From Eledone cirrhosa (Eukaryota): 64,000 nt of DNA. The position numbers and the translations under genes were made by a program. The stretch is taken from the NCBI GenBank assembly GCA_964016885.1, contig OZ024759.1, forward strand, positions 4,588,001 through 4,652,000, read 5' to 3'. Under the pieces are notes generated by a model. The model worked only from the letters and a program-made list of their open reading frames with translations. It had not been told where the DNA came from and searched no databases. Shown in pieces: positions 1 to 64,000 of the stretch; the first letter of the stretch is position 1; every line of letters begins with the position of its first letter.

Positions 1-436
1 TCCATCAATTGTGTGAGGTCAGCTTTTATCACCTCAAACCAGGTCTTTTTACTCCATAGGTTCCATCAATTGTGTAAGGTCAGCTGTTATCAACCCATCC
101 CAGGTCTTCCTTCTCTATAGCTTCCATCAATTGTGTCAGGTCAGCTTTTATCACCTCATCCCAGGTCTTCCTACTTCATAGCTTCCATCAATTGTGTCAG
201 GTCAGCTATTATCACCTCATCCCAGGTCTTCCTACTTCATAGCTTCCATCAATTGTGTCAGGTCAGCTATTATCACCTCATCCCAGGTCTTCCTACTTCA
301 TAGCTTCCATCAATTGTGTCAGGTCAGCTATTATCACCTCATCCCAGGTCTTCCTACTTCATAGCTTCCATCAATTGTGTCAGGTCAGCTATTATCACCT
401 CATCCCAGGTCTTCCTACTTCATAGCTTCCATCAAT
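1..436. repeat. 59-bp tandem repeat derived from the 3' end of an RTE LINE ORF
   Basis: Unit cttccatcaattgtgtcaggtcagctattatcacctcatcccaggtcttcctacttcatag, about 7 copies, running off the left edge. Its reverse complement resembles the RTE 'KTWDEVIKTDLTQ' region at ~33345-33390 and ~4385-4450. Confidence 0.85.
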
Positions 437-538
437 TTTATAAAATGCTTGAAAACAACTTAGAAAAAATGTTACTCAAAATCAAAATTTAATCCCAAAG
501 AGAGGAAATTGGAACATTATCCACTGAAAGTTGCTTAA

Positions 539-1007
539 CCCTTTAGTGTCCAAACCAGCCAAAACTGGCCAGAATTCTCTACCTCTTTCTGTTGAAACTG
601 GCTGTAACTGGTCGCTCAGACTGATGTTAAGGTATTGTTCTCAAAATAAATACTTTCAAAATCTGATAGATTCAATATTATGTGAGATAAAGCCTTTACC
701 ATGAAAATATAATAGTATATATAAAATAATGTGAATGCTAAAGGGTTAACCCTTTAACATTTAAACCGGCAATAACTGGCCAGAGTTCTGTCCTCTTTTT
801 CTTTTTAAACCACTCGTAACTGGCCACTCATACTGATGTTAAAGTATTGTTCTCAATATAAATAATATCAGATTCGATATTATGTGAGGTAAAGACTTTA
901 CCATGGAAATATAATAGTATATATAGAGTAATGTAAATGTTATGTGAGATAAAGACATTACCATGGAAATATAATAGTATATATAGAATAATGTAAATGT
1001 TAAAGGC
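539..1007. mobile_element. Two tandem piggyBac-like MITEs (539-745 and 750-1007) sharing a TTAA
   Basis: TTAA|CCCTTTA...TAAAGGG|TTAA termini. The same family occurs at ~31107, 31278-33983, 39212-39431 and 44369-44579. Confidence 0.8.
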
Positions 1008-2600
1008 TTAAACCCTGAAGAAAGGACTTTTAGGTCCCGAAATATTGGACAGATAAAAGAACAACAACAAAAAAACAAAACAAAGATTACCAGGTAACTT
1101 TTACTTTTCCTTACCTCATCTTATTGTCCATTTTGCATTGTTTAGCCTTCTATCTCTTTCAACGTTATATTTTATATAGAATGCTTCAAACAAACTACAA
1201 CATTTAATTATATATCATCATCATCATCTTCAATTAACGTCCATCTTCCACACTAGCATGTGTTAGACGGGTCCCATTTAGAGGCAAGTGTGGGCTGGAT
1301 GCTTTTTTGCTGTCTTCTACACGTCCAGTGTGGGTGAGATATATATATATGTGTATGTATATATCATCACCATTTAGCGTCCATTTTTCCATTCTTGCAT
1401 GGGTTAGACGGGTCATTCACACCAGGAGGCAAGTCTGGCCAGGGTTGGCCATGTGTCGCACCTTGCTCAGGTGAGGTCTGTAAATTTGGTGGGGTATTTT
1501 ACAGCTGGATTCCCTTCCTAACATCAACCATGTTTACAGTGTGGAACTGGATGGCTCTGTTATGAGGAGGGACAGGCCAGTTGGCTGCACTGAACTCATC
1601 TCACAGTGGAACTATAATTTTGGGGGGCCTGGTACTGGGTGGCACCATTGAGGAGGGGGTAGCCAGTCAGCTGCTCCAAACTCATCTCACGAGGTTACCA
1701 CAGTTTTGGGGCCCTGTACTAGGGGCTATAGTGATGGTGTAGCTAGTTTATATGAATAAGTAAATCTGACGCAGGTATATTTCTACAGTTTACCAATGTA
1801 CCGTACTTACTGGCGCCAATGACGACCAATTTTTGAAAAAAAATAATAATCAACCTTCGGCCTCCAGGACATATGGTAGATATTTTGGACTTATATTAGG
1901 GAAAAAGTAATGTCTTTGATGCTAGGAAATATGGTGAAAATTTAAAATTTCCACTGTTAAATCTATCCCTGCATTTTAAGTATTCTCTATTATCTCATAC
2001 TGTTACTTTCTTATAAGTCCTATAAGAATGCAATTTTTGCTAAACTGCCATAGAGCAGACCTCTGAAGTGATAGAAGGATATAATTTATAGAGCATGCTG
2101 GAATACCACTGCTTACATTGGAGAGAATTTCTCTGGACAGAATGTTGATATCTACATTTTACCAATATAGAAATATAACATTTCCACTGTTAAATCTATC
2201 TCTGCTTCTAAAGTATTCTCTATTATCTCATACTGTTTCTTTCTTATTTCAGAATATCAGATGACATTGGGATAAATTATTATTTTCAATCTTGGATACA
2301 TCATCTCTATTTATCATCATTTGAAGACTAAAACCTTCTAAACAGAACTTATATAACACTGTTTATATAAATCTATAGTTCAATTACTGTGAAATATTTC
2401 CTCAAAACTGAGTTTATTTTCTTCACTATAAGATGGTTTTGTATTTTAACTAAACTTGGATGAAACAGAAGTTTGTATTATCTTCAGATATTAACTGAAA
2501 TCACAGTTGAGGGAAATATAGAAGAATATTTTATAAGAAATATAATATAAAAAATATTACAAGAAAAACATCTGTATATTCTGTTGAAGAAGAAATCATT

Positions 2601-3320
2601 ATGCCAAATAAATTGACAAAGAAGATTAAATGTGTAACACAATCTAAAGTGTTTAGTATTGCTGGTGAGATGACAAAGGTTAGAGAAGAGAAGCCATATC
2701 ACTGTGATATCTGTGATAAATCATTCTCTCAAAGTGGTACCTTAACTACTCACAAACGTATACATACAGGAGACAAGCCATATCACTGTGATATCTGTGG
2801 TATATCATTCTCTGGGAAAAGTAGCCTAACTACTCACAAATGTATACATGCAGAAGAGAAATCATAATGCATTGACATCAGTGATAAATCCTTCTCTCAA
2901 ATTTGTGAATTAATGAGAATACAAATACATATCATTGTAACATCTTAGGGAAATCCTTCTCTTTGAATGTTACATTAACTATACACACACATATACATAC
3001 AGCTGGGAAGCCATATCACTTTGATATATTTGGTACATCATTCTCTAAATGTTGTGGCTTCACTAGACACCAACATCTACAGGAGAGGAACCATATCACT
3101 GTGATGTCTGTGATAAATCCTTCTCTAAATGTTGTGGTTTCACTAGACACCAACATATACATACAGGAGAGGAACCATATCACTGTGATGTCTGTGATAA
3201 ATCCTTCTCTAAATGTTGTGGTTTAATTAGACACTAACATATACAGGAGAGGAACTATATCACTGTGATGTCTGTGGTACATCTTTCTCTTATAAAGATT
3301 ACTTAATGCAACACAATTAG
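2601..3320 (+). pseudogene. C2H2 zinc-finger array, decayed after two intact fingers
   Basis: [40 protein letters not shown]...HKCIH, then a stop at 2867. About five more fingers (ccatatcactgtgatgtctgtgataaatccttctct) follow with stops and frameshifts. Candidate splice acceptor ttcttatttcag at ~2251. Confidence 0.85.
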
Positions 3321-3424
3321 ATAAAAACCATGTCACTCACCTAAAATAGTGCCATCAATGTTGTTAATATTTTGAATAAACCTGTTTTACTAAGAAATTC
3401 TCCTTTCATTTTATGTCTGTATAA

Positions 3425-3775
3425 ACACAGTCTTCTCTCTTACACACCACTTCAGCTCACTCTTAAACCCAGCTTCTTCTTCAACTTGTCCAAGCTCTCC
3501 CTTTCTCTCACACTTACACAACATATCCTACAAAGCATGGTTGTTTCATATCTCTCCAGTCTACATAACCTCTGCAGTCACAGCCCTTATTTCGTTACCA
3601 TGCATCATTGCATATCACCCACATGTGTCATACAGTTGTCCTTTTGTACAGAGAGAGAGAAACTTTTTGTGGTCAACTGTTGCAGTAGCTCTCTAAACTT
3701 TTTCCATCCTATCCTTATTCTAGCTATACAACTTTCAGAGCAGCCCCCTCCACTTCTAATTAACTCACCTAGATT
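3425..3775 (-). mobile_element. Degenerate RTE LINE fragment
   Basis: LGELIRSGGGCSESCIARIRIGWKKFRELL matches the RTE ORF at 32326-33477. Confidence 0.8.
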
Positions 3776-3799
3776 GCAAAATATATTTGTCAGCATACT

Positions 3800-4545
3800 T
3801 TATGAAGGGTCTGTTTGGAAGTGCCTCGCCTAATAAACAATGGTGCCATAACTGGACTCAGAAACCAATGGTCACACATACATGGTAAGTTAGCTAAGAA
3901 CGTAGGTTTTACATTGGTTCACTGCGCTGGAGAAGTAAGCAGCAATCACGTTTAGGAGACAAGCTCTATCAAATATTTAAAGGGTTCCATAGAAGCAGTT
4001 GACAGTTTCTGTTACCTGGGGTATCAAATAAGCAGTGGAGGTAGGTGTTCTGAAAGTACAGTAACAAGAGTAAGAACAAGATGGCAGAGGTTTAGGGTGT
4101 TACTACTGCTGCTAGCTACAAAAGGTTGTTTCACCAAATTGATGTGTGCATATAAACAGCAATGCTGCATTGCAGTGAGGACCCCAGAAGATTGGATAGA
4201 AATGAAGCTTGAATTCTCCGATGGATGTGTAATATTAATATACATGAAGGGGAAAGTGTTAATAACCTGAGAGAGAACCTGGGCATGAGAGGGAAAAGAT
4301 ACAGTATGCAGGAGAGGAGATTGCTGTGGTATGGACATGTGATGTGTATGAAGGTAGAGATGCTGTATAAAAGGTTGACCACTTGAAATTGATGGAAGAG
4401 GAAGACCTAGGAATGCTTGGGATGTGGAGGTAAAAACTGACCTGACACCATTGTACCTCTCAAAGGTGATGACACAGGATTGAAATCTCTGGCGTTATAC
4501 AGTACTGCAGGAGACCTGCATTCCCATGTGCACGGGTTGACACAA
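3800..4545 (+). mobile_element. Degenerate RTE LINE 3' fragment
   Basis: Colinear similarity to 32730-33480 (gacagtttctgttacctggg...tggtatggacatgtgatg...ggaagacctagg). Confidence 0.75.
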
Positions 4546-6090
4546 CATTTAGTGGTTTGAAGTATGCTCCAATTTTCCTCCCCTTCACATCTTAACACTC
4601 CACCCCCTTACCAGCTAAGTACACCACCCTGACCTACCTCTCCAATCCCCACTCTACATACACACAACCCCACCCCCACTTTCACATCTGATACACCTCT
4701 CTTGACCAACCCATGTATACAAGTAAGGAAAGCTTAACATTATCTCCTCCAATGCTGCTGAAATGGCTAAAAGCCCTCAGGCAACCCTGTAAGGTGGTCA
4801 TGCAAGTGTCATGACAAAAGAGCACCAAGTCCTCTCTGTTAGGTAACATGACAAAAGAACACCTAACCCTCCCTGCAAGGTAGTCATGCTGATGACATGA
4901 CAAATAAGCACCCAGTCCACCCTGTGAGGTAGACATGACAGAAGGCCCCTAGCCCACTCTGTAAAGTAGTCATGCTAGTGGCAAGACTGAAGGGACCCGA
5001 AGCACCCTTCAAAGTGATCAAATTGGTGACATGACTTGACACCATTTTTTAGTTTACTTCTAAAATATCTCATTTTTATTTTACTTCTAAAATATCTCAT
5101 ATATTTAAAAATTACTTATTTTAAAAAATTATTATTTATTTCTTAAAAAAATTACTTTTTAAAGATTATTTAAAATTTTTTTATATTTTTTAATATTTTT
5201 TAAATATTTTTAAACATTTTAAATAGTTTAAGTACTTTTTAAGTATTTTATTTTGTTAAAAGGGTTTTTTGAGTATCTTCTGAGATTAAAAAAAAATTTT
5301 TTTTTATTTTTCCAGAAATGTTTTCCAGAACTTTTAATATTTTAATATTTTAAATATTTTTTAATTATTTAATATTAGAGTTATAACCAATAACTAATTC
5401 TGGCTATATATATCTTTCAACATTTATATCTTCGTCAAAATGGTCTCTTACTAACTAATAAATAAACAAAGCTGGGTTTTTCAGTATCTTCCTAATTTAA
5501 AACATTAAAAACATATAAATAATCTTATTAACTCAGTTAATTTAATTACTTACACTAAATATAAACCAGTATCCCTCATAACTTATTAAAACAATTATCT
5601 ATAACATGATATAGCCATTTATCCACTCATATATCTATTCTTCTATCTATTGATTCTCCTATTTTCTACTTTATATCTATTTATTTTCAATTTATTATTC
5701 AATGTCTTTATATATATTTATTTTTTCTATATATCTATTTTTCTATATACTTATAATAGTAAATATTATATTGTATTATATTAGAATTCTAACAATAATT
5801 AGTAAATATACGTAACATTAATATAAACGTAATACTTATTTACGTTACATGAGTTCATCCTCTATAAATGTCTTTCTTCTCTCTATCTCTCTATCTATCT
5901 CATAACAGTAATTTTTTTCTCTCTCTTTCTTCTCTTTCTTCCCTATCTTTCCCCAGCGTAATTTAAATAAACGGTTGTTTTTTCAATTTTTCATACATTC
6001 ATTTGCATATTCACACATAACTTTGAATTACCCCTAATAAGTTTCCCCTATCCAGCGAATTTCCGACCGTTATTTATAAAACAAATTTTG

Positions 6091-6155
6091 TATTTTATCT
6101 GATGAAAGAGCACCAAGATTGACTTGGTCGCCCTTGAAATATATATAATAAAATA
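6091..6155 (+). ncRNA. Minimal type I hammerhead ribozyme motif
   Basis: Stem I TATTTTAT/ATAAAATA (8 bp). Core CTGATGA 6099-6105. Stem II AAGAGC-ACCAAG/CTTGGT-C-GCCCTT. GAAA 6136-6139. Palindromic stem III ATATATAT. Cleavage triplet AUA, cut after 6147. Confidence 0.8.
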
Positions 6156-7271
6156 AATATGCAAAAGTTCTATTTAAATTGTTGGGATACAACAAGCAAA
6201 TATGTTTATAACTGATATAAAGCACTCAACAAGTATTTGGAATAAACATACGATATTAACAATCCTTTTGTATTTTATGTACTCAATTATACGATGTACT
6301 ATATTGATTTATACTTCTCTCTATATGTGAGTATATATGTATATGTGTATATTGACATACATGTACATGTGTTCTATGCATTTTTATGAATATATGTCTG
6401 TCTGTATGTATGCATGCGTGACGCGAATCTACCAATTGGCCGAGGATGCACACACATGTATATATATGTATATGTAAGAATTGTGTGTGTACATGTACAT
6501 GTATACCCATACAATTTGATTGCAGATAGACATAACTAACAGCCATAAATGCATAACAGCTAATCTTATATATTTATATATATATATATTAAAAAAAATT
6601 TGTTATAAAAAATATTTTATTTAATAACACAAAGGATGGATAACATTAAATTAAAAATTCATTTATGCTTTGTATGTATATATTATATACGTGGTTAGAT
6701 ATGGTGTGTATTTTGTGAGTGTGTGTATATATATATATTTATGTGTATTTTTGCGTGTGTGTACGTGTTATATGATATGTAGTTCTCTAGCAATATATAG
6801 ATTTCTTAATGTTTAGATTCCAATTTTTAATATATTGATCTCAATTTTTAAACTAAATATCTAATCATAGTTAAACAATGATTAATTTCTCATATTATGT
6901 ATGTATATTCCATTCATGATTATTAATATTTCTAATTTTATTTATTCATTTCATCTCAATTGTTAAGTTAACTTAATATGACATGACTTAATGTGTTCAT
7001 TCTTTCCCCCTCTCTCTATCTCTATATTTTTGTCTCTGTCTGGTGTTTTGATATATCTCTCTCGTTTTTCTCTCCTTTTTCTTTTTTCTTGTTTTCTTTC
7101 TTTCTTTCTCCCTTTTCTCTCTCTCCGTCCTTTTCCTTATCTGTAACACAACGACTTATTTTAAAAATACTAATATAAGTAAACAACTCCACTATCCCTG
7201 AGTCTTCCAAAAGTAACGGTTGCATTTTGTAAGGGTATGTCAATATTTATTTATAAAACTGTTATATATTG

Positions 7272-7336
7272 TATTTTGTCTGATGAAAGCATACCATAAT
7301 TTAACATGGTATCCTTGAAATATGTATAATGAAATA
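7272..7336 (+). ncRNA. Minimal type I hammerhead ribozyme motif
   Basis: Stem I TATTTTGT/ATGAAATA. Core CTGATGA 7280-7286. Stem II AAG-C-ATACCAT/ATGGTAT-C-CTT. GAAA 7317-7320. AUA triplet, cut after 7328. Confidence 0.8.
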
Positions 7337-7404
7337 GATATGGTTTTATAAATATAGTTTCCATTTGTTAATATCGTATAATAAAATAAATATAGTTTTA
7401 TAAA

Positions 7405-7785
7405 TCATCATCACCGTTTTACGTCCGTTCTTCCATGCTAGCATGGGTTAGACGGGTTGTCCTGTTGTGGGCAGTGTCTGGTCGGCTGACCATGCCTTGC
7501 TCATACAGGAACTGATTTTGGCTTTTCTATAGCCGGATGCCCTTCCTAACACCAACCTCATTTACAGTGAGTGTTGCGTGCTTTTTTCCGTGGCACCTAT
7601 GCGTCCACTTTACAGTGTGGGCTGGGTGCTTTTTTTGTGTGGCACCTCCACGACCACTTTGCAGTGGGAGGGTGTGGGGGCATATTGTCTATATGCTTCA
7701 GCTTGAACCCATGGGAGGTCGGGTACTCTGTATTACTGCGTGATGCCAGAGGTCACGGTCGTGTGTCATCGCCTTTGAGAGGTGT
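7405..7785 (-). mobile_element. 5'-truncated RTE LINE 3' end (ORF end, 3' UTR, GAT tail)
   Basis: Close reverse-complement match to 33395-33775. Confidence 0.9.
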
Positions 7786-8046
7786 GTGTTTATATATATA
7801 TATATATACAAATAAATTATCGAGAATCGGAATCTCGGCCCATGAAATAATGAAACACAATCAAAGTGCTCAATAGTTTGGATAAACCAGAGCTATAACT
7901 AACGTTTAAATACCAACACACTGAGATAATGCTTAAAATCATTCGCACAGCCGAAAAAAACGACCAAGAAAATTCGGGTCAGACAAATAATAAATATATA
8001 TATATATATTTTTTCTTTTAACATATATGTGTATATAAAATATATA

Positions 8047-8121
8047 CAGGGTCTCCCCAAAAATGTATACACACTTCAACTACAGTCTATGTAAGTGTGT
8101 ATACATTTTGGGGGGACACTG
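8047..8121. mobile_element. 75-bp Tc1/mariner-type MITE
   Basis: TA|cagggtctccccaaaaatgtatacacactt...aagtgtgtatacattttggggggacactg|TA. Confidence 0.85.
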
Positions 8122-8569
8122 TAATATACATATCATTAAACGTATCTCCTACATGTGTATAAATAAATATACATGTATTTAATTAACAATTTTCTGTAGA
8201 ATCTGTTAAACATGGAAGAAAATGTGGAGACTAAATAAAATTAACGTGTTGGTCACATTAACTTAATAATATAACTATATATTAATGAAATATGTCGAAA
8301 TAAAAGTTGTAATTGTGACAAAAATATTGAGTTGGTAGTTTATTATGACCAAGACTACTCATTATCCCACTACATATTTTGTATACTATATATATACTGT
8401 ATATATACAGTTTATATATATATACACACACACATATAATTGCGTATTCACACATTATCTTAGTAATGAAATAATAATTTTAGTAAATTGTTCACCAGGC
8501 AATTCCTTCCTCAATCATTACATAGATGTGTGTATGCAATAATTATTTTGTATTGTGTGTCTATTTAGA

Positions 8570-11500
8570 AATATGTATGTGTAGATGTGTGTGTGTGTGT
8601 AACACAGTAGATGTGTGTGTATGTAACACAATAGATGTGTGTGTATGTAACCCAGTAGATGTGTGTGTATGTAACTCAGCAGATGTGTGTGTGTAACACA
8701 GTAGATGTGTGTGTATGTAACTCAGCAGATGTGTGTGTATGTAACACAGTATATGTATGTGTATGTAACACACTAGATGTGTGTGTATATATAACACAGT
8801 AGATGTGTATGTAACACAGTAGATGTGTATATATAACACAGTAGATGTGTGTATATGTAACACAGTAGATGTGTATATATAACACAGTAGATGTGTATGT
8901 AACACAGATATGTATATATAACACAGTAGATGTGTGTGTATGTAACACAGATGTGTGTGTATGTAACACAGATGTGTGTGTATGTAACAAGTAGATGTGT
9001 GTATGTAACACAGTAGATGTGTATATATAACATAGTAGATGTGTGTGTATGTAACACAGATGTGTGTATGTAACTCAGCAGATGTGTGTGTGTAACACAG
9101 TAGATGTGTGTGTATGTAACTCAGCAGATGTGTGTGTATGTAACACAGTAGATGTGTGTGTATGTAACACAGTAGATGTGTGTGTAACACAGTATGTGTA
9201 TGTAACACACTAGATGTATGTGTATATATAACACAGTAGATGTGTATGTAACACAGTAGATGTGTATATATAACACAGTAGATGTGTGTATATGTAACAC
9301 AGTAGATGTGTATATATAACACAGTAGATGTGTATGTAACACAGTAGATGTGTATATATAACACAGTAGATGTGTGTATGTAACACAGTAGATGTGTATG
9401 TAACACAGTAGATGTGTATATATACCATAGTAGATGTGTGTGTATGTAACACAGATGTGTGTATGTAACTCAGCAGATGTGTGTGTGTAACACAGTAGAT
9501 GTGTGTGTATGTAACTCAGCAGATGTGTGTGTATGTAACTCAGCAGATGTATGTGTATGTAACACAGTAGATGTGTGTGTGTGTAACACAGTATGTGTAT
9601 GTAACACACTAGATATGTGTGTATATATAACACAGTAGATGTGTATGTAACACAGTAGATGTGTATATATAACACAGTAGATGTGTGTATATGTAACACA
9701 GTAGATGTGTATATATAACACAGTAGATGTGTATGTAACACAGTAGATGTGTATACATAACACAGTAGATGTGTGTGTATGTAACACAGATGTGTGTGTA
9801 TGTAACAAGTAGATGTGTGTATGTAACACAGTAGATGTGTATGTGTAACACAGTAGATGTGTATATATAACACAGTAGATGTGTGTGTATGTAACACAGA
9901 TGTGTGTGTATGTAACAAGTAGATGTGTGTATGTAACACAGCAGATGTGTGTGTAACACAGTAGATGTGTGTGTATGTAACTCAGCAGATGTGTGTGTAT
10001 GTAACAAGTAGATGTGTGTATGTAACACTGTAGATGTGTATGTAACACAGTAGATGTGTATATATAACATAGTAGATGTGTGTGTATGTAACACAGATGT
10101 GTGTATGTAACTCAGCAGATGTGTGTGTGTAACACAGTAGATGTGTGTGTATGTAACTCAGCAGATGTGTGTGTATGTAACACAGTAGATGTGTGTGTGT
10201 AACACAGTATCAGTATGTAACACACTAGATGTGTGTGTATATATAACACAGTAGATGTGTGTATATATAACACAGTATATTTGTGTGTGTGTGTAACACA
10301 GTATGTGTATGTAACACACTAGATGTGTGTGTATATATAACACAGTAGATGTGTATGTAACACAGTAGATGTGTATATATAACACAGTAGATGTGTGTAT
10401 ATATAACACAGTAGATGTGTATGTAACACAGTAGATGTGTATATATAACACAGTAGATGTGTGTATATGTAACACAGTAGATGTGTATATATAACACAGT
10501 AGATGTGTATGTAACACAGTAGATGTGTATATATAACACAGTAGATGTGTGTGTATGTAACACAGATGTGTGTGTATGTAACAAGTAGATGTGTGTATGT
10601 AACACAGTAGATGTGTATGTAACACAGTAGATGTGTATATATACCATAGTAGATGTGTGTGTATGTAACACAGATGTGTGTATGTAACTCAGCAGATGTG
10701 TGTGTGTAATACAGTAGATGTGTGTGTATGTAACTCAGCAGATGTGTGTGTATGTAACTCAGCAGATGTGTGTGTATGTAACACGGTAGATGTGTGTGTG
10801 TGTGTAACACAGTATGTGTATGTAACACACTAGATGTGTGTGTATATATAACACAGTAGATGTGTATGTAACACAGTAGATGTGTATATATAACACAGTA
10901 GATGTGTGTGTATGTAACACAGATGTGTGTGTATGTAACAAGTAGATGTGTGTATGTAACACAGTAGATGTGTATGTGTAACACAGTAGATGTGTATATA
11001 TAACACAGTAGATGTGTGTGTATGTAACACAGATGTGTGTGTATGTAACAAGTAGATGTGTGTATGTAACACAGCAGATGTGTGTGTGTAACACAGTAGA
11101 TGTGTGTGTATGAACTCAGCAGATGTGTGTGTATGTAACAAGTAGATGTGTGTATGTAACACAGTAGATGTGTATGTAACACAGTAGATGTGTATATATA
11201 ACATAGTAGATGTGTGTGTATGTAACACAGATGTGTGTATGTAACTCAGCAGATGTGTGTGTGTAACACAGTAGATGTGTGTGTATGTAACTCAGCAGAT
11301 GTGTGTGTATGTAACACAGTAGATGTGTGTGTGTGTGTAACACAGTATGTGTATGTAACACACTAGATGTGTGTGTATATATAACACAGTAGATGTGTGT
11401 GTATATATAACACAGTAGATGTGTGTGTGTGTGTAACACAGTATGTGTATGTAACACACTAGATGTGTGTGTATATATAACACAGTAGATGTGTATGTAA

Positions 11501-12200
11501 CACAGTAGATGTGTATATATAACACAGTAGATGTGTGTATATGTAACACAGTAGATGTGTGTATGTAACACAGTAGATGTGTATGTAACACAGTAGATGT
11601 GTATATATAACATAGTAGATGTGTGTGTATGTAACACAGATGTGTGTATGTAACTCAGCAGATGTGTGTATGTAACACAGTAGATGTGTGTGTATGTAAC
11701 TCAGCAGATGTGTGTGTATGTAACACAGTAGATGTGTGTGTGTGTGTAACACAGTATGTGTATGTAACACACTAGATGTGTGTGTATATATAACACAGTA
11801 GATGTGTATGTAACACAGTAGATGTGTATATATAACACATTAGATGTGTGTATATGTAACACAGTAGATGTGTATATATAACACAGTAGATGTGTGTATG
11901 TAACAGATGTGTGTGTATGTAACACAGTACATGTGTGTATGTAACACAGTAGATGTGTATGTAACACAGTAGATGTGTATATATAACACAGTAGATGTGT
12001 GTATATATAACACAGTAGATGTGTGTGTATGTAACACAGTAGATGTGTGTATGTAACAGTATATGTATGTGTATGTAACACACTAGATGTGTGTGTATAT
12101 GTAACACAGTAGATCTGTGTGTATGTAACACAGTAGATCTGTGTGTATGTAATACAGTACATGTATGTATGTAACACAGTAGATGTGTGTGTATGTAACT
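8570..12200. repeat. Complex minisatellite, ~20-26 bp units (gtaacacagtagatgtgtgtgtat and variants)
   Basis: 3.6-kb array with recurring variant blocks (gtaactcagcagat, atataacacagt, acactagat). Confidence 0.97.
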
Positions 12201-13054
12201 AAAGTGTAACGTACGTTACGAATGGACAACTAAAAGATTTTAACTTGTTTTTTAACAATTCATGGTGGAAAAAAATTTTAGTTGTCTCAATTCAGACCAT
12301 AAAGGGCCGCAACACACGGTGTTTGACGCACTTACCGGCTACATAGCCTCGGAGTCTATTTTACTGAGACCAGCTACATATCTTCTTCCTAAAATCTTCC
12401 AACATAATTTTATACAAGAACCACATGTTAAGTTACTAATAAAATAATTAATAATTAAAAACTTCAGTAAATCCTTCAAATGATATCTCAGTAATGAAAT
12501 AATTAATAATTGTTATAAATACCTCAAAATTCCTCATTAATTAAACCCAAGACAGGTAAAAACTCCAGAGTCTTTCAATCGGACATGAAACAAATTAATT
12601 TCTAATGAAAGAAGATTGTAAAGTCAGCCAAGGGAGATCACTCTCAGCGACTTATCGTAATTCTTGTTCCTGAATTAATCCGGATGAAAATATTCCGGTG
12701 TATTTTGTGTGGAGGAAACCGGATTTAGGCGGTGATAGCACGCAATACATGAACGTATGGTTCGTGAGTTCGAATCCCATACCGGGTGGTCTGTACGTCG
12801 GGGCCTTGAACAAGACACTTTATTTCTCATTGTTTTATTTCACCCAGCTGGCAAAAATAATAAGTTGTAATAATTATAGTGGAAATGTTGTTACATAGAA
12901 TTGTCACACTGAATCTCCCTGAGAAGAATGTCAACGGTATACGTGTCAATGAAATACTCAGACACATTATAATATAAGATGGGTTCTACATGTATTTCAA
13001 AGGGAAGCCATGCCATACGTCTTGCTGAATCTCCCTGAGAACTACGTATATACT

Positions 13055-13740
13055 AGTGACTATCAGACATAGTGTATCTAGGATTACATTATCTAATGTA
13101 CAGTACAGTAGTTAGTATTAGTGGCTATAAGACATAGTATATCTAGGACTACATTATCTAATGTACAGTATAGAAATTAGTATTACTGGCTATAAGACAT
13201 AGTGTAACTAGGACTACATTATCTAATGTACAGTATAGAAATTAGTATTAATGGCTATCAGACATAGTGTACCTAGGACTACATTATCTAATGTACAGTA
13301 TAGTGTCTATCAGACATAGTGTACCTAGGACTACATTATCTAATGTACAGTATAGTGGCTATCAGACATAGTGTACCTCGGACTACATTATCTAATGTAC
13401 AGTATAGTAGCTATTAGACATAGTGTACCTAGGACTACATTATCTAATGTACAGTATAGTGGCTATCAGACATAGTGTATCTAGGACTAGATTGTCTAAT
13501 GTACAGTATAGTGGCTATCAGACATAGTGTATCTAGGACTACATTATATAATGTACAGTATAGTGGCTATCAGACATAGTGTACCTAGGACTACATTGTC
13601 TAATGTACAGTATAGTGGCTATCAGACATAGTGTACCTAGGACTACATTATATAATGTACAGTATAATGGCTATCAGACATAGTGTACCTAGGACTACAT
13701 TATCTAATGTACTATATAGCAGTTAGTAATTGTGGCTATC
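13055..13740. repeat. 52-bp (some ~65-bp) minisatellite
   Basis: Unit gactacattatctaatgtacagtatagtggctatcagacatagtgtacctag, about 12 copies, each containing the palindrome tacatta-tc-taatgta. Confidence 0.95.
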
Positions 13741-13759
13741 ATTATTATAGACTTCAAGT

Positions 13760-13930
13760 CGGTAGAGGGTCAGACGCCATGCTTTCCAGCATAGTTACGT
13801 CCCTTTACGATCTGAGTTCAAATCCCGCCGAGGTTGACTTTGTCTTTCATCCTTAGGGGGTCGATAAAATAAAGTACCAGTAATGCACTGGGTAATTACT
13901 GGTCTTGTGCCTAAAGTAGAAACAATTATT
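13760..13930 (+). mobile_element. SINE, inverted relative to the copy at 14415-14600
   Basis: B-box-like gagttcaaatcc and body tttcatccttagggggtcgataaaataaagtaccag. Family also at ~29845, 35150, 37120, 38615, 39020, 43615 and 46920. Confidence 0.8.
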
Positions 13931-14101
13931 ATAGACTTCAAGTAAATCTTTGTCAACTTACCTCCTTCACATATAATCAATGTGTTGTGTTGTTAGTTGT
14001 TACTAAACAACCAAAGAAATAATCTCTTTGTTATCAAATTAGAAGTTTCAATGTTATCAGCTTTATTTCCCGACATTAACGTTGGTGTATCTTCTTCATC
14101 T

Positions 14102-14160
14102 TTAGTCATAAATTGATATCTTGTCAGAATGAAGTAGTGAGGATGACTTTATATCTTTAG
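14102..14160 (-). CDS. Candidate terminal exon of the multi-EGF gene
   Basis: Acceptor atttcctatcaaatctgtag; phase-1 frame gives (A)KDIKSSSLLHSDKISIYD*; AATAAA ~35 nt downstream. No homology support. Confidence 0.2.
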
Positions 14161-14414
14161 CTACAGATTTGATAGGAAATATATATAGATTAGATTGATA
14201 TGTGGTCTAAAATATATATATTGTCTATAAATGACTGATAGCAGATGTTCTGGTGAAATAGTAGTTTTACTACTACAGATTGTAATGGAACTCTTAGTAG
14301 ACACAATTGTAAAGTAAGAATAGATATGACAGTGTAAGACTGATGTCGGGGAAATAAACTTGTGTGTATATATATAATTGTTACACAAGATATAATTAGA
14401 TTAATTAAAGTTAT

Positions 14415-14600
14415 AATTGTTTCTACTTTAGGCACAAGGCCAGCAAAGACCCAGTGCATTACCAGTACTTTATTTTATCGACCCCGTAAGGATGAAAGGC
14501 AAAGTCAACCTCGGCGGGATTTGAACTCAGATCGTAAAGGGACGTAACTATGCTGGAAAGCATGGCGTCCGACCCTCTACCGATACTGCCAATTCACCGC
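14415..14600 (-). mobile_element. SINE
   Basis: Near-identical reverse complement of 13760-13930. Confidence 0.8.
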
Positions 14601-14834
14601 AATGAAGGCAGCAGGTACTCGGTATCGTTGCGCATGTTTCAACTCTCTTCCTGGTGTCATACGTTAAAAGTCCCTGATATAATTTAATACCTTCAGACAC
14701 AGTTCCAATCGTTTTTAGTTTATTGTAAATCAGAAAGTATCACTCTATAAAATATCAATTATATATCAATAAGAAAACCTCTAGGTAGTCTCACTGACTG
14801 CTAGAAATAGCAGCGATATTACCCATTACAACTG

Positions 14835-14867
<33 letters not shown>

Positions 14868-15504
14868 CACACATATATGTACGTATGTATGTATATGTGT
14901 ATATATGTGTATGAATGAGTGTGTATGTGTGTATATGTGTACATAGGGTTTTGGTATATGTACGTTTGGTGAACATATGTGTATTTACCTGTAGGTATGT
15001 GTGAGTGTGCGTTCTATACGCATTTATGCGTGTATATTTATATATGTATTTATAATTATATGTATATATACACACACAAACATATATTTATATGTGTATT
15101 TGGTGCATACAATCGTATGTGTGCGGGTATATGTGTTGCGCCGGTTTACGTCCGTGCGCGCCTGTTTATGTGTACGTATATGTATATGCATGCATGCCGT
15201 GAGTTTTCGCATATGCTCGTGTATAAATGTGTGTATGTATATATTTAATTATTATTACTTTTATGATTTTAATGACATCTGTCATTTTCGTTCAACTAAT
15301 TTATTTACATTATTCTGGACTCCGAAGCCGAGCATCATTCAGTTTCCTTAATAGAATATTAGTCTACGACTCCATTTACACCATAAACGTGGTTTTGTCT
15401 TTACGTGTAATTGTTGTCACCGCTCCACATAACGACGTATTATCTTCTTTTTCCCGTTCATTGCCAGGGAACGTCTTCACGAATCAAAGCATAAATTATT
15501 TTCA

Positions 15505-16065
15505 CGAGCTGACGTACCCAGCTTCGCCCGGGTAAATAGATGATAAAAGAAAAGGTCCCTATTTACTCCCTTCACAACTCTGTATGTTAGACTGACAGAC
15601 AGGCACACAGACAGATAAACTGCGTGGCGATTGTGGAACGCCACACGTATACACACATACACGCACACAAACTTACACACGCACCCGTGCACTTACACAC
15701 ACGCACACACTCACACATGTTGATAGTTTTTACTTTCTGTGGAACGCTGCACGCACGCACACATACATAAACATACGCGCACGTACATACACACGCACAC
15801 ATGTTAATAGTTATTGCTTTACTCCCCCTCTTATTTCCACACACATCACACACACACACGTCTCTACACTGACACATATACATAGTGTATCCAACACAGC
15901 GTTCACTTTGCCTCTCTCTCGCCTCTCACTCTCTCATTGGCATTATACATATTAATTTAAGTTTGGCGTCGTTGAGGTGGGCGGAGTCGTTAGAAACCTA
16001 TGAACCAATGATAATCGAGAATTATGACACACGGAATATTGACATTGTTGAAATTAATATATAGA
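15505..16065 (-). mobile_element. Non-autonomous Helitron (internal-deletion derivative)
   Basis: 5' TCTATATATTAAT at 16065. Body matches 21490-21903. 3' hairpin acccgggcgaagctgggt followed by CTCG (variant of CTAG) then T. Confidence 0.85.
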
Positions 16066-19000
16066 CTAGCTGACGTACCCAGCTTCGCCCGGGTAAACAG
16101 ATGATAAGAGAAGACAGGTAAAAGAGAAAATGTCTGTATTGGATGTTTGTCTGGTTACAGTGTGAGGCGAGTCCGTGTTGTCTGTATGATACAAAAAAAC
16201 TGTAAAAGAAATCTTCCAGATATACCAGATTCTTCGTTGTCCGGTTTGTGCATAGTATATGAACAATTCTAGGTGCTCCCACCTAGAATAGTGACCTCTA
16301 GGAGATGGTTCCTCTTCGGCCTGACTGGAAAACGTGTATCATTGCATAGACGTGTTGTTCCACGTTTCTCAAAAGGATGATGGAAGTTCCAATCTGTTAT
16401 ATTATATGTAGATATAGATATAGATAATTAATAAAAAAGATGTCCGTCAATGTAAAGAAGGTCCCTATTTACTTGAAATGGTTTATACAAATGCCAAATT
16501 AATATGGATATGGATAACATGCTTATCTATAAGTGGTCAGCTATAATAATAAACCAACAAATTATATGACACAAACATTTATTCAGTAATTTCCAGGCTC
16601 TTAGCCACTGAGTAATAGACAGTCAATATTGCCCAGAGTTCAACTCGGGGAGGTGGCCTGGTTTGAACTCAAAATGGCGGATCCTTCTACTTCGAAAATA
16701 GAATGGTTTTTCAATATTACTCTAGCCCTGGCCGGCCATAGGCACCAAACTTTTTGCCAGACTCAGCATATGATGAGGTTTTATTACCACTGCAATCAGA
16801 AGCGATAAATTTGAAGGCAATTTCTACCAATACTTGTTGGTTTTTATTGCTCATTATCGACAATAAATGACATTGAACATAAATGATAACTCTGCCAAAG
16901 CTCACAATACAGATGAAAGGAAACCAATGTCCGAATCATATACGTCGCTTATTGATAGCATTAAAGATATGCATACATCAGCTCAAAGCTTCATTATAGA
17001 CAATATTTAGGTTTGTTCCTCTGTTAGTGGTATCAATTGCAAATTTTATACCATCAGGATCGCACACTCGAGATGCAGCAACATACAGTTGCCCATGGCT
17101 GGATCATTCAAGCAGACACCGACTCGCTTGAAAGTCTGTCCCTGTGCCTTGTTGACAGTCATGGAGAAGGCCAAATTGACGGGAAACTGTCTCCTTTGCC
17201 AAATAAATGGCAGCAGATCTTCACTTGGTCTCAGCATGATCCTCGGAATGAGAACCGATTCCTCTCTGCCTGGGAGTTTAGCTTCTAAAACTCTTCCGTT
17301 AATCAATCTCTCAACAATCAATCTGGTACCATTGCAAAGACCCATTTTATGATTGATATTTCTAAGCAATATAATCGGCAAACCCTTTTTCAACCTCAAA
17401 ATATGTGGGGGAAATCCGGGTATTTGAAGTGAATTCAGATACTCAGTCGGAACATCCATACTGTTCTGCTGATTAGGCTCCATTGCATCCGCACTGACGG
17501 TCAACCATTCCTCTCCAGGAAACATTCCGGCTACTTGTGAATTTATTTCATCGACCGTTGCATTCGTATGAGTTAGAATAACACGTTCCGATATTCAGGA
17601 GAGATTCTGCCAAAAAGCATTCAAATTAGGGAACACCCAGTCAATCAAGCCTTGGCGGTCCAGTGGCATGACCAAATGGTCTGGGATTCATACAGTCTGA
17701 TTATCACCAACGTGTGGCAATTCATCGTTTCCCAACTGCATCAACCATCGGCCGTATGTCTCAGCCTCTTCGTTTTGCCCGAACATAGGAAGTCGCATAT
17801 TATCGTGTAATCGCAAAACTCTGAAATGGCGCCACAATGGGTACTTTTTCAGACATGCATCGACAATTTGCGCTCTTTGAGCATTCCTAACAATTGGTAG
17901 CACCTGTCTGAAATCGCCACCAACAACGATAGTCTTACCACTGAATGGCAGGTCACTACCGCAGATATCTCTCAAAGTTCTGTCCAATGCCTCCAGCAAA
18001 TATCTGTGTGCCATTGGAGCCTCGTCCCAAATAATCAGAGACGTATTGCGTATAAGGCCCGCGAGTTCACTTTGTCCTGTAATATTACAGACACTCAACT
18101 CATCTGGAGCCAATGGAGCCTTGAAGCATGAGTGGAAGGTCCTTACACCACTCAGCAAAGTGACAGCGATGCCCCTGGTGGGCACAGGGAGAGCAATCTT
18201 CCTCTGAGCTCTGACTGCCGATAACATAGTGTTGAAACAGAATGTCTTTCCGGTGCCTCCTGGAACATCTATGAAAGCACAAAGTTGCTCATTAGTGGAA
18301 ATCGAGTGGAGAGCGCCATCGACCAATTCTCTGTGAGATTGGGTCAACATTGGCATACGTTCATCCACAATACGTTGCTGTTCCAGTGGATCAAACTGGA
18401 ATAGTTCCCTCCGATCGAGTGGCAACCGTCTAAGCTGCAATCTCATGTTCAATGCTAAGACACGTTGCCGCATTTCTTCATCAGGAATTGGTAAATTGAA
18501 ATCTGTTAAACATTTCAAATGAACTTCGAGCAGTTGCTCAATATTGAGCAAAACAATAGCTTTCAGCAAATTTTCATCATAGACCTGAAGATGATGCCTA
18601 AAATCATCAGCCATAATTCCCCAATGGCGTTCAAATAACTCTCTTGGATCGGCAGGTTTGCAGAATCCTAGAATCGTGACAAATAACTGCCTTATTCGAG
18701 CTGGCATCTGTGTTGTTCCTGCAGCTTCCATGGCGTTATTCCATTCAGCGTCATCCTGAAGGAGTCCCAGATGCTGACCCACAGCCTGGTATCTTTTATA
18801 TTCCACGCCATTGATTGTTTTCAAATCAGCGAAGCTCTGTTTACCTCTCGAAAAATCACTATGCAACAGAACTCGGAGATAAAACACATCACCAGATGCT
18901 GGATGGACATTACAAACCCGTCCAATAGTCATGAATCTCAACTTTTGTTTTCTATCATTCCATTTCTTTTCCTTCTTATCCCACGTATAGTGCGAAGGGA

Positions 19001-21903
19001 AATCGCAGTAGAGTTGCTTTTGATCCGGGTTCAAAGCATGTTCCCTATTATGCTTGAACCACTCAGTCAATTCCGTCTTAGGAGGTGGTGCGTTAGCAAT
19101 TCTTTCGATACCTCTTCTAGTGTCCTTAAAACAGACCATTTGCCTATTCTCTAAGTGAACCGTCAGTTTCTGAACGCTGGGTTTGCGTTCAATGAGATCA
19201 AAATCGAACAATCTCCAGCAAGCTTCGCTAGATCCAATCGAGCGAACATCCTGGAACCTGCCAACTTCATCTCCTTGGTTCACTTCCTCATTCCTGACAT
19301 TCATCATTGCCCCATCATGACCTTTGTAAACATACTTGAATAGATATTTGCAAGCTTTCACTGAGCTACAAATTTCCACATTAATATGACAACGATATTT
19401 CATAATCAAATATGGATTGTATGGCACAACCCATTGATTTGTAACCTGTCGACCGTTTACATTTTCGACCAAACCGCCATCGGCAGGCGACCGTCTTCTG
19501 TATGAGGGATGAGCATCCCCATCATTCCAGGAAGTGTTCGTGACAAAAGATTTCGGAAAGTGCTTACTGCATTGGCCATTTTTCATGCAAGGCGCTTTCC
19601 GATTTGCCACTCCGCATTGGTTGTGCACCATTGACTTTGCCACCAAGTTGCATAGTGCCTCATTCTCCGGCAGTTCAGCACACACAATGCTGTCGACATC
19701 CTCAGCACATCACAATTTGCAATCTCTATGTAAAATGATCAGCAAATGTGCATGTGGCAATCCTCTTTTTTGGAATTCAATTACGTATGTAAAAGCAACT
19801 ATACCTCCAAAGATTCCCTCTTTTTCCACATCATCCATTATTTTTTTCAGATATCCTTTGAATACTCTTGCCACAATATCAGGACGGTCCTTTGGCTGTT
19901 GTCCTGGCAAAAGTGCATCCTTAATATCAGTCCATTCAGGATTGCATGTAACTGTTATAAACAAATCTGGCTTTCCAAACTTTCTGACAATAGCCATTGC
20001 ATCCTGATAGCGAATGTTCATATATCTCGGGCCGCCGATGAACGACGATGGCAAAATGATGCGTCGACCAATTTGCTTGTAATTGGCATCATCGGCTGTT
20101 ATCGCATCCTGTATATTATTATACAATTCAGCTCTGATATGTTGCTGATGTGTAGCTATATAATTTACCCTTTGATTTTCGATCTTTGCGTATGCCATAC
20201 AACAGTATTCCTGGAACAATCTGCTGGCTTGAAATAGCGCATTTCTCTGTTGATTCCTCTCGTTCAAATGGAACGCGTAAAAGTCGCAAATCGAATTATT
20301 GTGTCTATTGCCACCTCCCTGTTGATGCTGATTCTCATGATCACCTAAATGAACAGACATGCTCCATCCATTTTCACCTTTTGGGAATAAAAGAACATAA
20401 TGCAATGGATGGTATGTCCTATTTGACTCATTGATAGTGTTGAGACCACCATCTCTGCGATTGAGGGCGATATCTCTCGATCCAGGCTTATCGTCCATCA
20501 ACACAGCAACTTCACGAAATCCTTCAGGGGCATTATATCGCCGTTCGTGTTGATTCCTTGGCACTGCGTCAGCCTTAATCATCAATGTTTGTTGCTGAAC
20601 ATTTTGCAGTTCAGCCACCAACATGAAATCCATAACATAAGGATTACACTGTCTAAGCCATGATTGCAAATCATGGATCAAATCACTTAACCTTTGCCGT
20701 TCAAGTTCAGTTATATTTCCCGGCAACTTCATCCAACCGATCCTGATATCCTCCTCCGATTCACTATAATCTGGATCGTTAACGTAAATTTGAGCGAACC
20801 AAGGCCTCTCTCCTGGGGTAACTTCTAAATTACCGATACAATGATACAAACGGCATTGAATGACGACATTCGGTTGCCATGCTCCACTCTCAAACATCTA
20901 ACTCTCTGCGATGCTAAAGCTAATAAATTGTTAATTTGCCGCGAATATTTGCGCAGTAATCTACCTCGGTCTCATTGATCACCCCACATACTTAGTATTT
21001 TAAACTCCGGTGACTCCCCATCATCCGGCATTCGCAAGGGTTCTAGTTGAACTGCTCCTTTGTGACAGCACATTGTGGTCCACGTCTTTTCGTGCCACCA
21101 AAGCAATGCTCCACAATGTGGAGACTCTGCTCGTCCACCAATCTGACAGTGACACGGTTGCCATGATCCATTTTTAATATCATTCGTTCGCCTTCTAGCC
21201 TCTTTACTGGAATGAGGAGCACTTTGCGACACATTCCCTGAACTTCTGTATTGCGCTGGCGCTGTTCAGCCAGCTCCTCTTCATCCATCGGAGCACGCCA
21301 TTGCTGCTGAATTCTGGCCACCTGCTGATGATGCTCAGCCAGTTCGTTTTTCAACCATCGCAGCACTCCGTCGCCGCTGTAGTTCACTGTTTGATAAAGT
21401 CGAATTGCTTTTCTTATCAGTATTCATTTGGAGCAATTGTAAAAAAAAATGACACAATAATAAATATAAAAGATGTCCGTCAATGTAAAGAAATGTCCCT
21501 ATTTACTCCCTTCACAACTCTGTGTATGACAGACAGGCACACAGACAGATAAACTGCGCGGCGATTGTGGAACGTCACACGCATACACGCATGGAAACGC
21601 GCACATGCACGCAAACTTACACACGCACACACTCACACATGTTGATAGTTTTTACTTTCTGTGGAACACTGCACGCACGCACACACACATAAACATACGC
21701 GCACATACATACACACGCATACATGTTAATAGTTATTGAACACAGTGTTCACACTCTCCCCTCTCACTCCCTCATTGGCATTATGCATATTAATTTCAGT
21801 TTGGCGTCGTTGGGGTGGGCGGAGTCCTTTGAAACCTATGAACCAATGATAATCGAGAATTGTGACACACGGAATACTGACGTTCTTCAAATTAATAAAT
21901 AGA
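16066..21903 (-). mobile_element. Helitron with disrupted RepHel ORF
   Basis: A|TCTATTTATTAAT 5' end at 21903; subterminal hairpin plus CTAG 3' end at 16066; internal Rep and helicase motifs. Confidence 0.93.
17046..21387 (-). pseudogene. Helitron RepHel transposase (HUH endonuclease + Pif1/SF1B helicase), frameshifted
   Basis: N-terminal Zn-knuckle remnant HCGALLW...CCHKG. Rep motifs DLFITVTCNP, VIEFQKRGLPHAHLLI, KYLFKYVYKG. Helicase motifs GGTGKT, WDEAPM, GDFRQ, LCNGTRL, RRQFPVNLAFSMTVNKAQGQT. Split over five ORFs. Confidence 0.95.
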
Positions 21904-22089
21904 TATATATATATCATCATCATCATCATCATCATCATTTTACGTCCGCTTTTCTCTGCTTGCAAGCCATGTGCCTCTTCCTATATATACATATATACTA
22001 TATACATATACACACATATACATATATATATGTATATATATATATGTATATATATATACGTAATTAATACATGCATACATTTATTTTTT

Positions 22090-22620
22090 TTAAATTAATT
22101 GAGTTCTTAACACGCAGGATTAAAATTGTTTTTAAAAAAACTAATTAACCCACGTGTATATTATTTTACTTTCTTGTGTTTCGCGATTGCCTCCCTTTTC
22201 CGCTTCGTGACGCTGTGAAATTCCTCAGTCTAGGACTGCTGGAATTTCAAATTTGGCGGTCATTATGATGCGTGAAGGGACGACTTAGCTGACACGAAAA
22301 ATAACTGCAGTAAGAAATGTTTTCTTATATCAATGTTTGAAGGGCATCCACTGATGATTTATAAGTGCCCACCTGCATATGTTCTTACAGAAAAATATGT
22401 AGGCTTCTACATAAACTGGAAACATTCTCCCAACTTGTAGAAAACTTATAATGAAACAATTGTTTGGAAAGAGAGATATATTTTAATTTTAATTATATCT
22501 CATATAAAATAATACAACTGGCTTTCCACAAAATACATATAGTTAGCACCCCAAACACAAAATTGGGATTATACTAAGGTATATCCTAATGTTTGTTGAG
22601 TGAGATGGTAGTCAGTCAGA
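22090..22620. repeat. Unclassified dispersed repeat; diverged inverted copy at ~62945-63450
   Basis: Shared blocks gggcatccactgatga-tttataag, ttagcaccccaaacac, aattgagttctta. Confidence 0.7.
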
Positions 22621-22694
22621 GTTTAGCTTAAAGCTTTCTCTGTTATTGTATTAAATATATGTATATATATATATATATATGTATCTATATATAT

Positions 22695-25600
22695 CACCTT
22701 GACCGACCAGTCTGTCGGGCGTCCATTCGACGCCGCTGGTCACAGCACGCCGTCCATTCCTCTCCGTATTGTGCTTTCCTCATCCATGTAGTCCCAATCA
22801 TATTCCTAAAATTATCTGCCACCTTCATGGAGGCCTTCCGAGTGGTCGCTTCCACTCGCACGGGTACCACTCCGCAACTGCGCAGGTCCAGTGATTATCG
22901 GTGAACCGGGCGACGTGTCCAGCCCATCTGAACTTGCTGCGTATATATTGCGCGATGACGTCCCTCACACCGGACTTCTGTCTAATGACTTCGCTCCTGA
23001 TGTGCTCTCTCAACAAGATTCCTAGCATTGATCTCTCCATGGCTCTTTGAGCCGTTACCAGCCTCTGCTCTTCTCTCTTCGTTGTAGCCCAAGATTCACT
23101 GCCATATAACATTGCAGGTAAAACTGTGCTATTGAAGGGTTTGGCGTGGGTGGTCTTGTCCAACCTCCCCTTGAGCACATCCCTTATGCCGCTGAACGCC
23201 TTCCATCCCTTACTCTCTGCGAGATCAGCCTCTCAATGTATTGGCGCATGTTCACTTCTTGTCCTAGGTAGACGTATTCCTCCACCTCCTCTATTTCATC
23301 ACCACCAACCACCATTCGACCTGTTGGTACGTTGTCGGACCGCATGAAGTTCGTTTTCATGCTGTTCATCTTGAGGCCTACTGCAGAGCTTTTGATGTCG
23401 AGCTCCGTCAGCATGGTCTGAAGCCGATCCGTGGTTTCAGCGATGAGTACGATGTCATCAGCGAAACGGAGGTGGGTAAGTATCTCCCCATTGATGGTGA
23501 CACCGCCTTGCCAGTCAATGCCTCTGATGATCTGCTCGAGACACGCGGTGAAAACTTTTGGAGAGATCGTATCTCCTTGCTTCACTCCCTTCTCGACCGG
23601 CACTCGTACGGGTGATGACAGCAGAGCTGTGTCGGTGGTGCATCCGGAATTCGCCTCCTTGAGCAGTTGAACGTATTCTGCCTCGACTCCTTGCCTCTGC
23701 AGCGAGTTCAGCACTGCGTTGATTTCGACGCTGTCGAAGGCCTTCTTGTAGTCTACGAACGCGACGCAAAGAGGCATCTTGTACTCTTTTGCTTGCTCAA
23801 GCAGTTGTGTCAGAGTAAATATGTGGTCCATCGTGCTGTAGTTCTTCCGGAAGCCGGCTTGCTCTTTCGGTTGCGGTTCGTCCAGATGATGTGATAACCT
23901 GTTCAGGATTATCTTCGTGAACAGCTTGTACACGTGAGACAGCAGGAATATGGGTCAGTAGTTCTTCAGATCTTGTCTATCGCCCTTCTTTTATAGCAGG
24001 ATGGTATTCGACTCTTTCCACTGCGAGGGTATTCTTCCCTCGTCCAGATCGTGTGTGAATCGCTCGGCGAGGATTTTCCAGAGCTGTTCTCCGCCTGACT
24101 TCAACACCTCCGATGTTATTCCGTCTTTCCCTGGCGCCTTTCCGCTTTTCATTACACCGACGGCTCTTTCCACCTCACCGACAAGGATGGGTGGCACATT
24201 TTCTTCCTGTTGGAGTGACGGCAACGGCTGCACATTCCCGGCAGACTTGAAGAGCTTGGTGTAGAAGTCTTCGTAAATCTTTTCCATCTCATTCTTGTCG
24301 CTGACCGGTACTCCAGCTGTGTTCTTCAGGGTCGTCACCTCCGATCTGTACATTGCCATGTCCGTCTCGCATTTCTTGAGGCTCTTCTTTTCCTCTGCGG
24401 CCTTCAGGAGCTTCCCCATCCGGTATGCCTCGAAGTCTCTCTTCAGTTGCCGTATCACTCTGCTGAGAAGGGAATATTCGAGGTGATTTTCAGGTGTCCT
24501 CTTCATAATCTTCCTCTTCTCAAGCAACTTCATAGTTTCCTCCCAGACTCTTCCCTTCCGCTCCTTCGGGCACACTCCCTTAGCCTTCCTCAAGCACTCC
24601 TTCAGTTTCCTTATCAGTGAGTCGTAGTCAGCGTCTATGCCGTCTCCTTTACACCACTTTTCCTGCATGATGGCTTCCTGCTGCTGCGCCTCGTTGAAGA
24701 CCCAGACGCGTTCTCCCTTCGACGCCAAATGCAGCGCCTTCTTCTCCCTCGTCCGATCGATGACGACCTTCGGCCTCACCAGACGATGATCACTGCCAGT
24801 GTTAAATGGCGTTATGACGGAGACGTCCTGCAGTATACGTCGCTTGGCGACCAGGATGTAGTCGATCTCGTTTCCGTGCTCAGAATTTAGCGATACCCAG
24901 GTCCATCTTTTCTCCTCCTTCTTCCTGAATAGGCTGTTTCCGATGTAGAGCCGTCTCATCTCCGCCATGGTGACCAGACACTCTCCTCTCTCATTTCGAT
25001 CTCCTAGGCCGAATTTTCTTACATACTCTTCCCCTTGCCGTCCCTGTCCGACCTTTGCGTTGAAGTCCCCCATCACGACGGTGTAAGTGGACTTCACAGC
25101 TAGCACTTTGTCTAGCTGGCGATAGAATTCTTCCACTTCCTCGTCGTCGCTGGCACTTGTGGGAGCGTAGGTCTGGATGATCTTGAGGGTGGCCTTCCCT
25201 GAGAGGTTTATGTTCAGTACACCAATCCGTGACGATATGAACTGGCAAGAAGTGACCTTCGAAGCCCATTCCTTGCTTACGATAAACCCTATACCAATCT
25301 GGCATCCTCTGCTTTCCCGAGTCTCACGGCGCATCCATCTTGCCATCGGGAATTCGCCTCCTTCTTCTGGCGGGTCTTGCACAGCCCTAACACGTCCCAC
25401 CTGATCTTCTTCTTCTCCTCCATTAGGTGGTTCAGTCCTTGCCCCCTGCCAAAGACCTGCAGTTGTATGTGCATATGGCAAGGTTAGTCCTGTTCCATGG
25501 CGGCCTTCGGGAACCTGCGATTCTTAGCAGCCTCTCGTCGCTCGGGTCGCACTCCGCCGTCATGGAGCAGCCCGATTGACTCGCAGGGTACTGAGGCCCT

Positions 25601-25735
25601 TTTCTTCGTGCTGTTTTAACCATAAGATGACGCCATCCCATTGGCTGGGCGGGCAGGCCGGTACCTCTTCAGTTTAGCTAGCTTTTGAACTCTAGAAGAT
25701 GATGAATCATCTCTAGGACCCAATTCGGGTCAAAC
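22695..25735 (-). mobile_element. Near full-length RTE-clade LINE (APE + RT), disrupted
   Basis: APE motifs TYNCRSL, YAPT, GDFNAKVG, EIDYIL, SDHRLV. RT motifs QAGFRK, DYKKAFDS, GVKQGDTISP, LRFADD. C-terminal RWAGHVAR...RPLGRPP. Inserted in (TA)n. Confidence 0.96.
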
Positions 25736-25759
25736 AAATAAAAAAAAATATATATATAC

Positions 25760-25796
<37 letters not shown>

Positions 25797-25800
25797 CATA

Positions 25801-25936
25801 TACTTGGGGAGGTTCATATTGTTGTAATAATATTGCCAGAAATAATAACAGAACACACTCACTGTTTGGTTGGTTTTCGCTTCTGTATCTTTTATATCTC
25901 CATAGTTAATTTATTTGGCAATCAAAGAACTTTGTT

Positions 25937-25981
<45 letters not shown>

Positions 25982-26117
25982 CTGTATATTTAACCATTGG
26001 TCAATCAATGCCAAATAAATTAACTATGGAGATATAAAAGATACAGAAGCGAAAACCAACCAAACAGTGTTATTATTTCTGGCAATATTATTACAACAAT
26101 ATGAACCTCCCCAAGTA
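25801..26117. repeat. Inverted repeat with ~110-120 bp arms
   Basis: 25801-25920 is the reverse complement of 26009-26117 apart from one 10-nt indel. Confidence 0.9.
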
Positions 26118-26141
26118 TAACAATATATATATATATATATA

Positions 26142-26245
<104 letters not shown>

Positions 26246-26379
26246 TATATATACACACATATATATATACACACACACATATATATATACACACACACAT
26301 ATATATACACACACATATATATACACACACATATATATATACACACATATATATATATATACATATATATATATACACA

Positions 26380-27040
26380 TCATCATCATCATTCTACGTC
26401 CACTTTTCCCTGCTTGCAAGGGTGGGATGGGAACTGATCCTGGCTTGATTTCTACAGCTGGATGCCCTTCCTAACACCAACCTCATTTACAGTGAGTGCT
26501 GGGTGCTTTTTTTGCCGTGGCACATCCACGACCACTTTACAGTGGAATGATAGGGACCCCAGTCCCTATCATCTCATTTCTACAGCTGAGTAAACTGGAG
26601 CAATGTGAAATAAAGTGTCTTGCTCAAGGAAACAACGCATCACGTGGTCTGAGAATTGAACTCACAACCTTTCGATTGCAAGGCCAATGCTCTAACTACT
26701 AAGCCATGTGCCTCCATTCATATATATATACATATATATACACACACATATATATCTAAGTCTAAAGTCTGTCTTAAGCCAGCAGGCTCATTTGGCCGGT
26801 GCTTATACCGGTTTCATGGCGTGAAGTGAGTGGGAGTACAAGACTACCCCCTGGACAGGATGCCAGTCCATCGCAGGGTTAAACCTCCAGCTATTGCTGG
26901 TACACATTTTCAGCTGAGTAAACTGGAGCAACGTGAAATAAAGTGTCTTTCTCAAGGAAACAACACATCACCCGGTCCAAGAATGGAACTCACACCTTTC
27001 GATTGAAAGCCTAATGCTCTAACCACTAAGCCATGTGCCT
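26380..27040 (-). mobile_element. Cluster of an RTE 3' UTR fragment and two tRNA-derived SINEs
   Basis: tRNA-like heads ggcacatggcttagtggttagagc...gagttcaattct at ~26715 and ~27040. A related composite lies inverted at 50665-50998. Confidence 0.8.
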
Positions 27041-27100
<60 letters not shown>

Positions 27101-27319
27101 AGTATGTATGTATGTATACATACATACATATATGTATACAGACGTATAGTAGTATGTATATATATACATACATGCACACATATATATATGTACGTATCAG
27201 TTTACCAAACATTTATTATAATGCTCGGTTTGTTTGTTTGTAAACAAACAAACAGCCCGAATTACGCCGTACAGTGTTTAGGCAACCACGTCACCTTTTT
27301 GTTCAACACTGACACAGGA

Positions 27320-27362
27320 ATGATGTACTAGTTTCAAGCTTATTAGCTATCGTCAGCATTGT
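27320..27362 (-). ncRNA. Minimal type I hammerhead ribozyme motif
   Basis: Minus strand ACAATG-CTGACGA-TAGCT-AATA-AGCTT-GAAA-CTAG-TA^CATCAT; palindromic stem III ACTAGT; GUA triplet; stem I only 3 contiguous bp. Confidence 0.7.
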
Positions 27363-27874
27363 ATACCTTCCTGCCAGATGGTTGAACGTCTGAAAGTATA
27401 TACTTTCCTTATGCATATTAACGGCTGAGCAGCCTAATTTGCATATCGAGTGAGATCAGTCGGCTGGGCACACCGAAAACGATAAATGGAATAGAATGAA
27501 ACGAAATTTCATTTCTCACTCTTAGTAAGGCACTTACTTAAATGTATGTATACGTACATACATATATGTATACAGACGTACAGTAGTATGTATATATATA
27601 AACATACATGCACACATATATATATGCACGTATCGGTTTACCGAACATTTATTATAATGTTCGGTTTATTTGTTTGTAAACAAACAAACAGCCCGAATTA
27701 CACCGTACAGTGTTTAGGCAACCACGTCACCTTCGTTTCATTCTATTCCATTTATCGTTTTCGGTGTGCCCGGCCGACTGAACTCACTCAATATGCAAAT
27801 TAGGCTGCTCAGCCATTAATATGCATAAGGAAAGTATATACTTTCAGATGTTCAACCATCTAGCAGGAAGGTAT

Positions 27875-27917
27875 ACGGTGCTGACGATAGCTAATAAGCT
27901 TGAAATGAGTACATTGT
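27875..27917 (+). ncRNA. Minimal type I hammerhead ribozyme motif
   Basis: ACGGTG-CTGACGA-TAGCT-AATA-AGCTT-GAAA-TGAG-TA^CATTGT; 6-bp stem I with two G-U pairs. Confidence 0.7.
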
Positions 27918-28128
27918 TCCTGTGACAGTGTTGAACAAAAACGTGACGTGGTTGCCTAAACATTGTACGGCGTAATTCGGGCTGTTTACAAACAAACAAA
28001 CCGGACATTATAATAAATGTTCAGTAAACCGATACGTGCATATATATATGTGTGCATGTATGTATATATATACATACTACTGTACGTCTGTATACATATA
28101 TGTATGTACGTATACATACATACATACT

Positions 28129-28195
<67 letters not shown>

Positions 28196-28203
28196 GTATA
28201 TAC

Positions 28204-28234
<31 letters not shown>

Positions 28235-28362
28235 ATTATATAGAACAATAAAACATGGCACTAGATGTTCAACCCAAGACCTTATGATTGAGAACAGCAC
28301 ACCTGTAACCTCTAAGCTATATATCTTCACACAGACTTTCTGATAAAGACAGAAGTACCCAC

Positions 28363-28500
28363 CTGACTGACAGTTGTCTCCCCTGAAACCAGCTGCACAT
28401 CCAACACTAGAACACACCCCAGATTTAATGTTGCAATGATCGTTGTCAGCACAGTAGCACAAATACTGACAGTTCAAGCCAAAATAACCCTTTTTACATT
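28363..28500 (-). CDS. Multi-EGF gene, visible exon 11
   Basis: cag|...|gtgggt; (E)[45 protein letters not shown]; 138 nt. Confidence 0.92.
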
Positions 28501-28619
28501 CTGAAAAAAAAAAAAAAAGAAAATAGAATTATATACACAACATATATATAAAATTATACACAATAACACATATATACAATTATACACAGCTATAACATAC
28601 ATATACACAATTATACATA

Positions 28620-28980
28620 ACTATAATGCCAATGTGCGTGAATGACCAAGCATAGACGAGTTGAGAAAGAAACTGGGTATAAGAGGGATAAGTTGTGGTG
28701 TGTAGGAGAGAAGGCTGAGCTGAGATGGTATGGACATGTGATGCGCATGGAGGATGACCGCTGGGTAAAGAAGTGCCAAGAAATCCCAGTAGAAGGAAGA
28801 CGCAGTAGAGGTAGACCATGAAAAACATGGGCGGAGGTGGTGAGAGAAGACCTCAAATTGCTGAAACTCACGGAGGAGATGACAAGGGACCGTGACGAAT
28901 GAAGAGATGCCATGCTTAATAAGACCTGTCCCACCCTTGCAAGCAGGGAAAAGCGGACGTAAAATGATGATGATGATGAT
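28620..28980 (+). mobile_element. RTE LINE 3' fragment with (GAT)n tail
   Basis: tggtatggacatgtgatgcgcatggaggatgac...ggtagacc (RWYGHVMR...GRP). Confidence 0.85.
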
Positions 28981-29163
28981 AATAATAAAATTATTGTGTA
29001 CAGTGCTCAGGTGCACTACAACTCATCAATGGTGAATGTATAGTACATTAGTGAACAGACAGTGAACAGTGTATGAGTCATGAGATACACACAGACACAT
29101 GCATGCGTGTGTATGGAGGGGGAATATCAGGTGTAGTGTTGGCGCAAAAAAAAAATAAAAGGA

Positions 29164-29223
29164 AATGCTTACAGCACCTAGGTTTCTTAAGTGGTTTCCC
29201 ATCTAAGTACTAACTAGGCTCGA
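29164..29223 (-). pseudogene. 5S rRNA 3'-half fragment
   Basis: Minus strand gagcctagttagtacttagatgggaaaccacttaagaaacctaggtgctgtaagcattt resembles the eukaryotic 5S 3' half (GGTTAGTACTTGGATGGGAGACC...GGTGCTGTAGGC), followed by a T-run. Confidence 0.85.
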
Positions 29224-29513
29224 GTCAAGATATATGTGTGTGTGTGTATGTATGTATGGAGGGGGAATATCAGGTGCAGGGTTGGCGAATTTCAGGCAAC
29301 ATGGAGGTTTTAAAGGATGCAGTGTCCCGGCAGCTAACAACTGATGCAGGTAGTTTGTTCCATGCTTCAGTGAATTTCAGGAAGCATGGAGGTTTTAAAG
29401 GATGCAGTGTCCTGGCAGCACACAACTGATGCGGGTAGTTTGTTCCATACTTCAGCAAATTTTTATATATATTGATTGACCAACATTTAAAAAATATAAA
29501 TATAAATATAGTT

Positions 29514-29558
29514 TCTCAGAGTTTTTTCATCACATATCTGTGACATCATCAGTGATAT
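29514..29558 (-). ncRNA. Degenerate hammerhead-like motif
   Basis: ATATCA-CTGATGA-T-GTCACA-GATA-TGTGAT-GAAA-AAAC-TC^TGAGA; good stem II, 3-bp stem I, weak stem III. Confidence 0.45.
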
Positions 29559-30029
29559 TTCTATGCTTGTCATATTCCTGTGATGTTTTCTTATTCTATT
29601 TTATTTATTTGCAGTAGTTCCAACGTAAAAGACTTTCATAATAGTTGATCACTATAAATAACAGTTAGGAAAACCAGATAAAGTACATGTGGAGATAGAA
29701 AGAAGTAGACGGAGGGTCCTGTAAGGAACAGGTGCAAGTTTGCTTCCTTGCAAATACTTCTGTCTACATCTACCTTTCTCCTGAGATACTTTACTACCCA
29801 CATTAACCTGTCACCTGTGGTCCATTACTGTCTACCAGGAATAATAATTGTTTCTACTTTAGGCACAAGGTCAGAAATTATCCAAGTGTATTACTGGTAC
29901 TTTATTTTATCGACCCCGTAAGGATGAAAGGCAAAGTTAACTTCGGTGGGATTTGAACTCAGATTGTAAAGGGACATAACTATGCTGGAAAGCATGGCAT
30001 CCGACTCTCTACCGATACTGCCATAATAC

Positions 30030-30922
30030 AGTTATACTAGTTAGAAGTAGAAATAAAAGACTATTAAACATATGTAGTCATTAATAATATAGTTATACTA
30101 GTTAGTAGTAAAAGTAAAAGAGTAATACACCTATGTAGCCATTAATAATATAGTTATACTAGTTAGTAGTAAAAGTAAAAGAGTAATAAACCTATGTAGT
30201 CATTAATAATATAGTTATACTAGTTAGTAGTAAAAGTAAAAGAGTAATAAACCTATGTAGTCATTAATAATATAGTTATACTAGTTAGTAGTAAAAGTAA
30301 AAGAGTATTAAACATATGTAGTCATTAATAATATAGTTATACTAGTTAGTAGTAAAAGTGAAAGAGTAATACACCTATGTAGTCATTAATAATATAGTTA
30401 TACTAGTTAGTAGTAAAAGTAAAAGAGTAATAAACCTATGTAGTCATTAATAATATAGTTATACTAGTTAGTAGTAAAAGTAATAGAGTAATAAACCTAT
30501 GTAGTCATTAATAATATAGTTATACTAGTTAGTAGTAAAAGTAAAAGAGTATTAAACATATGTAGTCATTAATAATATAGTTATACTAGTTAGTAGTAAA
30601 AGTGAAAGAGTAATACACCTATGTAGTCATTAATAATTTAGTTATACTAGTTAGTAGTAAAAGTGAAAGAGTAATACACCTATGTAGCCATTAATAATAT
30701 AGTTATACTAGTTAGTAGTAAAAGTAAAAGAGTAATAAACCTATGTAGACATTAATAATATAGTTATACTAGTTAGTAGTAAACGTAAAAGAGTAATAAA
30801 CATATGTAGACATTAATAATATAGTTATACTAGTTAGTAGTAAAAGTAAAAGAGTAATAAACATATGTAGACATTAATAATATAGTTATACTAGTTAGTA
30901 GTAAACGTAAAAGAGTATTAAA
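30030..30922. repeat. 61-bp AT-rich minisatellite
   Basis: Unit atatagttatactagttagtagtaaaagtaaaagagtaataaacctatgtagtcattaata, about 14.5 copies, abutting the donor of exon 30928. Confidence 0.96.
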
Positions 30923-30927
30923 CCAAC

Positions 30928-31065
30928 CAGTTTGACAATCAGTTCCTATATAGCCTGGTTCACAGTTGCCCTCTTCACAAACACCATTGGTTCTGTTGCA
31001 GTATTTACTTTCTTCACAATGACAAACCTTTTGACAGTTAGACCCAAAAGTATTGCTTGGACAGA
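30928..31065 (-). CDS. Multi-EGF gene, visible exon 10
   Basis: cag|...|gttggt; (F)CPSNTFGSNCQKVCHCEESKYCNRTNGVCEEGNCEPGYIGTDCQT. Missed by the ORF track. Confidence 0.92.
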
Positions 31066-31299
31066 CTGGATGAAATAAAGGATCAAACAGAAATTTAGTA
31101 AATTTAACCCTTTAGCATTTACATTACTTTATATATATATACTATTGTATTTTTACAGTAAACACTTTATCACATATTATGGAGTCTAGGAGATTTTGAT
31201 GATGATATTATTTATTTTGAGAAGAATACCTTAATGTCAGTATTGGTGACCGGTTATTGAAAGAAGTCAATATATAACCCTTTAGCATTTACATTACTC

Positions 31300-33782
31300 A
31301 TAGACATTCAATGTAGAAGAGAACTGGGAGTTCCTAAAAAATAACTTACTAGAGGCGACGGATGAGGTCTGTGGCTGGAGTAAGACCTCAAGCAGGAGGA
31401 GAGTGACTTGGTGGTGGAACAATAAGGTATATGAGGCAGTTAAGGCCAAGAGACAGGCATGGAAAGAATGGAAGAACGGGGGGAGCAGGGTAAATTACAT
31501 AGAGAACAAGAGGGAAGCTAGGCGACAAGTATACTTAGCTAGGAGGGAAGCAGAGGATAGAAAATTCAAGCATGTTTTGCAATGTAAGGACCAGAAACAG
31601 GAGGTGTTCAAGATTGCGAGGCAGTGTGTCAGAGAGAATTGTGATGTCATTGGAGAGAAGTGTATCCGGAATGATAAAGGTGAGCTTGCCCTCACAAGTG
31701 CTGAGAAGAAAGATGCATGGAAGAGTCATTATGATAGATTACTAAATGAGGAGAATGCATGAGAAGAAGAGACCCTACCCCAAGTAGACCCTATAGAGAG
31801 GCCAGCAGTACAAGTCAGCAGCAGCGTAGTAAGTAAGGCAATCAAAGATATGAAGATGGGGAAGGCAACCGGTCCATCGGGTATAGCTGCTGAGATGCTG
31901 AAGGCATCTGGGTCTGTAGGTCACACTATAACCACACGTATTGTTAACCAGGTAATACTAGAAGGTGTCATACCAAAAGATTGGTGCAGTAGCATTATTG
32001 TCAACTGCTACAAAGGTAAAGGTGATGCACTAGATAGAGGAAACTATAGAGGTATAAAGCTGATGGACCAGGTCATGAAAGTAACAGAAAGAGTTATAGC
32101 ACAGTTGATTAGGGACCGGGTGAAACTAGATGAGATGCAATTTGGATTTGTACCAGGAAGAGGCACCACTGATGCCCTCTTCCTTGTGAGGCAGTACAGG
32201 AAAAGTACCTAGCTAAAAGCAAGCCACTCTACCTGCCATTTGTCGATCTCGAGAAAGCCTTTGACAGAGTTCCACGTGCTGTAATCTGATGGGCTCTTAG
32301 AAAACTAGGAGTAGATGAATGGCTTGTGAAAGCGGTACAAGCCATGTATAGGGGAGCAGTCAGCAAAGTTAGGATTAGCAATGAGTATAGCGAGGAATTT
32401 AGCGTACAGGTTGGGGTCCACCAGGGCTCTGTTCTTAGCCCCCTCCTGTTCATCATAGTCATGCAGGCAATAACGGAGGAGTTTAAGACCGGATGCCCAT
32501 GGGAACTCCTGTATGCTGATGACCTCGCACTTATAGCTGAATCTATGGTAGAGCTAGAGAAGAAATTCCAAACTTGGAAGCAGGGACTAGAAAGAAAGGG
32601 TCTCAAAGTCAACATGATAAAGACTCAGGTCCTTGTAAGTAGACGAGAAAACAGAACCCAGATCCCCTCAGGGAAATGGCCTTGCTCAGTATGTAGGAAA
32701 GGTGTAGGTAGGAACTCCATTCCCTGCCCCAAATGCAAACAATGGGTACACAAGAGATGTAGCGGGATCTCAGGAAGCTTAATTAAGAATGTAGGCTTCA
32801 CATGCAGCAGCTGTGCTGGGACAGCACGCAGCAAAAAGCCACAGGAAACAAGTACCACCAATCTCTCGGAGGGCTCTGTAGAAAGAGTAGACCGCTTCTG
32901 CTACCTAGGTGACCGAATTAGTAGCGGAGGTGGGTGTTCAGAAAGTACAATAACTAGGGTAAGAACGGGATGGAAGAAGCTTAGGGAACTACTACCACTG
33001 CTAGCTGCAAAAGGCTTTTCCCTCAAAATGAAAGGCAGACTGTATGATGCGTGTATCCGAACAGCAATGTTGCATGGTAGTGAGACCTGGGCGCTGAAGG
33101 TGGAAGACTTATGTAGATTAGAGAGAAACGAAGCCTGCATGCTCCGATGGATGTGTAACAGTAATATACGCGAACGACAAAGCATAAATGAATTGAGAGA
33201 GAGACTGAGCATAAGAGGAATCAAATGCTGTGTGCAGGAGAGGCAGTTGCGTTGGTATGGACATGTGATGCGTATGAAGGATGACAGCTGCATAAAAAGG
33301 TGCAGAGCACTAGAAGTCGATGGAAACCGCGGAGTGGGGAGACCCAAGATGACCTGGGATGAGGTGATAAAAACCGACCTTACCCAATTCCACCTCTCAA
33401 AGGCGAAAACACATGACCGTGACCTCTGGCGTCTCGCAGAAATACAGAGTACCCGACCTCCCATGGGTACAAGCTGATGCATATAGACAATAAGCCCCCA
33501 CACCCCCCACTTCAAGGTGGTCGTGGAGGTGCCACGGCAAAAAGCACCCAGCCCACACTGTAAAGTGGACGTGTAGGCAACACGAAAAAGCACCCAGTAC
33601 TCACTGTAAATGAGGTTGGTGTTAGGAAGGGCATCCAGCTGTAGAAATCAAGCCAAATCAGTTCCTGTATGAGCAAAGCATAGTCAGCCGACCAGACACT
33701 GCCCACAACAGGACAACCCGTCTAACCCATGCTAGCGTGGAAGAACGGACGTAAAACGGTGATGATGATGATGATGATGATG
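31300..33782 (+). mobile_element. 5'-truncated RTE LINE inserted into a piggyBac-like MITE
   Basis: RT motifs QFGFVPG, GVHQGSVLSP, LLYADDL; PHD-like Cys insert CSVC...CPKC...H..C...CSSC; (GAT)n tail; actc repeated at 31296 and 33783; stops and frameshifts. Confidence 0.96.
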
Positions 33783-34239
33783 ACTCTATATATACTATTG
33801 TATTTTCATGGTAAAGGCTTTACCTCACATAAGTATCTCATAATGTCGAATCTATGAGATTTTGATTTTATCTATTTTGAGAAGAATACCTTAATGTCAG
33901 TATGAGTGGCCAGTTATGGCCGGTTTCAACAGAAAGAGGTGAGAGGATTCTGGTCAGATATGGCCGGTTTAAATGCTAAAGGGTTAAACACCCCAGTGTT
34001 GAAATGTGGTAGTGCTGGTGCCATGATAAAGTGCACCAAGCCTACACTGGAAAATGGAAGTGTTTGATGCTGTGATAAAATGCATCCAGCCCATACTGTA
34101 AAGTGTTAGTGTGGTACCATGATAAAAGTTGCAAGACCACCCTGGCATGTGGTAAAGGTGGTGCCATGAGGAAATGCACCCAGTACATGCTGTGAGGTAG
34201 TGTTAGGAAGGGCATCCAACAATAGAAACTATGCTAGAG

Positions 34240-34830
34240 AAACACTGGCACACTTGGAAAATTAGAAGCACACAGGTACAGTGGGAACATCAGAGACACA
34301 GTGGGTACTCAAGAGGCACAATGGCTCACTGTGAACATCCAGAAGCACACTGGGATATTAGAGGCATACTGGCATACTGGGAACATTGGAGCACAGTGGG
34401 AACATCAGAGGCACACTGGAATATCAGTGGACACTAGGTACATAGGAGGCATACTGAGAACATCAGAGGCTCACTGGGCACATCAGAGACACACTGGGAA
34501 TACAAGAGGCACACTGGGAACATCAGAAGCACAGTAGGCACATCCGAGGCACACTAGGTATATCAGAGACACACTGGGAACACAAGAGGCAGACTGGGAG
34601 CATCAGAGGCACAGTTGGCACATCAGAGGCACACTAGGTATATCAGAGACACACTGGGAACACAAGAGGCAGACTGGGAGCATCAGAGGCACAGTTGGCA
34701 CATCAGAGGCACACTGAGCACATCAGAGACACACTGGGAATACAAGAGGCATACTGGGAACATCAGAAGCAGAGTAGGTACACAAGAGGCAGACTGGGAA
34801 CATCAGAGGCACACAGGGCACATCAGGAGG
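34240..34830. repeat. 20-bp minisatellite (acactgggaacatcagaggc)
   Basis: About 29 diverged units. Confidence 0.9.
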
Positions 34831-34878
34831 CACGCTGTTAATAAATGAACATTTACAGTTTAAAATAAGCATACTAAC

Positions 34879-35016
34879 AAGCTTGGCAGTCATGACCAGT
34901 AAAACCAGGTAGACACTTGTTGTTTGGACAGTGTCCAGTTTTAGGGTTACAGTTTGCACTGTCCTTGCATTTACAGGGATTTGAACAATGGACACCAAAA
35001 TAACCAGCTTTACACA
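34879..35016 (-). CDS. Multi-EGF gene, visible exon 9
   Basis: cag|...|gttagt; (V)CKAGYFGVHCSNPCKCKDSANCNPKTGHCPNNKCLPGFTGHDCQA. Confidence 0.92.
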
Positions 35017-35071
35017 CTGTTAAAATAAAACAAACAAGTAGAAATATCTAACATTACTTTACAAATATATA

Positions 35072-36138
35072 CAGGGTGCAGCATAAATACTGTTACAAAA
35101 TATCAAATGAGTTTAAGTCATAATATTAATTACTTTATGCTTTGCAGCATAGAGTTACGGCCCTTTATGATCTGAGTTCAAATCCCGCCCAGATTAACTT
35201 TGCCTTTCATCCTTACTGGGTCGATAAAATAAAGTACCAGTCACACACAGGGAGCGCTTTAATAGACCCCCCCCCCCACAAATTTCTGGCCTTATGCTTA
35301 TATAAGAAACCAATAATAATTACTTTATTATTGATCTGATTGCTCAAATATTAACCTAATACTATATACTAACTGTTTTGGGGGTTATATAAGGATTCAT
35401 TGCACATTTTTTCATGTTCAGAGTTGCTGAAGCATAGAACAAATTACCTGCATCAGTTGTTAGCTACTGGGACACTACATCCTTTAAAACCTCCATGCTT
35501 CCTGAAATTCGCCAACACTACACCTGATATCCCCCTTCCATACACACGCATGCATGTGTGTGTATTTCATGACTCATACACTGTTCACTTTCCTGACCTT
35601 TATACATTATTCTATGTACTATATATGCACCTGAGCAGTGTACACAATAATTTCATTATTATTATTATTTAAATGTCCTTAGAATTGAAAGGAAAATTCA
35701 TAATTGGACAGCATGAAAAAAAGTAGACTCCACCTCAGATTTTTATAACTGGAAAACAGCTTGAAATTAACAGAATGCTCATAAAAAGGACCATTGATCA
35801 CTTCAAAGAAACTTCCTCAACAAAAGCCAAGATCAGGACGTCCTAGCACCTTCTGAACACTAAAACTAATCAAATACATGCATGAGAAAATCAGATGTAA
35901 GCCAAAAAGATTCATGAGAAAAATGGTGAAAGAGGCCGAAATTTCAGAGAGATCCATGAGGAGGCTATGTAAAGATGATCTCGAGATGTGAGAACAAAAG
36001 GAAAGCATATCAAATAAGATTTCATGGTGTTAATAAACATTTTATTAATTACATTGTGCCACAATTGTAGCTAGGTACAATAAATATTGAAGGAGTTATA
36101 AGCATTTTATTTTGTAACAGTATTTATGCCGTACTATG
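35072..36138 (+). mobile_element. Tc1/mariner remnant with nested SINEs
   Basis: TA-flanked TIRs (gcataaatactgttacaaaat and its reverse complement). Transposase N-terminal fragment KPRSGRP...KRFMRKMVKEAEISERSMRRL at ~35820-35990. Confidence 0.8.
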
Positions 36139-36238
36139 TAGTATTATGTGGTCAGAAACTCTCAAGAAAGTTGGACAGGAGAAGGTCACCAGAGAAGAAC
36201 CACCCTCTCACCTCATGCAAGGGTTTCAGCCATTAACC

Positions 36239-36531
36239 CAGGCATGGGCAACCTTTTTCGAGAAGCGGGCTGCATGAGATATGGCTCATCATCAGGGAGG
36301 CCGCAAGCGCTAATTTACATTTGTGCCCACATTAAAAAAAAAGGGTGATAACTCAGGTTGTTTTGATTTGTTTCTTCAGAATTCGTACACGTTGTTTTCC
36401 TCAATCGTTAAAAATTATAGAAAGATAAATTACGACTGAAAAGTTGGGGTAAAAAAATCAGAAAGATTTCACTTAGGTGATTTAGGTGAGTCATTTAGAA
36501 AGCTTCGTGGGCCGCACGTTACCCATGACTG
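36239..36531. mobile_element. hAT-like MITE
   Basis: caggcatgggcaacctttt...gggccgcacgttacccatgactg termini with subterminal gggccgca motifs. Confidence 0.75.
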
Positions 36532-37999
36532 CCTTAATCTATTTAACATTTACATTACTGTGTTTAAGTGTGTGTGAGTGAGTGCATTTGTGTGTTTTAA
36601 TGTGAGTGTGTTTGTGTGTTTTAGTGTGTGAGTACATTTGAGCATTTAAGAGTGTGAAAGAGTATGTGTGTGAGTGTGTTTGTGTGTTTTAGAGTGTGAG
36701 TGCATGTGTGTGTTTATGTGTATGTGTGTGTGAACTCTTTTATTCACCTCTTACAATAGGAAAGGACACTGTGCCAGTTATTTTGTGTCTCAACTAATTG
36801 CAACAAAGCTAATAAACTTTCATGCTCTATTTAACACTAACACAAGTGTAAATGGTGTTAAACTTACAATCATGTTCTGGGTTTCATTCTTGGACTGGGT
36901 TGTGTGTTATGTTCTTGAGCAAAACATTATACTCAGTATGTATGTATGGTCCTGTAACTCCTGACAGAGTCGTAGAGGTGCCGTATTAACAGACATCATT
37001 TCTTGGGTATTTTAAGCCAGGCGGAGCCCATCCCTGTCCAGGCCTGAATACAGCAGATTTCTTCCAGAGAAAGATAGAAAGTGAGAGAGAGGAAATGAGA
37101 AAGAGATATAGAAGAAGAATCGACCCCAGTACTAGACTGGTACTTTTTTATTGACATCAAAAGGATGAAAGGCAAAGTTGACCTCAGCGGGATTTGAACT
37201 CAGAGAGCAGAGAGTCGGAACGAATACCACAAAGCATTCTATCTGATGTTCTAACGACTCTGCCAATTCACTGCCTATATACTCAGTATACTCAGTTGGA
37301 AATGAGTATCAACAATTGCTGGGGGGTTTTCTCTGCAATGGACTGGTGTCCTGTCCAGGTTGGAATTGTTTACTGTCAGTCACTTAACACCATGGAAACC
37401 AAGGTAAACCCTGGCCTGATTAGCATCCAGGCTTGAGACAGACTTTAGACTCAGAACAAGTAACAGCCAAATTATAGATTAGTATGATGAAAAGGAAAGG
37501 ACACATTAAATAGTGTAGTCCTAGTTATGCAATGCCTGAGAGAAGGGTGGAATGTGCTTATCTCGGTTTCCATGGTGTGAAGCAACTGAGAGTACAGAAT
37601 TCCATCCTGCACAGGACACCTGTCCTGTGCAGGATGGAATTTAAAATCCCCCAGCAATTGCTGGTACTCATTTTCAACTGAGTATACTACGCAAGAATGT
37701 TTTGCTTAAGAACGCAATGCACAGCCAAGTCCAGGAATCAAACCCACAACATTATGATTGTAAATCCAACAGCTTTACCACTTGTGTTAGTGTTAGATAG
37801 AGATGACAGCTCATTGATCTCATAACTAGTTTAAACTGTAAACAACTGACAGTGTCCTTACATATTATAAAGAGGTGAATAAAAGATATTGAAAAAGATA
37901 CTGTCAATTCACCAGCTTTTATTTTAATTTACAAATCTGCCCCCCCCCCCCCCCCATAAAAAAAAAGACAATGGAAATTCGATATTTAGTTTTACTCAC

Positions 38000-38137
38000 C
38001 ATTTTGGCAGTTTCTTCCTTCAAAACCAGCAACACATCTTCCGTCAGAACATATTCCTGTCACTGAGTCACATTTGTTGCTGTCTACACAGTGACATATA
38101 CCTTCACAGTTGCTGCCAAATCTACCATTCTGGCAGA
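38000..38137 (-). CDS. Multi-EGF gene, visible exon 8
   Basis: aag|...|gtgagt; (V)CQNGRFGSNCEGICHCVDSNKCDSVTGICSDGRCVAGFEGRNCQN. Confidence 0.92.
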
Positions 38138-38424
38138 CTTTCAAAGAAACAAAAACATTGTTTGTTAATAAAAAAAAAAGCAAACCCTTTTTGGTTCAGA
38201 AACTTCTGGCGGAATCCCAAAGTCTCATATTTTTATATGGTTTGAATATAAATATACTTCTCTACCTTTTTTTCATGGAACCCCAGACATTCCTTTGCAG
38301 AACCCTTGGGTTCCATGGATCCCACTTTGGGAATGACTAATAAAGAACAACCTAAAGTTTTGAGAGATAAAACAAGAATTCATATATGTTGCACAGAGTA
38401 ATTAGCTTCTTTCATTTCACTCAC

Positions 38425-38562
38425 CTGTTTGACAGTTGTTACCTTTATAGCCAGGTGTACACCCACCACTCGAACAGGTGCCAGATTTAGGGTTACACGT
38501 GCTATTGTCATAGCAGTGACAGCTATAGCTACAATCTTTACCAAACTTGCCACTGGAGCACT
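38425..38562 (-). CDS. Multi-EGF gene, visible exon 7
   Basis: cag|...|gtgagt; (E)CSSGKFGKDCSYSCHCYDNSTCNPKSGTCSSGGCTPGYKGNNCQT. Missed by the ORF track. Confidence 0.92.
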
Positions 38563-39211
38563 CTGAAATATAGAGCTATTATTTATTATTTATTCATGAG
38601 TGAATAAGAATTGTTTCGACTTTTGACACAAGGCCAGCAATTACCCCAGTGCATTACTGGTACTTTATTTTATCGACCCCGTAAGGACGAAAGGCAAAGT
38701 TAACCTTGGCGGGATTTGAACTCAGACCGTAAAGAACCGTAACTCTATGCTGCAAAGCATGGCATCCGACGCTCTACCGATACTGCCAATCCACCACCCT
38801 CGCGATTCAATAATAATTATTTCTACTTTTTGCACAAGGCTAGCAATTATCCCAGTGTATTACTGGTACTTTATTAGTAATACACTGGATAACAATAATG
38901 TTATAATAGTATTATAATATCATTAATATTCAGTTTGTTTGCCAGCAAACAGCCTCATAAACACCACGTGTGTTTTCTAGATGAACAATGTCATCCTTTT
39001 GTTGTAAAGGGGAAAGAAATGGGCAGAACTGTTGGAGTGTTTGTTGGATGAAATGCTTTGCAGAACTTCTGAGTTCTGAGTTCAAATCTTGCTCAGGTCA
39101 AACTTGAATGTCATTTTTACAAGCTTGATAAAATAATGTACCAGTTAAATACTGGGGTAGATATAATCAACTGACTTTCTCTTTACTCCAAAATTAAGAA
39201 ATCATTATTAA

Positions 39212-39431
39212 CCCTTTACCATTCACATTACTCTATATATAATATTGTATTTTCATGGTAAAGGCTTTATCTCACATAATTATCTCACATAATATCGAAT
39301 CTATGAGATTTTGAAAGTATTTATTTTGAGAACAATACCTTCACATCAGTTTGAGCGACCAGTTACAGCCAATATCAACAGAAAGAGGTAGAGAATTCTG
39401 GCCGGTTTGGGCCGGTTTGAACACGAAAGGG
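39212..39431. mobile_element. piggyBac-like MITE
   Basis: TTAA|CCCTTT...AAAGGG|TTAA. Confidence 0.85.
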
Positions 39432-40164
39432 TTAATTAAAAACATAGGTACATTTGTGCTTTACATAGTTTTGGCTTGGTTTTACTGGTTGGGTATTTCT
39501 CTTGCAACCAACCACTTTACTGAGTGGCCTGGGTGCACCAGTTCTTGAGAGATTGTACTAATTAGGGTGGCACCAAGTGGATACAAAATGTGGGACGAAA
39601 AGAAGAGAGAGGAGTCAGTTGAAAATGTCTGAGTGGAGGTGGCATGAACCTAGAATACTCCGAGGAACAGAGTCCAATATAGTAGTGGTGGAAAGCAGGA
39701 GGAGAAGGCACATGGGGAGAGTATCAGTGAAGAAGAGAAAAAATGGTGTATCCATTTGGTTTATAGTCAAGTTTTATTTTTTTTAAACAAGCACCTTTAT
39801 AGGCTTAGTCGGCCTCCTATGAGGTTGTCACCCCATAGGAAGTATTCTGGGTGTTTCAATGGTAAGGACACCATGCCTATCATGTTGTTGTTACAGCTCA
39901 CATTTATGTAGGTTTGGCTGGCCCCCTACAAGGATGCACTCCATGGGAAATATTCTGGGTGTTTTAATAATAAGAACCCCAGGCCTATCATGTTGTTACA
40001 GCTCTACCTATGTAGGTTTAACTGGCCTCTGACAAAAATGCACCCCAAAGGAGCCTCGGTCTTTTCATGTCACTCTTTCCTTGGTAAGTTTGGAATCTCA
40101 CTTTGAAGTGCCATGTGCTCACCTAGAAATACAAATAGCATAGAAGATCTACTGAATGACTCAC

Positions 40165-40302
40165 CTGTCTGACAATTGCTACCTTGATAGCCAGCTTCAC
40201 AGCCACCACTGGAACATACACCTGTGATGGGGTCACACTTGCTGTTGTTGGCACGGTGACATAAGTTAATACAGTTGTCACCAAATTTACCACTTCTACA
40301 CT
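40165..40302 (-). CDS. Multi-EGF gene, visible exon 6 (one Cys replaced by Arg)
   Basis: cag|...|gtgagt; (E)CRSGKFGDNCINLCHRANNSKCDPITGVCSSGGCEAGYQGSNCQT. Confidence 0.9.
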
Positions 40303-40334
40303 CTGGGTACATTAAATATGAAGAATATAGAAGT

Positions 40335-41460
40335 TAGATGGAATGAGATGTGAAATGTATGTGATATACAATGTATGAGTTGTGAAATGTATGGGATGTG
40401 AAATGTAGGAATATGAAATGTAGTGGGTGTGCAATGTAGGGATGTGAAATGTAGGGATGGGGAATGTAGGAGATGTGAAATGTAGGGATGAGGAATGTAG
40501 GGATGAGGAATGTAGGAGATGTGAAATGTAAGGATGTGAAATGTAGGGATGAGGAATGTAGGAGATGTGAAATGTAGGAGATGTGAAATGTAGGAGATGT
40601 GAAATGTAGTAGATATGAAATGTAAGAGATGTGAAATGTAAGAGATGTGAAATGTAAGAGATGTGAAATGTCGGAGATGTGAAATGTAAGGATGTGAAAT
40701 GTAGGAGATGTGAAGTGTAGGAGATGTGAAGTGTAGGAGATGTGAAATGTAGTAGATGTGAAATGTAAGAGATGTGAAATGTAAGAGATGTGAAATGTAA
40801 GATATGTGAAATGTAAGAGATGTGAAATGTAAGAGATATGAAATGTAAGAGATGTCAAATGTAGGAGATGTGAAATGTAAGGATGTGAAATGTAGGAGAT
40901 GTGAAATGAAAGGATGTGAAATGTAAGAGATGTGAAATGTAGGAGATGTGAAATGTAAGAGATGTGAAATGTAGGAGATGTGAAATGTAGGATATGTGAA
41001 CTGTAAGGATGTGAAATGTAGGAGATGTGAAATGTAGGAGATGTGAAATGTAAGGATGTGAAATGTAGGAGATGTGAAATGTAGGAGATGTGAAATGTAG
41101 GAGATGGAAATGTAAGGATGTGAAATGTAAGAGATGTGAAATGTAGGTGATGTGAAATGTAGGAGATGTGAAATGTAGGAGATGTGAAATGTAAGGATGT
41201 GAAATGTAAGAGATGTGAAATGTAGATGTGAAATGTAAGAGATGTGAAATGTAGGAGATGTGAAATGTAGATGTGAAATGTAAGGGATGTGAAATGTAGG
41301 AGATGTGAAATGTAGGAGATGTGAAATGTAAGGATGTGAAAGGTAAGAGATGTGAAATGTAGGTGATGTGAAATGTAGGATATGTGAAATGTAAAGGTAT
41401 GGATTGTATAATGTGAAATATAGATGTGAATTGTGTGAGATGTGAAATGTAGAGAATGTA
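40335..41460. repeat. 15-16 bp minisatellite (gatgtgaaatgtagga)
   Basis: About 70 units. Confidence 0.96.
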
Positions 41461-41514
41461 CAAAAATAACAGTAAACATCAATAACAACAACAGCAACCA
41501 TCATCAACAACAAT

Positions 41515-43255
41515 AGTGGTGGTGGTGGTGGTGGTGGTGGTGGTAATGGAGGTGGTGGTGGTAGTGGTGGTGCTGGTAGTGGAGGTGGTGGTGGTAGTGG
41601 TGGTGGTGGTCGATGTGGTGGTGGCGGTGGTGGCAGTGGTGGTGGTAGTGGTAGTGGTGGTGGTGGTGGTAGTGGTAGTGGTGGTGGTGGTGGTGGTAGT
41701 GGTGGTAGTGGTGGTGGTGGTAGTGGAGGTGGTGGTGGTAGTGGTGGTGGTAGTGGTGGTGGTGGTGGTGGTAGTGGTGGTAGTGGTGGTGGTGGTGGTA
41801 GTTGAGGTGGTGGTGGTAGTGGTGGTGGTGGTAGTAGAGGTGGTGGTGGTGGAGGTGGTGGTAGTGGAGGTGGTGGTGGTGGTGGTGGTGGTGGTAGTGG
41901 TGGTGGTGGTGGTGTTGGTGGTAGTGGTAGTGGAGGTGGTGGTGGTGGTGGTGGTAGTGGTGGTGGCGGTAGTGGTGGTGGTGGTGGTAGTGGTGGTGGA
42001 GGTGGTGGTAGTGGTGGTGGTGGTGATGGTGGTGGTGTTAGTGGTGGTAGTGGTAGTGGTGGTAGTGGTGGTGGTGGTGGTGGTGGTAGTGGTGGTGGTG
42101 ATGGTGGTGGTAGTGATGGTGGTGGTAGTGGTTGTAGAAATGGCAGTGGTGGTAGTGGTGGTGGTAATGGCAGTCGTGGTAGTGATGGTGATGGTGGTGG
42201 TGGTAGTGGTGGTGGTGGTCGATGTGGTGGTGGTGGTGGTGGCGGTAGTGATGGTGGTGGTAGTGGTTGTAGTAATGGCAGTGGTGGTAGTGGAGGTGGT
42301 GGTGATGGTGGTGGTGGTGGTGGTAGTGGTGGTGGTAGTGGTGGTGGAGGTGGTGGTAGTGGAGGTGGTGGTGGTGGTGGTGGTGGTAGTGGTGGTGGTA
42401 GTGGTGGTGGTGGTGGTGGTGGTGGTGGTAGTGATGGTAGTGGTGGTGGTAGTGGTGGTGGTGGTGGTGGTGTTGGTAGTGGAGGTGGTGGTGGTAGTGG
42501 TGGTGGTGGTAGTAGAGGTGGTGGTGGTGGAGGTGGTGGTGGTGGTGGTGGTGGTGGTGGTTGAGGTGGTAGTGGTGGTAGTGGTGGTGGTAGTGGTCGT
42601 GGTGGTGGTGGTGGTGGTAGTGGTAGTGGTAGTGGAGGTGGTGGTGGTGGTGGTGGTAGCGGTGGTGGAGGTAGTGGTGGTGGTGGTGGTAGTGGTGGAG
42701 GTGGTGGTGGTGATGGAGGTGGTGGTGGTGTTAGTGGTGGTAGTGGTGGTGGTGGTAGTGGTGGTAGTGGTGGTGGTGGTGGTAGTGGTAGTGGTGGTGG
42801 TGGTAGTGGTGGTGGTGGTAGTGGTAGTGGTGGTGGTGGTGGTGATGGTGGTGGTAGTGATGGTGGTGGTAGTGGTTGTAGTAATGGCAGTGGTGGTAGT
42901 GGTGGTGGTAATGGCAGTGGTGGTAGTTGAGGTGATGGTGATGGTGGTGGTGGTAGTGGTGGTGGTGGTCGATGTGGTGGTGGTGGTGGTGGCGGTAGTG
43001 ATGGTGGTGGTAGTGGTTGTAGTAATGGCAGTGGTGGTAGTGGAGGTGGTGGTGATGGTGGTGGTGGTGGTGGTAGTGGTGGTGGTGGTGGTGGTAGTGG
43101 TGGTGGTAGTACAGAGTATGGTGGTGGTGGTGGTGGTGGTTGGTGGTGGTTGTGGAGGTGGTGGGGTTGTGGTGGTGGTTGCAGTGGGAGTTGTGGTGGT
43201 TGATAGTGATGTTGGGTAGTGGTTGTGGTTGTGGTAGTGGTGGTAGTAGTGATGA
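41515..43255. repeat. Imperfect (GGT)n microsatellite, 1.7 kb
   Basis: GGT with AGT/GAT/GGA interruptions; the block gtcgatgtgg...gttgtagtaatggcagt recurs, indicating internal duplication. Confidence 0.97.
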
Positions 43256-43306
43256 TGATGATAATAACAATGATGATATTTATGATGATGATAGTACACC
43301 ACTTAC

Positions 43307-43444
43307 CTGTCTGACAGTTGCCACCTTCATATCCAGGAGCACATCCTCCATTAGAGCAGCTACCAGTCTGTGGCTTACATTTACTCTTGTCAGCACAATG
43401 ACACATGTTTCGACAGTTTGGTCCAAATTTTCCTCTCTTACATC
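43307..43444 (-). CDS. Multi-EGF gene, visible exon 5
   Basis: tag|...|gtaagt; (G)CKRGKFGPNCRNMCHCADKSKCKPQTGSCSNGGCAPGYEGGNCQT. Confidence 0.92.
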
Positions 43445-44805
43445 CTACAAATCAATCAATAACAAATATATATTTTGGTGTGTATTTGTGTGGCCTTGTG
43501 GTAAGGGTGTTGGACTTACAATCATAATGTCGTGAGTTCTATTCCTCAACTAGGTTGTGTGTTGTGTTCTTGAGCAAAAGTATTTCCATTCATGTTGCTC
43601 CAGTATAATAATAATTGTTTCTACTTTTGACACAAGGCCAGCAATTACCCAGTACATTACTGGTACTTTATTTTATCGACCCCGTAAGGATGAAAGGCAA
43701 AGTTAACCTTGGTGGGATTTGAACTCGGATCATAAAGGGACGTAACTCTATGCTTCAAAGCATGGCGTCCGACTCTCTACCAATACTGACAATCCACCGC
43801 TCCAGTATAATAATAATAATAGTGAAATTATTGTGTACAGTGCTCAGGTGCACTATAACTCATCAAAGGTGCATGTAAAGCACATAGAATAATGAACAAA
43901 TGTCAGGAAAATGAACAGTGTATGAGTCATGATAAACATATGTACGTGTGTATGGAGGAGGGATATCAGGTGTAGTGTTGGCGAATTTCAGGAAGCTTGG
44001 AGATCAGTGCCAGTAATAGCTGGTGATTTAACCTTGGGATGGACTGGTGCCCTGTCCAGGGGAAGTTTTGTATTTTAAGTCACTTCATGCCATAGATAGC
44101 ACTGGCCTGATGACCCTCAGCACTCGAGACACACTTTAGACATTTTTTTGTTTTTGTATATTCAACAGCCCAGTCCTTCTAACTGTCGGTAGGTATCACA
44201 CTGAGCAGAGTCCACTGTATTCCCCACACCTGGACAGGATGCTAGTCCATTGCATGGTATTTCACTGCTATATTATTCTATCTACTCCAAAAGTATGACA
44301 GAAAAAGTTGATTTTGGTGGGATTTGAATACCGTTTTAAAAAAGAACTCATAATCACAACCCATTAAAACCTTTAGAATTTAAACCGGCCACAATTCTCT
44401 CACTTCTTTATGTTCAAACCAGCCATAACTGGCTGCTCATACTTATGTTAAGGTATTGTTCTCAAAATAAATAATATCAAAATCTCATAGATTTGATATT
44501 ATGTGAGATAATTATATGAGATAAAGCCTTTACTGTGAAAATATAATAGTGTATATGAAGTAGTGTAAATGCTAAAGGGTTAATCTGTAACTCTACTGCC
44601 CCTGCTACTCACATCTTCCTCATGATGAACATTTAACATTCACTTCCCCTGTAACCAAGAGTGGGATGTGTCAACAGAGACCGACTCAGAACTTAATCGG
44701 AGCTACTGACCTCTCAGATGTTACTGGATACATTTCATCATGACTGAAGAGGACATTCATCCATTTGTCTGGTAGATTTTCTAAAGAAATAGAACTACAA
44801 AAGAG

Positions 44806-46650
44806 CACACACGTGTCTGACAGGTGCTACCTTATAACCAGGACCACACCATCTACTGTAACACACCTGTCTGACAGATGATACCTTATAACCAGGACCA
44901 CACCATCTACTGTAACACACCTGTCTGACAGGTGCTACCTTATAACCAGGACTACACTATCTACTGTAACACACTTGTCTGATAGATGATACCTTATAAC
45001 CAGGACAACACCATCTACTGTAACACACCTGTCTGACAGGTGCTACCTTATAACCAGGATCACACCATCTACTGTAACACACCTGTCTGACAGCTGCTAC
45101 CTTATAACCAGGACCACACCTTCTACTGTAACACACCTGTCTGATAGATGATACCTTATAACCAGGACCACACCATCTACTGTAACACACCTGTCTGACA
45201 GCTGCTACCTTATAACCAGGACTACACTATCTACTGTAACACACTTGTCTGATAGATGATACCTTATAACCAGGACCACACCATCTACTGTAACACACCT
45301 GTCTGACAGCTGCTACCTTATAACCAGGACCACACCATCTACTGTAACACAACTGTCTGACAGGTACTACCATATAACCAGGACCACACCATCTACTGTA
45401 ACACACCTGTCTGACAGCTGCTACCTTATAACCAGGATCACACCATCTACTGTAACACAACTGTCTGACAGGTGCTACCTTATAACCAGGACCACACCAT
45501 CTACTGTAACACACCTGTCTGACAGGTGCTACCTTATAACCAGGATCACACCATCTACTGTAACACACCTGTCTGACAGCTGCTACCATATAACCAGGAC
45601 CACACCATCTACTGTAACACACCTGTCTGACAGGTGCTACATTATAACCAGGACCACACCATCTACTGTAACACACGTGTCTGACAGGTGCTACCTTATA
45701 ACCAGGACCACACCATCTACTGTAACACACCTGTCTGACAGGTGCTACTTTATAACCAGGACCACACCATCTACTGTAACACACCTGTCTGATAGCTGCT
45801 ACCTTATAACCAGGACCACACCATCTACTGTAACACACCTGTCTGACAGGTGCTACCTTATAACCAGGACTTCACCATCTACTGTAACACACCTGTCTGA
45901 CAGGTGCTACCTTATAACCAGGACCACACCATCTACTGTAACACACCTGTCTGATAGATGATACCTTATAACCAGGATCACACCATCTACTGTAACACAC
46001 GTGTCTGACAGGTGCTACCTTATAACCAGGACCACACCATCTACTGTAACACACCTGTCTGACAGGTGCTACCTTATAACCAGGACCACACCATCTACTG
46101 TAACACACCTGTCTGACAGGTGCTACCTTATAACCAGGACTTCACCATCTACTGTAACACACCTGTCTGACAGGTGCTACTTTATAACCAGGACCACACC
46201 ATCTACTGTAACACACCTGTCTGACAGCTGCTACCTTATAACCAGGACCACACCATCTACTGTAACACACCTGTCTGACAGGTGCTACCTTATAACCAGG
46301 ACTTCACCATCTACTGTAACATACCTGTCTGACAGGTGCTACCTTATAACCAGGACCACACCATCTACTGTAACACACCTGTCTGATAGATGATACCTTA
46401 TAACCAGGATCACACCATCTACTGTAACACACGTGTCTGACAGCTGCTACCTTATAACCAGGACCACACCATCTACTGTAACACACCTGTCTGACAGGTG
46501 CTACCTTATAACCAGGACTTCACCATCTACTGTAACACACTTGTCTGACAGGTGCTACCTTATAACCAGGCCACACCATGTACTGTAACACACCTGTCTG
46601 ATAGATGATACCTTATAACCAGGAACACACCTTCCACTGGAACACACACC
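44806..46650 (-). repeat. 54-bp minisatellite derived from an EGF exon copy
   Basis: Unit (minus) cagacaggtgtgttacagtagatggtgtggtcctggttataaggtagcacctgt, about 34 copies, aligning to the last 57 nt of the EGF exons. Confidence 0.95.
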
Positions 46651-46712
46651 TGTCTCTGTCTTACACCTACTATCATCTTGACTAAATATATTAAGTAGCA
46701 AACAAAGCTTAC

Positions 46713-46850
46713 CTGTCTGACAGTTGCTACCTTCATAACCAGCAGTACATCCTCCTCTAGAACACACACCTGTCTGTTTGTTACATTTACTGTTGTCAAC
46801 ACAGTGACATGTGTTGCCACAGTTGGCTCCAAATTTTCCATTTCTACAGA
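46713..46850 (-). CDS. Multi-EGF gene, visible exon 4
   Basis: cag|...|gtaagc; (V)CRNGKFGANCGNTCHCVDNSKCNKQTGVCSRGGCTAGYEGSNCQT. Confidence 0.92.
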
Positions 46851-47099
46851 CTGTGGAAATAAAAATATGAGAACAATGACAATAACAACAACATATAACA
46901 CTATACAAGATAATGCTTTCTGATTTAGGCACAAGGCCAGCAATTTTAGGGGAGGAGAAAATCAATTAAATCGACCCCAGTGTGTGACTGGTACTTCATT
47001 TTATCAACCCTGTTGGGATGAAAGGGATAGCTACCACAATTCTATCATCTATATTATAGCGTTGTCATCTATACTATATCTATATCATCTGAACTATAT

Positions 47100-50000
47100 T
47101 TGTATCATCTTAATTTCCATGTTTCTAACACCCATGGATATGCCTACAAAGTCAGAAAACAGCACAGCTCCCATGACTTTCGGAAACATTTTTTCAAGCT
47201 CCGAGTTGCTGAAGCATGGAACAAACTACCTGCATCAGTTGTTAGCTGTCGAGACACTACATCCTTTAAAACCTCCATGGAACAAACTACCTGCATCAGT
47301 TGTTAGCTGTCGAGACACTACATCCTTTAAAACCTCCATGGAACAAACTACTTGGATCAGTTGTTCGCTGTCGAGACACTACATCCTTTAAAACCTCCAT
47401 GGAACAAACTACCTGCATCAGTTGTTAGCTGTCGAGACACTGCATCCTTTAAAACCTCCATGGAACAAACTACCTGCATCAGTTGTTAGCTGTCGAGACA
47501 GTACATCCTCTAAAACCTCCATGGAACAAACTACCTGCATCAGTTGTTAGCTGTCGAGACACATCCTTTAAAACCTCCATGGAACAAACTACCTGCATCA
47601 GTTGTTAGCTGTCTAGACACTACATCCTTTAAAACCTCCATGGAACAAACTACCTGCATCAGTTGTTAGCTGTCGAGACACTACATCCTTTAAAACCTCC
47701 ATGGAACAAACTACCTGCATCAGTTGTTAGCTGTCGAGACACTACATCCTTTAAAACCTCCATGGAACAAACTACCTGCATCAGTTGTTAGCTGTCGAGA
47801 CACTGCATCCTTTAAAACCTCCATGGAACAAACTACCTGCATCAGTTGTTAGCTGTCGAGACACTACATCCTTTAAAACCTCCATGGAACAAACTACCTG
47901 CATCAGTTGTTAGCTGTCGAGACACTACATCCTTTAAAACCTCCATGGAACAAACTACTTGCATCAGTTGTTAGCTGTTGAGACACTACATCCTTTAAAA
48001 CCTCCATGGAACAAACTACCTGCATCAGTTGTTAGCTGTCGAGACACATCCTTTAAAACCTCCATGGAACAAACTACTTGCATCAGTTGTTAGCTGTCGA
48101 GACACTACATCCTTTAAAACCTCCATGGAACAAACTACCTGCATTAGTTGTTAGCTGTCGAGACACTATATCCTTTAAAACCTCCATGGAACAAACTACC
48201 TGCATCAGTTGTTAGCTGTCGAGACACTGCATCCTTTAAAACCTCCATGGAACAAACTACCTGCATCAGTTGTTAGCTGTCGAGACACATCCTTTAAAAC
48301 CTCCATGGAACAAACTACTTGCATCAGTTGTTAGCTGTCGAGACACTACATCCTTTAAAACCTCCATGGAACAAACTACCTGCATTAGTTGTTAGCTGTC
48401 GAGACACTACATCCTTTAAAACCTCCATGGAAGAAACTACCTGCATCAGTTGTTAGCTGTCGAAATACTACATTCTTTAAAACCTCCATGGAACAAACTA
48501 CTTGCATCAGTTGTTAGCTGTCGAGACACTACATCCTTTAAAACCTCCATGGAACAAACTACCTGCATTAGTTGTTAGCTGTCGAGACACTACATCCTTT
48601 AAAACCTCCATGGAACAAACTACCTGCATCAGTTGTTAGCTGTCGAGACACTACATCCTTTAAAACCTCCATGGAACAAACTACCTGCATCAGTTGTGAG
48701 CTGTCGAGACACTACATCCTTTAAAACCTCCATGGAACAAACTACTTGGATCAGTTGTTCGCTGTCGAGACACTACATCCTTTAAAACCTCCATGGAACA
48801 AACTACCTGCATCAGTTGTTAGCTGTCGAGACACATCCTTTAAAACCTCCATGGAACAAACTACTTGCATCAGTTGTTAGCTGTCGAGACACTACATCCT
48901 TTAAAACCTCCATGGAACAAACTACCTGCATTAGTTGTTAGCTGTCGAGACACTATATCCTTTAAAACCTCCATGGAACAAACTACCTGCATTAGTTGTT
49001 AGCTGTCGAGACACTATATCCTTTAAAACCTCCATGGAACAAACTACCTGCATCAGTTGTTAGCTGTCGAGACACTACATCCTTTAAAACCTCCATGGAA
49101 CAAACTACCTGCATCAGTTGTTAGCTGTCGAGACACTGCATCCTTTAAAACCTCCATGGAACAAACTACCTGCATCAGTTGTTAGCTGTCGAGACACATC
49201 CTTTAAAACCTCCATGGAACAAACTACTTGCATCAGTTGTTAGCTGTCGAGACACTACATCCTTTAAAACCTCCATGGAACAAACTACCTGCATTAGTTG
49301 TTAGCTGTCGAGACACTACATCCTTTAAAACCTCCATGGAAGAAACTACCTGCATCAGTTGTTAGCTGTCGAAATACTACATCCTTTAAAACCTCCATGG
49401 AACAAACTACTTGCATCAGTTGTTAGCTGTCGAGACACTACATCCTTTAAAACCTCCATGGAACAAACTACCTGCATTAGTTGTTAGCTGTCGAGACACT
49501 ACATCCTTTAAAACCTCCATGGAACAAACTACCTGCATCAGTTGTTAGCTGTCGAGACACTACATCCTTTAAAACCTCCATGGAACAAACTACCTGCATC
49601 AGTTGTTAGCTGTCGAGATACATCCTTTAAAACCTCCATGGAACAAACTACTTGCATCAGTTGTTAGCTGTTGAGACACTACATCCTTTAAAACCTCCAT
49701 GGAACAAACTACCTGCATCAGTTGTTAGCTGTCGAGACACTACATCCTTTAAAACCTCCATGGAACAAACTACTTGCATCAGTTGTTAGCTGTTGAGACA
49801 CTACATCCTTTAAAACCTCCATGGAACAAACTACTTGCATCAGTTGTTAGCTGTCGAGACACTACATCCTTTAAAACCTCCATGGAACAAACTTCCTGCA
49901 TCAGTTGTTAGCTGCCGAGACACTGCATCCTTTAAAACCTCCATGGAACAAACTCCCTGAATCAGTTGTTAGCTGTCGAGACACATCCTTTAAAACCTCC

Positions 50001-50485
50001 ATGGAACAAACTCCCTGCATCAGTTGTTAGCTGTCGAGACACTACATCCTTTACAACCTCCATGGAACAAACTCCCTGCATCAGTTGTTAGCTGTCGAGA
50101 CACTACATCCTTTACAACCTCCATGGAACAAACTACCTGCATCAGTTGTTAGCTGTCGAGACACATCCTTTACAACCTCCATGGAACAAACTACCTGCAT
50201 CAGTTGTTAGCTGTCGAGACACTACATCCTTTACAACCTCCATGGAACAAACTCCCTGCATCAGTTGTTAGCTGTCGAGACACTACATCCTTTAAAACCT
50301 CTATGCTTCCTGAGATTCGTCAACGCTGCACCTGATGTCCCCCCCTTCCATACACACGCACACATGTATTTCATGACTCATACACTGTTCCTTTTCTTGA
50401 CATTTAAACATTATTCTATGTACTATACATGCACCTTTGATGAGTTGTAGTGCACCTGAGCATTGTACACAATAATTTCATTATT
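47100..50485 (+). mobile_element. CR1-like LINE/SINE 3' fragment with an internal 61-bp tandem expansion (47215-50300)
   Basis: Left flank reads THGYAYKVRKQH...RKHFFKLRVAEAWNKLP (CR1 ORF2-end-like). Unit catggaacaaactacctgcatcagttgttagctgtcgagacactacatcctttaaaacctc, about 51 copies. The element tail resumes at 50300. An unexpanded copy is at 35405-35670. Confidence 0.92.
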
Positions 50486-51024
50486 ATATTATTTTATACT
50501 CCAGTGGTATGACCTAAACTATATATAATCCATACTATATCTATACAATCTATATGATTTCCGTAACATCGATATTATGTCTATATACTTGCCGATTCTC
50601 TACACTCCATACCAATGTTATACTATATATTCATGTGGCTATGATATCCCCTTTATATTGTAAGCACATAGCTTAGTAGTTAGAGCATTGGCCTTGCAAT
50701 CGAAAGGTTGTGAGTTCAATTCTCAGACCGGGTGATGTGTTGTTTCCTTGAGCAGGACACTTTATTTCACATTGCTCCAGTTTACTCAGTTGTAGAAATG
50801 TGATGATAGGGACTGGAGTCCATTACATTCCACTGCAAAGTGGTCCTGGAGGTGCCACGGCAAAAAACACCCAATATTCACTGTAAATGAGGTTGGTGTT
50901 AGGAGGGGCATCCAGCTGTAGAAATCAAGCCAGAATCAGTTTCCGTCCCACCCTTGTAAGCAGGGAAAAGCAGACGTAAAATGATGATGATGATGATTGT
51001 AACTCCAAAACAGTTTAAATCTAC

Positions 51025-51130
51025 CTGTCTCACAGGTGTTACCTTCATAACCAGCACTACACCCTCCACTAAAACACACACCTGTCTCTGTGTTACACCT
51101 AGCTGTGTGTTACACCTATTGTCATCTTGA
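51025..51130 (-). pseudogene. Intronic half-copy of an EGF exon
   Basis: QDDNRCNT-(17-nt insertion)-ETGVCFSGGCSAGYEGNTCET|gtagat; lacks the first four Cys. Confidence 0.8.
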
Positions 51131-51174
51131 CTCAATATATCATGTTAGAAACAAAGCTATACTACACCACTTAC

Positions 51175-51312
51175 CTGTCTGACAGTTGCTACCTTCAGAA
51201 CCAGCAGTACATCCTCCACTAGAACACACACCTGTCTGTTTGTTACACCTGTTATTATCAGCACAGTGGCATGTGTGTTTACAGTTAGCTCCAAATTTAC
51301 CAATGTCACAGG
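51175..51312 (-). CDS. Multi-EGF gene, visible exon 3
   Basis: cag|...|gtaagt; (A)CDIGKFGANCKHTCHCADNNRCNKQTGVCSSGGCTAGSEGSNCQT. Confidence 0.92.
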
Positions 51313-51584
51313 CTGTAATATGAAATGTAATGTAAACAGTTTGAACAATTTCAAGATATAATATTTACAATTATTAACCTTTTTGATATCAAAATACCTG
51401 ACACCGATTAACTGTTTTACTCTATATATTTATCTAAAAACTTCCCACTATAGTGTTATGTAAGAACTTTTGTTAGGTTATGTTCCATCCAAAATATTAG
51501 TGATGAAAATCTCAGTTATATAACTATAGCCCTTCAAATTCTTCATTATATAAAAATTTGTTTAAAATCGTATGCAATATATTT

Positions 51585-54500
51585 CTTTAGTAATATGGTA
51601 ATGAAAAGATTAATGACATAGACAGTGTCTTTAAGTAGAAATATGGTAATGAAATGGTTAATGATATAGACAGTGTCTTTAAGTAGAGATATGGTAATGA
51701 AGGGATTAATGACATAGACAGTGTCTTTAAGTAGAGATATGTAATGAAAGGTTTAATGACATAGACAGTGTCTTTAAGTAGAAATATGGTAATGAAAGGG
51801 TTAATGATATAGACAGTGTCTTTAAGTAGAAATATGTAACGAAAGGATTAATGACATAGACAGTGTCTTTAAGTAGAGATATGTAATGAAAGGGTTAATG
51901 ACATAGACAGTGTCTTTAAGTAGAGATATGGTAATGAAAGGGTTAATGACATAGACAGTGTCTTTAAGTAGAAATATGGTAATGAAAGGGTTAATGATAT
52001 AGGTAGTGTCTTTAAGTAGAAATATGGTAATGAAAGGTTTAATGACATAGACGGTGTATTTAAGTAGAGATATGTAATGAAAGGTTTAATGACATAGACA
52101 GTGTCTTTAAGTAGAGATATGTAATGAAAGGATTAATGACATAGACGGTGTCTTTAAGTAGAGATATGTAATGAAAGGGTTAATGACATAGACAGTGTCT
52201 TTAAGTAGAGATATGTAATGAAAGGTTTAATGACATAGACAGTGTCTTTAAGTAGAGATATGTAATGAAAGTTTTAATGACATGTCTTTAAGTAGAAATA
52301 TGGTAATGAAAGAGTTAATGACATAGACAGTGTCTTTCATTAGAAATATGGTAATGAAAGGGTTAATGATATAGACAGTGTCTTTCATTAGAAATATGGT
52401 AATGAAAGGGTTAATGATATAGACAGTGTCTTTCATTAGAAATATGGTAAAGAAGGGGTTAATGACATAGACTGTGTCTTTCATTAGAAATATGGTAATT
52501 AAAGGGTTAATGATATAGGTAGTGTCTTTAAGTAGAAATATGGTAATGAAAGGTTTAATGACATAGACGGTGTATTTAAGTAGAGATATGTAATGAAAGG
52601 TTTAATGACATAGACAGTGTCTTTAAGTAGAGATATGTAATGAAAGGATTAATGACATAGACGGTGTCTTTAAGTAGAGATATGTAATGAAAGGGTTAAT
52701 GACATAGACAGTGTCTTTAAGTAGAAATATGTAATGAAAGGATTAATGACATAGACGGTGTCTTTAAGTAGAGATATGTAATGAAAGGGTTAATGACATA
52801 GACAGTGTCTTTAAGTAGAAATATGGTAATGAAAGGGTTAATGACATAGACAGTGTCTTTAAGTAGAGATATGTAATGAAAGGGTTAATGACATAGACAG
52901 TGTCTTTAAGTAGAAATATGGCAATGAAAGGGTTAATGACATAGACAGTGTCTTTAAGTAGAGATATGTAATGAAAGGGTTAATGACATAGACAGTGTCT
53001 TTAAGTAGAAATATGGTAATGAAAGGGTTAATGACATAGACAGTGTCTTTAAGTAGAGATATGTAATGAAAGGTTTAATGACATAGACAGTGTCTTTAAG
53101 TAGAGATATGTAATGAAAGTTTTAATGACATGTCTTTAAGTAGAAATATGGTAATGAAAGAGTTAATGACATAGACAGTGTCTTTCATTAGAAATATGGT
53201 AATGAAAGGGTTAATGATATAGACAGTGTCTTTCATTAGAAATATGGTAATGAAAGGGTTAATGATATAGACAGTGTCTTTCATTAGAAATATGGTAATG
53301 AAGGGGTTAATGACATAGACTGTGTCTTTCATTAGAAATATGGTAATTAAAGGGTTAATGACATAGACAGTGTCTTTCATTAGAAATATGGTAATGAAAG
53401 GGTTAATCACATAGACGGTGTCTTTAAGTAGAGATATGTAATGAAAGGGTTAATGATATAGACAGTGTCTTTAAGTAGAGATATGTAATGAAAGGGTTAA
53501 TGATATAGACAGTGTCTTTAAGTAGAGATATGGTAATGAAAGGGTTAATGACATAGACAGTGTCTTTAAGTAGAGATATGTAATGAAAGGATTAATGACA
53601 TAGACGGTGTCTTTAAGTAGAGATATGTAATGAAAGGGTTAATGATATAGACAGTGTCTTTAAGTAGAGATATGGTAATGAAAGGGTTAATGACATAGAC
53701 AGTGTCTTTAAGTAGAGATATGTAATGAAAGGGTTAATGACATAGACAGTGTCTTTAAGTAGAAATATGGTAATGAAAGGGTTAATGACATAGACAGTGT
53801 CTTTAAGTAGAGATATGTAATGAAAGGTTTAATGATATAGACAGTGTCTTTAAGTAGAAATATGGTAATGAAAGGGTTAATGACATAGACAGTGTCTTTA
53901 AGTAGAGATATGTAATGAAAGTTTTAATGACATGTCTTTAAGTAGAAATATGGTAATGAAAGAGTTAATGACATAGACAGTGTCTTTCATTAGAAATATG
54001 GTAATGAAAGGGTTAATGATATAGACAGTGTCTTTCATTAGAAATATGGTAATGAAAGGGGTAATGACATAGACAGTGTCTTTAAGTAGAAATATGGTAA
54101 TGAAAGGATTAATGACATAGACAGTGTCTTTCATTAGAAATATGGTAATGAAAGATTATATGATATAGACAGTGTCTTTAAGTAGAGATATGGTAATGAA
54201 AGGATTAATGACATAGACAGTGTCTTTAAGTAGAAACTTGGTAATGAAAAGTTTAATGACATAGAGTCTATGTCATTAAGCCTTAATCCAAATATTCAAT
54301 TACTTTCAATCAAGAAACAAATGCAAATATCCGACTAACTTGAATTTTCCCTCGGATTTTAAAATTATTTTACGTATTTTTTCTATATTAGTTTTTTGAA
54401 CTTAATATTATTATTTTTCTATTGTATTTCTTTATAATTATGTGAAGGCAAAAATATTTTATATTGTAACTTTTTATGTTAAATAATAAATGACTATAAA

Positions 54501-55680
54501 ACTATACAAATTTTATATACTATATATTATAATAATTTCACAAAAGTCGCATTTATAGGTATATCAACTTATGCGGCCTCCTTTATTACTGCCTAATTTA
54601 AATGTGGCCTCTAATGGTAAAAAGGTTCCTCTCCTCTGACATAGACAGTGTCTTTCATTAGAAATATGGTAATGAAAGGGTTAATGACATAGACAGTGTC
54701 TTTAAGTAGAGATATGTAATGAAAGGGTTAATGATATAGACAGTGTCTTTAAGTAGAAATATGGTAATGAAAGGGTTAATGACATAGACAGTTTCTTTAA
54801 GTAGAGATATGTAATGAAAGTTTTAATGACATGTCTTTAAGTAGAAATATGGTAATGAAAGAGTTAATGACATAGACAGTGTCTTTCATTAGAAATATGG
54901 TAATGAAAGGGTTAATGATATAGACAGTGTCTTTCATTAGAAATATGGTAATGAAAGGGGTAATGACATAGACAGTGTCTTTAAGTAGAAATATGGTAAT
55001 GAAAGGATTAATGACATAGACAGTGTCTTTCATTAGAAATATGGTAATGAAAGATTAAATGATATAGACAGTGTCTTTAAGTAGAGATATGGTAATGAAA
55101 GGATTAATGACATAGACAGTGTCTTTAAGTAGAAACTTGGTAATGAAAAGTTTAATGACATAGAGTCTATGTCATTAAACCTTAATCCAAATATTCAATT
55201 ACTTTCAAGGAAGAAACAAATGCAAATATCCGATTAACTTGAATTTTCCCTCGGATTTTAAAATTATTTTACGTATTTTTTCTATATTAGTTTTTTGAAC
55301 TTAATATTATTATTTTTCTATTGTATTTCTTTATAATTATGTGAAGGCAAAAATATTTTATATTGTAACTTTTTATGTTAAATAATAAATGACTATAAAA
55401 CTATACAAATTTTATATACTATATATTATAATAATTTCACAAAAGTCGCATTTATAGGTATATCAACTTATGCGGCCTCCTTTATTACTGCCTAATTTAA
55501 ATGTGGCCTCTAAAGGTAAAAAGGTTCCTCTCCTCTGACATAGACAGTGTCTTTCATTAGAAATATGGTAATGAAAGGGTTAATGACATAGACAGTGTCT
55601 TTCATTAGAAATATGGTAATGAAAGGGTTAATGACATAGACAGTGTCTTTTATTAGAAATGTGGTAATGAAAGGGTTAAT
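51585..55680. repeat. 47/48-bp satellite containing a piggyBac-like MITE terminus, with a 899-bp internal duplication
   Basis: Unit gacatagacagtgtctttaagtagaaatatggtaatgaaagggttaat. Interrupted by the same ~370-bp hAT-like fragment at 54266-54638 and 55165-55537. Confidence 0.95.
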
Positions 55681-55695
55681 TACTACACCATATAC

Positions 55696-55833
55696 CTGTC
55701 TGACAGTTGCTACCTTCATAACCAGCAGCACATCCTCCACTAGAACACACACCTGTCTGTTTGTTACATTTACTGTTGTCAGCACAGTGACATGTGTTGC
55801 CACAGTTGGCTCCAAATTTACCTGATTTACAGA
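55696..55833 (-). CDS. Multi-EGF gene, visible exon 2
   Basis: cag|...|gtatat; (V)CKSGKFGANCGNTCHCADNSKCNKQTGVCSSGGCAAGYEGSNCQT. Confidence 0.9.
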
Positions 55834-55941
55834 CTGGAAATAAAATATGAGAACAATGACAATTATAACAACATTTACACTATACAAGATAATAAATATC
55901 ACAATATTATATCATCTATATTATAGTGTTGTCATCTATAC

Positions 55942-58900
55942 CAGAGGTCGGCATCCTTTTGGGGCGTGCGGGCCACATTGCTATGGAGTGTCACACAGGC
56001 AGGCCACATTTCTATGCAGTGTCTCACTGGCAGGCCACATTGTTACGAAGTGTCTTGTCAGTTGCTCACATTGTTATACAGTGTCTTGTCAGCAGGCCAC
56101 ATAGCTATGGAGTGTCTTGTCAGCAGGCCACATAGCTATGGAGTGTCTTGTCAGCAGGCCACATAGCTATGGAGTGCCTTGTCAGCAGGCCACATAGCTG
56201 TACAGTGTCTTGTCAGCAGGCCACATAGCTATGCAGTGTCTTGTCAGCAGGCCACATTTCTATAGAGTGTCTTGTCAGCAGGCCACATAGCTATGGAGTG
56301 TCTTGTCAGCAGGCCACATTGTTACGAAGTGTCTTGTCAGTTGCTCACATTGCAATACAGTGTCTTGTCAGCAGGCCACATAGCTATGGAGTGTCTCACC
56401 AGCAGGCCACATTGCTATACAGTGTCTTGTCAGCAGGCCACATAGCTATACAGTGTCTTGTCAGCAGGCCATATTGCTATGGAGTGTCTCACGAGCAGGC
56501 CACATAGCTATGGAGTGTCTTGTCAGCAGGCCACATTGCTATAGAGTGTCTTGTCAGCAGGCCACATAGCTATGGAGTGTCTCACCAGCAGGCCACATTG
56601 CTATGCAGTGTCTCACCAGCAGGCCACATAGCTATGCAGTGTCTCACCAGCAGGCCACATAGCTATGCAGTGTCTCACCAGCAGGCCACATTGCTATGCA
56701 GTGTCTTGTCAGCAGGCCATATTGCTATGTAGTGTCTCACCAGCAGGCCACATAGCTATGTAGTGTCTCGTCAGCAGGCCACATAGCTATGGAGTGTCTT
56801 GTCGGCAGACCACATAGCTATGCAGTGTCTCACTAGCAGGCCACATAGCTATGCAGTGTCTCACCAGCAGGCCACATTGCTATGTAGTGTCTCACCAGCA
56901 GGCCACATTGCTATGTAGTGTCTCACCAGCAGGCCACATTGCTATGTAGTGTCTTGTCAGCAGGCCACATAGGTATGTAGTGTCTCGTCAACAGGCCACA
57001 TAGCTATGTAGTGTCTCACCAGCAGGCCACATTGCTATGTAGTGTCTCACCAGCAGGCCACATTGCTATGTAGTGTCTCACCAGCAGGCCACATTGCTAT
57101 GTAGTGTCTTGTCAGCAGGCCACATAGCTATGTAGTGTCTCGTCAGCAGGCCACATAGCTATGGAGTGTCTTGTCGGCAGGCCACATAGCTATGGAGTGT
57201 CTCACCAGCAGGCCACATAGCTATGGAGTATCTCACCAGCAGGCCACATTGTTACGAAGTGTCTTGTCAGTTGCTCACATTGCAATACAGTGTCTTGTCA
57301 GCAGGCCACATAGCTATGGAGTGTCTTGTCAGCAGGCCACATAGCTATGGAGTGTCTCACCAGCAGGCCACATTGCTATACAGTGTCTTGTCAGCAGGCC
57401 ACATAGCTATGGAGTGTCTTGTCAGCAGGCCACATAGCTATGGAGTGTCTCACCAGCACGCCACATTGCTATACAGTGTCTTGTCAGCAGGCCACATAGC
57501 TATACAGTGTCTTGTCAGCAGGCCATATTGCTATGGAGTGTCTCACCAGCAGGCCACATAGCTATGGAGTGTCTTGTCAGCGGGCCACATAGCTATGGAG
57601 TGTTTCAGCAGCAGGCCACATTGCTATGCAGTGTCTTGTCAGCAGGCCACATACAGTGTCTTGTCAGCAGGCCATATTGCTATGCAGTGTCTTGCCAGCA
57701 GGCCACATTGCTATAGAGTGTCTTGTCAGCAGGCCACATAGCCATGGAGTGTCTCACCAGCAGGCCACATTGCTATGCAGTGTCTCACCAGCATGCCACA
57801 TAGCTATGTAGTGTCTTGTAAACAGGCCACATAGCTATGCAGTGTCTCACCAGCAGGCCACATAGCTATGCAGTGTCTCACCAGCAGGCCACATTGCTAT
57901 GCAGTGTCTCACCAGCAGGCCACATTGCTATGTAGTGTTTCACCAGCAGGCCACATTGCTATGTAGTGTCTCACCAGCAGGCCACATTGCTATGTAGTGT
58001 CTTGTCAGCAGGCCATATTGCTATGCAGTTTCTCACCAGCAGGCCACATAGCTATGTAGTGTCTTGTCAGCAGGCCACATAGCTATGCAGTGTCTCACCA
58101 GCAGGCCACATTGCTATGCAGTGTCTCACCAGCAGGCCACATTGCTATGCAGTGTCTTGTCAGCAGGCCATATTGCTATGTAGTGTCTCACCAGCAGGCC
58201 ACATAGCTATGTAGTGTCTCGTCAGCAGGCCACATTGCTATGGAGTGTCTTGTCGGCAGGCCACATAGCTATGCAGTGTCTCACCAGCAGGCCACATAGC
58301 TATGCAGTGTCTCACCAGCAGGCCACATAGCTATGGAGTGTCTCACCAGCAGGCCACATAGCTATGGAGTGTCTCACCAGCAGGCCACATTGCTATGCAG
58401 TTTCTCACCAGCAGGCCACATTGCTATGTAGTGTCTCACCAGCAGGCCACATTGCTATGCAGTTTCTCACCAGCAGGCTACATAGCTATGTAGTGTCTCA
58501 CCAGCAGGCCACATAGCTATGTAGTGTCTCACCAGCAGGCCACATAGCTATGTAGTGTCTCACCAGCAGGCCACATAGCTATGTAGTGTCTCACCAGCAG
58601 GCCACATAGCTATGTAGTGTCTCGTCAGCAGGCCACATAGCTATGGAGTGTCTTGTCGGCAGGCCACATAGCTATGGAGTGTCTCACCAGCAGGCCACAT
58701 AGCTATGTAGTGTCTCGTCAACAGGCCACTTAGCTATGGAGTGTCTTGTCAGCAGGCCACATTGCTATAGAGTGTCTTATCAGCAGGCCACATAGCTATG
58801 GAGTGTCTCACCAGCAGGCCACATTGCTATGCAGTGTCTCACCAGCAGGCCACATAGCTATGCAGTGTCTCACCAGCAGGCCACATAGCTATGCAGTGTC

Positions 58901-60564
58901 TCACCAGCAGGCCACATTGCTATGCAATGTCTTGTCAGCAGGCCATATTGCTATGTAGTGTCTCACCAGCAGGCCACATAGCTATGTAGTGTCTCGTCAG
59001 CAGGCCACATAGCTATGGAGTGTCTTGTCGGCAGACCACATAGCTATGCAGTGTCTCACTAGCAGGCCACATAGCTATGCAGTGTCTCACCAGCAGGCCA
59101 CATTGCTATGTAGTGTCTCACCAGCAGGCCACATTGCTATGTAGTGTCTCACCAGCAGGCCACATTGCTATGTAGTGTCTTGTCAGCAGGCCACATAGCT
59201 ATGTAGTGTCTCGTCAACAGGCCACATAGCTATGTAGTGTCTCACCAGCAGGCCACATTGCTATGTAGTGTCTCACCAGCAGGCCACATTGCTATGTAGT
59301 GTCTCACCAGCAGGCCACATTGCTATGTAGTGTCTTGTCAGCAGGCCACATAGCTATGTAGTGTCTCGTCAGCAGGCCACATAGCTATGGAGTGTCTTGT
59401 CGGCAGGCCACATAGCTATGGAGTGTCTCACCAGCAGGCCACATGGCTATGGAGTATCTCACCAGCAGGCCACATTGTTACGAAGTGTCTTGTCAGTTGC
59501 TCACATTGCAATACAGTGTCTTGTCAGCAGGCCACATAGTTATGGAGTGTCTTGTCAGCAGGCCACATAGCTATGGAGTGTCTCACCAGCAGGCCACATT
59601 GCTATACAGTGTCTTGTCAGCAGGCCACATAGCTATGGAGTGTCTTGTCAGCAGGCCACATAGCTATGGAGTGTCTCACCAGCAGGCCACATTGCTATAC
59701 AGTGTCTTGTCAGCAGGCCACATAGCTATACAGTGTTTTGTCAGCAGGCCATATTGCTATGGAGTGTCTCACCAGCAGGCCACATAGCTATGGAGTGTCT
59801 TGTCAGCGGGCCACATAGCTATGGAGTGTTTCACCAGCAGGCCACATAGCTATGCAGTGTCTTGTCAGCAGGCCACATACAGTGTCTTGTCAGCAGGCCA
59901 TATTGCTATGCAGTGTCTTGTCAGCAGGCCACATTGCTATAGAGTGTCTTGTCAGCAGGCCACATAGCCATGGAGTGTCTCACCAGCAGGCCACATTGCT
60001 ATGCAGTGTCTCACCAGCATGCCACATAGCTATGTAGTGTCTTGTAAACAGGCCACATAGCTATGCAGTGTCTCACCAGCAGGCCACATAGCTATGCAGT
60101 GTCTCACCAGCAGGCCACATTGCTATGCAGTGTCTCACCAGCAGGCCACATTGCTATGTAGTGTCTCACCAGCAGGCCACATTGCTATGTAGTGTCTCAC
60201 CAGCAGGCCACATTGCTATGTAGTGTCTTGTCAGCAGGCCATATTGCTATGCAGTTTCTCACCAGCAGGCCACATAGCTATGTAGTGTCTTGTCAGCAGG
60301 CCACATAGCTATGCAGTGTCTCACCAGCAGGCCACATTGCTATGCAGTGTCTCACCAGCAGGCCACATTGCTATGCAGTGTCTTGTCAGCAGGCCATATT
60401 GCTATGTAGTGTCTCACCAGCAGGCCACATAGCTATGTAGTGTCTCGTCAGCAGGCCACATAGCTATGGAGTGTCTTGTCGGCAGGCCACATAGCTATGC
60501 AGTGTCTCACCAGCAGGCCACATAGCTATGCAGTGTCTCACCAGCAGGCCACATAGCTATGGAG
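55942..60564. repeat. 31-bp satellite growing from a hAT-like MITE end, with a 2226-bp higher-order repeat
   Basis: Starts cagaggtcggcatcctttt...gcgggccacatt; unit gcaggccacatagctatggagtgtcttgtca; about 148 copies. Confidence 0.95.
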
Positions 60565-60565
60565 G

Positions 60566-62876
60566 TTAGCCAGGTTAATTTTAAGGCCTTTTGATTCTAG
60601 GCCATGTTTGGAATTTCTTCTCTAGCTCGGCCATTGATTCAGCTATGAGCGTTAGATCATCTGCGTATAGGAGTTCCTATGGGCAGCCGGTCTTGAACTC
60701 CTCTGTTATAGCCTGAAGGACAATAATAAATAGTAGGGGGCTAAGAACAGAGCCTTGATGGACACCAACTTTTACGCTAAACTCTTCACTATATTTGTTG
60801 TTAATTCTAACCTTACTGACTGTTTCTTTATACATGGCTTGTATAGCTCTCACAAGCCATTCATAAACACCGAGTTTTCTAAGAGCCCACCAGATAATGG
60901 AATGGGGGACTCTGTCGAAGGCTTTCTCCAAGTCGACAAAAGCTAAGTATAGGGGTTTACTTTTAGCTAGGTACTTCTCCTGTAGTTGTCGTACAATGAA
61001 AAGAGCGTCTGTGGTACTTTTGCCTGACACAAACCCGAACTGCATTTCATCTAGATCAATTCTCTCTCTGATTAGTTGCGCTATTACTTTTTCTGTGACC
61101 TTCATGACCTGGTCGATTAATTTAATGCCTCTATAGTTACTCCTATCTAGGGCATCTCCTTTACCCTTGTAACAGTTAATGATGCTGCTGCTACGCCAGT
61201 CCTTCGGAACAACCCCATTCTGTACGACTTGGTTTACTATCCGGGTGACCATGGTGTGTCCCACCGTTCCAGATGCCTTCAGTATCTCAGCAACTATTTC
61301 CGAAGGCCCAGCCGCCTTACCCGTCTTCATATCTTTGATTGCCTTACTTATTATACTACCCTCGACTAACACTGCTGGTCCCTCTATTGGATCGATGTGG
61401 GGGAGACTGTCTTTCTCCCATTTATTCTCCTCATTTAGTAGCCTTTCGTAGTGACACTTCCAAGCTACCTTCTTATCAGCATCGGTGATGGCAAGTACGC
61501 CATCATCATTAAGTACACACTTCTCCCCAACAATATCACGGTTTTCCTTGACACATTGCCTAGCAATCCTGAACACCTCACGTTTTTGGTCCTCGCATTG
61601 TAGTACATGCTTGGACTTTCTTTCCTCTGCTTCCCTTCTTTCGAAGTACACTTGTCTCCTAGCTTCCCTCCTGGCCACTTGATAGTTTTCTCTACTTCCC
61701 CATCCCGCCATACTTTCCAAGCCTGCTTTTTGGCCTTAATTGACCCCTCTACCTTACTGTTCCACCACCATGTTACTCTCCTCCTGCCTACAGGCCTGCT
61801 CCAGCCACAGACTTCATCTGCCGCCATCAGCAGGTTTGCTTTCAGGAATTCCCACTGTTCCTCTATATTGTACGACTCTAATTGCTCTTCCTTACTGTCG
61901 AAAGCATCAAGTAATATGCTTTTAAATTTATTTCTGGCTGTGGGGTCCTTTAGCTTCCATATTTTCCTCCTGAGGATAGTCCTCTTCTGCTGTCTAGTAC
62001 GTCTCGTCCTGACTATTAGGTCGCTAATTATCAGTCTATGTTGGGACGTGCATTCTTCATGGGGGAGGGATTTAGTGTTTACAACAGACACTCTGTCACG
62101 TCTTCTGGTAAGGATATAATCTACCTGGCTTGTGTGTTCCCCCGATCTATAGGTGATCAGGTGATTGTCTCGTTTTTTGAAGTTAGTGTTACAGATAGTT
62201 AGGTTATTTGCGTCACAGAATTCCAGGATTCTGGAGCCTTCCACATTTCTAGTACCAAACCCATAGACTCCATGGATTCCGTCGTAGCCGTCACAATGTT
62301 GTCCAACGTGACCATTTAGGTCGCCTGCAATAATTATATAGTCACTGTCAGATATTTGGGAGGTAGTTAGCAACAGTGTCTCATAGAATCTGTCTTTTAT
62401 AGAGCCAGGCAGTCTGGATTGGGGTGCGTACGCAGATATTACTGTCACCGTAGTTCTATTGAGGACAAGTCTTATTTTAATTATTCTGTCGTTCACTATA
62501 TTTACGTCTATTATCTTATCTGCCCACTTTTCTGCTACCATGATTCCTACCCCACCCAGCCTATTGTCATTTCCCACCCAGAAAAGCTTATAGCATCGTT
62601 TTTTACCCACAATGAATCTAGCAGACCCACCCTCCACCTGGTCTCTTGGATACAGCAAACATCAACCTCCTTACGTTCAAGCATTTCTACAACCTCGTTG
62701 GAGCGACCCTTTAAGGTGCCTACATTCATGGTACCAACTCTGAAGTTTTGGATTGCGTTTGGTGGGTGGGAGCGGTGGGGCACGGGGGGAGATGGGGTTA
62801 TGTTAGCCATCCGCGGCCGAAACAAAGAGGAGGAGTGCTCGCATTCTCGTCCACGAGGTGAATGAGGTGAATTTGT

Positions 62877-62878
<2 letters not shown>
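60566..62878 (-). mobile_element. RTE LINE, 5' end present, 3' truncated just after the RT YADD
   Basis: APE motifs GTMNVGTL, CCIQETRW, SAYAPQ, GDLNGHVG, QVDYIL. RT motifs QFGF, DLEKAFDR, GVHQGSVLSP, *ELLYADD. Same family as 31300-33782. Confidence 0.96.
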
Positions 62879-62916
<38 letters not shown>

Positions 62917-63481
62917 TCAATACATAAACAGAGAAAGCCTTAAGCGATACTCTGACCAACACCATCTCACTCAACAAACATTAGGATATACCTAAGTATT
63001 TTCCTAATTTAGTGTTTGGGGTGCTAACAAATCAGTATTTCGTGGATAGCTGGTTGTATTATTTTATATGAGACATTATTAAATAAATATCTCTTTCCTT
63101 CCAGACGGCCGTTTCTTTATAAGATTTCTACAATTTGGGATAAATAATTTCCAGGTTATGTAGAAACTTGTATATAATCCATAGTTTTATACACAAGCGG
63201 GCTCTTATAAACTCATCAGTGGATGCCCAAATAATATCGATATAAGAATTATATCGACATTAATAGATTAGTGATGGTCTCCCTCAGCGCTAAGAAGATC
63301 CAGCGCTTAGAAAATCCAGCAGTCCTCTCAAAGATAAAATACACGCTGTCCCCAAGAGGGTAAAGGGAGGTCATCTTAAAATAAAACAATATACACGCTG
63401 GTCATTTAAACCTGTTAGGTATTAACCACGTGTATAAGAACTCAATTGGATATTAAAAGAATAACCATATGTATAGACAAT

Positions 63482-63525
<44 letters not shown>

Positions 63526-63773
63526 TATATATATAAATAAATCTATAGAGCAAATATTTCTAATATTTCAGATCAGTGGTTGGCGTTGGGAAGGGCATCC
63601 AGCCGTAAAAAAACAGTCAGAAACTCTCGTATATGAGCGAGACATGGTCACCCGACCCAACATGCCTCTAAATGGGACAACCCTGTCTAACCCATGCTAG
63701 CATGGAAGATAGACGTTAATTGATGATGATGATGATGATACATATATATATATAGCTACATTACACCACTTAC

Positions 63774-63911
63774 CTGTCTGACAGTTGCTACCTTCATAAC
63801 CAGCAGTACACCCTCCACTGTAACACACACCTGTCTCTGTGTTACATTTGCTGTTGTCTGCACAGTGACAATTTCTACTACAGCTGGGACCAAATTTTCC
63901 TACAGGACACA
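63774..63911 (-). CDS. Multi-EGF gene, visible exon 1 (acceptor reads GG)
   Basis: (V)CPVGKFGPSCSRNCHCADNSKCNTETGVCYSGGCTAGYEGSNCQT|gtaagt; the position homologous to AG is GG (63913-63912). Confidence 0.75.
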
Positions 63912-64000
63912 CCATAGAAAATATTTAAAATTCACTTCTAATATTCACTCACTTTTTTCAGGTAACATGTTTGATGTTTGTAAAACCTATGAAGACCTGC

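Follow-up and report, generated by a model that had tools for sequence, protein, structure and literature searches.

Two hammerhead ribozymes in an Eledone cirrhosa contig probably mark a nested insertion into the ribozyme of an older family member

Two hammerhead ribozyme motifs lie on the plus strand of a 64,000-nt stretch of Eledone cirrhosa DNA (contig OZ024759.1; the whole stretch is here called the window). Our analysis suggests, with a probability of about 0.72, that the locus is the nested insertion of a noncoding member of a hammerhead family into the hammerhead of an older sibling, likely mobilized by a Penelope-like element (PLE); the mobilizing enzyme is only inferred, as the family has no linked PLE coding sequence. 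A single event of this kind explains four facts: the departure of family contigs at 6161, the reversed tail behind hammerhead 1, the stop in the flank of hammerhead 2, and the reappearance of the 3′ part of hammerhead 1 farther downstream.

Results

Two Type I Hammerheads

Both motifs carry the CUGANGA, GAAA, and UH elements and helices I to III in type I order, specifically a CUGAUGA box (at 6099 in hammerhead 1 and at 7280 in hammerhead 2), GAAA, and an AUA triplet, with predicted cuts after 6147 and 7328, an offset of 1181 nt. In each motif the proximal part of helix I has 8 bp, helix II is made up of 3 bp and 7 bp separated by a mismatch, and helix III is palindromic and 2–3 bp long as a monomer. 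A descriptor scan of both strands of the 64 kb returned these two hammerheads and no more, the same descriptor found hammerheads in 0 of 200 local shuffles, and a relaxed version added one unconvincing match at 31217. These results confirm the two complete cores, with 8-bp stem I and long stem II, reported in the first-pass annotation of this DNA. The Rfam hammerhead models, which that annotation had proposed as a check, matched neither motif up to E 10, and the Rfam searches gave chance hairpin matches only. PLE hammerhead variants are known to escape standard descriptors, according to the available sections of PMC4209133.

The strands of helix II differ between the two motifs, as had been written down from the sequence, and still pair: 3 of the 7 outer pairs are changed on both strands with pairing kept. 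Further paired forms occur in family variants at 6111 and 6129 and in one loose contig end from a public run (X1, described below), so that helix covariation among copies is found as counts of paired changes. The two hammerhead motifs are real, and they stand although the long direct repeat once proposed around them does not.

Differences outside helix II are of another kind. Across the 74 letters that align outside helix II and the indel segment there are five differences, each an A in copy 1 (hammerhead 1) and a G in copy 2 (hammerhead 2). At one of these five places the family has G too; at the other four, X1 has no A-to-G change among the differences listed, and at most two of its five A-to-G places fall outside those. 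The G at these four places, 7278, 7324, 7331, and 7337, appears, from this comparison, to be derived in copy 2, and a copy-2 subfamily could have escaped the 80% likeness cut used for the contigs. All four G's can form G-U pairs. The stem I changes, earlier described as G-U compatible, are weak as evidence of selection, because all are A to G in copy 2. The same pattern is expected whether a subfamily was under structural selection or ADAR edited the template before it was reverse transcribed. Such RNA editing may lie behind the copy-2 changes, a tentative explanation that we hold to be somewhat doubtful, and a narrow literature search found no paper on ADAR edits fixed in retrocopies.

A Family with a Fixed End

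Part of the stretch is contained in 7 of 11 public runs (four organism labels), with no RNA run on record among them. Contigs of 4 of the 11 runs, whose library type is unrecorded or guessed, were compared with positions 5400–7000 at the 80% likeness cut; the evidence, among the matches listed, comprises 24 of 423 loose ends, 40 of 64 differences, and 32 of 6405 pieces. In X1, 5451 contigs match 5400–7000, and their summed depth, which is not copy number, is maximal at 6048–6263 (3.6–8.4 × 10^5), compared with ∼500–51,000 in most covered bins elsewhere and 1.9 × 10^5 in one microsatellite bin. The depth of X5 and X6 peaks at the same place, far lower. We rejected summed depth as a measure of copy number, X1 and X5 being ∼3000-fold apart over the hammerhead and <3-fold apart over a microsatellite. 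The gap between these runs at 6048–6263 might reflect recent amplification, the type of library, or high expression, any one of which would suffice. In X5 the flanks of this segment are nearly unchanged, with 3 differences in ∼930 nt (five pieces listed), despite the ∼3000-fold depth gap to X1.

Among the loose ends listed, 19 and 95 X1 contigs depart from the window at 6070/6071 and resemble the sequence upstream of hammerhead 2, and at 6161 contigs from X1 (55), X5 (4), and X6 (1) go on like the hammerhead 2 flank. At 6153, also among the ends listed, 35 X1 contigs, 2 from X5 and 1 from X6 start after (TA)n, and at 6259 two X5 contigs run into the reverse complement of 7350–7366 (17 letters exact) and two X6 contigs into a diverged form of that flank. 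A junction of 6161 with 6233 on opposite strands, present in one X1 contig, again places the tail 3′ of the hammerhead. Together, the loose ends at these positions point to a family order of hammerhead, ∼50 nt, the reverse complement of 6262–6153, and a fixed end in (TA)n, and the outer end at 6153 is found in (TA)n in X1, X5, and X6 alike. The tail also contains a 6-bp hairpin at 6180–6200, 20–40 nt inward from the fixed end, that is preserved in divergent variants from X1 and X6 and is possibly a signal for the start of reverse transcription. Pattern scans for the hammerhead family gave 0 matches in metagenome contigs and 0 in viral contigs.

Architecture of the Locus

Table 1. Features of the locus, labeled as for a probable nested insertion
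Feature	Position	Strand	Evidence or remark
Upstream body of older copy, with CT-rich tract at ∼5870–5956	5400–6069	+	Repeated in X1; not homologous to the sequence upstream of copy 2
Hammerhead 1 (older, target copy)	6070–6161	+	Descriptor scan; family contigs depart at 6070/6071 and 6161
Hammerhead 1, helix I	Distal 5′ strand 6071–6082; proximal 6091–6098/6148–6155	+	
Hammerhead 1, core, helix II, GAAA, palindromic helix III	6099–6105; 6106–6135; 6136–6139; 6139–6146	+	
Left copy of exact 17-nt duplication	6144–6160	+	Identical to 7377–7393, offset 1233; 0/1000 shuffles, neighborhood picked after the match was seen
Inverted left arm: family 3′ tail 6153–6247 (95 nt) plus 15 nt, 6248–6262	6153–6262	−	Contig ends
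Inner insertion body, without coding frame: CT-rich tract, AT-rich pieces that are moderately repeated, and decayed TA/TG microsatellites	6263–7246	+	Contigs to 7000
Hammerhead 2 with complete distal helix I (7248–7259/7343–7354), core 7280–7286, 51-nt flank	7247–7379	+	
Right duplication copy, then displaced 3′ strand of hammerhead 1 distal helix I	7377–7404	+	
Unrelated short repeat truncating the older copy	7404–7784		91% over 384 nt to 33391–33769, inverted

The coordinates in Table 1 describe two arms of unequal length. The outer end of the left arm is the fixed end of the family (6153), and the 15 nt at its inner end are an inverted match to the end of the right arm, that is, to the hammerhead 2 flank (2/1000 shuffles, in a neighborhood likewise picked after the match was seen). 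Family contigs that depart from the window at 6070 and 6161 have loose ends that match the flanks of hammerhead 2. The right arm has its outer end at 7376–7379, the flank stopping where the tail should begin, and on sequence grounds this position is a candidate for a second fixed family end. The piece at 7377–7404 agrees with 6144–6160 in 17 of 17 letters and with hammerhead 2 in 26 of 29, and 7395–7405 is complementary to 6072–6082. Since some letters at each arm end are also those of the target, the length of the duplication is ambiguous; the true target duplication is 6 to 17 nt, or 9 nt with 6153 taken as the end of the left arm. When the 1233 nt between the repeats are removed in silico, a family-type hammerhead with a distal helix results: in this empty-site model the distal helix (10 bp) is restored and the hammerhead-constrained fold lies 0.7 kcal/mol above the optimum, vs. 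3.1 for the locus as it is. An inverted tail, a 15-nt overlap, an exact 17-nt duplication, and a displaced helix I strand make up the observed geometry, alongside the fixed end of the family. Three hallmarks of PLE-mobilized DNA are present, an inverted, truncated arm with a tail at one end, a fixed end in (TA)n, and a short target-site duplication (17 nt as an exact repeat, 6–17 nt in truth), for which no empty allele was seen.

The inner body may itself be composite, with further insertions, and the repeat that truncates the older copy is one that we take to be RTE-associated and SINE-like. Two other matches, one direct and 13 nt long at 6086/6266 and one inverted and 12 nt long at 6349/7235, were set aside as about what chance would give in 2.6 kb of AT-rich sequence. 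That the tail blocks the ribozyme as its antisense was a marginal result (25 and 28 of 1000 in alignments, 8 of 500 duplex shuffles) and is not claimed, and the folding of module plus tail showed no excess, 46–82 of 100 shuffles being equally good.

The same arrangement could in principle have been assembled by independent events, in which an inverted tail landed on its own behind hammerhead 1, another family copy inserted 1 kb away, and 7377–7404 was generated by local slippage from hammerhead 2. The alignment of 7369–7403 to the 3′ half of hammerhead 2, with ∼10 nt of similarity upstream of the junction (0/300 shuffles), speaks for this history, the family sequence is nearly the same at 7377–7404, leaving the origin of the piece ambiguous, and several (TA)n tracts in the spacer are plausible targets. 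However, the piece is 17/17 identical to copy 1 but 3 of 29 letters off copy 2, the abutting of the arm ends on the family RNA would have to be coincidence, and the loss of the 3′ end of hammerhead 1 stays unexplained. We therefore regard separate events as unlikely.

Homology Is Confined to the Ribozyme Module

The motifs had been described as diverged direct repeats set in a similar context. Hammerhead homology is in fact confined to 6070–6161 vs. 7247–7342, with 78% identity over 97 columns, or ∼95 nt, a score reached by 0 of 300 shuffles. All flanks are at the level of chance: shuffles reach the score for the proximal upstream flanks in 53 of 300 cases, for the distal upstream flanks in 215, for the CT tracts in 185, and for the downstream flanks in 88 and 139 (each of 300). 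The two elements of the supposed context, CT tract and aacggttg, do not survive as such, the CT tracts being no more alike than shuffles and aacggttg, common to both copies, lying out of register, 129 nt from one core and 65 nt from the other. tatttataaaac does occur in both copies; it is no flanking context, and forms the 5′ strand of distal helix I, part of the ribozyme module.

A proper alignment thus finds no shared flanking homology, the outcome that the first-pass annotation had named as counting against its retrozyme unit. In that model the 1181 nt between the motifs (6148–7328) would be the monomer of a non-LTR retrozyme, cut out, circularized, and retrotransposed as a unit. In its favor are two intact cores of like orientation, between which a joint helix III could form (−3.2 kcal/mol), a spacer that is repeated in X1 (summed depth ∼500–51,000 in covered bins), and a circular fold of −221 kcal/mol vs. 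−201 ± 6 in 20 crude shuffles, although just 60% of bases are paired in that circle. Against it, homology is missing beyond the module, no head-to-tail homologous monomers are found, and family contigs depart from the window on both sides of hammerhead 1. The 1181 nt also exceed the few hundred nucleotides expected of such monomers, published sizes being 170–400 nt (PMC7229834) and, in a search limited to 1000, 51–972 nt (bioRxiv 10.64898/2026.07.22.740005), in the portions of these sources available. Since flank homology is absent and the spacing is explained by nested insertion, 6148–7328 is not supported as the monomer of a retrozyme-like repeat, and we consider this history very unlikely. 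What remains of the original assignment is a pair of noncoding type I hammerheads of the Penelope/retrozyme kind, whose palindromic helix III would, by prediction, require a dimer.

Predicted Activity

Helix III is predicted at +4.7 kcal/mol as a monomer and at −3.2 as a copy 1/copy 2 dimer. Depending on context, the predicted pairing probability of helix I is 0.00–0.12 for copy 1 and 0.01–0.46 for copy 2, in a model that ignores core contacts. By these predictions, the motifs are most likely weak, dimer-dependent self-cleavers in the family RNA, and a plus-strand transcript of the locus might release the 1.18-kb RNA only as a by-product. Eight of nine Xenopus retrozyme dimers were uncleaved in vitro, as stated in the available part of bioRxiv 10.64898/2026.07.22.740005.

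Coding Capacity and Surroundings

No Penelope reverse transcriptase (RT) or GIY-YIG domain was found among 63 short frames from 12200–17000 and from most of 4990–8560 (no Pfam match better than E 0.036), in agreement with the earlier statement that no such frame is visible nearby, and the frame encoding RT and GIY-YIG between pLTRs that marks an autonomous PLE is absent here.

Repeats abound in the window, which contains LINE relics, microsatellites, and a Helitron-like PIF1 frame; an EGF-repeat gene lies on its minus strand at 28–64 kb. Twin priming is a mechanism of the L1 literature, and the least probable of the alternatives keeps the nested insertion and assigns it to a LINE-type enzyme priming from the RNA 3′ end and an internal site. 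Such priming would give a formally identical geometry, a duplication of 17 nt would be in keeping with a LINE, and RT-coding LINE relics lie within the window, but there is no poly(A) or simple-repeat 3′ end, and the fixed end in (TA)n and the type I hammerhead are both PLE traits.

Further elements were seen on either side of the locus. Upstream of hammerhead 1, at 5938–5964 and 6043–6065, are similar pyrimidine-rich stretches that end in CCAG and resemble 3′ splice sites; the intron of Drosophila virilis Penelope ends at helix I (PMC4209133, in part). Also upstream, 2560–3300 (plus strand) holds a frameshifted C2H2 zinc-finger array, likely a pseudogene. Beside a (TA)n tract at 7809–7990 is a long minus-strand hairpin that may be an arm of another family; its likeness to the tail is weak (37/1000 shuffles) and is not claimed. 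A short inverted-repeat element, presumably MITE-like, lies at 8040–8133. On the minus strand, 16593–16671 gives a weak Rfam match to an HDV-like ribozyme (24.6 bits, E 0.75), and 17046–20897 holds broken Helitron-like frames with a PIF1 helicase match (E 4.8e-60). Eleven EGF-like exons of near-identical length, belonging to a multi-EGF gene, are found at 28361–63912 (minus strand); an intronic position of the hammerhead locus is not supported. A 31-bp minisatellite of ∼140 units begins at ∼55900.

Discussion

The nested insertion that we propose can be put as a sequence of steps. The target would have been cut on both strands within 6144–6161, the AT-rich helix III/helix I region of the older hammerhead, a target that falls partly within the (AT)4 palindrome of helix III and partly next to it. 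The top-strand end would then have primed cDNA at the fixed outer start site, the tail end, with ∼110 nt copied to give the inverted arm; the last 9 nt of the tail are complementary to the target at 6153–6161. The bottom-strand end would have primed at a candidate second site, 95 nt further 5′ on the RNA and 51 nt behind the ribozyme cut site, to give the long arm with hammerhead 2, and joining of the arms would have left a target duplication of 6–17 nt. The core and the 8-bp helix I of hammerhead 1 are retained, since the end of the arm rebuilds them through the 9-nt complementarity of the tail.

The proposed insertion has counterparts and contrasts in known systems, here compared with the available portions of the cited work. 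PLE insertions can consist of an inverted, truncated copy with a tail at one end and an 8- to 10-bp duplication, prefer (TA)n, and include insertion into another Penelope (PMC3846280; PMC8557442), and the locus shares the inverted short arm, the one-end tail, the short duplication, the AT-rich/(TA)n target, and insertion into another copy. Poseidon_Ac was shown in vitro to cut AT-rich DNA, its own pLTR included, on both strands and to extend the two strands, and its RT has two internal start sites on the RNA that delimit the tail; cleavage by the hammerhead was dispensable and depended on the protein (PMC11167929). Unlike in these accounts (PMC3846280; PMC8557442; PMC11167929), the tail is noncoding here and the target is the ribozyme of a sibling; 9 nt of the tail end are complementary to the target, whereas the Poseidon_Ac enzyme primes without homology (PMC11167929); and the tail, at 86–95 nt, is longer than the 30–40 nt published for PLEs. 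A narrow literature search found no paper on self-insertion into a hammerhead or on twin priming by PLEs.

The ribozymes themselves resemble the hammerheads of PLE pLTRs (Cervera and de la Peña 2014, PMC4209133) in their type I form, long helix II, small palindromic helix III, predicted dependence on a dimer, occurrence mostly as single dispersed motifs, and covarying families. In contrast to the pLTR hammerheads of that source, helix II closes with A-U rather than the usual G10.1-C11.1, the AUA triplet is accompanied by U15.2-A16.2, helix I has 8 bp with a 12-bp distal extension, and no ORF is linked. Metazoan non-LTR retrozymes (PMC7229834; bioRxiv 10.64898/2026.07.22.740005) are, as reported there, likewise noncoding, with a type I hammerhead, low GC, and probable dependence on PLEs; what sets the present locus apart from them is the lack of tandem monomers and the 1181-nt spacing. 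The family works like the end of a PLE pLTR, lacks the tandem arrangement and size of a non-LTR retrozyme, and has no ORF. Cephalopod hammerheads have been reported before, with 235 Rfam matches in the giant squid (PMC6962438, in part). What the locus adds is a clean, readable junction and a testable idea of self-targeting.

In its strongest form, that idea makes the ribozyme its own homing site: the (AU)4 palindrome, which dimer cleavage needs, would act as a miniature (TA)n target that, with the 9-nt pairing of the tail, favors self-insertion and rebuilds hammerheads, each event would create a two-hammerhead cassette that can be excised and circularized, a route to the birth of retrozymes, and ADAR edits in the hairpin of the template would become fixed as G-U "covariation." As a whole, this scheme is speculative and improbable.

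Both ends of a Penelope-type insertion are preserved at this locus within a nonrepetitive target, so that, unlike in (TA)n, the duplication can be read, and a readable junction bears on how two-armed insertions form. It also carries a caution, that two hammerheads on the same strand ∼1 kb apart need not be a retrozyme monomer. If self-targeting were systematic, it would provide a mechanism for the proposed origin of retrozymes from the ends of PLEs.
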